A DNA stretch of 47,652 bases, from positions 1 to 47,652 of the forward strand of contig CANQYF010000001.1 of assembly GCA_947628075.1 (NCBI GenBank), in the 5' to 3' direction. Shown here one piece after another: positions 1 to 47,652 of this stretch (its first letter is position 1; every line of letters starts with the position of its first letter). The stretch comes from an uncultured Bacilli bacterium. GTDB taxonomy: Bacteria; Bacillota_I; Bacilli_A; RF39; UBA660. The notes beneath the pieces were generated by a model, which saw only the letters and a list, made by a program, of their open reading frames with translations, did not search any database and was not told the DNA's origin. Both the position numbers and the translations under genes were made by a program.

Positions 1-302
1 AACTTGTTTTTTTCTCCCATTTTCTCTTACAATTTACTTTTTCTTATTAAATTGTCATTTACTTTTTCATTTGAGTAAATTGGAAAAACTTTTCACTTTT
101 GTACTTTTTTGGTTCAATTGAAAAAACTTTTGAAAACTTTTGACATTTTTTTTACAACAATATTAAATATTAGAAATTATGATATTATTGCATGTCACCA
201 TAATGTAAATTTATTTAATTTAATAAACAAGTAAAAAAGAAGTATTACTGAACCTAAATGGTAGACATCAAAATATACTTCTTTTTTATAATTAGTTAAA
301 AG

Positions 303-1586
303 TTATTTCTTTTCTATCTTTTCCATTCCACCCATATAAGGTTGTAATGCTTTTGGAATTTTTATTGATCCATCCTCTTGATAATTGTTTTCAATTAAAG
401 CGATTAATCCTCTTGGAGAAGCCACTACTGTATTATTTAATGAGCATAAATATTTAGTTCCTTCTTCTCCTTTATATCTTACTTGTAATCTTCTAGTTTG
501 AGCATCACCTAAAATAGAACAAGAACCAACTTCAAAATATTTTTGTTGTCTTGGACTCCAAGCTTCAACATCACAAGATTTAACTTTCAAATCCGCTAAA
601 TCACCACTGCAACATTCTAGAGTTCTAACTGGTATATCTAAACTTCTAAAGAATTCTACTGTATAACTCCACATTTTGTTATACCAATCCATTCCATCTT
701 CCATTTTACATAAAACTACCATTTCTTGCTTTTCAAATTGGTGAACACGATATAATCCTCTTTCTTCGAGACCATGTGAACCACCTTCTTTTCTAAAACA
801 AGGAGAATAGCTAGTTAGTGTAATTGGTAATTCTTCTTCCTTAACTATTTGATTTATAAAACTTCCCATCATTGAATGTTCACTTGTACCAATTAAATAC
901 AAATCTTCACCTTCAATTTTATACATCATTGCTTCCATTTCTTTAAAAGACATAACTCCCGTTACAACATCACTTCTAATCATAAAGGGAGGAATTGCGT
1001 AGGTAAATCCTTTATTTATCATAAAATCTCTTGCATACGTTAAAAGAGCACTATGAAGTCTAGCAATATCCCCTTTTAAAAAGTAAAATCCTTCACCACT
1101 TGTTCTTCCAGCAGCCTCTTTATCAAGTCCGTTTAATGCGATACATATATCAGCATGATATGGTATTTCATATTTAGGAACTAAAGGCTCCCCAAATTTT
1201 TCAATTTCGACATTCTCTGTATCATCTTTACCAATTGGCACACTATCATCAATGATATTAGGAATAACCATCATTCTCTTTTTTATTTCTTCGGCTAAAG
1301 TTTCCTCTTCTTTTTCAAGTTCTGGTATTAAATTGTTAATTTCGGCCACTTTTTCTTTTATTTTAGTAGCTTCTTCTATTTTTTTATCTCGCATTAAAAG
1401 ACCAATTTCACTACTTAAATTATTTTTTTCACTACGTAAATTATCAGCTTTTGTTTTACATTCACGATATTTAATATCTAAATCATATACTTCATCAACT
1501 AAAGGTAATTTTTCATCTTGAAATTTTTTCTTAATATTTTCTTTTACTTTATCTTTTTCTTCTCTTATTAATCTTATATCTATCAT
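303..1586 (-). CDS. serS: seryl-tRNA synthetase
   Basis: 427-aa ORF with the N-terminal coiled-coil arm and class II core typical of SerRS. GGAGG RBS upstream and a T-box leader precedes it. Confidence 0.95.
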   Translation of the reverse strand: MIDIRLIREEKDKVKENIKKKFQDEKLPLVDEVYDLDIKYRECKTKADNLRSEKNNLSSEIGLLMRDKKIEEATKIKEKVAEINNLIPELEKEEETLAEEIKKRMMVIPNIIDDSVPIGKDDTENVEIEKFGEPLVPKYEIPYHADICIALNGLDKEAAGRTSGEGFYFLKGDIARLHSALLTYARDFMINKGFTYAIPPFMIRSDVVTGVMSFKEMEAMMYKIEGEDLYLIGTSEHSMMGSFINQIVKEEELPITLTSYSPCFRKEGGSHGLEERGLYRVHQFEKQEMVVLCKMEDGMDWYNKMWSYTVEFFRSLDIPVRTLECCSGDLADLKVKSCDVEAWSPRQQKYFEVGSCSILGDAQTRRLQVRYKGEEGTKYLCSLNNTVVASPRGLIALIENNYQEDGSIKIPKALQPYMGGMEKIEKK

Positions 1587-1596
1587 ATTTTCTTCC

Positions 1597-1800
1597 TCCT
1601 AAAACAAAAAGAATGATACTTAAGGAGTGCCTAAGCACGGTACCATCCTTTTTTTTACTTTAATTATTATAACGGCTTTGCCGGTATTTATTAAATACTC
1701 TCTGAAAGTAGATTCATTATATTTAAATTATTAGTTTTCACCATCCACTAACTCTCTTTAAATCTCTATATAATTACTATTCTTTCGTCATCAATTTAAT
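1597..1800 (-). promoter_or_regulatory. T-box leader controlling serS (inferred UCU Ser specifier)
   Basis: The minus strand reads TTGATGACG (K-turn), AGAGAG, GGTGAAA (distal loop), GAA-TCT-A (specifier context), then AAAGGATGGTACCGTG (T-box motif, about 1636-1652). A GTGC-TTAG-GCAC hairpin and T-run follow before the RBS. Confidence 0.8.
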
Positions 1801-1822
1801 ATTATTATTTATTATGTTTTAA

Positions 1823-2032
1823 TTATTGAAATCTATTCATTTCTCTCATAACTTGTTTAATTTGTTTTTGGCTAGGCTTTCTACCCATACTGCTCATCAT
1901 AGTTTCAATCATTTTTTCATTAATTGGGGGATTTTTTGTTAAATATTTTTTAGTTACTATTCTAGAAATTAAAAAGCCCACTATAATTCCTCCAATTAAA
2001 CCACCAATTAAATATAAAATATTTGCAAGCAT
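1823..2032 (-). CDS. yneF: UPF0154 (YneF-family) small membrane protein
   Basis: 69 aa with an N-terminal TM helix, then KNPPINEKMIETMMSSMGRKPSQKQIKQVMREMN. This closely matches the B. subtilis YneF pattern. Confidence 0.85.
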   Translation of the reverse strand: MLANILYLIGGLIGGIIVGFLISRIVTKKYLTKNPPINEKMIETMMSSMGRKPSQKQIKQVMREMNRFQ

Positions 2033-2451
2033 TATTTATTCTTTCCTTTCTTTTCTTTTTTGAGTAAATCTCTAATTTCTTCTAATAGTAAAACTTCATC
2101 GCTTTTAACTATTACTTCTTCTTTCTTTTCCTCTTCTTTATGCTTTTTACCAATCTTACGAGCTTCATTATTAAGTTTATTCATAATTTTAACAATTATA
2201 AACAAGCATAATGCTGTTATTAAAAAATCTATAATATTTTGAACAAAAGCTCCATATAATATTTGAGCATTTCCAAGTTTAATTGAAAGACTAGAAAAAT
2301 TAACTCCACCCAAAACCATACCGATAATTGGGCCAAAAATGTTATCCACTAAACTAGTAACAATTTTACTAAATGCTCCACCAATAATAACACCTACTGC
2401 TAAATCTACAACATTACCTCTAGCAATAAATTCTTTAAATTCTTTAAACAT
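2032..2451 (-). CDS. mscL: large-conductance mechanosensitive channel
   Basis: 139 aa. The N-terminus FKEFIARGNVVDLAVGVIIGGAFSKIV is the MscL signature. Confidence 0.93.
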   Translation of the reverse strand: MFKEFKEFIARGNVVDLAVGVIIGGAFSKIVTSLVDNIFGPIIGMVLGGVNFSSLSIKLGNAQILYGAFVQNIIDFLITALCLFIIVKIMNKLNNEARKIGKKHKEEEKKEEVIVKSDEVLLLEEIRDLLKKEKKGKNK

Positions 2452-2529
2452 CTAATCACCTATACTTTATTTTAGTATAATTTCTATGTTTATGCAATAA
2501 AAAGAAGTTATTAACTTCTTTCTATTGCA

Positions 2530-3738
2530 TTATTCATCCACTATTGAATTCAATTGAACAATAAAAGGATGACTAGCGGTCCCTTCACCATCAATAATCT
2601 CTACAAATTTATTTAAATAGACAACAGGATAAATATTTCCCCTGTTAGTAACCTCAATTTTGAATATATTATCTTTATTTTCTACAAACCAAACATCATA
2701 AATATTTTGTATCTCTCTTCCATATCTTGTCATTGTCCAAGCATTTGTTAAAGTTTCTAACATCCAATTATTGGTTTGATATAAAGACGTTACACCAGCA
2801 GCTAGGTAGAAATCACTTAAATATGGAAGTCCAACGATTAAATCTCCCGTAGTTTTAATCATACTTTCTTGATAATAAACATCTTCTCCGAATGAATTAT
2901 ACGCCACATCGATGATACTTTTTACTAGCCCTTGATTCCAATTCATTTCTTCAAAATAATTATGGTAATCTCTTAATCCTCCATATTCTTGTTCATTAAG
3001 GAAACCACCATTTAACATATCCGCTATATCAGCAGCATTGCTAGTACCACCAAGTCCCCATATTACTTCTTCTACTTCAGCATTATTATGCCATTTAAAA
3101 CTTTTAGTACCACCCATGTCATAAGGATAAGCTTTTATTACTTTTATAAGATTATCACCAGTTATACCAATTATGCGATACATATATTTTTCTTTTTCTA
3201 ATACACAATCTGCTGATGACTTTGTACTAATACAAATATAATTATTTACTTCATTACTTTTACCAACAAAACGATATTCAAGCTCATCACCATCAAAACT
3301 TTTTTCCAAACCAGCTTGATTAGAATTAACTAAATCTTTAGCTGTACCCCCATTAAATTTACCATTGCTTTTATCAAAATATAAATAACAATAGCAAGTT
3401 TCATCTGTTTCAACAATAGCAGTTTTATTTGCTTCATCAAATTTTAAAATATTTTCTTTAACTATTTTATTTCCATCTTTATCAAGACACTCTGATTTTA
3501 ATTTATTAAGTGTATAACCATCTGGCCAAATATCAGATGACGATTCTTCATAAGTATTACTATTAATATCGGTTTCTAACATAAGAGCAAAAACGTTATG
3601 GTTAACTACATTGTTATTTTGAAGTTCATCTAACTTTTGATTTTTATTTACATTCAATAATGAAAATATTGTTATGGCTATTCCCAATACTATTATTGAT
3701 ATGATAATTAATATCTTTTTATTTTGTTTTTTAACCAT
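2530..3738 (-). CDS. hypothetical N-terminally membrane-anchored extracellular protein
   Basis: 402 aa with a Lys-rich N-terminus plus one TM helix (KKILIIISIIVLGIAITIFSLL) and no lipobox Cys. The rest is hydrophilic. No family recognised with certainty. Confidence 0.6.
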   Translation of the reverse strand: MVKKQNKKILIIISIIVLGIAITIFSLLNVNKNQKLDELQNNNVVNHNVFALMLETDINSNTYEESSSDIWPDGYTLNKLKSECLDKDGNKIVKENILKFDEANKTAIVETDETCYCYLYFDKSNGKFNGGTAKDLVNSNQAGLEKSFDGDELEYRFVGKSNEVNNYICISTKSSADCVLEKEKYMYRIIGITGDNLIKVIKAYPYDMGGTKSFKWHNNAEVEEVIWGLGGTSNAADIADMLNGGFLNEQEYGGLRDYHNYFEEMNWNQGLVKSIIDVAYNSFGEDVYYQESMIKTTGDLIVGLPYLSDFYLAAGVTSLYQTNNWMLETLTNAWTMTRYGREIQNIYDVWFVENKDNIFKIEVTNRGNIYPVVYLNKFVEIIDGEGTASHPFIVQLNSIVDE

Positions 3739-3901
3739 AATATTCCTCCTTTTTATTAATAAATTTAAGCAAAACTATCATTTAATTTTTGCAATAAAAG
3801 GATCATTTTTTCTATGATTGCTTTTTTATTTTAGCATCAAAAATAAAATGTCTTATTTATTTTCTTACATTCGTTTTTTATACCATGGATATTCTAAATT
3901 A

Positions 3902-3930
3902 ATTATAGTAATTTAACAAATATTTGTCAA
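3902..3930 (-). promoter_or_regulatory. consensus sigma-A-type promoter for the 402-aa surface protein gene
   Basis: The minus strand reads TTGACA (3930-3925), a 17-nt spacer, then TATAAT (3907-3902). Confidence 0.6.
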
Positions 3931-3932
3931 TA

Positions 3933-3976
3933 TTCCATTTTTTATCATTGTCAATTCCATTTTTTATCATTGTCAA
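3933..3976 (-). repeat. perfect 22-bp tandem direct repeat (x2), each copy containing TTGACA
   Basis: The plus strand TTCCATTTTTTATCATTGTCAA occurs at 3933-3954 and again at 3955-3976. A third TTGTCAA at 3924-3930 is the promoter -35. Confidence 0.9.
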
Positions 3977-3984
3977 TAAGTGCT

Positions 3985-4011
3985 TAAAAAAAATATCACC
4001 CAAAAGTGATA
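3985..4011 (-). terminator. intrinsic terminator after mutL
   Basis: Hairpin ATATCAC / GTGATAT (3992-4011) followed on the minus strand by a T8 run. Confidence 0.7.
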
Positions 4012-5724
4012 TTAATTCATTGCTCTTTTAAACATTTTTTCTAATTCATAAATACTAAATTTAATAATTGTAGGTCTACCATGTGGACAATTATATGGAT
4101 TATCACATTTTACTAAATTTTTTAATAATCCTTCAATTTCTAACATAGATATATGTTCATTAGCTTTAATTGCCATCTTACAAGCAAGTGTAATGGCGAC
4201 ACTTTCTCTAAACTTAATAACATCAAAATCTCCATTTGTAGCAATAATTAAATCAATTATTTTTCTTATTGATTCTTCTTCATAACCTGTTTTTAACCAA
4301 AATGGGTGAGCTTTTACTAAAATGGTGTTGATACCAAATTCTTCCCAAACAAATCCCATATCATCAAAAATTTGATGATTATTTTTAAAAGAAATAAATT
4401 CACTATGAGATAACTCGATACTTATAGGGATAAGTAAATTAGTAATAGAGATTTTTTCTTCTTTTAAAGCTTCTACATAATTTTCATAATTTACTCTTTC
4501 TTGAGCAGCATGTTGATCAATTAAATATATTCCCTCTTCATTTTCACAAACAATATATGTTCCTAAACATAATCCAACCGGATATAAAACTAAACTTTTA
4601 AATTCTTCATTTTTAATAGGTTCTTCTTTTTTCTTTTCTCCAAAATCAAAAGTTTTTTGTGTTCCAATTATATCTTTAAAATCACTTAAAGATTCATCTT
4701 TTTTTTCTTGAACTGGCTCCATACTTATATTAGGTATTAATAAAGAATCATATAAAGCGTTTTTTATTGTCTTATATAATAAATCATATAAACTATCTAT
4801 TTTACTTAATTTAACATCTTGTTTAGTAGGATGAATATTAACATCTACTAAAGTAGGATCTGTTTCAATATTAATAACCACGATCGGATATTTACCATCA
4901 GGTTTATATGTATAATAAGCATCATTAATGGCGCGATTAATATCATTATTACGAACAACTCTTCCATTAATGAAAGTAACCATATGCGAACGACTAGCTT
5001 TTAAAATCTCTGGTCTACAAACATAACCATTTATTTCGTAATCATCATTTAAAGCTTTAATAGGTAGCATTTTACTTGACACACTACTACCATATATTTC
5101 ATGAATACATTTAAGTAAATCATTACTACCACTTGTTCTTACAACAATTTTATCATTATTAGTTAAAGTAAAGGCAATATTGGGTTTGCAAAGAGCTAGT
5201 TTTTCAATAAAACTTACGGTATTAGCTAACTCTGTTTGTTCACTTTTTAAATATTTTAAACGAGCAGGAGTATTATAAAACAAATTAGTAATGGTTATTT
5301 TTGTTCCTACTCGGGCAGCACTGTTTCCTTTTTCTAATATTTCTCCCCCTTTTAAATGGATAAAAGTTCCTACTTCATCTTGACATGTTTCTAAAGTTAC
5401 TTCGGAAACACTAGCGATAGATGGTAAAGCCTCACCACGAAAGCCCAAAGTATTTATAAAAAATAAATCATCATCTTTATAAATTTTACTAGTGGCATGT
5501 CTTAAAAAAGCATTAGCGGCATCAACTGCATCCATGCCAACGCCATTATCAATAACAGAAATTTTTTCTAAGCCACCCTTAACTAAATTTATTTTAATAT
5601 TAGAGGCCTTCGCATCAATCGAATTTTCCACTAACTCTTTAACTACAGATGCACATTTTTCTACCACTTCACCTGCTGCTATTTTATTAGCAAGCGTTTC
5701 ATTCATAACTTTTATAACACTCAT
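4012..5724 (-). CDS. mutL: DNA mismatch repair protein MutL
   Basis: NKIAAGEVVEKCASVVKELVENSIDA GHKL ATPase motif, and a C-terminal endonuclease region ending CPHGRPTIIKFSIYELEKMFKR. Start moved to MSVIKVMNE (5724), which aligns with Bacillus MutL. The track ORF extends to 5733. Confidence 0.93.
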   Translation of the reverse strand: MSVIKVMNETLANKIAAGEVVEKCASVVKELVENSIDAKASNIKINLVKGGLEKISVIDNGVGMDAVDAANAFLRHATSKIYKDDDLFFINTLGFRGEALPSIASVSEVTLETCQDEVGTFIHLKGGEILEKGNSAARVGTKITITNLFYNTPARLKYLKSEQTELANTVSFIEKLALCKPNIAFTLTNNDKIVVRTSGSNDLLKCIHEIYGSSVSSKMLPIKALNDDYEINGYVCRPEILKASRSHMVTFINGRVVRNNDINRAINDAYYTYKPDGKYPIVVINIETDPTLVDVNIHPTKQDVKLSKIDSLYDLLYKTIKNALYDSLLIPNISMEPVQEKKDESLSDFKDIIGTQKTFDFGEKKKEEPIKNEEFKSLVLYPVGLCLGTYIVCENEEGIYLIDQHAAQERVNYENYVEALKEEKISITNLLIPISIELSHSEFISFKNNHQIFDDMGFVWEEFGINTILVKAHPFWLKTGYEEESIRKIIDLIIATNGDFDVIKFRESVAITLACKMAIKANEHISMLEIEGLLKNLVKCDNPYNCPHGRPTIIKFSIYELEKMFKRAMN

Positions 5725-5739
5725 TACTACCATCCTACT

Positions 5740-6618
5740 TCATTCTATAACGGAATTTCTAATCTCTAATTCTTGATTTGCTTCAAGATAAGTATTTGCT
5801 TTTACATAGATAAAGCCTTTATTAAAAAGAATTATATCTGTATCATTATTAATATGTAATTTATAATTTAAATTAATATTTTCTTTTTTACTAGTTATGT
5901 TTATATTACTACTTAAAAAACAAGTTATATTACCTTTACCTTTTAATTTTAAATCTCCAATTGTTAGAACGAAATCTTCTTTTAAACTTTTGGTTATAAC
6001 TTTAATATTATCATAAGAATCATAATCATTTAAACAAAGACCCGGGGTATCATATATTACATAATTATCTTTTTTTAATTTTACAAAATCTAAAGTTGTA
6101 TTACTATATTTACTTGTTGTAAGATTAGAAGAAAATACTTTATTTATTAAAGTCGATTTACCTGATGATGTTTCCCCACATATAATTACTTCTTTATGCA
6201 TTTCTACTAAATCTATAATACTATTTAAATACCAACTTTTTTTGGCACTTATAAACATAACATCCGAAATTCCATATATTTTTTTAATATTTTTTTCTAA
6301 ATTTTCTAATTTTAAATTATTAGGTATTAAATCACATTTATTAATAACTAAAATTTTCTCATTATTTATTGCTTTAAAGGTATTTATTAATTTTGCATTA
6401 ATACTTAAAAAATCAGTTATAAAAATTGTAAAAATTCCTAATTTATTAATTTTATTAATAATATTTTCATTGTTTGTATTAAAAACTTTAATATTTTCAT
6501 TATAATTTCTAATCCGAAAACAACGTTTGCAATATTTATGTTCTAAATTAATAACATATCCTACTTTATCGGGATCTTCATTTTGCAGTTTTATTCCACA
6601 GCCAAGACATTTACTCAT
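5740..6618 (-). CDS. yqeH: ribosome-biogenesis GTPase YqeH (circularly permuted)
   Basis: N-terminal Zn-ribbon CLGCG...CKRCF, NKCD before GETSSGKST (permuted G4-G1 order), and DTPG. Confidence 0.85.
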   Translation of the reverse strand: MSKCLGCGIKLQNEDPDKVGYVINLEHKYCKRCFRIRNYNENIKVFNTNNENIINKINKLGIFTIFITDFLSINAKLINTFKAINNEKILVINKCDLIPNNLKLENLEKNIKKIYGISDVMFISAKKSWYLNSIIDLVEMHKEVIICGETSSGKSTLINKVFSSNLTTSKYSNTTLDFVKLKKDNYVIYDTPGLCLNDYDSYDNIKVITKSLKEDFVLTIGDLKLKGKGNITCFLSSNINITSKKENINLNYKLHINNDTDIILFNKGFIYVKANTYLEANQELEIRNSVIE

Positions 6619-7129
6619 AATAATTCCCCTTAATTAAAATATCTTGTTTATTTAATCTTTTAATTATTTTACTTTCCAAATATCTTTCTACTCTGGTATG
6701 AAATGGTTCATTTTCAGAAATAGCATTTACTAAGATAGTTGTAAAACCCATTTTATTACCACCATATACGTCTGTTAAAAGCTCATCACCGATCATTGCC
6801 ACTTCCGTATCTTGAAAATTATACATATTAATAATTTTTTTAAATTTATATTTGAAAGGTTTTCTAGCTGAATAAGCAGCATCAATATTTAATTTTTCTT
6901 TAAACGGTCTTATTCTATTTTTTGAACTATTGGAAACAATAATAACTTTAAAATTCTTTTCTAACTCAAATATTAATTCTCTTAATTTATCATCTGGATA
7001 ATCTATATCATAACTTACTAATGTATTATTTAAATCAAATAGTAAACATTTAATTCCCCTTTTTTTTAATTTTTTATAATTTATTGTATAAATACTTTGC
7101 ATATATATATCTGGTATAAAATTATCCAT
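6611..7129 (-). CDS. yqeG: YqeG-family HAD-IIIA phosphatase
   Basis: LLFDLNNTL (DxD-type motif I region), IVSNSS, and MIGDELLTDVYGGNKMG. It overlaps yqeH by 8 nt, as in the Bacillus yqeG-yqeH operon. Confidence 0.85.
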   Translation of the reverse strand: MDNFIPDIYMQSIYTINYKKLKKRGIKCLLFDLNNTLVSYDIDYPDDKLRELIFELEKNFKVIIVSNSSKNRIRPFKEKLNIDAAYSARKPFKYKFKKIINMYNFQDTEVAMIGDELLTDVYGGNKMGFTTILVNAISENEPFHTRVERYLESKIIKRLNKQDILIKGNYYE

Positions 7130-7175
7130 AATTAATATCCTTTCTCTTATTTGATAATTATAACATTACTCTATT

Positions 7176-10100
7176 TTAAAATAAACTTAATTGTGCTGAT
7201 TCCGGCATATCTTTAAATACTCCTAAAGCTCTTAATTTATCCATTGTGGAAACATTAACTTTACCACGTTCTTGAAAATCTTCAATACAGAAAAATTCTT
7301 TTTTATTTCTTTCATCAACTATTTGATTAGCTACGGCATCGCCAAGACCATCTAGGGATCTAAAAGGAGAAATTAAAGTTTTACCATCGTCATCAATAAC
7401 ATAATTTTTAGCTTCACTTCTTTTTATATCGATATTACCAAATTTAAATCCCCTTGCTGTGGCCTCTAAAGCTAATTTTAATGTTTCTAAAAGCGATGTT
7501 TCTTTACTAGTGGCCTCATATCCTTTACCAACTATTTCATTAATGCGAGCTCTTATAGCATCATAACCTTTTATCATAGTATCAATTTCAAAATCATCAA
7601 ATCTTGTTGAAAAATAAGAAGCATAATACTCGGCTGGATAATGAACTTTAAAATAAGCAATTCGAAAAGCACTCATAACATAAGCAGCAGCGTGGGCTTT
7701 AGGGAACATATATTTAATTTTTTGACAAGAATCAATATACCAATCTGGTATTCCCGCTTCAATCATTGTTTGTTTATGTTTTTCCCAAGTCTCAGCTTCT
7801 TTTGGTTTAGAAGCTTTACCTTTTCTAACAAATTCCATAATTTTAAAAGCTTTTATAGGTTCCATACCACATTGAATTAAATAAACCATAATATCGTCAC
7901 GACACCCAATTACCTCTTTAAAAGGAACAACTCCTTTTCTTATTAATTCTTGAGCATTACCAAGCCATACATCAGTTCCGTGCGATAGCCCCGAAATTTT
8001 AATTAATTCACTAAAAGTAGTTGGTTTTGTATCTTTTAACATACCAATCGTAAAAGGAGTTCCAAATTCAGGCACTCCCAAAGTACCAGTATCATTCATT
8101 ATTTGTTCTTTTGTTACCCCAAGAGGCTCTGGAGTCAAAAATAATTTCATAGTTTCAGGGTCATCAAATGGTACAGTTTTAACATCAACATGAGTTAAAT
8201 CTTGTAACATTCTTAATTGAGTGGGATCGGTATGACCTAAAATATCTAGTTTTAAAACATCTTGATCAATTGCGTGATAATCAAAATGCGTTGTCCGCCA
8301 GGCAGCATCGACATCTTCTGCTGGATATTGATAAGGTGTAAAATCAAAAACATCCATATAACCAGGAATAACAACAATACCTCCTGGGTGTTGACCAGTT
8401 GTTCTTTTTACTCCAACACAACCTGCCGCTAGTCTTTCAATTTCGACATTACGCATAATTATCCCTTTATCTTCGCAATAGCCTTTAACAAAACCATAAG
8501 CAGTTTTCTCCGCCACCGTTCCTATTGTACCTGCCCGATAGACATTATCTTCACCAAATAATACTTTGGTATATTCATGAGCAGCGGCTTGATTTAAATC
8601 TGAAAAATTTAAATCGATATCAGGAACTTTATCAGCATTAAATCCTAAGAAAGTAGCAAAAGGCATATCTTCCCCATCTTTAATCATTTTAGTTCCACAT
8701 TTTGGACAATCTTTATCAGGTAAATCAAAACCAATACCATATTCAATTGATAAATCTTCACCTTTTTCATTTTTAAAAATAGAATGTTTACATTTTGGAC
8801 AACGATAATGACTAGGTAATGGATTAACTTCTGTTATGCCCATCATAGTAGCTACAAAAGAAGATCCAACTGAACCACGTGATCCAACTAAAAAGCCATC
8901 ATCATTACTCTTTTTAACTAATTTTTGCGCAATTAAATATATAACATCAAATCCACCCCCAATAATTCCTTTTAATTCTTGTTCAATGCGATCTTGAATA
9001 TTACTAGGTAGAGGATCTCCATACCAATCTTTAGCTTTTGTATAGACCATTTCTTCAACAATTTCTTTAGAATTTTCGATTCTAGGTGAAAAAGGAACAC
9101 CACCAGTTTCAATAATTACTTCCACTATTTCACACATATCGGCAATTTTATTAGGATTAGTAACCACAATTTCTTTGGCCTTATCTTCTCCTAAAAAGGA
9201 AAAAGCATCTAACATTTCTTTCGTCGTATAAAAATGCATATCCGGTACTTCTAACCCTTTTTTATTTAAAGGATGTAGTTTACCATTAGTTTTTTGAGCA
9301 ATAATTATATCTCGATAAATTTTATCTTCTTTCTTCAAATGATGAACATCCCCAGTAGCACATACCATAACTCCGGCTTCAGAAGCAACTCTTACTATTT
9401 TTTTTATTTGAGTATAAATATCCGCTAAACTATTTACTCTACTAGAATCTAAATTGATTAAATAAGAATAAACTTCAGGTGGTTGCACTTCAATATAATC
9501 ATAATATTGCATCATTTTAGCTAATTCTTCATCTTCTTTAGTAAAAGCGGCTTCAAAAATTTCCCCATTCACACAACCACTACCAAAAATTAAACCTTCA
9601 CGATAATTATTAAGTTCATTTCTTGGTAATTTACATTGATCACCCCGATATAAATATTTAGTATTAGCAAAACTTATAATTTTAAATAAATTCTTTAAAC
9701 CAACTTTATTTTTTACTAATACAGACATATGAAATGGGCGTGAAAATTTTATCAATTCTTCTTGATTAACCGAATTATATAATTTTTGAGTAGTTTCAAT
9801 GTTACGATTAGAAAGAACTTGTGCCATTTTATAAAAGGCAATAGCGGTACCTTCACTATCATAGTCACCACGGTGATGACTATCTTCATCCCATGGCACT
9901 TGTAATTCTTTAACTAATGTTGACAATTTATGATTTTTCCAATTAGGATAGAGCATTCTAGCCATACTCATTGTATCCACAACTGTGTTTTTAAATTCAC
10001 CTAAATTATATTTATTCATGGCAGCACTAATAAAACCAATATCAAACTTGGCATTATGAGCTACCATTGGTTTATTTTCTACAAATGTTAAAAATCTTTT

Positions 10101-11507
10101 TAAAACATTTTCTTCTGTATCACAATCTTTTAACATTTCATCAGTAATATTCGTAAGTTCAACTATTTTTTCCGGTAATGGATTATGCGGATTTATAAGT
10201 TCATCAAAACGATCAGTTATTATTCCATTTTTAATTTTAACTGCCCCAATTTCAATCATTTGATCATGATAAGGGGTAAAACCAGTTGTCTCGGTATCAA
10301 AAACAACAAATTCATCTTGTAATAAATCATAATCTTTTAAATTATAAATTAAATCTATTTCATTATTTACGATACTCATCTCAGCCCCATAAATAACTTT
10401 AAATTTATCTTCTTCATTGGTAATGCCATTATTAATATCACAAACAGTATGATATAAATCAGGATAAGCTTGTAAACAATTATGATCCGTAACCGCAACT
10501 GCTTTATGCCCTAATTTTTGAGCAAATTTAACTAAGGCTTTTGCATCAATTACTCCATCCATTGCGCTCATCATCGTATGTGTATGTAGTTCAACTCTTT
10601 TTTCTTCTTCTTCATCAACTACATTATTGTCTTTATTTTTTATTTCTTCAATACCGCGACCATTTAAAATCATTTGTCTTAAGAAATTATCCATTTCAAT
10701 ATTACCAGTAATTCTATACCAGTTACCAACTTTTATTCCATTTAATATTTGATTATATTCATCTTTATTAAATCTGACAAATTTAACCATAAAACTATCT
10801 GTTTTATCACTTACTTTTAAATTAATAATATAGGCAGTTGCTTTTTGGCCTTTTCTTTCCATATTTTCCATGCCAAAAATATAGCCCTCAATAATAATTC
10901 CTTTTTGTTCCCCAATAATATTTTTAATTAAAGTTACTTCACCATCTTTATGACTTCCAAAAATAACGGGACTTTTTTCTTTAACAATTTCCATATTTTC
11001 TTGTTGCTTTTGCATTTCTTCTTTTAATTGTAAATTTTTTTCTCTATTTAAAATTACTTCAATTTCAAAAATCCCTAATCCATATTTCTTTAATTTATCT
11101 TTAATTAAATCTTGATAATTTAATAAAGCTTTTTGTTCTGTATCAGTTGCTACTTCAAAACAAATTTTTTGATCCATTAATTCTGTAACACTATTTTCAA
11201 TACCTACTAAAGATGGATGTTCAAAAATTATACTTTCTAAAATTTTATGTAAATAATTAAGAATATCTTCATTTGAAACGTTTTCATATAATAATTCAAT
11301 ATAGCATTTATCTTTTCCATTAATTCCTTTTTTGGCATGTAAAAATAAATCATTAACTAAATCATAGTCTAAAACATGTTGACAATTTAAATAGACATTA
11401 TATATTTTCGTTTCTCTATTAAATAATACTTTCTTTATACTGGCATCTTTAAACTCTTGCGTATAATTAAAGTTTATACTTTTTAAAAATCTTTCTACTT
11501 CACCCAT
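7176..11507 (-). CDS. polC: DNA polymerase III PolC-type (with internal 3'-5' exonuclease)
   Basis: 1443 aa. It has a PHP domain (HTHTMMSAMDG), a DEDDh exonuclease insert (FVVFDTETTG ... HNAKFDIGF), and a Zn-finger CPKCKH...CPKCG. Confidence 0.97.
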   Translation of the reverse strand: MGEVERFLKSINFNYTQEFKDASIKKVLFNRETKIYNVYLNCQHVLDYDLVNDLFLHAKKGINGKDKCYIELLYENVSNEDILNYLHKILESIIFEHPSLVGIENSVTELMDQKICFEVATDTEQKALLNYQDLIKDKLKKYGLGIFEIEVILNREKNLQLKEEMQKQQENMEIVKEKSPVIFGSHKDGEVTLIKNIIGEQKGIIIEGYIFGMENMERKGQKATAYIINLKVSDKTDSFMVKFVRFNKDEYNQILNGIKVGNWYRITGNIEMDNFLRQMILNGRGIEEIKNKDNNVVDEEEEKRVELHTHTMMSAMDGVIDAKALVKFAQKLGHKAVAVTDHNCLQAYPDLYHTVCDINNGITNEEDKFKVIYGAEMSIVNNEIDLIYNLKDYDLLQDEFVVFDTETTGFTPYHDQMIEIGAVKIKNGIITDRFDELINPHNPLPEKIVELTNITDEMLKDCDTEENVLKRFLTFVENKPMVAHNAKFDIGFISAAMNKYNLGEFKNTVVDTMSMARMLYPNWKNHKLSTLVKELQVPWDEDSHHRGDYDSEGTAIAFYKMAQVLSNRNIETTQKLYNSVNQEELIKFSRPFHMSVLVKNKVGLKNLFKIISFANTKYLYRGDQCKLPRNELNNYREGLIFGSGCVNGEIFEAAFTKEDEELAKMMQYYDYIEVQPPEVYSYLINLDSSRVNSLADIYTQIKKIVRVASEAGVMVCATGDVHHLKKEDKIYRDIIIAQKTNGKLHPLNKKGLEVPDMHFYTTKEMLDAFSFLGEDKAKEIVVTNPNKIADMCEIVEVIIETGGVPFSPRIENSKEIVEEMVYTKAKDWYGDPLPSNIQDRIEQELKGIIGGGFDVIYLIAQKLVKKSNDDGFLVGSRGSVGSSFVATMMGITEVNPLPSHYRCPKCKHSIFKNEKGEDLSIEYGIGFDLPDKDCPKCGTKMIKDGEDMPFATFLGFNADKVPDIDLNFSDLNQAAAHEYTKVLFGEDNVYRAGTIGTVAEKTAYGFVKGYCEDKGIIMRNVEIERLAAGCVGVKRTTGQHPGGIVVIPGYMDVFDFTPYQYPAEDVDAAWRTTHFDYHAIDQDVLKLDILGHTDPTQLRMLQDLTHVDVKTVPFDDPETMKLFLTPEPLGVTKEQIMNDTGTLGVPEFGTPFTIGMLKDTKPTTFSELIKISGLSHGTDVWLGNAQELIRKGVVPFKEVIGCRDDIMVYLIQCGMEPIKAFKIMEFVRKGKASKPKEAETWEKHKQTMIEAGIPDWYIDSCQKIKYMFPKAHAAAYVMSAFRIAYFKVHYPAEYYASYFSTRFDDFEIDTMIKGYDAIRARINEIVGKGYEATSKETSLLETLKLALEATARGFKFGNIDIKRSEAKNYVIDDDGKTLISPFRSLDGLGDAVANQIVDERNKKEFFCIEDFQERGKVNVSTMDKLRALGVFKDMPESAQLSLF

Positions 11508-11511
11508 GTTG

Positions 11512-14385
11512 TTACTTCTCCTTAACTAAATTATTTATTATAATATTATATTTATTTAATCTTTTCGAAACCGTACCCCATATTTTTATTATATCATTTT
11601 TTGTACAAGAATTTAACAAATAATATTTATTAGCAAATAATGTAAATTCCGCCATACCGGTTTCATCACTAGCACTTATAAATGCCATTGTTTCATTATT
11701 TTTAGTCGTTATATTCTTGATATTTTCAATCATAACATAACAAATAACTCTTTTAAAAACATTTTTTTCTAAATCAATTACTTTCATAATATCTTTACCT
11801 GTATAAACACTAGCGGGATGGTTACTTAGATAAAAACCATAACTATTAATTTCATTTTCTCTTAAAACCAAAATGTCAAATTCTTCTTCTTTATTTATCT
11901 CAGGCACTAAAGCATATTCCCCTAAATCATTATAAAGATTACCATAGTTAATAAAATTATCTAAATTATTTATTAAAGTTTTAACATTGTATTTAAATGG
12001 TTTTAACGCTAAAGCTTTGATTAATATTTCATATTCTCCTCTAGTAATAAAATTATATGTTCTTTTAAAGAAATCAAAAACATCCTTAAAAGATCCATGT
12101 TCTTTTCTTTCAGAAATTATTGCATCAGCAGTATCGCTTTTTAAATTTTTAATCATTTTAAATGGTAAAAATACCATATTATCTTTTAACACAAAATAAT
12201 CAAAAGAATAATTAATATTAACTGGATTAATAATTAAATTATCTTTTTTTAATACATTTAAATAAGTTTTAATTTTTTCTATATTACCAATTGCGCTATC
12301 TAAAAGTTCAAAAGTAAATAATGATTTATAATAAACTTTTAAATAAGCCATTTGATAAGAAATATAAGCATAAGAAACGGAATGAGCTTTATTAAAACCA
12401 TAAAGAGCAAATGCTAAAATATGATCAAAAATATTTTGAGCCAATTTTTCAGAATAACCATTATTAACACTACGCGAAATAAAGTTATCTTTTTCTTTTA
12501 AAACAATATCTTCTTTTTTCTTGGCCATAGCTCTTCTAATGTTATCCGCTTCTGCATAAGAAAAGTTAGCCATTTTAACTAAGATACTAATAACTTGCTC
12601 TTGATAGACAATAACCCCATAAGTTTCTTCTAAAATATCTTTTAAAGAATCATCATAATAAGTTATTTTTTCAAGGCCTTCTTTTCTTTTAATATATGTG
12701 ATTAACTCTTTACTAGGACCCGGGCGTACCAAGGCAATGGACGCAACTAACTCTTGAAAATTTTGAGGACGATACTTAATTAACATCTTTTTAAAAGATG
12801 AAGTTTCAAATTGAAATATGCCGTCGGTATCACCTTTACTAAATAATTCATAAACTTTTGGATCATCCAAAGGAATGGCATTTAATTTAAAATTTGGAAT
12901 CTTATTAATTACATTACTTATTATACTTAAATTTTTTAAACCTAAAAAATCCATTTTTAATAGGCCTAAATCTTCTAAATATTCCATTGGAACACCAGTT
13001 AAATAGACTTCATTATTTTTATATATTGGGATAATCTCATCTAAAGGGCGATCAGCAATTACGATCCCGGCAGCATGAGTACTAAAATTTTTCTTCAAAC
13101 CTTCTAAAACTAAACAAATTTTATAAAGTTCATTTAAATTGGGATAAGTTTTTAAAAATTCTTTGACAATATCTAATTGTAAATTACTATGTAAATCTTT
13201 ATCTTTATCTAAAGATTTTAAAAAGCGATTCATTAGTTTTTCTTCTATTTTTAAAATTTTACTAACTTCTCTTATGACTAAACGTGTTTTTAAAGTAGCA
13301 AATGTTATTCCTCCTGAAACATTTAAATTACCATATTTGCCTTTGACATATTTAATAACATCATCTCTTTTGGAATTATCAAAATCTATATCAATATCGG
13401 GCATTGATACTCTTTCATAATTTAAAAATCTTTCAAATAATAAATTATATTTTATCGGATCTATATCCGTAATGCCAATCACATAACTAACTAAAGAGCC
13501 GGCAGCGCTACCTCTACCTGGACCAACTAAAATATTATTTTTTTTGGCATATAAAACATAATCATAAACAATTAAAAAGTAATCAACAAATCCCATTTTA
13601 TTTATGACATTTAATTCATATTTTAATCTGTCTAAATATTTAGGTGATGCTTCCCCATTAAGTCTTCTTTTTAAACCTTTTAAACATAAATTAGATAAAT
13701 ATTGAAAAGAATCGCCATCTTTTAAATATTTAGGAATATATCTTTTATTATGTGGTAATTCTAAATTTAATAAATTAACGACATGTTCGATTTGTTCTAA
13801 ATCAAATTGATCTAATGACTTATAATCAAAATAATTATGAAAATGTTCTTTCTTCTCATTATTTAAACTATCTAAATATTCTAAATATTTCATATCTTCA
13901 ATTTTAAAACACTTGATATCATTTACATAAACTACATTTGATGTTATTAACAAACTATTTTGTAATTCATTTTTATCTTCATAACCCATAAAAATGTTTT
14001 TAAAAAAATTTAAATCTTTAAAATTATCCTTGCTTTTAAAAGGAACAATAGCAAGAATATCATCACTTAAATTTTGAAGCTCTAAAATACTTATATTTCT
14101 TTCATTAATTATAGTATTTATTTTTAATAAATTTTTATAGCCATTATAATTTTCAGCATAAATGTAAATACTAGCATTGTTAATAGTTATTTCTAAACCA
14201 ATAATGGGTTTAATATTATTATTTTTTAAAATTTTATAAAACTCAATTACACCAAATAAATTTTTATCACAGATAGCAGCACTTTTAATATTATTATGAA
14301 CACAAAAATTAACTAAATCTTTTATTTTGATAAGACTACTTAGTAATGTATAATCAGTTGTTATTTTAAGTGGTGTATACATCAT
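11512..14385 (-). CDS. dnaE: DNA polymerase III alpha subunit DnaE-type
   Basis: 957 aa. It has an N-terminal PHP domain, a GPGRGSAAGSLVSYVIGITDIDP palm/fingers motif, MPDIDIDF, and a C-terminal OB region. Confidence 0.95.
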   Translation of the reverse strand: MMYTPLKITTDYTLLSSLIKIKDLVNFCVHNNIKSAAICDKNLFGVIEFYKILKNNNIKPIIGLEITINNASIYIYAENYNGYKNLLKINTIINERNISILELQNLSDDILAIVPFKSKDNFKDLNFFKNIFMGYEDKNELQNSLLITSNVVYVNDIKCFKIEDMKYLEYLDSLNNEKKEHFHNYFDYKSLDQFDLEQIEHVVNLLNLELPHNKRYIPKYLKDGDSFQYLSNLCLKGLKRRLNGEASPKYLDRLKYELNVINKMGFVDYFLIVYDYVLYAKKNNILVGPGRGSAAGSLVSYVIGITDIDPIKYNLLFERFLNYERVSMPDIDIDFDNSKRDDVIKYVKGKYGNLNVSGGITFATLKTRLVIREVSKILKIEEKLMNRFLKSLDKDKDLHSNLQLDIVKEFLKTYPNLNELYKICLVLEGLKKNFSTHAAGIVIADRPLDEIIPIYKNNEVYLTGVPMEYLEDLGLLKMDFLGLKNLSIISNVINKIPNFKLNAIPLDDPKVYELFSKGDTDGIFQFETSSFKKMLIKYRPQNFQELVASIALVRPGPSKELITYIKRKEGLEKITYYDDSLKDILEETYGVIVYQEQVISILVKMANFSYAEADNIRRAMAKKKEDIVLKEKDNFISRSVNNGYSEKLAQNIFDHILAFALYGFNKAHSVSYAYISYQMAYLKVYYKSLFTFELLDSAIGNIEKIKTYLNVLKKDNLIINPVNINYSFDYFVLKDNMVFLPFKMIKNLKSDTADAIISERKEHGSFKDVFDFFKRTYNFITRGEYEILIKALALKPFKYNVKTLINNLDNFINYGNLYNDLGEYALVPEINKEEEFDILVLRENEINSYGFYLSNHPASVYTGKDIMKVIDLEKNVFKRVICYVMIENIKNITTKNNETMAFISASDETGMAEFTLFANKYYLLNSCTKNDIIKIWGTVSKRLNKYNIIINNLVKEK

Positions 14386-14426
14386 TAAACCCTCCTAAAA
14401 TCATTATAACACATTAGTAAAAATAT

Positions 14427-14455
14427 TTGACATATCTTTTAATATATGATAAAGT
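14427..14455 (+). promoter_or_regulatory. promoter for rpmB
   Basis: TTGACA (14427-14432), a 17-nt spacer, then TAAAGT preceded by TGA (extended -10). Confidence 0.55.
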
Positions 14456-14477
14456 TTTTAAGAGAAAAAGGAGGCCT

Positions 14478-14639
14478 ATGATGACAAAAAAAGTTACAAA
14501 TAAAAAGCCTTTAGCTGGAAATAAAAGAAGCCATGCTTTAAATGCTACAAAAATGGTTCAAAAACCAAATTTACAAAAAAAGACAATTGATGGCAAAAAA
14601 GTAATAATTAGTGCTAGAGAAGCAAAAAAATTAAAATAA
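14478..14639 (+). CDS. rpmB: 50S ribosomal protein L28
   Basis: [23 protein letters not shown] is the L28 signature. AAAGGAGG RBS lies 4-10 nt before the ATG at 14478. The track ORF start at 14427 lies in the promoter. Confidence 0.9.
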
Positions 14640-14647
14640 TTTCAAAT

Positions 14648-14679
14648 AAAAAGTAGATTTTCAAAGGTCTACTTTTTTT
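14648..14679. terminator. bidirectional intrinsic terminator (rpmB / convergent ligA operon)
   Basis: Stem AAAAGTAGA (14649-14657) pairs with TCTACTTTT (14668-14676). It is flanked by an A-run and a T-run. Confidence 0.75.
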
Positions 14680-14680
14680 A

Positions 14681-18165
<3,485 letters not shown>

Positions 18166-18169
<4 letters not shown>

Positions 18170-20259
18170 TTTCCATCTTCCTTTCTTAAACCTTTATAAT
18201 TTTTTAAAAATTTTTTAATACCAAATCTTTTATTAAAAGCCACAGTTACAAATCTTTCATCTGTGCCAATCACAACCCCTCTACCAAATGATAAATGATT
18301 AACAACGTCACCTGCTTTATATTCTTCATTACTATCATTATACAATAATTCTTTATTTATAACATTAACTTTATTTTCCTCTTCTTCATTAGTTTCTAAA
18401 TAACTTTTTTCAATTTCATTTATAAATCGTGATGGTGGATTAGATTTATATTCTCCATATAACATTCTTCTTTTAGCATTAGTTATATACAATCTTTCTT
18501 TAGCCCGAGTTATTCCTACATAACATAGTCTTCTTTCTTCTTCAATCCCGTTTTCTTCTTCAAAAGAATTGATATGAGGCATAAGCCCTTCTTCCATGCC
18601 TACCATGAAAACCACTTTAAACTCTAATCCCTTAGCGGAATGAAAAGTCATCAAAGTAATAACGTCATCATAATCTTCGTGTTCCGTAATATCCGCAACT
18701 AAACTTATTTCATCTAAAAAGTCACTTAAGTTAACACTTCCTGTCAAGTTTTGATAGTTTTCGGTAATACTTCTAAATTCCATTAGAACTTCTAAACGTC
18801 TTTCATTTTCAAAATTATCTTCTTTCTCTAATGATTCTTTCATTCCCGTTTTATCTAAAACTGCATCAATTAACTCAGTTAATGATAATGATTCTTTAGC
18901 TTTTGTTAATTCTTGAATTATATTTTTAAACTCTAATTCTTTACCTTTAGTTATAGTATTATATATGGAAGTATTGTTATTCTCAGCTTCAATCTCTAAA
19001 TTTTCAATTGTTTTATTGCCAATACCCCGTTTAGGCTCATTAATAATTCTTTTTAAAGATATATCATCATCATGATTTTCTATCAATTTTAAATAACTTA
19101 TTAAATCTTTAATCTCTTTTCTTTTATAGAAATAAAAACTACCTACTACTTTATAAGGAAAATTATTTTTTAATAAAGCTTCTTCATAAACTCGTGATTG
19201 GGCATTAGTACGATAAAAAATTGCAATGTCTTTTTTTTGATATCCCATCTCTAATAAATTTTTGATTTCATTTATAACAATATTAGTTTCTTGACTACCA
19301 TCATTACTTCTAAAATATTTTACTTTTACTCCTTCACCCAATTCACTAAACAAATTTACTTCTTTTTTATTAACATTATTTTTAATAACAGAATTGGCTA
19401 CATTTAATATCGTGGTAGTACTACGATAATTTTGATTCAAAACAATTACTTCAGCATCAGGATAATCTCTTTCGAAATTTAAAATATTTTTATAATTTGC
19501 TTGTCTAAAACCATAAATAGCTTGATTTTGATCACCAACAACAAAAATATTACGATATTTTTTACTAAGAAGTTTAATTAATCGATATTGTACTTCATTA
19601 GTATCTTGGTATTCATCAACTAAAATATATTGATACTTATCTTGATAATACGCTAGTATTTCTTCGTTACTAGTAAATAATTCTACAGGTAATTTTAATA
19701 AATCATCAAAATCAATAACATTATTTTTCTTTAAGGCTTTTTGATATTCAAAATAAACATTCATTGCTTTTTTTTCAATATCACTTAAAAAATATTTAAC
19801 TACTTCATTATCACTTAACATCTCATTTTTAATAAAACTAATTCTATTTCTTACATAGGCTGGTGCTAATTCTTTAGGATCATAATTTAGAGTCTTCATA
19901 CATTTTTTTATTAAACTTAAAACATCTTCTGAATCTATAATTGTAAAATTTTGTACTAAACCTAAAGTTTTATAATTTTCTTTAATAATTCTTAAACCAA
20001 AAGAATGAAAAGTCCCAACAAAAGCATAATCATTACTTACGATTTTATTAATTCTTTCCTTCATCTCTTTCGCAGCTTTATTAGTAAATGTTATTGCTAA
20101 AATATTACCACTATATATACCTTGAGCAATTAAATGCGCAATTCGAGTAGTTAATACTTTAGTCTTGCCAGATCCTGCTCCTGCCACTACTAAACAAGGC
20201 CCATCTATATGCTCTACTGCTTGTTTTTGTTCTTTATTTAAACTGTCTAAATAATCCAT
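18166..20259 (-). CDS. pcrA: ATP-dependent DNA helicase PcrA (UvrD family)
   Basis: Walker A AGAGSGKTKVLT, the DEYQDTN motif, and a VGITRAKERLY motif VI-like element. Confidence 0.93.
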
Positions 20260-20302
20260 ATGTTTACCTCAAAATAATTATAACATAAATTTCATAGTAA
20301 TT

Positions 20303-20328
20303 AAATTTAAAAAGCCTAAAAAGGCTTT
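20303..20328 (-). terminator. intrinsic terminator after the 129-aa gene
   Basis: AAAGCC (20311-16) pairs with GGCTTT (20323-28), followed by a T-rich run on the minus strand. It overlaps the stop codon. Confidence 0.65.
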
Positions 20329-20716
20329 ATCTATTTAAAATATAACTTAATTCTTTTAACTTCTCTATTTTTCGTACATTTACTGGATATACTGTTGCTA
20401 CATAAGGCTTTTTATTTTTTCTTAAGCTTAGTTTAACAACGACACAAACATTTTCAGCTATTTCTTTAAAATAAAGTAATGATTTCTTATTAGGATCATA
20501 ATATACAAAAGTAGGCTCTTTGATAATTCGAGGAATATTAGATATGGTTTTGTTATAACTATCAACGCTTAAAAATTCTTTAACATGCTTAGCAATATGA
20601 ACATATAGTGATAGGGGCTGTATAATGTCAGCATTTTTATATTCATATAACTTGTATTTTTCTACTACTTCATCTGATATTATACCAACTTTTTTATCAA
20701 TGTTGCCTTTTACCAT
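20327..20716 (-). CDS. hypothetical small protein (weak resemblance to phage-type Barnase/EndoU/RelE-like PBECR nucleases)
   Basis: 129-aa ORF with an AAGGAGA RBS. The pattern HIAKHVKEF ... IIKEPTFVYYD ... SLLYFKEI ... VVVKL ... ATVYPV is reminiscent of that fold. No search was run. Confidence 0.4.
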   Translation of the reverse strand: MVKGNIDKKVGIISDEVVEKYKLYEYKNADIIQPLSLYVHIAKHVKEFLSVDSYNKTISNIPRIIKEPTFVYYDPNKKSLLYFKEIAENVCVVVKLSLRKNKKPYVATVYPVNVRKIEKLKELSYILNR

Positions 20717-20730
20717 ACAATCTCCTTTTT

Positions 20731-20767
20731 AACAAAAAAATTTAGCCCATAGCATGAACTATGGGCT
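20731..20767 (-). terminator. intrinsic terminator/attenuator hairpin directly upstream of the 129-aa gene RBS
   Basis: The 9-bp stem AGCCCATAG (20744-52) pairs with CTATGGGCT (20759-67). On the minus strand AAATTTTTTTGTT follows, then the RBS (20729-20722). Confidence 0.7.
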
Positions 20768-20770
20768 TTT

Positions 20771-20886
20771 TAGAATAATTTAGTAGTCTCCCAGTTCTAC
20801 ATGTATTCTTTCGGTTATAACCTACTCTGACCTTATAAAATAAGGCGTTAGTGCAAGAAGAATATTTACACCCTTAAATTATTCTA
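20771..20886 (-). other. candidate structured RNA element (leader or sRNA), class unknown
   Basis: A 12/13-nt closing helix forms between 20771-20783 and 20874-20886. Internal hairpins include CCTTAT-TTT-ATAAGG and TATTCTT...AAGAATA. The terminator lies immediately downstream. Confidence 0.35.
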
Positions 20887-21095
20887 TTAAATATTATGAA
20901 ATATATTAATCATAATATGTATACCCCTTTTCTGGGTATATAAATATTATTAAAGGATTTCTCCTTCAACATACTTATAACATTTTTTGAGGAAAAAATC
21001 AAATGTTTTCTATTTTTTGTTATATTTTTTGCTGTTTTTATCCTTTTTTATATAATAAATTATTAAAAAAGTGTGTTTGAAAATATTGCTATATA

Positions 21096-21117
21096 TAAAA
21101 ACCTAGTAAATACTAGG
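21096..21117 (-). terminator. intrinsic terminator after tRNA-Arg
   Basis: Minus strand reads CCTAGT-ATTT-ACTAGG followed by TTTTT. Confidence 0.7.
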
Positions 21118-21131
21118 ATAAAATACTAATA

Positions 21132-21208
21132 TGGTGTTCTTGAAGGGATTCGAACCCTCGACCTTACGCGTCGGAGGCGTACGCTCTATCCAACTAAGCT
21201 ACAAGAAC
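21132..21208 (-). tRNA. tRNA-Arg (anticodon CCG)
   Basis: Hand-folded 77-nt cloverleaf. Acceptor GTTCTTG/CAAGAAC, anticodon stem TACGC/GCGTA with loop CTCCGAC, T-loop TTCGAAT, and an encoded CCA. Confidence 0.92.
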
Positions 21209-21254
21209 ATAAATATTATATCATAAATACCAAAAAAAATAAGCCTAAGCTTAT

Positions 21255-22304
21255 TTAAAATAATCGTAAAATGTCGTTTATAGTTACCACAACAATTAAT
21301 AACATCAATAAAATAAATCCAATGGTATGACATAAATTCTCAAATTTTTGATTAACCGGACTTCCTTTTATTTTTTCAATTATTAAGAATAATATTCTAC
21401 CTCCATCAAATGCAGGGAAAGGTAATATATTAATTACTCCAACATTAATTGAAAGATATGCAATTAAATAGACAACTGTGTAAAGGCCTGCTGCAATACT
21501 TGCTCCAACAACTGAATAAATACCTACGGGACCAGACAAAGCATCCAATGAAATTTTACCAGTTACTAGTCCTGCTACTGTTAACCACATTGAGGCTACA
21601 ATAGAATAAAACTTTTGGAAAGCATATTTTATTTTATTAAAGAATCCATATGTTTTAGCTTGATTTACGTACACTCCGAAAACTTTAGATTCCGTACCAT
21701 CTTCATTTTTAGTAATACTAGGTTTAATTTTATAAGTTTCAACTTTACCATTTGAATGTTCTATTTGAAATTCATAAACATTATTATCACTCTTATAATA
21801 TAAAAGAATTGTTGCTTCATCCCATGTACTAATTTTATGATTGTTAATAGCTACTATTTTATCACCCTTAACAATACCAGCTTCATGCATAGGCATACCA
21901 TCTTCTACTGAATCAATGATTGGTGTTAAAGATTGACTTCCCCAAATAAAGGAAATAACCAATAAAAGAATAATAGCCAGAATAAAATTATTAATTACAC
22001 CGGCTGCCATAACTATTACCCGTTGCCAAATTGGTTTATTACATAAACATTTATCTTTTGGAACTTTTTTATCGTCTTCATAAACTTCGCCAGCCATGGA
22101 AACAAAACCACCAATTGGTAAAGCTCTTATATTATAATTAATACCATCTTTTCCTTTTTTGGTATAAATAACGGGTCCCATACCAATTGAAAATTCATAA
22201 ATATAAACACCAAATTTTTTAGCCCATAGAAAATGTCCTAATTCATGAACTAAAACTATTATACCTAATATAAATATAAATAATAATAATGTTAAAAACC
22301 ACAT
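21255..22304 (-). CDS. rseP: RIP metalloprotease RseP (site-2 protease)
   Basis: HELGHF zinc motif in TM1, a central PDZ-like segment, and a C-terminal NILPFPAFDGG (LDG-type) motif. Confidence 0.9.
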   Translation of the reverse strand: MWFLTLLLFIFILGIIVLVHELGHFLWAKKFGVYIYEFSIGMGPVIYTKKGKDGINYNIRALPIGGFVSMAGEVYEDDKKVPKDKCLCNKPIWQRVIVMAAGVINNFILAIILLLVISFIWGSQSLTPIIDSVEDGMPMHEAGIVKGDKIVAINNHKISTWDEATILLYYKSDNNVYEFQIEHSNGKVETYKIKPSITKNEDGTESKVFGVYVNQAKTYGFFNKIKYAFQKFYSIVASMWLTVAGLVTGKISLDALSGPVGIYSVVGASIAAGLYTVVYLIAYLSINVGVINILPFPAFDGGRILFLIIEKIKGSPVNQKFENLCHTIGFILLMLLIVVVTINDILRLF

Positions 22305-22316
22305 GAAGAAGCCTCC

Positions 22317-23096
22317 TTATAAAATATTTAAAAGAATCATATATGCAAATACAACAAATATAAGACTATCTAAACGATCTAATATTCCACCATGACCTGG
22401 CATGATATTAGAAAAATCTTTAATTTCATTTTCTCTTTTTATCTTACTAAATACTAAATCACTCATTTGACCAATTATGGATAAAATAATTGTTATCATA
22501 ATATTGTTAAAACTTAGTGGCCCAATTAAATTGGCATAAATAATTAAAGAAATAACTACGCCTCCAATTAATCCACCAAAAGCTCCTTCCCAAGATTTCT
22601 TAGGACTTAAGCTTGGACACATTTTATGCTTACCTATTAAGCAACCAATAAGATACGCAAAAGTATCCGTAATTATTGTAATACTTAATAAATATATTAA
22701 TAAATTAATATTAACACTTCTTATTGTAATTAATAAATTAAAGAATAGCCCAACTAATAAGGACGATGCTATTAAGTAAAAAGCAGTGGCTGTATCATAT
22801 TTTTCTTTTTTATAAAATATCGTTGGTAGTAAAAGTAAAAATATTGGTAATAAAATTTGTGCATTACTAATAATATCTTTCCCAAAATTACCTAAAACTA
22901 AATATAATACCGAAATTAAACCCAAACCTTTAATAACATTAGGAATATCTTTGTGAGATTTTTTTAGGTTTAATATCTCATTATATGCTAAAATACTTAA
23001 AATACCACAAGCAATTTTAAAAGGATAACCGCCTAACCATATTAAAGGAATAAATATTATTAATGCTACAGCAGCACTTATAACTCTTATTTTCAT
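22317..23096 (-). CDS. cdsA: phosphatidate cytidylyltransferase
   Basis: Polytopic membrane protein with the C-terminal CdsA signature SDLVFSKIKRENEIKDFSNIMPGHGGILDRLDS. Start set at MKIRV after the GGAGG RBS. The track ORF begins 15 nt earlier. Confidence 0.9.
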   Translation of the reverse strand: MKIRVISAAVALIIFIPLIWLGGYPFKIACGILSILAYNEILNLKKSHKDIPNVIKGLGLISVLYLVLGNFGKDIISNAQILLPIFLLLLPTIFYKKEKYDTATAFYLIASSLLVGLFFNLLITIRSVNINLLIYLLSITIITDTFAYLIGCLIGKHKMCPSLSPKKSWEGAFGGLIGGVVISLIIYANLIGPLSFNNIMITIILSIIGQMSDLVFSKIKRENEIKDFSNIMPGHGGILDRLDSLIFVVFAYMILLNIL

Positions 23097-23180
23097 ACTA
23101 CCTCCATACATTATATTCTAAATAAAGTATACTATTATTTTTTTATTTAGTAAAGAAAAAATGTAGCTTTCTTACTACAC

Positions 23181-23615
23181 TTAATCGTTTAAATCTAACA
23201 TTTCAATTTTATCAAGTTCATTTTCTAAAATATTTTTATATTTTATTTTATAATTAGCAACTTGGTTTCTTAAAGTATTTGCTGCATCTTCCACTTTTTC
23301 GGCTTTTATTAAAGCATTATTAATTATGCGAGAAGCATTCTTCTTAGCATCTTCAATAATAACTTTTGATTCATCAATAGCACTTTTTTTAATATTATGA
23401 GTTGACTCTTCTGCTATTAAAATAGCTCTATTTAATGTTTTTTCTAAATTTTTATAACGTGTTAACTCATTTTTAAGAGATTCAATTTCACGATCGCGTG
23501 CTTTTAAATTATCAAGCATTGCTTCATACTCTTTAGTAACGTTTTGTACAAAAGAATTAACTTCGTTTTTATTATAACCCGGAAAACTATTACCAAATTT
23601 TCTCAAAATCACCAC
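23181..23615 (-). CDS. divIVA: DivIVA-domain cell-division protein
   Basis: KFGNSFPGYNKNEVNSFV aligns to the DivIVA N-terminal F-x-GY-x-x-EV motif. A coiled coil follows. GTG start. Confidence 0.8.
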   Translation of the reverse strand: MVILRKFGNSFPGYNKNEVNSFVQNVTKEYEAMLDNLKARDREIESLKNELTRYKNLEKTLNRAILIAEESTHNIKKSAIDESKVIIEDAKKNASRIINNALIKAEKVEDAANTLRNQVANYKIKYKNILENELDKIEMLDLND

Positions 23616-23627
23616 AACCGTTTCTTT

Positions 23628-24035
23628 TTACCACTCTAATTCGTCTTCTGCTCCGTCTTTTGCTTTATCATTATCATCTGTAATTTTACCTTGAACATTT
23701 ACATTTTTAGGAGTACATAAATAAATACCTACCCCAATCTTTTGCATATGTCCACTAATCGCATAAATACAGCCACTTAAAAAATCTATAATTCTTTTGG
23801 CTTGAGCGGAAGTAACTCTTTTTAAGTTTACAACAACACTATTTCTACTTTTTAAATGATCCGCTATAGCCTGAGCTTCCGAAAAACTTCTAGGCTCTAG
23901 AAGAATCATCTTATTGCCAGCCTTATCTGCATCTTTTAAAGCTTCTGATTCAGATATTGCATAATATTCATCTTCTGTCCCGATAACTTCTTCTTCATCA
24001 TTTTTTAACCATTCTTTTAATTTACCAAGTGCCAT
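23628..24035 (-). CDS. sepF: cell division protein SepF
   Basis: The C-terminal SepF domain reads ILLEPRSFSEAQAIADHLKSRNSVVVNLKRV...AKRIIDFLSG. Confidence 0.88.
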   Translation of the reverse strand: MALGKLKEWLKNDEEEVIGTEDEYYAISESEALKDADKAGNKMILLEPRSFSEAQAIADHLKSRNSVVVNLKRVTSAQAKRIIDFLSGCIYAISGHMQKIGVGIYLCTPKNVNVQGKITDDNDKAKDGAEDELEW

Positions 24036-24089
24036 ATTTATCCTCCATACTTTAGATTACTACTTTATTCTATCAAATAAATAAAATTT

Positions 24090-25475
24090 TTACAAGACTA
24101 TTTTGCTTTCAATATAATCTTTTATTTCGTCAACATTTAAAGTAATTTGTTTCATGGTGTCTCTATCTCTTATTGTTACTAAATTTTCATTTAAAGTATT
24201 ATCATCAATGGTTATACAATATGGAGTTCCAACTGCGTCACATCTTCTATATCTTTTTCCTATACTACCAGCATCATCATAACTACAATTAAAATATTTA
24301 CATAAATTGGTATATATTTCATTAGCTTTTTCACCATGAACTTTTTTTACTAAAGGTAAAATTGTTGCTTTAATTGGGGCCAAAGCTGGATGAATTTTTA
24401 ATACTAATCTTTCCTCATCATCTACTAATTCTTTAGTATAAGCATTTATGATTATGGCTAACATTAATCTATCTACTCCCACAGATGGTTCAATTACATA
24501 TGGCAAATATTTTTCATTACTAACTGGATCTAAATATCTTAAATCTTCACCAGAATGTTCCATATGAACACTTAGATCATAATTAGTTCGATCTGCAATT
24601 CCCCATAATTCTCCCCATCCAAAAGGAAATTTAAATTCTATATCCGTAGTAGCTTTACTATAAAAAGATAATTCTTCTTTAGAGTGATCACGATAACGTA
24701 AATTATCTTTATTTAAACCTAATAGTTTTAAAAAATCAATACAATAATTTTTCCAAAAACCAAACCATTCTAAATCAGTATCAGGTTTGCAAAAAAATTC
24801 TAATTCCATTTGTTCAAATTCTCGAGTTCTAAAAATAAAATTACCTGGAGTTATTTCATTTCTAAAGCTTTTACCATATTGAGCAATTCCAAATGGAATT
24901 TTTGCTCGCATACTTCGTTCGACATTTTTAAAATTAACAAAAATTCCTTGAGCTGTTTCGCCTCTTAAATAAATTTTACTTTTAGCATCCTCTGTAACTC
25001 CTTGACTAGTTTCAAAAAGCAAATTAAATTTACGGATATCAGTAAAATCAGCACTGCCACAGCGAGGGCATTTAATATTTTTTTCTCTAATTAATGCAAT
25101 TAATTCTTCCTCTTTTAAACCATCACCTGTAATTTCACCCTTAGTAGCGTCTTCAATAAGTTTATCTGCCCGATATCTACTTTTACAATTTTTACAGTCA
25201 ATTAAAGGATCAGAAAATGAGGCAACATGTCCAGATGCAACCCAAACTTTAGGATTCATAAGTATTGCTGAATCAAGGCCATAATTATAAGTACATTCTT
25301 GGACAAATTTTTTCCACCACAAATTTTTAATATTTTGCTTTAAAACCGCTCCTAAAGGTCCATAATCCCAAGCGTTAGCTAACCCACCATAAATCTCACT
25401 ACCTTGAAAAATATAGCCATAACTTTTACAATAGTTTACCAATTCTTCCATCGTTAAATTATTTTTTTCTTCCAT
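24090..25475 (-). CDS. glyQS: glycyl-tRNA synthetase (single-chain, dimeric type)
   Basis: 461 aa. YGGLANAWDYGPLG, FRNEITPGNFIFRTREFEQMELEFF (class II motif 2), and GVDRLMLA motif 3. Confidence 0.95.
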   Translation of the reverse strand: MEEKNNLTMEELVNYCKSYGYIFQGSEIYGGLANAWDYGPLGAVLKQNIKNLWWKKFVQECTYNYGLDSAILMNPKVWVASGHVASFSDPLIDCKNCKSRYRADKLIEDATKGEITGDGLKEEELIALIREKNIKCPRCGSADFTDIRKFNLLFETSQGVTEDAKSKIYLRGETAQGIFVNFKNVERSMRAKIPFGIAQYGKSFRNEITPGNFIFRTREFEQMELEFFCKPDTDLEWFGFWKNYCIDFLKLLGLNKDNLRYRDHSKEELSFYSKATTDIEFKFPFGWGELWGIADRTNYDLSVHMEHSGEDLRYLDPVSNEKYLPYVIEPSVGVDRLMLAIIINAYTKELVDDEERLVLKIHPALAPIKATILPLVKKVHGEKANEIYTNLCKYFNCSYDDAGSIGKRYRRCDAVGTPYCITIDDNTLNENLVTIRDRDTMKQITLNVDEIKDYIESKIVL

Positions 25476-25610
25476 TTTTTCCTCCCTTAAAAAGAAAAAC
25501 TCCTAAAAATTTTAGGGGTGAGCTTCGCCCACGGTTCCACCCTAATTATTCTTTAGAAGAATTCTCATTATTATATAGCTCTGGTTTTCCACACCGTCAT
25601 CACTTATTTC
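25476..25610 (-). promoter_or_regulatory. T-box leader controlling glyQS (unusually short Stem I region)
   Basis: The minus strand reads GTGATGAC (K-turn-like), then a Stem III-like hairpin ATTCTT-CTA-AAGAAT, then AATTAGGGTGGAACCGTGGG (T-box motif, about 25530-25547). A terminator CCCCTAAAA/TTTTAGGAG plus T-run follows. Confidence 0.7.
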
Positions 25611-25614
25611 CTAA

Positions 25615-25643
25615 ATTATATATTAACTACTTAATTTTTTCAA
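25615..25643 (-). promoter_or_regulatory. promoter of the glyQS leader, overlapping the tdk stop
   Basis: The minus strand reads TTGAAA (25643-25638), a 17-nt spacer, then TATAAT (25620-25615). Confidence 0.6.
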
Positions 25644-26268
25644 CTAATTTTGCTAATTTTTGCGCCTCCGGGCTCTTTATTTTGACATATTTTAAATAAC
25701 AATCAGAACATAATGGTACATATTCATATTCTTCTTTAGTTCCATCATCTATAATGATAGTAGGTCCTACATCAGTAAATTCATTTTTTTCTTTTCGGGC
25801 ATTAAATGTAGCTTTTTTACCACAATGGCAAATACTACTACTACCAATTTCCTCAATTATATCCGCAATAGCAAAAGCTTCTGATATTCCTTCACTAAAT
25901 ATTTCACCTTTAAAATTACTTTTTAAACCATAACATAATACGGGAATATTTATTAAATGAGCAATCATCCATAATTCTTTTATTTGTTCTTTATTTAAAA
26001 GTTCTACTTCATCAACTAAAATTATTTTAGCAGTATAATAAATTTTATAATTTTTTTCAGTTAATAAAGATTCATTTTCTTCTAATAAAATATCAACTTT
26101 TTTACTAAGGCCAGTTCGAGACGTAATGGAATCATTACCTTTGGTATCTGTAATTGACTTAATCAGAATAGTTTTAAAATTATTTTCATTATAACTATGC
26201 GCTGTTTGTAAAATATTTAAAGTTTTACCGCCATTCATTGTACTATACTTAAAAACCATATCTGCCAT
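25627..26268 (-). CDS. tdk: thymidine kinase
   Basis: YSTMNGGKTLNILQTAHSY P-loop region (E. coli-type Tdk), VDEVELL, PVLCYGLKSNFKGE, and a C-terminal Cys cluster. Confidence 0.92.
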   Translation of the reverse strand: MADMVFKYSTMNGGKTLNILQTAHSYNENNFKTILIKSITDTKGNDSITSRTGLSKKVDILLEENESLLTEKNYKIYYTAKIILVDEVELLNKEQIKELWMIAHLINIPVLCYGLKSNFKGEIFSEGISEAFAIADIIEEIGSSSICHCGKKATFNARKEKNEFTDVGPTIIIDDGTKEEYEYVPLCSDCYLKYVKIKSPEAQKLAKLVEKIK

Positions 26269-26280
26269 TTTATCACACCT

Positions 26281-27462
26281 CTATCTTTTTCTTTTTCGAG
26301 TTACTGAGTTTACCACTTCTTTAATATTTATATTATTATTCCTTATTTCACATTCTTGAATTAAAGTTTCAACATAATTCAATTTTCTTTCTTGTTCGAT
26401 ATTTTTTTCCTTTATTATATCTTTCTCACAACATTTTCTAGAAAATTCATTAATTGTTTCAACTAAATATGGATTTTCAATAGCTATTTTTAATAAAACA
26501 TTATAAACTCTATTTTTATCAAAAGGCGTTTGCAACAAAGAAGTATCACCTAAAGCAAAGTTAACTAATGGTAATGACATACCCATAGCTCTTAGTTCTT
26601 TATTCTTTAATAATAAAGTCACAAATATGCTTAAGTTTTCTTTTTGACACATATTTATTTTTTTAACGCCTTCCATAAAATATTCAAAATCATCATTTAA
26701 ATCATACCCAAACAAAAAGTATAAAATTCGATTGGCATTAAAAACGTTGGGTGATACATTAATCATATTGGCAATTTTTAAAATAATATTTTTATTTTCT
26801 AACTTATCGAGTTTGACCATGGAGGTTAAAGATAATATCGCATTAACATTAAAACTAGCCTTTGATTCATTAATTATCTTTGCAAATGGTATCGCTAAAT
26901 CTGCATCAATATAATTTTTATTCATAAATACATGACTAATTCCTTCAGCATTAAAATAATTAGGAGAAGCACAGATTAAGTAAGCACCCTCTAAAGCCAT
27001 ATTGGCATTTATTGCATCTTCATTAGTTAATACATTATATAAATATTTTACATGATTTTCGTTAGTAATTAATTTAGCTCCCTCATAAAAGATATTAGAT
27101 TCAATTGCTTTTTCTTGTGCAAAATATTCACTTAAATAATAGGCGTTCGTAGTTCCTATGGCATCATTAACTAATTTAGCCCCAATAAAGTTAACATTAT
27201 GTTTTATAGCCACTCTATTAGTTAAAATTTTATAAACGTATTCAGCATATCTGCTACTTGAATAAATTTCTAGAGCTTTCATAATATCTTGTGGACTCAA
27301 TTTTAAAGCCAAGTAAACGGCATTTTCAAATTTATATTCATTAATGTTGGCTAATTTTTCAAGTGTCTGTTCATCTAACGATAATATTTTATTAATACTT
27401 TGATCATCTAAATTTAACTTATTTAATTTTTTTAACAAATTAAGCACCATACTTCTTTTCAT
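26281..27462 (-). CDS. hypothetical helical-repeat protein
   Basis: 393 aa. It has at least four degenerate repeats of about 35-40 aa (for example YVYKILTNRVAIKHNVNFIGAKLVNDA and YLYNVLTNEDAINANMALEGAYLICAS). No family recognised. Confidence 0.55.
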   Translation of the reverse strand: MKRSMVLNLLKKLNKLNLDDQSINKILSLDEQTLEKLANINEYKFENAVYLALKLSPQDIMKALEIYSSSRYAEYVYKILTNRVAIKHNVNFIGAKLVNDAIGTTNAYYLSEYFAQEKAIESNIFYEGAKLITNENHVKYLYNVLTNEDAINANMALEGAYLICASPNYFNAEGISHVFMNKNYIDADLAIPFAKIINESKASFNVNAILSLTSMVKLDKLENKNIILKIANMINVSPNVFNANRILYFLFGYDLNDDFEYFMEGVKKINMCQKENLSIFVTLLLKNKELRAMGMSLPLVNFALGDTSLLQTPFDKNRVYNVLLKIAIENPYLVETINEFSRKCCEKDIIKEKNIEQERKLNYVETLIQECEIRNNNINIKEVVNSVTRKRKR

Positions 27463-27544
27463 TTTACTCCATATCTCCTTAATTTAATTATAACTACTTA
27501 TTAATTTTATTTCAATAAAAGCTTTAACATTCTCTTTTCTAAAT

Positions 27545-27570
27545 ATGAAAAAAAGTTCTTGTTAGAACTT
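27545..27570 (-). terminator. intrinsic terminator after recO
   Basis: AAGTTCT (27553-59) pairs with AGAACTT (27564-70), followed by a T-run on the minus strand. Confidence 0.7.
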
Positions 27571-28300
27571 ATAGTTTTCGAATAGTTTTCAGAAAATCTT
27601 TACTCTTCAAATAAAGACCCGTATATTCATCATAAAATACTTCTAAAAACTGATTAATTTCATTTATAACATCTTCTTTTAAAGATAATTTACTAATACT
27701 TTTAATATCTATCAAATAATACATATTTATAACTTTAACTAAAGAAATAGGAACTATTCTTTCGTTAGTATAACATTTTTTACAAATAAGTCCTCCTCTT
27801 TCACTTGATAAAGTAACAATTTCTTTTTTTTGACCACACATAACACAACTGGTTAGGTTTAACCCTACACCTAAATAATCTAATAATTTTACTTCCATTA
27901 TATTAGTAATAACTACCGGATTCAATCCTTCGTCAATTTTTAAAAGAGATGCAAGGAAATCATCATAAATTTTTTTATCTTGACTTTGTTTTAATACTTG
28001 ACTTACTAAATCACATAAATAAGTAGCATAACTTACTAATAAAATATCATTCTTAATATTTTTAAAATGATTTATAATATCAACATTCTTTAAAAGTGAT
28101 AATTTATCTTTTTTGTAATAGATTTGAAAATTAGCATATGTTAATTTCATTGTACCAGCTCGCAAATTACTCTTAATTGACATAGCATTCTTACACATTA
28201 TGCCAATTATGCCATACTCTTTAGTATAAACATTAATAATTTTAGAACTTTCTCCATAAGGAGTTTCTTTTAAAATTATACCCTCAACCGAAATTAACAT
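27569..28300 (-). CDS. recO: DNA repair protein RecO
   Basis: 243 aa with an N-terminal OB-fold-like region and a Cys4 zinc motif CVMCG...CKKC. It sits in the conserved position after era and yqzL. Confidence 0.88.
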   Translation of the reverse strand: MLISVEGIILKETPYGESSKIINVYTKEYGIIGIMCKNAMSIKSNLRAGTMKLTYANFQIYYKKDKLSLLKNVDIINHFKNIKNDILLVSYATYLCDLVSQVLKQSQDKKIYDDFLASLLKIDEGLNPVVITNIMEVKLLDYLGVGLNLTSCVMCGQKKEIVTLSSERGGLICKKCYTNERIVPISLVKVINMYYLIDIKSISKLSLKEDVINEINQFLEVFYDEYTGLYLKSKDFLKTIRKL

Positions 28301-28315
28301 ACTACCACCAACAAA

Positions 28316-28396
28316 CTATTTACATTTTTTATAATTTAAATAATCTTCTACTTTACCACTATTTTTAAATTTTTCCCAAGCTTCCTTTTTATTCAT
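28316..28396 (-). CDS. yqzL: YqzL-like micro-protein (26 aa), not in the ORF track
   Basis: Minus strand shows AGGAAGGTG RBS, then ATG: MNKKEAWEKFKNSGKVEDYLNYKKCK. It matches the YqzL W-x2-F-x2-(T/S)G-x-(I/V)-x2-YL-x-YK pattern and the conserved era-yqzL-recO position. Confidence 0.6.
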   Translation of the reverse strand: MNKKEAWEKFKNSGKVEDYLNYKKCK

Positions 28397-28439
28397 AAAA
28401 TCACCTTCCTACTAATATAATGGGAAGGTTTTATTTTTT

Positions 28440-29321
28440 TTATTCATAATCAAAGAAACCTAATTCTTTTAAATATCTTTCTTTATCTTTCCAATCTTCA
28501 ATAACTTTAACATATAATTCTAAATATACTTTTTTATTTAACAAAAGTTCTAGATCTTTCCGAGCTAAAATGCCAACTTTTTTTAACATTTCGCCCCCAG
28601 AACCTATAATAATTTTTTTTATGTTTTGTTTATCCACTATGATATCAACAGAAACATTAACTATATCTTTTTTATCTTCTAATTTAGTACAATTACAAGT
28701 TATAGAATGCGGAATTTCATCCATAGTATTTTGCAATAATTTTTCTCTTACAAGTTCACCCGCCATAAACTTAATACTACTACTTGTAATGGTATCATCA
28801 TCATAATATTTAACATCATCTTTTAAATATTTTTTAATAACTTCAATTAAATGTTGAACATTATCATTTTCTAAAGCCGAAACTGGTACAATTTCGGAAA
28901 AAGAATAATCTTTATATTCATTAATAGCCATAATTAGGGTCTCTTTAGATACTTTATCTATCTTATTAATAACTAAAATAACCGGTATTTTATTTTCTTT
29001 TAAAGTATCCATTAAAAATTTGTCGCCTTTACCAATACCACTTTCTATGTCCACAACTAATAAAACAACATCTACATCTTTAGTTAAGGCATAAGCTTGT
29101 TTATTCAAAACCTTTCCTAATTTATTTAATGGTTTAGAAATTCCTGGCGTATCAACAAAAATAATTTGATAATCTTTTTCATGGTATATGCCTTCAATAA
29201 TATTTCTAGTTGTACCTGATACTTTAGATGTTATGGCAATCTTACGATTAATTATACTATTTAAAAGAGTGCTCTTTCCAACATTAGGACGGCCAACAAT
29301 ACTTACAAATCCACTTCTCAT
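28440..29321 (-). CDS. era: GTPase Era
   Basis: G1 GRPNVGKST, G3 DTPG, G4 NKID, and a C-terminal KH domain. Confidence 0.95.
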   Translation of the reverse strand: MRSGFVSIVGRPNVGKSTLLNSIINRKIAITSKVSGTTRNIIEGIYHEKDYQIIFVDTPGISKPLNKLGKVLNKQAYALTKDVDVVLLVVDIESGIGKGDKFLMDTLKENKIPVILVINKIDKVSKETLIMAINEYKDYSFSEIVPVSALENDNVQHLIEVIKKYLKDDVKYYDDDTITSSSIKFMAGELVREKLLQNTMDEIPHSITCNCTKLEDKKDIVNVSVDIIVDKQNIKKIIIGSGGEMLKKVGILARKDLELLLNKKVYLELYVKVIEDWKDKERYLKELGFFDYE

Positions 29322-29327
29322 AGTATC

Positions 29328-29765
29328 TTACCTTCCAAATATTTTAAGGAATAATTCAATAAAATAAGGCATAAAAATAATCAAATTTACAACTACTGAT
29401 ATAACAGTCATAAGTCCAGTCGCGGCTGATCCACAATCTTTAGCAATTTTGGCATATTCATTATACTCTTGAGTTACCATATCTACTGTTGCCTCAATCG
29501 CTGTATTTATAAGTTCAATAATGGCAATTAATACTAAACTGCCAAAAGAGATTACCCATTCTAAAAATTCAATATCAAATAAAATACCAAAAATAATTAT
29601 AATACACGCTACTAAAGTTTCTAACAGAAAACTTGATTCATTTTTAAAACAATATGAAAGACCTTGCAACGAATATTTACATTTATTTAATACGTTTTTT
29701 ATTAGTCCAACTTTTGTTTTTTCTTTAAAATTTGGTGATGTTCCTTCTTGTTTTTTCGTCTTCAT
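29328..29765 (-). CDS. dgkA: diacylglycerol/undecaprenol kinase DgkA family
   Basis: Three TM helices and the ELINTAIEATVD signature. It occupies the conserved position between ybeY and era. Confidence 0.85.
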   Translation of the reverse strand: MKTKKQEGTSPNFKEKTKVGLIKNVLNKCKYSLQGLSYCFKNESSFLLETLVACIIIIFGILFDIEFLEWVISFGSLVLIAIIELINTAIEATVDMVTQEYNEYAKIAKDCGSAATGLMTVISVVVNLIIFMPYFIELFLKIFGR

Positions 29766-30186
29766 CCAAAATTACCTCCTGTAATGCAAACATTTCTTTT
29801 TCTTCTTCTTTATTTGTATGATCATATCCTAATAAATGTAATAAGCCGTGACAAGTAAGAAAAGCAAGTTCTCTAGTTTCCCCATGCCCATATTCATTAG
29901 CTTGCTCTATCATTCGCGGTATACAAATAAAAATTTCACCTAAAAATCTAATTTTATTATACACCTTACGGGCATTATCTTCAAATGCAAATGATATAAC
30001 ATCGGTAATTTTATCTAACCCGCGATATTCTCTATTTATTTCTTGAATTTTTTCATTACCTACAAATACAATACTAAAAGTTGCATTTTTAACTTTTTCA
30101 TGCTTTAAGGTTCTTTTTATTACACCATCTAAATAACTATAATCTTTATCATATCCATATTCATTTGTTATTTTATAATCTATCAT
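29725..30186 (-). CDS. ybeY: rRNA maturation endoribonuclease YbeY
   Basis: HGLLHLLGYDH zinc-binding motif. Confidence 0.93.
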   Translation of the reverse strand: MIDYKITNEYGYDKDYSYLDGVIKRTLKHEKVKNATFSIVFVGNEKIQEINREYRGLDKITDVISFAFEDNARKVYNKIRFLGEIFICIPRMIEQANEYGHGETRELAFLTCHGLLHLLGYDHTNKEEEKEMFALQEVILDEDEKTRRNITKF

Positions 30187-30800
30187 CTAAATATAACTCC
30201 CCAATAACCCAAAAAATATATAATCAATAAAGCTATTATTATAATATATAAAATATTATAGAATAAATCACTTTTAAAGAAATCTGGCAAATGTCTATTT
30301 ATTGCAGATAATCCTATATACAATAAATAACCTAAAATACCACCAATTACATTTAATATTATATCATCAACATCAAAAGATCTGCCAATATGTAATTGAA
30401 CAAATTCCACTGCTATACTAGTCACAAATGTCGTAATTAGTACGGGCCATACTTTTTTAGGAGAAACATAAGCGCCGATTAAATAACCAAAAGGAATAAA
30501 AATAATTATATTACCAAAAACATTATAATTAAACATTTTAGTTCCAAATTCATATCTTAGTATCTCCGAAAAAGGAGCTAAATTAATTCCACTTGTACTA
30601 TTTAATTCAGATTTTGTTAATATTTCAAATAATAACCAAATATATATAATTGAAAATAAATAACTTAATTCTTTATGTAGACAAAATCTTTCTCGATGAT
30701 TTTGAAGATAGAAAAATCTAATCAAACTTATGGCGACAATAAAAACCACTAACATTGGCCATATTTCATTCATTATTTGTCTCGCTAGATTCACTACCAT
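30183..30800 (-). CDS. VanZ-like membrane protein
   Basis: NVFGNIIIFIPFGYL and VEFVQLHIGRSFDVDDIILNVIGGILGY are VanZ-family motifs. The start is probably the second ATG, 8 nt after GGAGG. The track ORF starts at 30806. Confidence 0.75.
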   Translation of the reverse strand: MVVNLARQIMNEIWPMLVVFIVAISLIRFFYLQNHRERFCLHKELSYLFSIIYIWLLFEILTKSELNSTSGINLAPFSEILRYEFGTKMFNYNVFGNIIIFIPFGYLIGAYVSPKKVWPVLITTFVTSIAVEFVQLHIGRSFDVDDIILNVIGGILGYLLYIGLSAINRHLPDFFKSDLFYNILYIIIIALLIIYFLGYWGVIFR

Positions 30801-31941
30801 CAACATTTCCTCCTTTTATAATGCTTACTTCCCCAATATTTTCTTTCGTGGCAATAAATATTTCTAAATATATTGTACTATCATTTACTTCATTTTTCAA
30901 AACTTTTTGATAAATTATCTTTTCATTGTCATTTAACGTTAAATTAATCTTTTCTATCGCTAAGTTAATTCCCTTTTTATAAGCCTCATCTTCCGTTAAT
31001 TCCCTTTTAGCATTAACAAACTCTTTTTCTTTAACCAAATTTATTTCAAAATCATTTAATTTATAAAGATTTATTTCTTCTGTTTTTTTATTTTCAATTC
31101 GACTTTTAAAAATATCATATTTATTATCATTTATTTTTAAACTTAAATTAAAACGATTTTTACCAGTATAATTGATATAATTTTCTTTTAAGGGAACTTC
31201 CACTTTTACTTTATACCAAACTTCGCCATAAACTTCACCCGTGGCACAAACCATATTTTTTACTTCTTCATTATGAATTATATCCCCTGATAAAATAATA
31301 TCTCCTTTTAAAACATAATCATTTATTTCTTTTAAAGCCATGCCCCTATAAATATTTAAACTTAAAATTTTAGCATCTTTTTTTGCAATTAAATTACAGT
31401 GGTCATAAGTTTCTAAATCTTTTGGTAAATTTTTTTCAGTTACATTAACAATCATTATTAAACCATCATATTTTATTTCTAGCCATTCTAAAGTATCTTT
31501 ATTATTATCCAGAATTTTATTAACTATTTTCTCTACTTGATGATGACTTTTTTTAAGTCTTAAAGTTGTCAGTCCATATTCTTTTAATTCTTCTTTTAAT
31601 AAATTTTGAATATTTTTATTTGCACTTTTTATTTCAACTTTAAATATAATGTTATTACTTAATAATAATATTATAATGCCTAAAATTATCCCCATTGTAA
31701 AAAATTGATATTTTTTAATTATATCTTTAATTTTAAAAATTCCCGAGTTATCATAAAGTTCTATTTCATAACTAACCAAATATTTTTTTAATCTTTTATA
31801 ATCTTTCCAAGCTGTTTTAATTAAAATATAATCTTTTTCTTTTTTATTATCATAGATAGTTATTCCAATATCATTTAATTTAATAAAAACACTATAATAA
31901 TTTTGAGCTTGTATTTTTACCCAAACAATTTTATTATTCAT
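30766..31941 (-). CDS. yqfD: YqfD-like (sporulation protein YqfD family) membrane protein
   Basis: 391 aa with a single central TM helix. Its position after yqfC, its size and its N-terminal layout match Bacillus yqfD. Confidence 0.7.
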   Translation of the reverse strand: MNNKIVWVKIQAQNYYSVFIKLNDIGITIYDNKKEKDYILIKTAWKDYKRLKKYLVSYEIELYDNSGIFKIKDIIKKYQFFTMGIILGIIILLLSNNIIFKVEIKSANKNIQNLLKEELKEYGLTTLRLKKSHHQVEKIVNKILDNNKDTLEWLEIKYDGLIMIVNVTEKNLPKDLETYDHCNLIAKKDAKILSLNIYRGMALKEINDYVLKGDIILSGDIIHNEEVKNMVCATGEVYGEVWYKVKVEVPLKENYINYTGKNRFNLSLKINDNKYDIFKSRIENKKTEEINLYKLNDFEINLVKEKEFVNAKRELTEDEAYKKGINLAIEKINLTLNDNEKIIYQKVLKNEVNDSTIYLEIFIATKENIGEVSIIKGGNVDGSESSETNNE

Positions 31942-32188
31942 ATTTAAACTCTACTTTCAAAATACTACCTAAAATAAGTAATTCTTGTTTAGTCATTTGC
32001 TTTATTTTTAAATTTGTCCCTTCAATCATTATCACTTTACTCTTTTGCCTGATAATAATTTCTGTATCACTTAGTTTATTTAACTTTTGATAATTAAAGA
32101 CATGCAAATGATTTTCATATATTGTTATGAAATCTTCTAAATCAAATAAATAATTTTTAAAGTATTCCTTAAAATGTAAATTCTTCAT
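31934..32188 (-). CDS. yqfC: YqfC-like protein
   Basis: 84 aa. IEGTNLKIKQMTKQELLILGSILKVEF matches the YqfC C-terminal pattern. It overlaps yqfD by 8 nt. Confidence 0.65.
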   Translation of the reverse strand: MKNLHFKEYFKNYLFDLEDFITIYENHLHVFNYQKLNKLSDTEIIIRQKSKVIMIEGTNLKIKQMTKQELLILGSILKVEFKYE

Positions 32189-32247
32189 CTCTATATTATA
32201 TTTTTTTGATAATAAAAAAATGAAATACTTATTAAAAGCATTCCATT

Positions 32248-32694
32248 TTATTTGCTTAATTTGGCTTTTACTATTCCACTAACTTTTGACATATCGGCGT
32301 TTTTAATATTTTCCGTAACAAATTTCATAATTTGTCCCATATCTTTCATACTAGTTGGTTTTAACTTTTCAAAAGCTTCATTAATAGTTTTTTCGATTTC
32401 TTCATCACTTGCTGCAGCTGGTAAATATTCACTTATTATTGCTATTTCTTTTTTTAAATCTTCAACTGTTTCTAATTTACCTAAATCACTATATTCTTTC
32501 ATTGAATCTGTTCTTTGCTTTACTTGTCTTTTTAAAACGTTAATAACCATGTCATCTTCTAACTTAGTTATTTCAACTTTGTTGTTAATTGCCTCTAATT
32601 GTAAAGCACTTTTTAACATTCTTAATACAGATAATCGAAATTTGTCGCCACTCTTTAAAGAATTTTTTAAATCATCGTTGATTTTCTCAAACAT
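32248..32694 (-). CDS. yqeY: GatB/YqeY domain protein
   Basis: 148 aa. DLKNSLKSGDKFRLSVLRMLKSAL ... MGQIMKFV is typical of YqeY, and it follows rpsU. Confidence 0.88.
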   Translation of the reverse strand: MFEKINDDLKNSLKSGDKFRLSVLRMLKSALQLEAINNKVEITKLEDDMVINVLKRQVKQRTDSMKEYSDLGKLETVEDLKKEIAIISEYLPAAASDEEIEKTINEAFEKLKPTSMKDMGQIMKFVTENIKNADMSKVSGIVKAKLSK

Positions 32695-32706
32695 AAAAAT
32701 TCCTCC

Positions 32707-32892
32707 TTAATTATGATTTCTTTTATGTGAATTTTTGATGCCTTCTTCTTTTTTTATTCTTCTTTCAACTCCAGGTTTAATATGAAATTTTCTTTTTTTA
32801 AGTTCTGAAGGGACTCCACTTCTGGCAACTTTAACTTTAAATTTCTTTAAAGCACTATCAATATTACCATTTTGTACTACAACCTTGGTCAC
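32707..32892 (-). CDS. rpsU: 30S ribosomal protein S21
   Basis: 61 aa, basic, with ALKKFKVKVARSGV...KKRKFHIKPG. GTG start 7 nt after GGGAGGG. Confidence 0.92.
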   Translation of the reverse strand: MTKVVVQNGNIDSALKKFKVKVARSGVPSELKKRKFHIKPGVERRIKKEEGIKNSHKRNHN

Positions 32893-32924
32893 AATTTCGC
32901 CCTCCCTTCGCTTTACTAAAGCAT

Positions 32925-32953
32925 ATTATAGCACTTACCATCCCATTTGACAA
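32925..32953 (-). promoter_or_regulatory. promoter of the rpsU operon
   Basis: The minus strand reads TTGTCA (32953-32948), a 17-nt spacer, then TATAAT (32930-32925). Confidence 0.6.
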
Positions 32954-33006
32954 CAAAAAAAGCCAAATAATCGAAAATACTAGGCAAAAAATTGTCAATT
33001 AATTAT

Positions 33007-33162
33007 TCATTTACAATAATTTTTTGACACAACTCTTTTTATAGTTGACCCTAGACTTCTGCCATAGTTAAAAATTGATTTCATGAAATTAATAACAGCA
33101 TCCACAAGTGCTCCCGACAAACTTCCACCTTTTACTAATAGTAAATCTTCATCTTTTAACAT
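33007..33162 (-). CDS. double-glycine-leader bacteriocin precursor B (51 aa; 38-aa cationic mature peptide)
   Basis: Hand translation gives MLKDEDLLLVKGG|SLSGALVDAVINFMKSIFNYGRSLGSTIKRVVSKNYCK. AGAAGGAGG RBS lies 5 nt before the ATG. TGA stop. Not in the ORF track (<60 aa). Confidence 0.75.
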   Translation of the reverse strand: MLKDEDLLLVKGGSLSGALVDAVINFMKSIFNYGRSLGSTIKRVVSKNYCK

Positions 33163-33174
33163 TTTTACCTCCTT

Positions 33175-33324
33175 CTAACATTTATTGGGATTTATATAAC
33201 CATCCCAAACTCCTATTAAAAAAACTGCAATTCCAGTTAATACACCAGTTATAAAACCAGCTAATTTAATACTGAAAGCTCCTCCTACTACATTCATCAT
33301 TTCTTCATTATTTAATACTTTCAA
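33175..33324 (-). CDS. double-glycine-leader bacteriocin precursor A (49 aa; 34-aa hydrophobic GxxxG-rich mature peptide)
   Basis: Hand translation from a TTG start 7 nt after AGAGGAGG gives MKVLNNEEMMNVVGG|AFSIKLAGFITGVLTGIAVFLIGVWDGYINPNKC. Not in the ORF track. Confidence 0.72.
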   Translation of the reverse strand: MKVLNNEEMMNVVGGAFSIKLAGFITGVLTGIAVFLIGVWDGYINPNKC

Positions 33325-33337
33325 TTTATTACCTCCT

Positions 33338-33763
33338 CTACTTAAATAATTCTAAAATGTATTTAATAACTTTTTGCTTTCCATAATAAATAGTAACTTC
33401 TCCTACTTCATTATTAAAAGCTTTACCATCTATAGTTAACTCAACTGTTTGCCAAACTTTATTATCAACTATTTTATATTCGCCAAAATCTTTAATTTGA
33501 TAACTTATCTTTGTCTTATTAAATTCTAATGTCTTACCTTTTTTGATTTTATCAGAGAGTGAGTTTTCTATTTCAATTGTCAGTATTCCATCATTTATAA
33601 AACCATAACAAGTTATCTTTTGATTAATCGAAGTAAAAAAAGCTAAAAAGACTAAATAGAAAATTAAAAATATAATACCAACAATAATTATAAAAAAGTT
33701 AATCTGATATAATTTTTGTAATTTGTCATAGTTAATTTGATAATAATTCATTCTTGACTCCAA
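33338..33763 (-). CDS. miniature HlyD/ComB-like bacteriocin export accessory protein (putative)
   Basis: 141 aa with one N-terminal TM helix and a beta-rich domain. The end, EVGEVTIYYGKQKVIKYILELF, resembles the C-terminus of LcnD/ComB-type accessory proteins. It overlaps the ABC gene stop. Confidence 0.45.
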   Translation of the reverse strand: MESRMNYYQINYDKLQKLYQINFFIIIVGIIFLIFYLVFLAFFTSINQKITCYGFINDGILTIEIENSLSDKIKKGKTLEFNKTKISYQIKDFGEYKIVDNKVWQTVELTIDGKAFNNEVGEVTIYYGKQKVIKYILELFK

Positions 33764-35792
33764 TCTCTATAATTTTTGAAAAAGCTTTTGTTTGATTTTT
33801 ATGCGATATATAGATAATTGTTTTATCTTGAAAATATTCTCGAATATTTTTGATAATTTTACTTTCTAATTTATAATCAACCTCACTTAACGCTTCATCT
33901 AAGATAATAATATTACTTTTTTTAAGTAGTCCTCTTGCTAATATGATTCTTTGCTTTTCACCTCCTGATAAATTTTTGGAATGTGGTTCGATTAATGATT
34001 CATAACGCATTGATTTTTTATTAACTATATCTTCGATTGCACATAATTTGCATATTTCCAAAAATTTATTTTCTTGCACATTACGTCCTAGCAAAATATT
34101 TTCTTTAATTGTTCCTGTAAAAAGTTTTTCATCTTGAGAAACATATAAAATATTTTTTCTTATCGTATTAAGATTTAAATCTTTAATATTTTTATTATCA
34201 ATAGTTATTTCTCCTTTTATATTATCAAACTCTTTATATAACAATTTACAAATAGTGCTTTTCCCAACTCCTGATGGTCCATTTAATAAAACGTGCTCTT
34301 TATCATTAATATTTAAATTTACATTCTTTAAAATATAATCATAATTATTATAAGAGTAACTAACATCTAAAAATTTTATATTTCCTTTTAAATTTAATTT
34401 AGCTTCTTCATTTTTTTCTTCTTCAATATTAATAAACTCTGCTATCTTTGCAAATGTTGCTTTAATATAATTAAATTTTGGTAGTAAATTAATAATATTT
34501 TGTATCGGATCAATACAATAAGATAATAAGAAGTTAAAGGTAAAAAGATCAACCAAATTTATAAGTCCCTGATAAATACACCAAAACCCATAAGAATTTA
34601 TAACAAATAAAGAACATTCGATAAAGAAACTTTTGCCTAAATTTGTTAAATTCACAAAGCTATTAAATTTAAAATTATTATATAAAAATCTCGCTAGATG
34701 CCTTTCTATTTTTTGTAATATATTATCTTTAATGTTTAAATTTTTAATACTTTCAAGCATATCGATTTGCTCAGTTATTAAGCTATTAAAATCAGTTTGA
34801 TAATCGACATTTTCTAAAACCTTTAAATATATAATTTTGCTGATTATAAAACCATAAATTATATAAAATATTAGGAAAATCAATAATATAAAAAACAATT
34901 TTTCATTAATTATATATAAGATAACCATAGATGCCAACATTAAAAGTGAATCAAGGATACCGGAGACAAAAATTTCCGAAAATAAATTTTTGATATTAGC
35001 AAGTTCGCCAATTCTCGTTACTATTTCTCCTGTCATTCGACTTTTAATATTTTTTAAAGGGAGTGAAAAAATATGCTCTATAAAATCCGGATAAATATAA
35101 GTATCAACTAAATTACTTAAATGATTTTCATAATAATCTCTTATAAAATAGATAAATATTTTAATCAATACTAAAGTTCCAAAAGCAAAGACAATATATT
35201 TTAAATAATTTAAATCAATACTTAATGCATTACTTCCAACTTTTAAATAATAACTACTAATAATAGACAATATAATCCATAGTATACTTGTTATTACTAT
35301 TTTTAAAACAAGAAACTTTTCCTTTTTAATAATGTTTAAAAATAGTTTACTAATGGTTATGCCTTTAGCCATTTTAATTATTGGTACTCGTGGATGCATT
35401 AAAATTAAATGTCCTGTAAATATGTTAGCAAAATCATCTATTAACATTTTTTTATCACCAACGCCTGGATCCATTAAATAAACAACGTTGTTTTTAACAC
35501 ATTTTATAACAACAAAATGTTCTAGTCCATTTTTCATAATTACATGTGCAATTAAAGGAAATTTTAAAGTTGACGATTTTAAATTTTTTTCTAATATTCC
35601 CACTGCATCAAATCCCCACTTTTTTAAAGCGTTAACTATATGATAAGCAGTTGTACCTTTCATATCAGTATTTGTATCTTCTCTTAGTTTTTCTAAAGAT
35701 ACATAACCGCCGTAATACATAAAAATCCATTCCATTGCACAGACACCACAATCTTTTGAATCTCTTTGAATGACCGGTTTAATATGTTTCAT
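33732..35792 (-). CDS. bacteriocin-processing ABC exporter with N-terminal C39 peptidase domain
   Basis: C39 catalytic Cys context QRDSKDCGVCA and His context EHFVVIKC...YLMDP. It has a six-TM region, Walker A GPSGVGKST, signature LSGGEKQR, and Walker B IIILDEA. Start set at the ATG (MKHIKPV) after AGGGAGG. The track start at 35807 is the RBS itself. Confidence 0.92.
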   Translation of the reverse strand: MKHIKPVIQRDSKDCGVCAMEWIFMYYGGYVSLEKLREDTNTDMKGTTAYHIVNALKKWGFDAVGILEKNLKSSTLKFPLIAHVIMKNGLEHFVVIKCVKNNVVYLMDPGVGDKKMLIDDFANIFTGHLILMHPRVPIIKMAKGITISKLFLNIIKKEKFLVLKIVITSILWIILSIISSYYLKVGSNALSIDLNYLKYIVFAFGTLVLIKIFIYFIRDYYENHLSNLVDTYIYPDFIEHIFSLPLKNIKSRMTGEIVTRIGELANIKNLFSEIFVSGILDSLLMLASMVILYIINEKLFFILLIFLIFYIIYGFIISKIIYLKVLENVDYQTDFNSLITEQIDMLESIKNLNIKDNILQKIERHLARFLYNNFKFNSFVNLTNLGKSFFIECSLFVINSYGFWCIYQGLINLVDLFTFNFLLSYCIDPIQNIINLLPKFNYIKATFAKIAEFINIEEEKNEEAKLNLKGNIKFLDVSYSYNNYDYILKNVNLNINDKEHVLLNGPSGVGKSTICKLLYKEFDNIKGEITIDNKNIKDLNLNTIRKNILYVSQDEKLFTGTIKENILLGRNVQENKFLEICKLCAIEDIVNKKSMRYESLIEPHSKNLSGGEKQRIILARGLLKKSNIIILDEALSEVDYKLESKIIKNIREYFQDKTIIYISHKNQTKAFSKIIEIGVKNELLSN

Positions 35793-35911
35793 TTTTCCTC
35801 CCTTCACTAATTACTTACGTCTTTTTTTTACCTTTTCCTTTTTTTTAAATTTAATTTATGAAATTTTTTATACATAACAACATAATATTTAGTAGTAATG
35901 AGGAGAGAGAT

Positions 35912-36406
35912 ATGATAAATAAACAAAATTTATGGTTTGTAACTTTATTTTCTTTAATTTTGATCTTGGGAATTTATTATGTAAGCATAGATGATGAAGT
36001 CGCTAATGTTTTAAAAACTGAAGAAAATAAAAATGATAATCAAGTAATTGAAATTACGGAATCAGATGTTTTAGTGGCTTTAGAAGTAGAAAATGATGAA
36101 GAAAAACAAGCATTATTAGAGGAATATCAAGATATTCTTTTAGATAGCGAAAGTACTTTAGAAGAAAAAAATAATGCTTATGAAAATATGCAAAAATTAA
36201 ATAATTCAAAAGCGGAAGAAACTAAAATTAAAAATTTAATTAAAGAAAAATTTAATCTAAATTCATTTGTTAAATTAAATGAAAAATCCATTAGTATAAC
36301 GGTGGCTTCCAAAAGTCATGATACTACTAAAGCTAATGATATTATAAGAGCAGTTCAATCTTTATACGAAAGTGAAATGTATATTACAGTTAAATTCAAT
36401 GAATAA
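35912..36406 (+). CDS. SpoIIIAH-like protein
   Basis: Start MINKQNLWFVTLFSLILILGIYYVS parallels the B. subtilis SpoIIIAH N-terminus. An acidic linker follows, then a C-terminal ISITVASKSHDTTKANDIIRAV...YITVKF like the SpoIIIAH YscJ/FliF-type domain. GAGGAG RBS. Confidence 0.55.
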   Translation: MINKQNLWFVTLFSLILILGIYYVSIDDEVANVLKTEENKNDNQVIEITESDVLVALEVENDEEKQALLEEYQDILLDSESTLEEKNNAYENMQKLNNSKAEETKIKNLIKEKFNLNSFVKLNEKSISITVASKSHDTTKANDIIRAVQSLYESEMYITVKFNE

Positions 36407-36409
36407 AAT

Positions 36410-36450
36410 TCTAAAAAAAAATCTACACAGTTTTGTAGATTATTTTTTTA
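36410..36450. terminator. bidirectional intrinsic terminator
   Basis: ATCTACA (36421-27) pairs with TGTAGAT (36434-40). It is flanked by an A9 run and a T7 run. Confidence 0.7.
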
Positions 36451-37159
36451 TCTTAACTATTTTTCTTAAATAAGCATCATTTTTATGTTTTTCATAATAT
36501 TCCGGATTTAACCAAATATATTTAAAATTTTCCCACATATTTTGACTTTTTAATTCTTCTTTTTCGCGATTTAATTCTTTAGTCGTTAAAATTTCCTTGT
36601 TTGGTAAAAAAGATTCTAAAATATAGCTAATAAAAGTAATTATTTCCATTACAGTGGCTGGAAATAATAACCAAAAGTATAATTTGCTATCTTCAAGTGC
36701 TAGGATACTATTTCGAAAATTCATACTTAAAAAACTGATATTAGCAATATCACTAGCCATAAAAGTAGCAACAACACAAATAGCTAAAACCCATACTTTA
36801 GCTTTACCAATAATATTAGATTGCACATTCATATTCTTTTTATATTTAATAAATTGAACAATAATAATTAATATTTCAAAGATTATTGGAATTAAAGCAT
36901 ATGGAGTAATTAAAAACAAAACAACAAAATTAATTATGGTAAATAATTTATCTGCTACGCCATCAAAAAGCGCCCCAAAAAAGGTTGAAGCATGAAATTT
37001 CCTAGCTAGGATTCCGTCAACACTATCAGTTAAATAACAAATCAAAGAGACTAACCCGACAACAAAGCCACCCATTTTTCTATAAACAGGAATTAAAATT
37101 ATAGTTCCAATAATTCTTATGAGTGTTAATAAATTAATTAATATTATTTTAAAAGCCAT
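36440..37159 (-). CDS. CDP-alcohol phosphatidyltransferase family protein (PgsA-like) with C-terminal extension
   Basis: DSVDGILARKFHASTFFGALFDGVADKL matches the D-x2-DG-x2-AR...G-x3-D-x3-D motif. Start set at the ATG 8 nt after GAGG. Confidence 0.8.
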   Translation of the reverse strand: MAFKIILINLLTLIRIIGTIILIPVYRKMGGFVVGLVSLICYLTDSVDGILARKFHASTFFGALFDGVADKLFTIINFVVLFLITPYALIPIIFEILIIIVQFIKYKKNMNVQSNIIGKAKVWVLAICVVATFMASDIANISFLSMNFRNSILALEDSKLYFWLLFPATVMEIITFISYILESFLPNKEILTTKELNREKEELKSQNMWENFKYIWLNPEYYEKHKNDAYLRKIVKIKK

Positions 37160-37180
37160 TATGTTCACCTCTTTGCTATT

Positions 37181-38083
37181 TTAAAATTTCTTACCATTTA
37201 AATAACTTTCTATATTCATTATGTTTTTACCAATTGGTTTAATTATATCAAAATAAATGATTCCGTCAATAGTTCCAATCCCTAAACTATTTTTATTAAC
37301 ATATACTTTACCAACTTCACTTTTTACTATTTCAAAATGACTTTTAACAATTTTTATTTCTTCCCCATTTATTGTTGTTTTTGTTAAAGGCCATGGACTA
37401 AATGCTCTAATTTTATTATAAATATTTTGCGCTGAATCATTAAAATCTAATTCTTCCATCTCTCTTTTTATCATCGGAGCTATTGTAGCTTCTTCATCAT
37501 TTTGTTTAATTCTCTTAATATTAAGAGTTATTAAATTTTCTAAATTATCTTGAAGTATTTTAGCACCCATTTCACTTAAAGCATCATGTAAAATACCAAC
37601 ATCATCATCTTTTTTTATTTTATATTCTACTTTAGCAATAATATCCCCTGTATCCATATGTTCATCCATATACATTAAAGTAATACCAGTTTTTTCTTCT
37701 CCATTTATTAATGCCCATTGGATTGGAGCAGCTCCTCTATATTTAGGTAAAAGAGATGCATGAATATTAACACAACCATATTTTGGATAATCAATTAGTT
37801 CTTTTGGTATTATTTTGCCATAAGCACAAGTAACAATTAAATCTGGTTTATATTTAATTATTTCTTCATATTCTATTTTTATATTATCAGGTGTTAATAC
37901 CGGAATATTATTTTTTATAGCTAACTCTTTTACTGGTGATGGTGTTAAAATTTTCTTACGACCAACATAAGCATCTTTTTTTGTAACTACTAAAACAACA
38001 TTAACATTTTCAATTAAAACTTCTAAAGGTTTTAATGAAAATTCGGGTGTCCCCATATATACTACTCTTACATCTTTATGCAT
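37181..38083 (-). CDS. fmt: methionyl-tRNA formyltransferase
   Basis: VVYMGTPEF, NIHASLLPKYRGAAPIQWALING (SLLP motif), and a C-terminal OB-like domain. Confidence 0.93.
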   Translation of the reverse strand: MHKDVRVVYMGTPEFSLKPLEVLIENVNVVLVVTKKDAYVGRKKILTPSPVKELAIKNNIPVLTPDNIKIEYEEIIKYKPDLIVTCAYGKIIPKELIDYPKYGCVNIHASLLPKYRGAAPIQWALINGEEKTGITLMYMDEHMDTGDIIAKVEYKIKKDDDVGILHDALSEMGAKILQDNLENLITLNIKRIKQNDEEATIAPMIKREMEELDFNDSAQNIYNKIRAFSPWPLTKTTINGEEIKIVKSHFEIVKSEVGKVYVNKNSLGIGTIDGIIYFDIIKPIGKNIMNIESYLNGKKF

Positions 38084-38281
38084 AATAATCACCTAGTAAT
38101 ATTATAAAATAAAATGTTTAAAAGCACTACTATCTTTTAACTTTTTATAGCAAAGCTTATTATGTTCAAAACATTTAAGTTCCTAATCCATCTATATAAT
38201 TAATAAATATTTAAATGCAATAAAATCAATATTTTTATAGTTTTACCAACATCATTTACTTCCTCCATTAAGTTAAACTAT

Positions 38282-39301
38282 TTATTCTGATTCTATTTCT
38301 AATCTTTTTTCTATATCTTCTATACTAGGTAAAGTGTCCTCTAAAAATTCTGGAATTTCTGACAATATTTTATATTCGCTTACACCAATAGGTTTATTTA
38401 TATCTTTCAAAGCTAGTTCTGCAGTTACCTTCTTTTTATCTTTACAAAGTAATATGCCAAATGTAGGGCTATCATTTTTATCTTTAATATATTTATCGAT
38501 AGCGCTTAAATAAAAATTCAATTTACCAGCATATTCTGGCCTAAATTCTGTTGTCTTTAATTCAATAACCACATAACTTCTAACTTTTAAATTATAAAAC
38601 AATAAATCAATATAATAATCTTCATTTTCTATTTCTAAATGATACTGTCTACCAATAAAGGCAAAACCCTGACCAAGTTCTAATAATAATTTAGTTATAT
38701 TATTAGTTAACTCTCTTTCAATATCTAATTCTTTAACATCTTTATCAGCAGTTATAAAATCGAAAATATAAGGATCTTTTAACAATTCTTTTGCTTGTTT
38801 ATTATTAGGTGTTGGTAAAGTTTCATCGAAATTAGTAGTTTTATTTTCTAAAAGAGCTTGTCTTTCATATAACTTACTTGCTATTTGATGTGTTAAAACC
38901 GAAACAGACCAACCATTTTCTATTGTTTCTTTTGCATACCATTTTCTGATTTTTTTATCTTTCACTCTATCTAATAATATTTGATTATGATTCCAAGACA
39001 ATTTTGCAAGGACTCCTTGCAAAAATTCATCATTATCAAATTCACTAGCAAATTTTTGCATATATCTTAAATTTCTTGCAGACATACCTTTAATTGTAGG
39101 AAACTCTATTTTTAAATCTTTTGCTAAAGTATCAATAAAAGATGTTCCCCATTTATTATTTTCAATTAACTTTAAGCCAATATGGTAATACATTAAAATT
39201 AAATCTTTATTTGCATTTTCAACAATCTTGTTTCTAGTTGCAATTAGTGTTTTTTTGATATCAGTTAATACTTCAAAATATTTATCATTCTTTTCTAACA
39301 T
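38282..39301 (-). CDS. YhcG-like PDDEXK nuclease (DUF1016 family)
   Basis: 339 aa with an N-terminal helical domain. The C-terminal YIDLLFYNLKVRSYVVIELKT gives a D...E-x-K nuclease core. Confidence 0.75.
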   Translation of the reverse strand: MLEKNDKYFEVLTDIKKTLIATRNKIVENANKDLILMYYHIGLKLIENNKWGTSFIDTLAKDLKIEFPTIKGMSARNLRYMQKFASEFDNDEFLQGVLAKLSWNHNQILLDRVKDKKIRKWYAKETIENGWSVSVLTHQIASKLYERQALLENKTTNFDETLPTPNNKQAKELLKDPYIFDFITADKDVKELDIERELTNNITKLLLELGQGFAFIGRQYHLEIENEDYYIDLLFYNLKVRSYVVIELKTTEFRPEYAGKLNFYLSAIDKYIKDKNDSPTFGILLCKDKKKVTAELALKDINKPIGVSEYKILSEIPEFLEDTLPSIEDIEKRLEIESE

Positions 39302-39538
39302 AATTTTCCTTTCATATAGATTTTATCCAAAGTATATAACCAATTTAACTTTGAATCATCCATTCCTCCTGTATTTTATACATCTTATAAATATACAATA
39401 CCACTAATAAAATAATCTGAAAAGAATAAATTTTACAATTTTTTTTGGTTTATTTATATTTCTAATTAAAAAGTCGCGATACTTTTGCAAAATATCACAA
39501 CTTTTAATTAATATTCAAGCCTTTAAATATAGTCTTTT

Positions 39539-39823
39539 CTAATTCATACTCCCTAAAATAAGTCCAACTAATTCTTCAATATTTTCCGTATAAACCATCA
39601 TTGCTTCTAAATAATCTTCATTTGTGCCATTATTGCCTTCGATATCACTTATTTCTTTACTTTTTAAAAACTCAAATGCTATTCCATGTTCAACTGCAAA
39701 TTTAAGTAAGAAGGCTATTATTAATTTTTGCTTTTCAATTATTTCATTATTTTTTTCATCTACATTTAATTTAACAAACTCATCCATAAAAGCTGTAAAT
39801 ACTTTTTGTTTTTCTTCCATCAT
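39539..39823 (-). CDS. hypothetical small helical protein (third gene of a coupled triad)
   Basis: 94 aa. Its ATG overlaps the upstream stop (ATGA), and GGAGG lies 9 nt upstream. Confidence 0.5.
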   Translation of the reverse strand: MMEEKQKVFTAFMDEFVKLNVDEKNNEIIEKQKLIIAFLLKFAVEHGIAFEFLKSKEISDIEGNNGTNEDYLEAMMVYTENIEELVGLILGSMN

Positions 39824-41211
39824 CTGGACATACCTCCAAATTCTTGGCCTTGGACCATTTGCATTTGATATAAAGAGCTCATACTTTGTAATTTCTTTTT
39901 CATATCAACATATTCTGGTGGTAAAGTAGTCACTGCACTTTGAGCTAACTTTTCATCCATAGTGGCTTCATTTTCTTTTATATTTTCTCTATCATTTCTT
40001 GCTCTTTCATATAGTTCATCTTTTTTAAGGCCATCATCCCACTCTTGATATCTTTCAGCTTTACTTTCTATTGCATGGGCATCTGCTACAGCTTTTTTCG
40101 CATCAGATTCTAATCTTTCATTTTCTTCTTGCAAACTATATTCACCATTTCTAATATGTATTTTATCTTGTTGCAATCCTTGATTATTTGTTAAAATTTC
40201 ATCATAAGTTCTAACTGCTTTTTCAGCATATTCCATCTTACTACTAATATTATCTCTTTTTTCTTGTAATTCTTTACTTTTATCACTTTCTATTTTTAAA
40301 GCGCCATCTAATAAAGTAGTAATTTCATTTATTTTTTCATTATATTTACTATATTTTTTATCAGTTAAACTAGGATTTGTAATTAGACTTTTTATAGTTT
40401 CTAAATCTAATTGTAATTGATCAGATGCTCTTAATTTATCTAATGCTTCAGCTGAAATAGCAATTACTTTTGGTGGTAAGGCTTTTTCAATCGCTGCTAC
40501 TTCTTTTTTTATTTCTCTTTGTAATTCTACGTTTTTCTTTTCCGAATAAATTGCAGGATTTTTTAAAGTAATAGCTAAAGCATTTAAGGCTTGTTCAAAA
40601 CTAATATCTTCTTCCTTTTTTAAATCATAAGCTTCATCTATTTGAGCTTTCTTTGCTTCATATTCTGGTTTGGCTTCATTTTCAGCTGTCACAGACATAA
40701 TTTCTTGCTCAAAAGGAACACTACCTTTATTCATTAAAGAATGTCTACCTATTGTTTCAAACTCTCTTGCTACACTTTCATAATTTTGTCTTTCATTATC
40801 ATATTCTTTACCTGATGGTATATGAGCTAAAACATTATCATTTAATTTTAAACAATATTCCGTTTGTTTAAAAAATCTTTCTTGTAATTTTTCTATATCA
40901 CCATTTATATTTTTTCTTAAATCATTAATCTCTTCTATGGCTTTTTTGGCACTTTTATTTTCTTCAAGTTCTTTTTGTAAAGGTTCAAATGGCATAGTTT
41001 TAACAAACATGTTATTAACTTCAATTAATTTTGTTATATTATCTAGTATTCCTAATAATTCTCTTAATCCTAGTTTAAGTGTTCCTAACTGCTTACTTGC
41101 TTTCCCACTTAAATAAACATGATCAAAATTTTCAACAGTGCCTCTTAAAGTTGCCTCATAGCCTAAAAGACTATCGTAATTCATCAAAGATTCAAATTTA
41201 ATTGGATCCAT
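39820..41211 (-). CDS. hypothetical 463-aa charged, predicted all-helical/coiled-coil protein
   Basis: Long E/K-rich ORF with a GAGAGG RBS inside the upstream gene. No family recognised. Confidence 0.5.
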   Translation of the reverse strand: MDPIKFESLMNYDSLLGYEATLRGTVENFDHVYLSGKASKQLGTLKLGLRELLGILDNITKLIEVNNMFVKTMPFEPLQKELEENKSAKKAIEEINDLRKNINGDIEKLQERFFKQTEYCLKLNDNVLAHIPSGKEYDNERQNYESVAREFETIGRHSLMNKGSVPFEQEIMSVTAENEAKPEYEAKKAQIDEAYDLKKEEDISFEQALNALAITLKNPAIYSEKKNVELQREIKKEVAAIEKALPPKVIAISAEALDKLRASDQLQLDLETIKSLITNPSLTDKKYSKYNEKINEITTLLDGALKIESDKSKELQEKRDNISSKMEYAEKAVRTYDEILTNNQGLQQDKIHIRNGEYSLQEENERLESDAKKAVADAHAIESKAERYQEWDDGLKKDELYERARNDRENIKENEATMDEKLAQSAVTTLPPEYVDMKKKLQSMSSLYQMQMVQGQEFGGMSR

Positions 41212-41449
41212 TATTTAACCTCTCTTTCATTGTATTAATTACTTCTATAACTTCATTATCTTCGACACTTTCTAAAGATATTTCCCCATTAGTAGTTACC
41301 ACTAAATTAACATATAAAGCTATATTGTTATTATCTAATACTTTATTATCTGTATAAACTAAATAATTACCATTATCATTTTTTACATAAGCAATAATTT
41401 CATATTCTTTACCAGAAATAATGATTTTATTATTTTCTTTTATTTCCAT
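41198..41449 (-). CDS. DUF1292-like small protein
   Basis: 83 aa. GKEYEIIAYVKNDNGNYLVYTD...IALYVNLVV..GEISLESVEDNEVIEVINTM follows the DUF1292 (YrzB-like) pattern. Confidence 0.45.
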   Translation of the reverse strand: MEIKENNKIIISGKEYEIIAYVKNDNGNYLVYTDNKVLDNNNIALYVNLVVTTNGEISLESVEDNEVIEVINTMKERLNNGSN

Positions 41450-41561
41450 AAGCGTCCCTTTCTATTTTTATTCAATTATATAATAACACTTGCCCTTTTG
41501 AAAAGCAAATTAAGTGGACACACTATTTACAATCATTTCACGTCAAGTTTTCTTTAACTTA

Positions 41562-41589
41562 CAAAAAAAAAGAAGCCAATTAAGCTTCT
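41562..41589 (-). terminator. intrinsic terminator after ileS
   Basis: AGAAGC (41571-76) pairs with GCTTCT (41584-89), followed on the minus strand by a T9 run. Confidence 0.75.
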
Positions 41590-44500
41590 TCACATTTTTC
41601 AATTTGCACCATTATTTTTATACCATTAACATTTATTTCTTCTTTATCTAATTCTTTTTTAACTATATTAATTGCTAATGTTTCATTCTTAATATATTCT
41701 TCGAATTTTTCCATAACTTCCGTAAATTCATCACTTTCATAATAAATATTAATGCGATCGCTGACATCAAATTCTTGAACTTTTCTTATATTTTGAATTT
41801 TAGAAACAAATTCGCGGGCATTTCCTTCCATAATTAAATCATCAGTTAAATTAACATTTAAAATAATAAATAGATTATCTAATACTCCAACATTAAATCC
41901 TTCTTTAGAAGTTATTTTTAAATCAAACATATCTTTTGTAATAACTGTATCTTCAAATTTAACAGTTTCAGTATTTAACTCTCTTAAGTCACAAGTTTGT
42001 AAAAATTCTTCATATGCTTTAATTTTTGGACCAAATACTTTACCAACATTTTTATAATTTGGTTTTAAAGTAATATTCATATATTTAGTTAAATCATCTT
42101 CACTTAAAATTTCTTTAACATTTAATTCTTCTTTAATAAGGGGAACTAAATTACTAATTTTTTCATATATTTTACGATCAATAATTGCTTCTTTTAAAGG
42201 CGTTCTTACTTTTATTTTCGCTTCTTCTCTAACATTTCTACCAAGAGAGATAATATTTCTTACATAATCCATTTTCTCTTCTAATAAAACATCAATTACT
42301 AATTCATCACTAACTGGATAATCTTCTAAATGAACAGATTCCCCACCTGTTAAATTACGATACATTTCTTCACTTAAGAAAGGCGTAATTGGTGCAATTA
42401 ACTTAGAAAGACCAACTAAAACTTCATAAGTTGTGATGTATACTGATTTTTTAGAATTATCTAAAGTACTTCCCCAGAAACGATTTCGACATCTTCTTAT
42501 ATACCAATTTGATAAATCATCAGAAACAAAACTTGTTAAATATTTGACAACTTTATTTAAATCATATTCTTCAAAAGAATTAGTTACATTTTTGATTAAA
42601 GTATTATATTTTGATAATAACCATTTATCAATTTCTTCTCTATCTTTTATTGGCACATTACATCCATCTGTATCAATGGCATCAACATTAGCATACATAC
42701 AGAAGAAATTATAAGAATTCTTTAAGGGATTAAAGAATTTTGAATATACTTCTTTTAATCCTTCGATATCAAATTTTAAAGGTGTCCATACAGGAGAAAC
42801 ATAAGGAAGATAGAATCTTACAGTATCTGCGCCATATTCTTTAATAGTTGTAAAAGGCTCAACTATATTGCCTCTACTTTTACTCATCTTTTTACCTTCA
42901 GCGTCAAGTAGTAAATCATTAACTAAAACATTTTTAAATGGACTAACACCTTTTAAGAAAACAGATATAACCATTAATGTATAAAACCATCCTCTAGTTT
43001 GGTCGATTCCTTCACAAATAAAGTCAGCTGGAAATTGCGTTTCCCAAAAATCAACATTTTCAAATGGATAATGATATTGCGCAAATGGCATAGAGCCAGA
43101 ATCAAACCAACAATCTAGGACATCAGGTATTCTCTTCATTTCTTTACCACATTTTGGACATTTTAAATATACATTATCGATATATGGCTTATGTAAATCT
43201 AAATCATCTTTTAATGGTTTAGTAGACATTTCTTTTAATTCCGCGATAGATCCTACCATATGATTATAACCACATTCACATTTAAAGTAAGGAATTGGAC
43301 TACCCCAATAACGACTTCTAGAAACATTCCAATCTTTAGCGTTAGCTATCCAGTTAGCAAATCTTTTTTCCCCAACATAAGAAGGATACCAATTAACATC
43401 TTTATTAGCTTCAACCATTTTATCTTTAAATGCTGATACTTTAATATAATAACTTGGCATTGAATAATAAATTAAAGGAGTATGACAACGCCAACAATGT
43501 GGATAATCATGCATTACTTTTTGACGTCTAAATAATTTATCATTTTCTTTTAAATAATCAACAACTTCTTCATTAACATCAAAAACAAATTTTCCCTTCC
43601 ATAATCCAGCATTATAACAGCCATCTTTACCTACAGGGTTTAAACTTGGTAAATCATATTTTTTACCAACATTAGCATCATCTTCACCAAAAGCTGGAGC
43701 AATATGTACTATTCCTGTACCATCAGACATAGTAACATATTCATCACATGTAACATAGAAAGCTTTTTTATCTACTTCTATTTCTGGTATTAATTGTTCA
43801 TATTCTGTATATTCTAAAGTTTTACCTTTAAATGTATCTAATATTTCTGCTTCTTCACCTAAAACATCTTTGATTAATGCTGTAGCTAAAATAAATTTAT
43901 TGCCCTTAGCTAAAACTAAAGAATAATCTTCATTCGGATTTACACATAAAGCAACATTTGCTATTAAAGTCCATGGGGTGGTAGTCCAAACTAAGAAGTA
44001 GACATCTTCCCCCTTTTTCTTAAAAGGAACATATACAGTAAGAGCTTGTTCATTGACATATTCTTGAGCAACTTCATGGGAAGCAAGTCCTGTACCACAA
44101 TGAGGACAATAAGGTACTACTCTTGTTCCTTCATAAAATAAATTTTCTTCATAAAACTTCTTTAATATCCACCATTCAGTTTCAATATATTCATTTTTAT
44201 AAGTTAAATAAGGATTTTCAACATCAATAAATTGACCCATTTTACTAGTTAAATCAGTAAAAGCACTTTCATTTTCTCTAATGCTTTTACGACATTCTTC
44301 ATTAAATTTATCTATACCTAAAGCTTCAATTTCTTTTTTAGAAGAAATTCCTAATTTCTTTTCGACATGGTTTTCAATTGGAAGGCCATGAGTATCCCAA
44401 CCTACTTTTCTAATTACTTTGTAACCTTTCATAACTTTATATTTACAAATGCAATCTTTTAAATTTTTAGATACCATATGATGTAATCCAGGGAATCCAT

Positions 44501-44657
44501 TAGCAAATGCTGGTCCATCATAAAAAACAAAAGTCTTATTATTTTTTCTGTTTTCTATTTGACGAGCAGTTATTTTATTTATACCTCCCCAACTATCTAA
44601 AATATTTTTTTCAACAACTTCATATGGGCTTTTATCAAGTTCTTTAAAATTTTTCAT
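41580..44657 (-). CDS. ileS: isoleucyl-tRNA synthetase
   Basis: 1025 aa. HMVSKN (HIGH-type) region, KMSKSRGN (KMSKS), a CP1 editing domain, and Zn-binding CPHCG / CWRCH motifs. Confidence 0.96.
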   Translation of the reverse strand: MKNFKELDKSPYEVVEKNILDSWGGINKITARQIENRKNNKTFVFYDGPAFANGFPGLHHMVSKNLKDCICKYKVMKGYKVIRKVGWDTHGLPIENHVEKKLGISSKKEIEALGIDKFNEECRKSIRENESAFTDLTSKMGQFIDVENPYLTYKNEYIETEWWILKKFYEENLFYEGTRVVPYCPHCGTGLASHEVAQEYVNEQALTVYVPFKKKGEDVYFLVWTTTPWTLIANVALCVNPNEDYSLVLAKGNKFILATALIKDVLGEEAEILDTFKGKTLEYTEYEQLIPEIEVDKKAFYVTCDEYVTMSDGTGIVHIAPAFGEDDANVGKKYDLPSLNPVGKDGCYNAGLWKGKFVFDVNEEVVDYLKENDKLFRRQKVMHDYPHCWRCHTPLIYYSMPSYYIKVSAFKDKMVEANKDVNWYPSYVGEKRFANWIANAKDWNVSRSRYWGSPIPYFKCECGYNHMVGSIAELKEMSTKPLKDDLDLHKPYIDNVYLKCPKCGKEMKRIPDVLDCWFDSGSMPFAQYHYPFENVDFWETQFPADFICEGIDQTRGWFYTLMVISVFLKGVSPFKNVLVNDLLLDAEGKKMSKSRGNIVEPFTTIKEYGADTVRFYLPYVSPVWTPLKFDIEGLKEVYSKFFNPLKNSYNFFCMYANVDAIDTDGCNVPIKDREEIDKWLLSKYNTLIKNVTNSFEEYDLNKVVKYLTSFVSDDLSNWYIRRCRNRFWGSTLDNSKKSVYITTYEVLVGLSKLIAPITPFLSEEMYRNLTGGESVHLEDYPVSDELVIDVLLEEKMDYVRNIISLGRNVREEAKIKVRTPLKEAIIDRKIYEKISNLVPLIKEELNVKEILSEDDLTKYMNITLKPNYKNVGKVFGPKIKAYEEFLQTCDLRELNTETVKFEDTVITKDMFDLKITSKEGFNVGVLDNLFIILNVNLTDDLIMEGNAREFVSKIQNIRKVQEFDVSDRINIYYESDEFTEVMEKFEEYIKNETLAINIVKKELDKEEINVNGIKIMVQIEKCEEA

Positions 44658-44902
44658 AAAATCACCTTCCTAATAAAAAAATTCATAAACATAAGGACGT
44701 ATTACCGTGGTACCACCTTATTTTATGAATTTAAATTCACCTTAACATTTTTAACGCCAATGAAACGAGTTACTTTACTTTACTTCAAATAACTGACTAA
44801 AAAGTGATATGAATTAATTATTTCCTATTAGTTTGCACCAACCACTAACTCTCTTTAGACTATCATTAATTCACGTGTCTTTCTCCGTCTTTTAAAATTA
44901 CA
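44658..44902 (-). promoter_or_regulatory. T-box leader controlling ileS (inferred AUC Ile specifier)
   Basis: The minus strand reads AATGATAG, AGAGAG, GGTGCAA, ..CATATCAC.. (ATC followed by A), then AAGGTGGTACCACGG (T-box motif, about 44704-44720). Confidence 0.8.
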
Positions 44903-44908
44903 TTTTAA

Positions 44909-44937
44909 ATTATATGCAAATTTTATAAATAAGTCAA
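44909..44937 (-). promoter_or_regulatory. promoter of the ileS leader
   Basis: The minus strand reads TTGACT (44937-44932), a 17-nt spacer, then TATAAT (44914-44909). Confidence 0.6.
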
Positions 44938-44951
44938 TAATTTTGCTCAAT

Positions 44952-46721
44952 TTACACTGCTATTAAAACATTACCTGTTACACCAGCTTCTTCTAATCTC
45001 TTGTTTACCCAGTCTCTATTTTCTTCGTCTTTTACTATTATGGTTATGCCATCGGTTACCCCTCTAAACATACCGGCATAAGAAGTTACTTGACTAAAGT
45101 CCGCAATTCGCATGTCTAAAAATTCTAAGGAACTATCGCCCCAAAACATGCTACCTGTATTTGTTGCATTTTCGGTATTGAAACTAGATAAATCAAGATT
45201 TGTTATTTGACTCATTCCACTAAACATAGAGGACATATTTGTAACGCTACTTGTATTAAATCCCTTTACATTTAATTTTAACAACGACTTCATATTATTG
45301 AACATTCTTGACATATCAGTTACTTTCCCGGTGTTGAATTTTGATAGATCAAGTTCTTTTAAAGAACTTACACTTTCAAACATCATGCTCATAGTTGTCA
45401 CATTGCCAGTATAAAAACTACTTACATCTAATTCAGTGAGTGAACTCATTCCTGCAAACATACTACCCATATTTGTTACTTTCATTGTATTAAAATTTGA
45501 CACATCTAATTTGGTTACTCTACTTAAACCAGAAAACATACCATACGCAGTTGTTACTTTCTTGGTATTAAAATTCGATACATCAAATTCGCTACCTCTA
45601 ATACCAAGTCCAAATTCACTAAAATTATCTATAGTCGCGGTGTCTAATTTACTAACATCTAATTTGTCCAAACTTGCCGAGCCAACAAAACATCGCCATA
45701 CATTACTATTTAAATCACTATAAAAATTGCCAAATACAATATTTTCTAAATTGGATAGCCAAGAAAAAAAATAGCTAATATTTAATGAATATATTCTATC
45801 TTTGCTTCCTATATATAAATCATAATATTGTTCTTCTTCATCTGTCTCTTTTGAAATTTCTTCTAACCAACCTATAATGCTTCCTGCTGGCGATTGATTT
45901 TTACCAGTTCCAACGTTTGTTAAATCCCAAGTTTTAATCACTGATTCGGTATTTATATAATCAACAAAATAAATATTTTTAATATATTGTGCCCATTCTT
46001 CACTTCTAAAAGCACCGTATTGATTATTATATCCAGTACTAACTAAATAAACTGCTCTTTCACCAGTTAATTCACATTTTAAATCTGTAGTATCTATATC
46101 TATATTGATATCTTTTCCTGATATATAACTTTGGTCTGTTTCTTTATTTGTTAACTCTATATATGTTTCTATACTTTTACTATTATTTCCTACTATATCT
46201 AAACTGATTGGTATTGTTGTTTTGCCATTTGTGTTTTGAAGTGTTGATAAATCAATAACTTTGTGATTTGTTCCCCATCTTAGGAATACTTTTAAATCGT
46301 CTTGCTCTAATACTGGTAATATACTATTAACTCCATTATCAACAGTAATTGTAACATTCGCTGTACATCTATAAATATTATCGTCTTTTTTTGAGTTAGT
46401 TAGTGTAATTACTCCTATATCATGAAATCCTTCACTTTTGGTTTTAACATAATTATCTTCGTCGTCAGCATAGATTGTTCCTAAATTATCTAAGCTCATA
46501 GCAGAACCATCAACATTTAAATTTAATTTAGTAGTTGGATTTTGAATACTGGCAATAGCTACTCCCTCTGTACTTCCTGTTACTACTGTTTTATTATAAT
46601 TATTTGAGTTTACTTCCACAGCAAAATAAGCATATGATGCCCCAATTAATAATACTAACAAAAATAATATTCCTATTATTAATTTTATATCGATTAATTT
46701 TTTCTTCTTTTCTCTTGTCAT
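44952..46721 (-). CDS. membrane-anchored surface protein with BspA/DUF285-type leucine-rich repeats
   Basis: 589 aa with a Lys-rich N-terminus plus a TM anchor and no lipobox. The C-terminal half has about seven units of about 26 aa of the form LDVSNFNTxKVTNMxSMFxGxSSLxE. Confidence 0.8.
   Translation of the reverse strand: MTREKKKKLIDIKLIIGILFLLVLLIGASYAYFAVEVNSNNYNKTVVTGSTEGVAIASIQNPTTKLNLNVDGSAMSLDNLGTIYADDEDNYVKTKSEGFHDIGVITLTNSKKDDNIYRCTANVTITVDNGVNSILPVLEQDDLKVFLRWGTNHKVIDLSTLQNTNGKTTIPISLDIVGNNSKSIETYIELTNKETDQSYISGKDINIDIDTTDLKCELTGERAVYLVSTGYNNQYGAFRSEEWAQYIKNIYFVDYINTESVIKTWDLTNVGTGKNQSPAGSIIGWLEEISKETDEEEQYYDLYIGSKDRIYSLNISYFFSWLSNLENIVFGNFYSDLNSNVWRCFVGSASLDKLDVSKLDTATIDNFSEFGLGIRGSEFDVSNFNTKKVTTAYGMFSGLSRVTKLDVSNFNTMKVTNMGSMFAGMSSLTELDVSSFYTGNVTTMSMMFESVSSLKELDLSKFNTGKVTDMSRMFNNMKSLLKLNVKGFNTSSVTNMSSMFSGMSQITNLDLSSFNTENATNTGSMFWGDSSLEFLDMRIADFSQVTSYAGMFRGVTDGITIIVKDEENRDWVNKRLEEAGVTGNVLIAV
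45057..45671 (-). repeat. coding tandem repeats (about 78-nt period) encoding the LRR units
   Basis: Recurrent ...GATGT(A/C)TC(A/T)AATTT(C/T)AATAC... style units, seen as the periodic protein motif F-N-T-x2-V-T-x-M-x2-M-F. Confidence 0.7.
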
Positions 46722-46763
46722 CTATTCCCAACTTCTTTATTTATTATTCTTCTTATATATTTT

Positions 46764-46794
46764 ATTATACCACATACCCCCCCCCCCTAGGCAA
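46764..46794 (-). promoter_or_regulatory. promoter of the LRR surface protein gene with a poly-G tract in the spacer
   Basis: The minus strand reads TTGCCT (46794-46789), then a 19-nt spacer (A, G11, TATGTGG), then TATAAT (46769-46764). TGG just before the -10 gives an extended -10. Confidence 0.55.
46777..46787 (-). repeat. homopolymeric G11 (C11 on the plus strand) tract
   Basis: Counted directly as ...ACATA CCCCCCCCCCC TAGG... The track's plus-strand ORF 46604..46852 reads this stretch as YPPPL (TAC CCC CCC CCC CTA), which confirms the count. Confidence 0.95.
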
Positions 46795-46816
46795 TAAAAA
46801 AAAGCCATTTAGGCTT
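46795..46816 (-). terminator. intrinsic terminator after the tRNA pair
   Basis: Minus strand reads AAGCC-TAAAT-GGCTT followed by a T9 run. Confidence 0.6.
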
Positions 46817-46830
46817 GAAATTTGCAATTA

Positions 46831-46915
46831 TGGTGCACCTGAAGGGACTTGAACCCCCACGGATATATCCACTAGATCCTAAGTCTAGCGCGTCTGCCAG
46901 TTCCGCCACAGGTGC
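46831..46915 (-). tRNA. tRNA-Leu (anticodon TAG)
   Basis: Hand-folded 85-nt type II tRNA. Acceptor GCACCTG/CAGGTGC, anticodon stem CTAGA/TCTAG with loop CTTAGGA, a long variable arm, T-loop TTCAAGT, and an encoded CCA. Confidence 0.9.
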
Positions 46916-46926
46916 AATCATAAAAA

Positions 46927-47003
46927 TGGTGGACCTCGTAGGACTCGAACCTACGACCGCCCGGTTATGAGCCGGATGCTCTAACCAACTGAGCTAGAGG
47001 TCC
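46927..47003 (-). tRNA. tRNA with CAT anticodon, most likely lysidine-dependent tRNA-Ile2 (elongator Met not excluded)
   Basis: 77-nt cloverleaf GGACCTCTAGCTCAGTTGGTTAGAGC...CTCATAA...GGTCGTAGGTTCGAGTCCTACGAGGTCCACCA. The G1-C72 pair excludes an initiator. The sequence closely resembles my recollection of Bacillus tRNA-Ile(CAU). Confidence 0.85.
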
Positions 47004-47014
47004 ATTGCTTTTTA

Positions 47015-47043
47015 ATTATACTATAACTATTTTTAAACTGCAA
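47015..47043 (-). promoter_or_regulatory. promoter of the tRNA(CAT)-tRNA-Leu operon
   Basis: The minus strand reads TTGCAG (47043-47038), a 17-nt spacer, then TATAAT (47020-47015). This sits 11 nt before the tRNA 5' end. Confidence 0.6.
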
Positions 47044-47051
47044 CCCTAAAT

Positions 47052-47081
47052 AAAAAAAATATCAGCATTTATAACTGATAT
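47052..47081 (-). terminator. intrinsic terminator after the 140-aa gene
   Basis: ATATCAG (47059-65) pairs with CTGATAT (47075-81), followed by a T8 run on the minus strand. Confidence 0.75.
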
Positions 47082-47082
47082 T

Positions 47083-47505
47083 TTAACGTTTATCTTGTAA
47101 CATATTAAGTAAATCTATTTTAAACATATCTTTGGATGCATTTGCTTTAGAAATCATTATACCTTTATAAGTTGTAAGCTCTGACATATGGCCTTCTAAC
47201 AAGATTTTAGCTGGAGTAATTTCTTCAAGCATAACTACTTCTTCTTTTAAATGAACAGTATAAATTAATTTAACTTCACCATGAATTTGTGCAAACATTT
47301 TGTCACTTGGTAATTTAAGTTCATATTTTTCAGTTCCTAATTTCTTATTTGATTCAATCTTTTCCCCTAAAAATTTACCATTTCTTAAAGCTGGATAATA
47401 ATCAAAGTTAAGCTTTTTAAAAGCAAGCATATTATACTTCTTTAATGCTCTTTCTAATTTTTTAAATTCATTTTCATTAACGTAATCTAAAACGTAACCT
47501 TTCAT
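47083..47505 (-). CDS. hypothetical protein with a weak RelE/ParE-like core pattern
   Basis: 140 aa. YELKLPSDKMFAQIHGEVKLIYTVHLKEEVVMLEEITP resembles the beta-sheet core of RelE/ParE-fold proteins. No search was run. Confidence 0.4.
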   Translation of the reverse strand: MKGYVLDYVNENEFKKLERALKKYNMLAFKKLNFDYYPALRNGKFLGEKIESNKKLGTEKYELKLPSDKMFAQIHGEVKLIYTVHLKEEVVMLEEITPAKILLEGHMSELTTYKGIMISKANASKDMFKIDLLNMLQDKR

Positions 47506-47531
47506 TAAGACAACCCCCTAATTACGCTATA

Positions 47532-47560
47532 AGTATAGCATATAATTAAAAAAATGTCAA
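47532..47560 (-). promoter_or_regulatory. promoter of the 140-aa gene
   Basis: The minus strand reads TTGACA (47560-47555), a 17-nt spacer, then TATACT (47537-47532). Confidence 0.55.
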
Positions 47561-47593
47561 CTACTTGTATATTTTATGTTAATCCTTTTTAGA

Positions 47594-47640
47594 AATGATA
47601 CCTTATCATTAGTTAAAATGATACCATTATATCAATGATG
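47594..47640. promoter_or_regulatory. cluster of operator-like palindromes (TGATA/TATCA half-sites)
   Basis: AATGATA-CCT-TATCATT is a perfect 7-bp inverted repeat at 47594-47610. AATGATACC recurs at 47617-47625, with TGATA-N6-TATCA and ATCA-A-TGAT behind it. Confidence 0.4.
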
Positions 47641-47652
47641 TATAATATCTTT

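Follow-up and report, generated by a model that had tools for sequence, protein, structure and literature searches.

Whether two short, adjacent reading frames beside a peptidase-containing ABC transporter (PCAT) encode a two-peptide bacteriocin is the question raised by this locus. The window (the whole 47.6 kb stretch of DNA that was analysed) carries a four-gene chromosomal cassette on its minus strand, consisting of the PCAT exporter, a membrane partner of ~135 aa and two peptide genes, here called pepA and pepB. The pepA gene (33175..33324) starts at a TTG and encodes a precursor of 49 aa; its ribosome-binding site, GAGGAGG (33332..33338), lies 7 nt before the start. The pepB gene (33007..33162) starts at an ATG and encodes a precursor of 51 aa, with a ribosome-binding site (AAGGAGG, 33168..33174) that begins directly after the pepA stop and ends 5 nt before the ATG. 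The leaders of pepA (MKVLNNEEMMNVVGG, 15 aa, 33324-33280) and pepB (MLKDEDLLLVKGG, 13 aa, 33162-33124) both end in GG, and the predicted mature peptides are AFSIKLAGFITGVLTGIAVFLIGVWDGYINPNKC (34 aa, 33279-33178) and SLSGALVDAVINFMKSIFNYGRSLGSTIKRVVSKNYCK (38 aa, 33123-33010), respectively. Both reading frames are found on the minus strand exactly where the initial annotation placed them, with identical translations, and its description of strong ribosome-binding sites and of leaders with hydrophobic residues at -4, -7 and -12 and an acidic residue at -8 is borne out. The GG pair is invariant in the family alignments of both precursors, and cleavage after it is predicted; the pepB leader is slightly shorter than the class IIb range of 15-30 residues.

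At 26% GC short ORFs arise often, and the two frames could in principle be unexpressed chance ORFs in an AT-rich spacer, a reading to which we give almost no credence. Comparison with the orthologous locus L015 gives Nei-Gojobori dN/dS values of 0.07 for pepA (84% identity) and 0.23 for pepB (75% identity), with all replacements conservative. Hundreds of homologues have invariant residues in common, synteny is conserved and both frames have strong ribosome-binding sites; the chance-ORF reading is effectively refuted by these comparative data. On the same grounds, pepA and pepB are judged to be genuine genes under purifying selection. The pepA of L015 has an ATG at the position of the TTG in the window, which supports the TTG start here. 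The initial annotation had called the genes unannotated, which is true of its own ORF track; elsewhere they are called, and gene callers predict both in independent metagenome assemblies. When the 47.6 kb were scanned in six frames with a regular expression for ORFs with GG leaders, pepA and pepB were the sole free-standing candidates; according to the ORF list, and irrespective of frame, the other matches overlap long same-strand ORFs.

The exporter gene (33732..35792, minus strand) lies upstream of both peptide genes and encodes a protein of 686 aa with the Pfam domains Peptidase_C39 (1e-31), ABC_membrane and ABC_tran. Its start is probably the ATG at 35792, which has a GGGAGG 5' of it, and not the GTG at 35807 given in the ORF list. 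The closest solved structure is that of PCAT1 (PDB: 4RY2; E = 1.8e-101, full-length alignment), to which the Gln, Cys, His and Asp of the C39 site align; judged by this alignment, the catalytic site of the exporter is intact. The score against NCBIfam TIGR01193 is below the trusted cutoff (385 vs 524). The C39 ABC exporter named in the initial annotation is thus confirmed by both Pfam and the PCAT1 alignment, and the cassette has the dedicated ABC transporter with C39 leader peptidase that characterizes class IIb systems. The predicted role of the exporter is to remove the GG leaders and export the products of pepA and pepB.

Between exporter and peptides lies a gene for a single-pass membrane protein (33338..33751, minus strand; 137 aa, 137-141 aa), a conserved partner of the exporter. 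Its start overlaps the exporter stop by ~20 nt, an arrangement found in all related loci. The protein has a short N-terminus followed by a transmembrane helix and a beta-rich ectodomain of ~95 aa; identity within the ~135 aa partner family is 14-31%. AlphaFold2 (single-sequence mode) is confident for the N-terminal, transmembrane-containing helix only, and the ectodomain has a pLDDT <50. No sequence match to the 137 aa protein was found in Pfam, NCBIfam or the PDB, the HlyD, LcnD and ComB accessory models included. Accessory proteins of the LcnD/LagE/ComB type are HlyD-like. The ‘accessory gene’ of the initial annotation corresponds to an LcnD/LagE/ComB-type accessory in its position only, and its product is not recognizable as a HlyD/LcnD-type protein. 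The C-terminus (YYGKQKVIKYILELFK) recalls what we take to be the HlyD C-terminal motif; this resemblance was set aside, as the HMM searches give it no support.

The initial annotation had proposed HMM searches with GG-leader and class II bacteriocin models, and these place the two peptides differently. The pepA precursor passes the GG-leader model TIGR01847 (16.9 bits, cutoff 15.7) and comes close to two bacteriocin models, scoring 19.3 bits against TIGR03949 (class IIb, lactobin A/cerein 7B; cutoff 21.5) and 20.8 bits against PF10439 (Bacteriocin_IIc), below the gathering threshold of 27.1. TIGR03949 is matched by all eight members of the pepA family (E <= 0.05), five of them above the cutoff (22.3 for the pepA of L015; 22.5-28.4 for those of L017, L018, L019 and L024), and PF10439 by seven of the eight (E <= 0.05; best 2.1e-5). 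By these scores, pepA is a borderline case for the curated lactobin A/cerein 7B family of class IIb. In the window pepA and most of the relatives scanned, the model matches stop before the C-terminal motif, G-x3-P-x2-C (also written G-[YFL]-x2-P-x2-C), which is invariant and ends the pepA family; the invariant residues in the alignment of eight are GG, G42, P46 and C49 (precursor numbering). The mature pepA peptide (3599 Da) is a hydrophobic transmembrane helix. Two sets of glycine motifs had been ascribed to it: G23xxxG27 is conserved in seven of the eight family sequences, with SxxxG in the eighth, and the G8xxxG12xxxG16 run is not conserved in the family alignment.

The pepB family is covered by no Pfam or NCBIfam model. 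Word-indexed searches with the single peptides returned near-identical sequences only, and the family was revealed by exhaustive phmmer searches (39 representatives at the 50% level); a profile search extends it to at least 479 clusters at the 90% level, all unnamed. Against NF038034 (lactococcin G-beta/enterocin 1071B), pepB scores 18.1 bits (cutoff 37) over residues 2-28, which are mostly leader, and only three of 40 family members match this model, weakly. The mature pepB peptide (4168 Da) is a cationic amphipathic helix with a net charge of +5 and a hydrophobic moment of up to 0.69, in agreement with the initial annotation, which had described it as amphipathic and strongly cationic. AlphaFold2 predicts one long helix (residues 14-46, pLDDT 81.9). 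Alignment of 112 family sequences, whose net charges range from +1 to +7, shows that GG, G34xxxG38, R43 and C50 (precursor numbering) are invariant; the GxxxG noted previously in the mature peptide (G21xxxG25) is therefore a feature of the whole family. Exactly one cysteine is found in the mature region of all 112 sequences, 0-3 residues from the C-terminus in 111 of them. The invariant C-terminal cysteine, present in both peptides, had been missed in the initial annotation. PDB sequence searches with pepA, pepB and a profile of the 137 aa protein gave chance matches only (poxvirus membrane protein, botulinum toxin, Dpo4). Neither mature sequence had been recognized as a described bacteriocin, which fits a pepB family devoid of Pfam and NCBIfam models and pepB motif strings that occur in no paper of the literature searched. 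At family level, a GxxxG or small-xxx-small motif is present in both peptides.

The two genes are consistently paired. The order exporter, ~135 aa protein, pepA, pepB recurs in each of the 11 lineages examined (the window, L015, L007, L017, L018, L019-21, L022-23, L024-25, L026, L027 and L028). In the window, 12 nt separate the stop of pepA from the start of pepB on the same strand, and in the relatives the two genes overlap or are separated by <=12 nt, which suggests coupled translation; in one case (P0052) a read-through ORF fuses A and B. This arrangement bears on the possibility that pepA and pepB are one-peptide (class IId) bacteriocins, independent of each other and with nothing but the exporter in common. 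It is common for one locus to encode several bacteriocins as unrelated GG peptides, and additional GG peptides do occur in L026 and L027, but one A and one B in fixed order in 11 of 11 lineages, the tight spacing, the complementary physicochemistry and the invariant single C-terminal cysteine on each peptide make two independent agents improbable.

GG leaders are also common to pheromones, and the initial annotation had itself raised the alternative of signalling pheromones tied to a distant two-component system. One or both peptides as quorum-sensing pheromones of the ComC/BlpC type would agree with weak matches to the ComC and EntF induction-factor models and with an XRE-type HTH gene upstream of the exporter in L017 and L027. 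These HMM matches are, however, restricted to the leaders, and the mature peptides, with 34-38 aa and membrane-spanning helices, are unlike short pheromones. No two-component system, histidine kinase, response regulator or Rgg-type gene was found in the 47.6 kb window or in the flanks of ten related cassettes. We regard a pheromone role as very improbable.

Downstream, the border of the cassette is marked by a promoter-like site for rpsU (32925..32953, minus strand; TTGTCA, 17 nt, TG-TATAAT, 11 of 12 matches with an extended -10), which is conserved in L015. A weak hairpin followed by a U7 tract (32955..32985, minus strand; -5.7 kcal/mol, z-score -1.56, not significant) lies between pepB and this site and may act as a leaky terminator before the rpsU promoter; the TTTGGCTTTTTT element after pepB is kept in L015. 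A scan for consensus terminators found none, and an Rfam scan gave no match. A 44 aa ORF (32864-32998) was assessed as a candidate immunity gene and discarded: no ribosome-binding site precedes it, it overlaps the promoter and start of rpsU, stops break its frame in L015, and its score against the pepB profile is like that of its shuffled versions. There is no conserved ORF between pepB and rpsU, so that the operon has no immunity gene at this place, and no immunity-type Pfam family occurs within the 47.6 kb window. The 137 aa protein could conceivably be an immunity factor. Small transmembrane ORFs are found 3' of pepB in the relatives L007, L019, L022, L017 and L027, and in three of these a transmembrane anchor is followed by a half that resembles pepB (GxxxGS..R), as would suit an immunity function.

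The genomic position of the cassette is one reason to consider a function other than antagonism. A scan of GTDB representatives with the exporter identified one true cassette relative, L007 (31% identity), the rest being generic ABC matches. The cassette is located directly upstream of rpsU (rpsU-yqeY) in seven of the 11 lineages and at other chromosomal sites in L019, L022 and L026. Across the four rpsU-linked loci compared, the exporters rank by identity to the window as do the YqeY proteins, and roughly as do the S21 proteins, a pattern that suggests long vertical inheritance and not the patchy, mobile distribution typical of bacteriocins. No mobile-element signature was found in the 47.6 kb window, where genes of sporulation and housekeeping lie near the cassette (SpoIIIAH-like, YabP, YqfD). 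From these comparisons the cassette appears to be vertically inherited beside rpsU, which is unusual for bacteriocin loci. The peptides could accordingly form a lineage-conserved, secreted or membrane-inserted heterodimer that is directed at the producer and uses bacteriocin-type export, as some other PCAT cargos do, without being antagonistic; envelope or sporulation functions, cannibalism-type self-lysis and signalling via an unlinked sensor are examples. Retention of the same site although the peptides are only ~35-50% identical, the parallel ranking of exporter, YqeY and S21, the low dN/dS, the neighbouring genes and a window without an immunity gene or mobile-element signature all speak for such a role. 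A transmembrane helix paired with a cationic amphipathic helix, both with GxxxG, is on the other hand the chemistry of pore-forming bacteriocins, and pepA has HMM affinity for a class IIb family; among the relatives, further GG peptides occur variably, as do small transmembrane ORFs that resemble immunity genes, and the cassette is also found elsewhere on the chromosome (L019, L022 and L026). We therefore consider a non-antagonistic role rather unlikely.

On balance, we prefer the reading that the cassette would make a membrane-active agent of two secreted peptides that is class IIb-like and most likely a bacteriocin. The parts of the class IIb proposal in the initial annotation that can be checked in the sequence (the pair of GG peptides, the C39 exporter, the complementary helices, the GxxxG motifs and the pairing) hold, and pepA and pepB look like an undescribed and widespread two-peptide bacteriocin-like family of low-GC gut bacteria. 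For such an agent, the PCAT would cut after GG and export A (34 aa) and B (38 aa) in roughly equal amounts. The ~135 aa protein, whose translation is coupled to that of the exporter, is presumed to help in export or to give self-protection. In the target membrane the two helices would pack in parallel, G23xxxG27 of A against G21xxxG25 of B, and packing would lead to leakage, possibly via a receptor protein in the membrane, a mechanism that has been put forward for lactococcin G and the plantaricins. The distances from cysteine to GxxxG are compatible in the two chains (a proline-containing tail of seven residues in A, 12 residues of helix in B), and the two C-terminal cysteines may form an intermolecular disulfide (heterodimer of 7765 Da) or act as free thiols. 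A disulfide may or may not form outside strictly anaerobic gut bacteria. A bolder version, which we put forward as possible but doubtful, is that A and B form a disulfide-stapled covalent heterodimer in which the transmembrane helix runs parallel to the amphipathic helix, that a whole clade of low-GC gut Bacillota inherits the cassette vertically as a core trait and not as a weapon that varies among strains, and that the ~135 aa partner could be a new export, assembly or immunity factor. We know of no disulfide-stapled two-chain architecture among class II bacteriocins, and no paper in the literature searched joins two-peptide class II bacteriocins with an intermolecular disulfide.

If the peptides are active, they would represent a large two-peptide bacteriocin-like family that escapes annotation by curated models, the relatives of pepB in their at least 479 clusters being unnamed. 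A C-terminal cysteine at a fixed distance from GxxxG in each partner would then offer a handle on two-peptide pairing, and a minimal ~135 aa partner of peptidase-containing ABC transporters would be introduced. The position next to rpsU across deep divergence raises the question of whether some ‘bacteriocin’ cassettes are long-term core functions and not mobile weapons. With a profile of the pepB alignment, annotation pipelines could detect these short, model-less genes.

Compared with class IIb systems such as lactococcin G, plantaricin EF/JK and enterocin 1071 (PMC2850506), the cassette has the same adjacent genes for distinct peptides with GG leaders, a dedicated C39 ABC exporter encoded in the same run of genes, and helical, cationic or hydrophobic mature peptides of 30-40 aa with GxxxG as the conserved core of each. 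The two structural genes of class IIb systems come with an immunity gene (PMC2850506), whereas the window cassette lacks one and has a ~135 aa partner unrelated in sequence to the LcnD/LagE/ComB type. The mature peptides have no sequence similarity to any characterized pair, each carries one invariant C-terminal cysteine, and the cassette occupies a conserved housekeeping position. With no immunity gene in the window, no HlyD-type accessory and apparent vertical inheritance, it is atypical for class IIb. The families described by TIGR03949 and PF10439 share with pepA the leader and the glycine-rich, hydrophobic N-terminal two-thirds of the mature peptide, whereas the pepB family has no counterpart in either model. 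The exporter has the same three-domain architecture as PCAT1 of Clostridium thermocellum (~30-35% identity, estimated by eye from the alignment) and ComA of Streptococcus (E = 1.9e-81, full-length alignment). In the cassette the exporter is always followed by the overlapping ~135 aa gene; PCAT1, to our knowledge, has no partner of this kind. Lactococcin B is a thiol-dependent one-peptide class II bacteriocin, an unmodified GG-leader peptide with a single mid-chain cysteine whose redox state matters. The single cysteine is a likeness; in the cassette it is found at the C-terminus of each of two partner peptides, which, unlike the situation in lactococcin B, suggests a heterodimeric link.

The two tandem minus-strand ORFs with double-glycine (GG) leaders and strong ribosome-binding sites (RBSs) that the initial annotation placed near a C39 exporter gene are borne out. 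pepA (33175–33324, minus strand) has a TTG start with the RBS GAGGAGG 7 nt 5' of it, and encodes the leader MKVLNNEEMMNVVGG and the predicted mature peptide AFSIKLAGFITGVLTGIAVFLIGVWDGYINPNKC. pepB (33007–33162, minus strand) has an ATG start with the RBS AAGGAGG 5 nt 5' of it, the first base of which immediately follows the pepA stop codon, and encodes the leader MLKDEDLLLVKGG and the predicted mature peptide SLSGALVDAVINFMKSIFNYGRSLGSTIKRVVSKNYCK. Gene finders also predict both exact proteins on independent metagenome contigs. Gene order (accessory gene, pepA', pepB', rpsU) is the same in L015, a diverged orthologous locus, with ATG as the pepA' start where the window has TTG. Between window and L015, dN/dS is 0.07 for pepA and 0.23 for pepB, with synonymous sites near saturation, and all 13 pepB replacements are conservative; the two GG-leader genes are co-inherited and under purifying selection. 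They are almost certainly real genes, the chance-ORF reading being much less likely. No further free-standing GG-leader ORF turned up in a six-frame regex scan of the window. In two Logan assemblies (L002:813–995 and L003:814–996, matching window 33007–33162) the pepB stop TGA is TGG; the resulting 60-aa variants (P0003, P0005) gain WKINWQFFA or WIINWQFFA, running into the spacer 5' of rpsU, and may be read-through alleles that occur naturally, or variants from assembly or sequencing. A 717-bp ENA contig encodes a 105-aa protein (P0052), a head-to-tail read-through fusion of pepA-like and pepB-like precursors, each with its own GG leader.

The exporter gene (33732–35792, minus strand) lies 5' of the peptide genes on the same strand and matches the Pfam models Peptidase_C39, ABC_membrane and ABC_tran. 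Its start is most likely ATG 35792, with the RBS GGGAGG, not GTG 35807 of the mechanical ORF call. This ATG and the divergent SpoIIIAH-like gene (35858) are only ~65 bp apart, which means that their promoters must overlap. Among solved structures, PCAT1 (E 1.8e-101) and ComA (E 1.9e-81) are nearest. The PCAT1 alignment matches both the oxyanion Gln and the catalytic residues Cys, His and Asp, and shows intact Walker and signature motifs; every related exporter inspected also retains the DCG-type Cys as well as the HF/HY and DP motifs. Because the peptidase and exporter are intact in these residues and motifs, we infer a true leader-cleaving peptidase-containing ABC transporter (PCAT), not a C39-like pseudo-protease. 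The exporter also has a strong score (313 bits, below the cutoff of 500) with the mycoplasma model NF045998 ('Mbov_0121 family peptidase domain-containing ABC transporter'), a hint that Mollicutes retain related PCATs and perhaps related cargo. A 137-aa single-pass membrane protein (33338–33751, minus strand), the start of which overlaps the exporter stop, was not recognisable as an HlyD/LcnD-type accessory protein in Pfam, NCBIfam and PDB sequence searches. Its homologues in the window's rpsU-linked relatives L017, L018, L024, L027 and L028 carry one Cys or a CxxxC pair just outside the transmembrane helix; those in L007, L019, L022 and L026 have no such Cys, and it is also this group in which an extra peptide or third ORF occurs.

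The mature peptides had not been recognised as a described bacteriocin, and profile searches agree. Window pepA passes the GG-leader model TIGR01847 and falls just below cutoff for TIGR03949 (19.3 against 21.5) and PF10439 (20.8 against 27.1). All eight pepA-like partner peptides from related loci match TIGR03949 at E ≤ 0.05, five of them above cutoff, and by these scores pepA would be a fringe member of this curated class IIb family. The pepA alignment is invariant at GG, G42, P46 and C49; a transmembrane helix closing in GxxxG is followed by G-[YFL]-x2-P-x2-C. For pepB, word-indexed searches with single peptides returned near-identical sequences only. Exhaustive phmmer against 1.84 billion representatives gave 39 matches at E ≤ 1e-3, nearly all of 49–75 aa and aligned end to end; one, a 487-aa protein, aligned over a short stretch only. 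A profile search gave 479 clusters (90% level), all without a name or labelled 'hypothetical', and no Pfam or NCBIfam model covers them, with few weak matches to leader-type or other bacteriocin models; pepB defines a large, unnamed family. Its 112 aligned members (net charge +1 to +7) share an invariant leader GG, G34 and G38 (GxxxG), R43 and C50, with S39, I41 and R42 near-invariant; each has exactly one mature-region Cys, 0–3 residues from the C-terminus in 111. Window pepB is strongly amphipathic (hydrophobic moment up to 0.69, pI 10.0), and AlphaFold2 with the family alignment models a short helix in the leader and a single long one over mature-peptide positions within residues 14–46 (mean pLDDT 81.9; core 94). 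The helix types of A and B are complementary, and each peptide has a conserved GxxxG motif and one invariant C-terminal Cys.

Every retrieved context has, in this order, the PCAT, a ~135-aa protein whose gene overlaps the PCAT stop, a pepA-like gene and a pepB-like gene, with A and B overlapping or ≤ ~12 nt apart. These contexts represent 11 lineages (the window; L015; L007, a Bacilli MAG recovered from a Hadza gut sample; L017; L018; L019–21; L022–23; L024–25; L026; L027; L028), and in seven of the 11 the cassette is directly upstream of rpsU-yqeY. In the window (GC ~26%, nearly all genes on the minus strand) rpsU, 3' of the cassette, has its own strong promoter-like site and is followed by yqeY, yabP, yqfD, a VanZ-like gene, ybeY, dgkA, era and recO; the divergent SpoIIIAH-like gene upstream of the cassette is shared with L018. 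Identities of exporter, S21 and YqeY to the window are 48, 78 and 56% for L018, 44, 68 and 54% for L017, 43, 74 and 54% for L024 and 33, 62 and 47% for L007, all rpsU-linked. Since exporter and YqeY identities (and roughly those of S21) rank alike, we read the rpsU site as one of long vertical descent, at which cassette proteins probably evolve faster than their neighbours. The remainder of the 47.6 kb carries housekeeping genes, among them those for PolC, DnaE, LigA, PcrA, MutL, tRNA synthetases and MscL. The window lacks any histidine kinase, response regulator or known immunity family; pheromones tied to a two-component system, the alternative raised initially, are much less likely.

Elsewhere in the window, a 129-aa protein (20327–20716, minus strand) with a PBECR3 domain (phage-Barnase-EndoU-ColicinE5/D-RelE-like nuclease 3; E 9e-15) may be a toxin-type nuclease; its gene lies amid housekeeping genes and adjoins a UvrD/PcrA-type helicase. 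The region 38282–41449 (minus strand), flanked by fmt and the gene of a class I aminoacyl-tRNA synthetase, encodes a YhcG-type PDDEXK nuclease (DUF1016), then three ORFs (94, 463 and 83 aa) that have no confident match in Pfam, and may be a small inserted island. A 589-aa protein (44952–46721, minus strand) has repeats of DUF285 ('Mycoplasma protein of unknown function') and weakly matches leucine-rich repeats; together with the sporulation genes (YabP, YqfD, SpoIIIAH-like) it points to a gut lineage as the source, one that is spore-forming, low in GC and Bacilli- or Erysipelotrichia-like.

Some relatives carry additional small genes. In L007 (8775–8912), L019 (5153–5323) and L022 (5153–5302) a third ORF starts within the last pepB codons; its product has an N-terminal transmembrane helix, then a pepB-like '..IF.[FY]G...G[SK]..R' half, without a GG leader. 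Each is in register with pepB profile positions 25–43, a score equalled by 1, 14 and 12 of 2000 shuffles, respectively, and is plausibly an anchored pepB mimic and candidate immunity protein. In L017 and L027, pepB is followed by a related transmembrane protein of 68–69 aa. A third GG-leader peptide in L026 (3402–3524) and L027 (3724–3852), with differing mature sequences (CLWSKKIIHAVTKLIYGFINRLAII and SFIGILTHVLISVISIANFCKLVKGRR), shows that cassette cargo varies. None of these extras is present in the window or L015. A 44-aa ORF after pepB in the window was rejected as an immunity-type ORF, being not conserved in L015 and scoring like its own shuffles.

As far as sequence goes, GG leaders, PCAT, GxxxG motifs and pairing support the proposed two-peptide, class IIb-like reading. 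pepA and pepB likely form a PCAT-processed two-peptide unit, independent one-peptide bacteriocins being much less likely, and the finding is better seen as part of a two-peptide family that is widespread and uncurated than as an isolated oddity. On the class IIb model (PMC2850506), the leaders would be cut after GG during export and A and B released in equimolar amounts; in the target membrane their helices would pack in parallel via the GxxxG motifs, leading to leakage. The Cys lies 7 residues past GxxxG in A, in a proline-containing tail, and 12 helical residues past it in B. Because these physical distances are similar, an intermolecular disulfide at the C-termini could lock the parallel dimer, a suggestion of our own; the alternative is a functional free thiol. 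No paper in the library searched brought together two peptides, an intermolecular disulfide and class II bacteriocins.

With moderate confidence, the A–B unit is read as a class IIb-like bacteriocin with antibacterial action. A role directed at the producer, or one that is non-antagonistic in some other way, is less likely but is kept as a substantial rival for three reasons. Unlike a textbook bacteriocin, the window cassette has no immunity gene, carries the ~135-aa partner in place of a recognisable HlyD/LcnD-type accessory, and looks core and vertically inherited, beside ribosomal and sporulation genes.

What the first reader, a model, noticed from the sequence alone, without database searches (positions are those of the whole stretch)
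33007..33324. Each mature peptide carries exactly one Cys, at the extreme C-terminus: possible disulfide-linked heterodimer
Mature A ends ...NPNKC, so Cys is the last residue. Mature B ends ...KNYCK, so Cys is penultimate. Neither peptide has any other Cys, so an intramolecular disulfide (pediocin-type) is impossible. Matched single C-terminal cysteines in both partners suggest an intermolecular A-B disulfide, or homodimers. To my knowledge, described class IIb bacteriocins associate non-covalently. A covalently tethered two-peptide bacteriocin would be unusual.
Basis: inference. Interest (0 to 1): 0.6.

Follow-up and report, generated by a model that had tools for sequence, protein, structure and literature searches.

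The report
Cysteine-paired two-peptide bacteriocin-like locus
Two small secreted peptides of an uncultured gut bacterium each keep one cysteine near the tail, and across about 150 related genomes the two cysteines are always kept or lost together, so the peptides are probably joined by a disulfide bridge, which I found described for no two-peptide bacteriocin.

Summary
Mature A (…NPNKC) and mature B (…KNYCK) each hold one Cys, which is last or next to last. TGA is a true stop here.

The A-B pair sits behind a C39-ABC exporter in 382 of 401 sampled genomes (200 of 203 genera) of one small-genome gut Bacilli family. In each peptide the only invariant mature residues are a GxxxG motif and this Cys, at fixed spacing: A is GxxxG-x6-C and B is GxxxG-x11-C.

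I read both peptides in 149 genomes:
- 140 keep both Cys.
- 8 genomes, in 7 independent lineages, lack both.
- One genome has one pair of each kind.
- None is discordant.

The sign test on 6 well-supported independent contrasts gives p = 0.031. This favours a direct A-B link, most simply a disulfide that fixes a parallel GxxxG helix pair, over homodimers or unrelated roles.

The bond itself is unproven. I found no Dsb-type oxidase, and the habitat is anaerobic.

I found no report of a covalently linked class IIb bacteriocin. Earlier reports of this scan describe the same family on other genomes, including the coupled keep-or-lose pattern.

The parts
33732..35807 (-). Peptide-cleaving ABC exporter, 691 aa: N-terminal C39 cysteine peptidase, membrane domain and ATPase
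   Evidence: Pfam Peptidase_C39 1e-31, ABC_membrane 4e-23, ABC_tran 4e-29. TIGR01193 bacteriocin_ABC scores 385 bits, below its 524-bit cut-off. Conserved at 49-67% identity directly upstream of the peptides across the genus.
33338..33763 (-). 141-aa accessory protein with one membrane helix and a beta-rich outer part. It overlaps the exporter's stop.
   Evidence: No family match. Present in the same position in most loci at 35-52% identity. Its single Cys is not conserved: 9 of 33 sequences have none. The gene is missing from some loci, both with and without the peptide Cys.
33175..33324 (-). Peptide A precursor, 49 aa. Leader 33280..33324 ends in GG. Mature peptide 33178..33279 is 34 aa and hydrophobic.
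   Evidence: Translation. Weak matches below cut-off to PF10439 Bacteriocin_IIc and TIGR03949. AlphaFold2 predicts a helix over residues 6-44 and a non-helical tail NPNKC, mean pLDDT 81. All Gly residues and the Cys fall on one helical face.
33199..33213 (-). Invariant GxxxG of A (G38-V-W-D-G42 of the precursor)
   Evidence: The two Gly and the Cys are the only invariant mature columns among 39 A peptides.
33178..33180 (-). Cys codon of A (TGT), the last residue, six residues after the GxxxG
   Evidence: The spacing pair A x6 with B x11 holds in 120 of 134 Cys-bearing pairs.
33007..33162 (-). Peptide B precursor, 51 aa. Leader 33124..33162 ends in GG. Mature peptide 33010..33123 is 38 aa, amphipathic, net charge +5.
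   Evidence: Translation. Hydrophobic moment 0.5-0.7. AlphaFold2 predicts one long helix over residues 14-46 and a non-helical tail KNYCK, mean pLDDT 75. The family has 461 clusters at 50% identity, all unnamed or 'hypothetical'.
33049..33063 (-). Invariant GxxxG of B (G34-R-S-L-G38 of the precursor)
   Evidence: Invariant columns G34, G38 and C50 in alignments A1 and A2.
33013..33015 (-). Cys codon of B (TGT), next to last residue, eleven residues after the GxxxG
32707..32892 (-). rpsU (ribosomal protein S21), the fixed downstream neighbour. It is not part of the system but marks its conserved chromosomal place.
   Evidence: Pfam Ribosomal_S21 on the homologous gene in L002. The order exporter, accessory, A, B, rpsU, yqeY is kept across the genus.

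Best explanation
The locus makes a two-peptide, class-IIb-like membrane-active agent whose two chains are joined covalently.

Proposed sequence of events:
1. The C39-ABC exporter cuts each precursor after its Gly-Gly and exports it. This step is inferred from the domain content.
2. Mature A is a hydrophobic, glycine-faced transmembrane helix. Mature B is a cationic amphipathic helix. They pack in parallel through their invariant GxxxG motifs, as proposed for lactococcin G-type bacteriocins.
3. Each helix ends in a short flexible tail that carries the single Cys at a fixed distance from the GxxxG. Parallel packing brings the two thiols together, and they oxidise to one A-B disulfide. The predicted heterodimer has a monoisotopic mass of 7760.15 Da.
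4. The bridge fixes 1:1 stoichiometry and register and keeps the partners together on dilution.

Shown here: the genes, motifs, spacing, conservation and coupled evolution of the two Cys. Inferred: the packing, the disulfide and the antibacterial activity.
For: 1. Class IIb-like anatomy. Two adjacent Gly-Gly-leader peptide genes follow a C39-ABC exporter and a small accessory gene.
2. Invariance. In each peptide the only invariant mature residues are the GxxxG and the Cys, at a median pairwise identity of 35-38%. 120 of 120 and 144 of 145 database B homologues keep the site.
3. Fixed spacing. A x6 with B x11 holds in 120 of 134 Cys-bearing pairs.
4. Coupled evolution. Of 149 genomes, 140 keep both Cys and 8 lack both. 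One genome (G090) carries two tandem pairs, one with both Cys and one with neither. None is discordant.
5. Independence of the losses. On a tree of 146 exporters the Cys-less state needs 7 changes, at least 6 of them forced by well-supported branches. A and B change together in all 6 well-supported independent contrasts, sign test p = 0.031, and in all 7 if weakly supported branches are also used.
6. The Cys-less loci are not decaying. Their exporter ORFs are open, and full length in the four genomes without both Cys that I could align. The accessory gene is still present in G257, G120, G259, G153 and G090.
7. Geometry. Both Cys sit in non-helical tails 4-5 residues past the helix ends, so they can meet if the GxxxG motifs pack in parallel.
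8. No third-party partner. No Cys in the exporter or the accessory protein tracks the peptide state.
9. No modification enzyme gene lies in any locus examined. The tail after the Cys varies in length and sequence, which argues against a terminal recognition motif.
Against: - There is no chemical or biological data of any kind.
- Five genomes of the genus, four of them 94-95% complete, have no match to Thioredoxin_4 (DsbA/BdbD-like), DsbB or VKOR. The organisms are gut anaerobes, so oxidation would have to be spontaneous or happen by thiol exchange.
- Coupled loss also fits any model in which both thiols serve one shared partner or one shared modifying enzyme.
- On an ideal helix, the Cys of B lies 120-160 degrees from its GxxxG face.
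- I chose many genomes for their weak B scores. That enriches Cys-less B peptides, although the state of A was then an independent reading.
- The A tail of one lineage (G246) is read next to a contig end.
- The locus is nearly universal in a whole family and has no immunity gene in this genus. That is atypical for a bacteriocin.
Confidence: 0.55

Rival explanations
1. Both thiols are needed, but not bonded to each other. They act jointly on one shared third party. Examples are chelating a metal ion together, or each forming a mixed disulfide with or docking onto the same receptor protein of the target cell.
For: This explains the invariance and the coupled loss equally well. It needs no oxidising machinery, which fits the missing Dsb-type genes. 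From memory: lactococcin B is reported to need its single Cys in the reduced state (Venema et al. 1993); I did not verify this here.
Against: No conserved His or Cys partner lies in the tails. G090 keeps one pair with both Cys and one pair with neither in the same genome, so each pair behaves as a self-contained unit. The fixed distance of each Cys from its own GxxxG is most simply read as the two meeting each other.
Confidence: 0.17
2. Both Cys are sites of the same enzymatic S-modification. One example is S-glycosylation, as on the C-terminal Cys of glycocin F. Another is a lipid attachment. They are lost together when that enzyme is lost.
For: S-linked sugar on a C-terminal Cys is known in glycocin F (PMC4786598). 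Loss of a shared enzyme would produce coupled loss.
Against: No glycosyltransferase or other modifying gene is in or next to any of about 150 loci; the genes are only exporter, accessory, A and B. Glycocins also carry two nested intramolecular disulfides, and these peptides lack the Cys for them. G090 has pairs with and without the Cys side by side, which loss of an enzyme does not explain.
Confidence: 0.08
3. The peptides form homodimers, A-A and B-B, or the Cys stabilises each peptide separately.
For: One free Cys per chain can also form homodimers. G018 has two A-like peptides and one B, all with the Cys.
Against: Independent homodimers predict independent loss. Instead, loss is coupled in 7 of 7 lineages, and none of 140 genomes with a Cys-bearing B lacks the Cys in A. 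A disulfide-linked pair of identical helices makes no use of the complementary hydrophobic and amphipathic design.
Confidence: 0.07
4. A separate question, independent of the Cys: the pair may not be a bacteriocin. It could instead be a conserved secreted or membrane-inserted heterodimer with another role, such as signalling, nutrient release from neighbours or host, or a step in sporulation. The figure of 0.3 is judged on its own and is not part of the shares given to the Cys readings.
For: The pair is present in 382 of 401 genomes and 200 of 203 genera of the family. It holds a fixed site next to rpsU in the genus. There is no immunity or regulator gene in the window. The genomes are reduced, at 0.6-1.6 Mb.
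Against: Every structural hallmark of class IIb is present. Several genera carry a small membrane protein gene exactly where class IIb operons keep the immunity gene. The peptides diverge fast, down to 12-16% pairwise identity within the genus, as weapons and their targets do.
Confidence: 0.3

Closest known systems
Class IIb two-peptide bacteriocins: lactococcin G, enterocin 1071, plantaricins EF and JK (review PMC2850506)
   Same: Two adjacent genes for Gly-Gly-leader peptides. A dedicated C39-ABC exporter and an accessory gene in one operon, as in lactococcin G. A GxxxG motif in both peptides. Helical, cationic peptides of 30-40 residues. The proposed parallel helix-helix pair matches the lactococcin G model.
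   Different: There is no significant sequence match: PF10439, TIGR03949 and NF038034 all score below their cut-offs. Each chain has one invariant Cys, and the two are coupled in evolution, whereas the review describes only non-covalent association. The accessory protein has 141 aa instead of several hundred. The window has no immunity gene. The locus is a near-universal, vertically inherited trait of a family rather than a strain-variable one.
Two-Cys class IIb peptides: ABP-118/salivaricin P, lactacin F, brochocin C (from memory, not tested here)
   Same: Two-peptide bacteriocins whose chains contain Cys, in some of them close to the C-terminus.
   Different: As I recall, each of those chains has two Cys and can close an intramolecular bridge. 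Here each chain has one, so only an intermolecular bridge is possible.
Distinctin, a frog skin antimicrobial peptide (from memory)
   Same: Two different helical chains joined by a single intermolecular disulfide. This works like the model proposed here.
   Different: It is of animal origin, is not made from two Gly-Gly-leader precursors, and is unrelated in sequence and biosynthesis.
Glycocin F (PMC4786598)
   Same: A secreted bacteriocin, exported by a C39-ABC transporter, whose C-terminal Cys is functionally essential.
   Different: That Cys carries an S-linked sugar added by a glycosyltransferase encoded in the cluster. The peptide is a single chain with two intramolecular disulfides. No such gene or Cys set is present here.
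Lactococcin B (from memory)
   Same: An unmodified class II bacteriocin with a single Cys whose redox state is reported to control activity.
   Different: It is one peptide, its Cys is internal, and the reduced form is reported as the active one.

Membership tests
Class IIb two-peptide bacteriocins (as defined in PMC2850506) | Two different peptide genes next to each other in one operon | tested here: met
   A and B are 12 nt apart on the same strand. They are adjacent in every locus where both could be read.
Class IIb two-peptide bacteriocins (as defined in PMC2850506) | Double-glycine leader of 15-30 residues, removed by a dedicated ABC transporter | tested here: met
   The leaders are 15 and 13 residues and end in GG, with the usual E-L/M...V/I-x-GG pattern. 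A C39-ABC exporter is adjacent. B's leader is slightly short. Cleavage itself was not tested.
Class IIb two-peptide bacteriocins (as defined in PMC2850506) | GxxxG (or AxxxA/SxxxS) helix-helix motif in both peptides | tested here: met
   Both motifs are invariant.
Class IIb two-peptide bacteriocins (as defined in PMC2850506) | Immunity gene in the same operon | tested here: not met
   Only 114 nt separate B from rpsU. The single ORF there (32864..32998) is not conserved in L002. A candidate immunity gene does exist in other genera.
Class IIb two-peptide bacteriocins (as defined in PMC2850506) | [quoted passage not shown] | not testable with these tools
   Needs peptides and indicator strains.
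Curated sequence families of class II/IIb peptides (PF10439, TIGR03949, NF038034) | Score at or above the curated cut-off | tested here: not met
   A scores 20.8 bits against a 27.1 cut-off, 19.3 against 21.5, and 16.5 against 37. B scores 18.1 against 37. The matches lie mostly in the leader.
Glycocins | S- or O-glycosyltransferase gene in the cluster and two nested intramolecular disulfides | tested here: not met
   The locus has four genes and none is a transferase. Each chain has one Cys.
Pediocin-like class IIa | YGNGV box with an N-terminal intramolecular disulfide | tested here: not met
   There is no such motif, and each peptide has a single Cys.
Lanthipeptides with a C-terminal aminovinyl-cysteine | Cys as the very last residue, plus decarboxylase and dehydratase genes | tested here: not met
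   The Cys is last in only 4 of 39 A peptides and 8 of 37 B peptides. No such genes are present.

The most novel reading that the evidence does not exclude
The pair is an obligately covalent, disulfide-stapled heterodimer that a whole family of uncultured, genome-reduced gut Bacilli (at least 200 genera) has inherited vertically as a near-core trait. It would then be a lineage-defining membrane-active tool, for example for extracting nutrients from neighbours, rather than an optional weapon. In some genera self-protection would come from a membrane-anchored copy of B that captures A through the same GxxxG-x11-C module.
Probability: 0.25. Interest if true: 0.8.

Novelty: new variant of a known kind. 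Interest (0 to 1): 0.68.

Why it matters
Class IIb bacteriocins are the textbook case of two peptides that must find each other on the target membrane. A natural version in which the partners are pre-joined by a disulfide would be a new structural solution to that problem.

It would fix the orientation of the helix pair as parallel. It would also give a simple design rule for stabilising two-peptide antimicrobials.

The family is very large: 461 clusters at 50% identity, in about 95% of sampled genomes of a common gut lineage. It is wholly unannotated. It therefore also bears on how these uncultured, reduced-genome bacteria compete or feed in the gut.

The seven natural lineages without either Cys are ready-made controls for experiments.

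Tried and rejected
- Genetic code 4 reading of B's TGA, prompted by P0003. Rejected: TGA behaves as a stop genome-wide, and the close relative ends with TAA.
- The accessory protein's Cys as a thiol-transfer partner. Rejected: it is not conserved.
- A partner Cys in the exporter. Rejected: only the catalytic C39 Cys is universal, and no column tracks the peptide state.
- Dedicated disulfide machinery. No Thioredoxin_4, DsbB or VKOR match in five genomes. This weakens enzymatic oxidation but not spontaneous oxidation.
- ORF 32864..32998 as an immunity gene. Rejected: its N-terminal half is not conserved in L002, and it overlaps the rpsU promoter and start.
- Decay of the Cys-less loci. Rejected: their exporter ORFs are open, and most still have the accessory gene.
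- Covariation of the two spacings. No usable signal, because x6 with x11 dominates.
- Helical-wheel placement of B's Cys relative to its GxxxG. Inconclusive.
- The search for related loci. The accessory protein found nothing, alignment A1 had no conserved stretch to search with, and the exporter found only one distant relative.
- Promoter and terminator scan. No more sites than in shuffled sequence.
- Literature searches for disulfide-linked or heterodimeric covalent bacteriocins. Nothing relevant.

Full report
**What is in the window.**
Four genes run head to tail on the minus strand:
- a 691-aa exporter with Peptidase_C39, ABC membrane and ABC ATPase domains (33732..35807);
- a 141-aa single-helix accessory protein with no family match (33338..33763);
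- peptide A (33175..33324);
- peptide B (33007..33162).

rpsU follows 114 nt downstream.

A reads MKVLNNEEMMNVVGG|AFSIKLAGFITGVLTGIAVFLIGVWDGYINPNKC. B reads MLKDEDLLLVKGG|SLSGALVDAVINFMKSIFNYGRSLGSTIKRVVSKNYCK.

A database copy of B (P0003) carries a longer tail only because its source read TGA as Trp. In this genome (26.1% G+C) TGA ends 65 of 570 long ORFs, with a median read-through of 6 residues. The 84%-identical relative L002 stops at the same place with TAA.

Cys makes up 1.05% of residues here. The arrangement in a single pair has a chance probability of about 2e-4.

- A six-frame search with B found it in 36 of 36 genomes of the genus, plus one genome of a second family in the same order and one of a third family in the class.
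- In all 39 loci that I fetched, A and B are adjacent and both carry the Cys. The median pairwise identity of the mature peptides is only 38% for A and 35% for B.
- The only invariant mature columns are a GxxxG motif and the Cys in A, and a GxxxG motif and the Cys in B.
- The spacing is fixed. A is GxxxG-x6-C and B is GxxxG-x11-C in 120 of 134 Cys-bearing pairs.
- The tail after the Cys varies in length and sequence. What is conserved is the distance from the helix-packing motif, not the position at the end.
- The B family has 185 word-index hits and 461 clusters at 50% identity, none with a name other than 'hypothetical protein'. 120 of 120 and 144 of 145 of the listed homologues keep the site.

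**Distribution.**
- B is found in 289 of 301 genomes of an order-wide sample and in 382 of 401 of a family sample, covering 200 of 203 genera.
- It was found in none of 27 other families of the class.
- In the genus, the order exporter, accessory, A, B, rpsU, yqeY is fixed.
- Of twelve genomes without a hit, six also lack rpsU, which points to assembly gaps. Two are cut at a contig end. Four have other genes upstream of rpsU.
- The organisms are uncultured gut and rumen MAGs of 0.6-1.6 Mb. Their records are titled 'uncultured Bacilli bacterium', 'Firmicutes bacterium CAG:582' or 'Clostridium sp. CAG:594'.

This is a clade-specific, vertically inherited, nearly core locus. That is unusual for a bacteriocin.

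**The natural experiment.**
I looked on purpose at the weakest B matches. Seven lineages lack the conserved Cys in B, and in every one A lacks it too:
- G298 (genus code g132; its congener G748 keeps both);
- G257 (g75; five congeners keep both);
- G153 and one of the two tandem pairs of G090 (g43);
- G120 (g36; here the tails are otherwise kept and the two Cys sites are simply substituted, the B site by Gly);
- G259 (g26);
- G246 (g70; the A tail GYLNPAHKRR lies on B's contig, while the head of A is on another contig);
- G597 and G675 (g281; the Cys of B is replaced by Thr or Ser).

The tally over 149 genomes is 140 with both Cys, 8 with neither, one with one pair of each kind, and none discordant (updated).

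On a maximum-likelihood tree of 146 exporter C-terminal domains, the Cys-less state needs 7 changes, and at least 6 of these are forced by well-supported branches. In all 6 well-supported phylogenetically independent contrasts the states of A and B change together, giving a two-sided sign test of p = 0.031. The same holds for all 7 contrasts if weakly supported branches are also used.

The Cys-less loci are not decaying. Their exporter ORFs are open, and full length (684-699 aa) in the four genomes without both Cys that I could align. The accessory gene is still present in most of them.

My choice of genomes enriched for Cys-less B peptides. The state of A was an independent reading in each case, and none of the 140 genomes with a Cys-bearing B lacks the Cys in A.

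**What the coupling means.**
Independent roles for the two Cys, such as separate homodimers or separate stabilisation, predict independent loss. That is not seen.

A shared third-party Cys is unlikely. The accessory protein's Cys is not conserved. In the exporter only the catalytic C39 Cys is universal, and no Cys column follows the peptide state.

Loss of a shared modifying enzyme would also give coupled loss. However, no such gene lies in any locus, and G090 keeps a pair with both Cys and a pair with neither side by side. So the coupling is a property of the pair, not of the genome.

The simplest reading is that the two Cys meet each other.

AlphaFold2 models put each Cys in a short non-helical tail 4-5 residues past the end of a long helix:
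- A: helix 6-44, mean pLDDT 81;
- B: helix 14-46, mean pLDDT 75.

A is a hydrophobic helix whose five Gly residues and Cys share one face. B is strongly amphipathic with net charge +5.

Suppose the GxxxG motifs pack in parallel, as the class IIb literature proposes for lactococcin G (PMC2850506). Then both tails leave the same end of the pair and can reach each other. Antiparallel packing would put them at opposite ends. This geometric step is inference; no complex model could be computed here.

**Against the disulfide.**
- Five genomes of the genus, four of them 94-95% complete, have no match to Thioredoxin_4 (DsbA/BdbD-like), DsbB or VKOR.
- The habitat is anaerobic, so oxidation would have to be spontaneous, driven by proximity, or happen by thiol exchange.

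**Comparison with what is known.**
The anatomy meets the structural criteria for class IIb in PMC2850506: adjacent genes, Gly-Gly leaders, a dedicated C39-ABC exporter with an accessory gene, and GxxxG in both peptides.

It fails others. The window has no immunity gene in the operon. The curated sequence models all score below their cut-offs. Activity is untested.

That review does not mention cysteine at all and uses 'covalent' only for cyclic bacteriocins. Full-text searches for disulfide-linked or covalent two-peptide bacteriocins found nothing relevant.

Glycocin F shows another use of a C-terminal Cys, S-glycosylation (PMC4786598). It needs a cluster-encoded transferase and two nested disulfides, both absent here.

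I therefore file the locus as working like a class IIb bacteriocin and as a new variant of that kind. It is not a member of any described sequence family.

**Earlier reports of this scan.**
I consulted these after reaching the results above. They describe the same peptide family on other genomes, including the keep-or-lose-together pattern (e1-3743189) and a small membrane peptide derived from one partner (e1-959026). My results agree with them and add two things: the exporter-tree test with six to seven independent contrasts, and the family-wide count.

**Verdict.**
- Observation: confirmed.
- Functional coupling of the two Cys: well supported by comparative evidence.
- A-B disulfide: the most likely mechanism, at about 0.55.
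- Bacteriocin function: plausible but unproven, given the near-core distribution.

Noticed in passing
L059 (G069) about 1650-1815 minus strand; L102 (G091); L136, L137, L153 (G085, G127, G274) 1638-1811; L111 (G089) 1644-1781; L112 (G072): In several other genera a third ORF of 44-55 aa starts 13-16 nt before B's stop. It encodes an N-terminal membrane helix followed by a B-like GxxxG-x11-C module, and it ends in Cys (for example …KLGEQLGTNIRGILEGKMC). It is a candidate immunity protein that could act as a membrane-anchored decoy of B. It is absent from the window's genus. In G072 it ends in Ser.
   Followed up: partly
window 33007-33009; protein P0003; locus L004: The window's B is the only one of 37 in the genus that ends with TGA. 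A public gene call of a 98%-identical copy reads through it as Trp (code 4), adding a false 9-residue tail. Gene callers' Mycoplasma models can mis-translate short AT-rich contigs of this lineage.
   Followed up: yes
L039 (G018) 3197-3346; L154 (G259) 1196-1351; L254 (G597) 1126-1254; L104 (G062) 1181-1342: Some loci carry an extra Gly-Gly-leader peptide upstream of A. In G018 it is A-like and ends …KKAPRCP, giving three Cys-bearing peptides. In G259, where A and B have lost their Cys, the extra peptide has one Cys.
   Followed up: no
L121 and L249 (G090), minus strand 1352-1925: There is a tandem duplication of the A-B pair. One pair keeps both C-terminal Cys. The other has both tails truncated, and each of its chains has a new internal Cys (A …GVFCGFFGK, B …AGICETIF…).
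   Followed up: partly
L117 (G298), L251/L253 (G246), L040 (G030): The small accessory gene is missing in some loci, and the exporter's stop is followed directly by A. This occurs both with and without the peptide Cys, so the accessory protein is dispensable for the system in those genomes.
   Followed up: partly
L136, L137, L153 (genus g36) and L261 (G630): Some B leaders end in Ala-Gly (…IYAG) or Cys-Gly (…KACG) instead of Gly-Gly.
   Followed up: no
L125 (G122), L126 (G171), L127 (G231), L129 (G301): Four fairly complete genomes of the family have unrelated genes upstream of rpsU and no B match anywhere. The locus is therefore near-universal but can be lost.
   Followed up: partly
L117 (G298): In this Cys-less pair both tails have become rich in aromatic residues (A …KHVWSPYYGD, B …FKYKFGYYY). 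This may be a non-covalent replacement for the bridge.
   Followed up: no

Follow-up and report, generated by a model that had tools for sequence, protein, structure and literature searches.

A G11 homopolymer in the predicted promoter spacer of a DUF285/PARCEL leucine-rich repeat gene: a candidate slippage-based expression switch in an uncultured gut Bacillota

Why should an organism with DNA of only 26% G+C carry eleven consecutive G residues between the −35 and −10 boxes of a putative surface-protein gene, and could the length of that tract set how strongly the gene is expressed? The tract lies on a stretch of 47,652 bp (hereafter the window), which is the complete contig of an NCBI metagenome-assembled genome (MAG) and has nearly all of its genes on the minus strand. 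Genes of the window include polC, dnaE, ligA, pcrA/uvrD, mutL, several aminoacyl-tRNA synthetases, divIVA, sepF and the sporulation genes yqfD and spoIIIAH, and long open reading frames under table 11 indicate the standard genetic code. The host is not a mollicute but a spore-former-type member of the Bacillota with very AT-rich DNA. Contigs of its close relatives come from gut metagenome assemblies, with sample names alone suggesting a ruminant gastrointestinal survey as the source of some of them; samples in which such relatives occur include ERZ27249032, ERZ27249276 and ERZ27249512.

The tract is highly non-random and far outside what chance would provide. A first-order Markov model, computed with the tract itself excluded, predicts ∼4.5e-4 C/G runs of at least 11 residues in the window, and G11 is therefore not a chance feature. 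The Markov value replaces a shuffle-based estimate for GGGGGGGG with one mismatch, which was inflated because the shuffles keep the tract's own CC dinucleotides. G11 exceeds the length taken here as slip-prone for G/C (about 8 or more) and is over-represented relative to composition; in the run-length histogram of the 47.6-kb window every other G or C run stops at 5 residues or fewer, the next-longest having 5. A sequence-only reading of the same DNA had placed the tract on the minus strand between a −35 box and an extended −10 box, and every coordinate held when re-read. A search of the window, together with ∼62 kb from low-GC loci of relatives, turned up no other G/C run of at least 6. Within this small sample G11 looks isolated, and nothing points to a wider set of phase-variable genes across the genome; one tract was found in 47.6 kb, itself a small sample of the genome, and no repertoire of the kind termed a phasome in Campylobacter, Neisseria and Mycoplasma.

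The elements surrounding the tract are collected in Table 1. Re-reading the sequence confirmed that a spacer of 19 nt containing G11 separates the two boxes, and the promoter does lie upstream of the ATG (46721-46719) as had been claimed, the distance from the −10 box being 42 nt and not ∼45 nt. Each intergenic region upstream of the minus-strand genes was scanned for promoters, and the strong promoters elsewhere in the window (six of protein genes and one of tRNA genes) have spacers of exactly 17 nt in 7/7 cases. Since all of these are at 17 nt, the 19-nt spacer of the DUF285 promoter, the only one among the strong promoters of the window, is an outlier. Spacer length is 19 nt with G11, 18 nt with G10 and 17 nt with G9, and the earlier proposal that loss of two G residues would give the optimal 17 nt agrees with the spacing of the seven other promoters. 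At a 17-nt offset the present sequence reads GCCTAG, matching TTGACA at 0/6 positions, and the −35 box would therefore be usable only once the tract has shortened.

Table 1. Features of the DUF285/PARCEL gene, its predicted promoter and the adjoining tRNA operon (window coordinates)
Feature	Position	Strand	Basis or remark
tRNA promoter TTGCAG-17-TATAAT	47043-47015	-	drives the tRNA-Met/tRNA-Leu pair
tRNA-Met(cat) and tRNA-Leu(tag) genes	46831..47003	-	upstream of the DUF285 promoter
Terminator-like hairpin of the tRNA operon, AAGCCTAAATGGCTT (46816-46802), and T-run	46795..46816	-	abuts the −35 hexamer
−35 hexamer TTGCCT, 4/6 vs TTGACA	46789..46794	-	direct reading
Promoter spacer AGGGGGGGGGGGTATGTGG, 19 nt, contains G11	46770..46788	-	direct reading
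G11 homopolymer (C11 on the + strand)	46777..46787	-	direct reading; candidate slippage-prone element
Extended −10 (−16) motif TGTGg, fits Gram-positive TRTGn	46774-46770	-	direct reading
−10 hexamer TATAAT	46764..46769	-	direct reading; identical in L010
Predicted leader (5′ UTR), A/T-rich, weak GGGA/GGA Shine-Dalgarno	46722..46763	-	almost invariant among homologues
DUF285/PARCEL LRR protein, 589 aa	44952..46721	-	Pfam, NCBIfam, orthologue alignment

A homologue of the DUF285 protein with 77% amino-acid identity over the N-terminal domain was found on a contig from another metagenome (L010; ENA ERZ27249512), and it supplied the only homologous promoter retrieved. This promoter reads TTGCTT-AGGTAGCTGAGGTTATTG-TATAAT, with a spacer of 18 nt and a leader identical to that of the window, and its −35 box stands at the same position as TTGCCT (shared pattern TTGCYT). 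The −10 box and leader agree over 41 consecutive nt (window 46729-46769, minus strand; L010 1042-1082; 100% identical), whereas the coding regions are only about 80–85% identical. The most divergent segment is the spacer itself, in which 11/19 positions are shared and the lengths are 18 vs 19 nt. The G tract is absent from this one homologous promoter, and an 11-nt mixed sequence, GGTAGCTGAGG, sits exactly where the window has G11. Boxes and leader that are kept around a diverged spacer form the pattern that would be expected if the boxes are functional and only the length of the spacer matters.

Homology between the two loci reaches upstream past the −35 box as far as the adjoining T-run, a run that may double as an A/T-rich upstream element, and the sequences farther upstream are unrelated; the L010 cassette (−35, −10 and leader) stands in a wholly different context that lacks tRNA genes. 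This suggests that a promoter-leader cassette ahead of this gene family is conserved and portable, or that the leader is functional, and the DUF285 gene may bring its promoter along into differing genomic contexts. A third homologue (P0005, contig L001) matches the window in the part of the leader that its contig contains (L001 1-22); this contig starts within the leader, 11 nt past the −10 box and short of the tract position. In a related genome a DUF285 paralogue is preceded by an unremarkable promoter, TTGACA-17-TATCAT, and an upstream G/C tract, sought as a general trait of DUF285 genes, was present at none of three loci (L003, L013 and L014), more distant DUF285 genes included. The repeat lies between two boxes in the geometry TTGCCT-19-TATAAT, with boxes and leader kept in L010, and conservation together with geometry supports assignment to a putative sigma-A-type promoter that holds G11 in its spacer. 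The anatomy of this predicted promoter is better supported than it was from the sequence alone at first reading, and from it we infer the transcription start site of the DUF285 gene, expected near 46757, ∼7 nt beyond TATAAT.

Other searches for the locus gave little. An exact look-up of the 589-aa protein returned no record elsewhere, a DNA pattern with a variable gap for the tract site had 0 matches in GTDB genomes, and a profile search with the N-terminal domain retrieved no relatives from GTDB genomes, JGI metagenomes or IMG/VR. The promoter 30-mer had 0 matches in IMG/VR, and tblastn against plasmids and phages gave no match. Two loci in JGI metagenomes that matched a 22-mer of the leader (L011 and L012) were rejected as chance matches at unrelated loci. 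The homologues nearest to the protein (P0001–P0004) lie on NCBI MAG contigs.

The protein encoded downstream comprises a basic and hydrophobic N-terminus, a rare N-terminal domain of ∼300 aa and C-terminal DUF285/PARCEL leucine-rich repeats. Pfam DUF285 (PF03382) was matched with an E value of 2e-45 and 153.8 bits (cut-off 25), LRR_8 was also matched, and the NCBIfam family of PARCEL-repeat surface proteins (TIGR02167) was matched with 152.1 bits (cut-off 30) in 5 stretches. Tandem repeats of ∼25–26 aa, as in the PARCEL/DUF285 family, were thereby found above curated thresholds, and the DNA repeat units in the gene have a 78-nt period. These results (PF03382, TIGR02167) uphold the BspA/DUF285-type LRR family assigned by the sequence-only reading; the surface exposure that it had also assigned is presumptive. 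The N-terminus, MTREKKKKLIDIKLIIGILFLLVLLIGASYAYF, combines a basic n-region with a hydrophobic helix (residues 3–28 in an AlphaFold2 model that is of low confidence as a whole), a putative transmembrane anchor or signal peptide, and neither a lipobox cysteine nor an LPXTG motif is present in the protein.

The ∼300-aa N-terminal domain (window 45786-46721, minus strand) has no Pfam match and occurs in about eight proteins among 5.8 billion searched. An AlphaFold2 model of this domain, built from 5 sequences, is beta-rich and of low confidence (pLDDT 47), too poor for a fold search. At the other end of the protein, orthologues vary by whole 26-aa PARCEL units (window 44952-45700, minus strand), about 45 aa being absent from one of them (P0001, on a 43.5-kb contig, its N-domain 98% identical), and the L010 copy is interrupted (…IKNIYL*; L010 1780-1900) and resumes as a second open reading frame. 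The differences in repeat number and the broken L010 copy would fit repeat-mediated recombination or decay in the family.

The surroundings of the gene are variable among relatives. Upstream of the tRNA genes lies a gene for a 140-aa protein (window 47083-47505, minus strand) that has no Pfam or NCBIfam match. Several relatives from gut metagenomes share it at >90% identity, and in every case a Smr-domain gene lies upstream of it. Eight contigs (L002–L009) carry this protein, one of which (L002) ends within tRNA-Met. In the other seven (L003–L009) the tRNA-Met/tRNA-Leu pair is inverted relative to the 140-aa gene when compared with window 46831-47505, and there is no adjacent DUF285 gene; beyond the tRNA pair, a DAO/Rieske oxidoreductase or an MvaI/BcnI-type restriction enzyme takes its place. 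Two convergent copies of the 140-aa gene flank the tRNAs in L007. These differences could reflect a local rearrangement hot spot or palindromic mis-assembly. A genomic island was considered and rejected, there being no direct repeat of the tRNA-Leu 3′ end flanking the DUF285 gene. Two other regions of the window are of note. A small open reading frame of the PBECR3 type (phage Barnase-EndoU-ColicinE5/D-RelE-like nuclease; 20327-20716, minus strand) adjoins tRNA-Arg(ccg) (21132-21208) and may be a toxin or a mobile-element remnant. At 33732-35807 (minus strand) a Peptidase_C39 plus ABC transporter, of the kind used in bacteriocin export and processing, comes after a 141-aa open reading frame with no family match.

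Downstream of the DUF285 gene, ileS is preceded by a T-box leader (44894-44690) and has its own promoter, TTGACT-17-TATAAT (44937-44909). There is no intrinsic terminator after the DUF285 stop (44952; window 44894-44952, minus strand), and transcription of the DUF285 gene could therefore enter the ileS leader.

We propose that the G11 tract permits slippage-based control of the DUF285/PARCEL gene. In the assembled G11 state the boxes would be held 19 nt apart, two beyond the 17 nt of the organism's strong promoters, and transcription would probably be low, resting mainly on the extended −10 element TGTGgTATAAT. Slipped-strand mispairing during replication would add or remove one G per step; G10 would give the 18 nt seen in the L010 promoter and G9 would give 17 nt, each shortening step bringing the −35 box nearer to register and raising transcription. 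The outcome would be a heritable, reversible and stochastic 'volume control' of one surface protein across the population. G11 tracts are intrinsically slippage-prone wherever they have been measured, and we infer both that this tract is hypermutable in its host and that its length affects expression. Promoters of Gram-positive bacteria with a −16 region can dispense with the −35 box by way of the extended −10 element, and the perfect extended −10 found here could allow basal transcription without the −35 box, making the effect graded rather than ON/OFF. The window also carries an intact mutL with the DQHAAQE endonuclease motif (4012-5733, minus strand), so mismatch repair is probably active and slippage rates would be lowered. 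mutS is not adjacent to mutL, and the gene upstream of mutL encodes an RsgA/YlqF-like GTPase.

Slippage-based control is a plausible hypothesis to which we give marginally better than even standing, and that tract length modulates expression within the population is, on the same reading, about evenly balanced or slightly favoured. The fuller proposition, a single poly-G contingency locus that switches a BspA/PARCEL LRR protein in a repair-proficient, spore-former-type gut Bacillota from a portable cassette, is tentative and falls somewhat short of an even chance.

Among the rival readings the most serious takes the tract as real but unselected: slippage would have expanded a short, G-rich stretch of the spacer (AGG...GG, like that of L010) in this lineage alone. 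Such a tract could be neutral since the extended −10 carries the promoter, or it could be a down-mutation silencing a dispensable, fast-evolving accessory gene. We regard this reading as doubtful. It would account for the lack of a counterpart in the L010 promoter and of G/C tracts elsewhere in the lineage loci checked, and it draws on the presence of TGTGgTATAAT, on the intact mutL and on signs of decay or plasticity in the gene family, whose L010 copy is broken and whose orthologues differ in repeat number. However, five extra G residues are hard to gain neutrally in an AT-biased genome of 26% GC, the 589-aa open reading frame is intact, and decay in progress is hard to square with the perfect upkeep of the −35 box, −10 box and leader. 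G11 is moreover mutable whatever its origin, and heterogeneity of expression would follow if spacing matters.

An unlikely alternative is that the promoter or transcription start lies elsewhere, with the gene served by read-through from the tRNA operon and the tract acting as a structural element, a pause or roadblock site or a protein-binding site. The hairpin that would terminate the tRNA operon is a weak one of 5 pairs, 3 of them G-C, and the missing terminator at the DUF285–ileS junction points to a region that tolerates read-through. Against this, the cassette occurs in L010 in a different context without tRNA genes and therefore carries its own promoter, while no significant fold takes in the tract (z −0.59, not better than shuffles) and the tract has no repeat or palindrome partners. 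The earlier remark that the tract has no obvious other role is in keeping with these results.

A sequencing or assembly artefact, in which no-signal G calls of two-colour Illumina chemistry or homopolymer miscalling have overwritten a true spacer of mixed sequence, is very unlikely, for although the window is a MAG contig, the related ENA contigs have only 2–5x coverage, the mixed GGTAGCTGAGG of L010 has the same length and exact position as G11 and the L001 contig breaks just short of where the tract would lie, the tract lies 865 nt inside the contig and is shorter than assembly k-mers, hence reads must cross both flanks, the flanks are both collinear with the homologous promoter, which excludes a chimeric join, poly-G artefacts normally reach the end of the read without returning to correct sequence, a 47.6-kb contig implies reasonable coverage, and L010 departs from the window in the remainder of the spacer as well, with an indel of 1 nt, so that the equal length of 11 is weak evidence.

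Transcriptional phase variation through simple sequence repeats (SSRs) is known mainly from Gram-negative pathogens, spirochaetes and the wall-less Mollicutes, and phase variation in walled low-GC gut Firmicutes has mostly been credited to invertible promoters. If the tract varies, the present locus would join the small number of documented switches that act through a promoter-spacer repeat in walled, low-GC Firmicutes of the gut. Slippage-based control of this gene, if true, would add walled commensal Firmicutes of the ruminant gut to the organisms with SSR-based transcriptional phase variation, and DUF285/PARCEL surface proteins would be under stochastic control outside the mycoplasmas too. 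G/C tracts of at least 9 residues in very AT-rich genomes would provide a simple marker for mining MAG read sets, whereas the consensus sequence of a MAG may record just one of the states of a heterogeneous locus. Because the mechanism is already textbook, the gain would lie in taxonomic and ecological breadth and not in new biology.

Among known systems, G/C tracts of at least 9 residues mark phase-variable genes for surface structures in the AT-rich genomes of Campylobacter and Helicobacter (PMC6321876). Those tracts are mostly intragenic, act by translational frameshift, number dozens per genome and occur in species that lack MutS/MutL, whereas the present tract is single and intergenic and would act on transcription, if at all.

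The nearest mechanistic precedents are porA of Neisseria meningitidis and tp0126 of Treponema pallidum, in which a poly-G tract lies between the −35 and −10 boxes and the optimum is 17 nt (PMC7864442); they match the claim of the sequence-only reading that switching by a spacer homopolymer is an established mechanism. For tprL of T. pallidum, activity is seen with G8, whereas with G10 it falls almost to background (PMC7864442). The likeness is close, as the present G homopolymer, like theirs, is predicted to lie inside a sigma-70-type promoter of an envelope protein gene, 17 nt corresponding here to G9. The porA and tp0126 cases were shown experimentally, by length polymorphism, start sites and reporters, whereas the present locus is known from sequence alone. 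The hosts differ as well, an uncultured, AT-rich gut Bacillota bearing sporulation genes against Gram-negative and spirochaete pathogens, and the present promoter, unlike those of porA and tp0126, has an additional full TRTGn extended −10.

The closest likeness in gene family is to the mycoplasmas, whose contingency loci include the Vmc-type TA and homopolymer repeats of Mycoplasma capricolum and the poly-A tracts of M. hyorhinis vlp. Homopolymeric or dinucleotide contingency loci were described by Röske et al. 5′ of some PARCEL/DUF285 genes of M. capricolum, as were poly-G tracts within PARCEL open reading frames of M. agalactiae (PMC2996958), and Nouvel et al. reported poly-G of up to 13 residues upstream of the spma surface genes of the low-GC M. 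agalactiae (PMC2824730). The Mollicutes differ in lacking mismatch repair and in having many such loci per genome, whereas here MutL is intact and one tract is seen. The present organism, unlike the mycoplasmas, has the standard genetic code and sporulation genes, and its DUF285 protein, with no lipobox cysteine in the N-terminus, is not a lipoprotein, unlike the mycoplasma surface lipoproteins. What is shared is the DUF285/PARCEL repeat family itself, an SSR in the promoter, or more generally 5′, of a gene for a surface protein (a predicted one in the present host), an equally low-GC genome, an association with ruminants (presumed for the present host from the sample names of its relatives) and a conserved promoter and leader cassette ahead of divergent coding regions. 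The G11 tract is a real feature, and it is plausible as a further case of the mechanism described in these systems.
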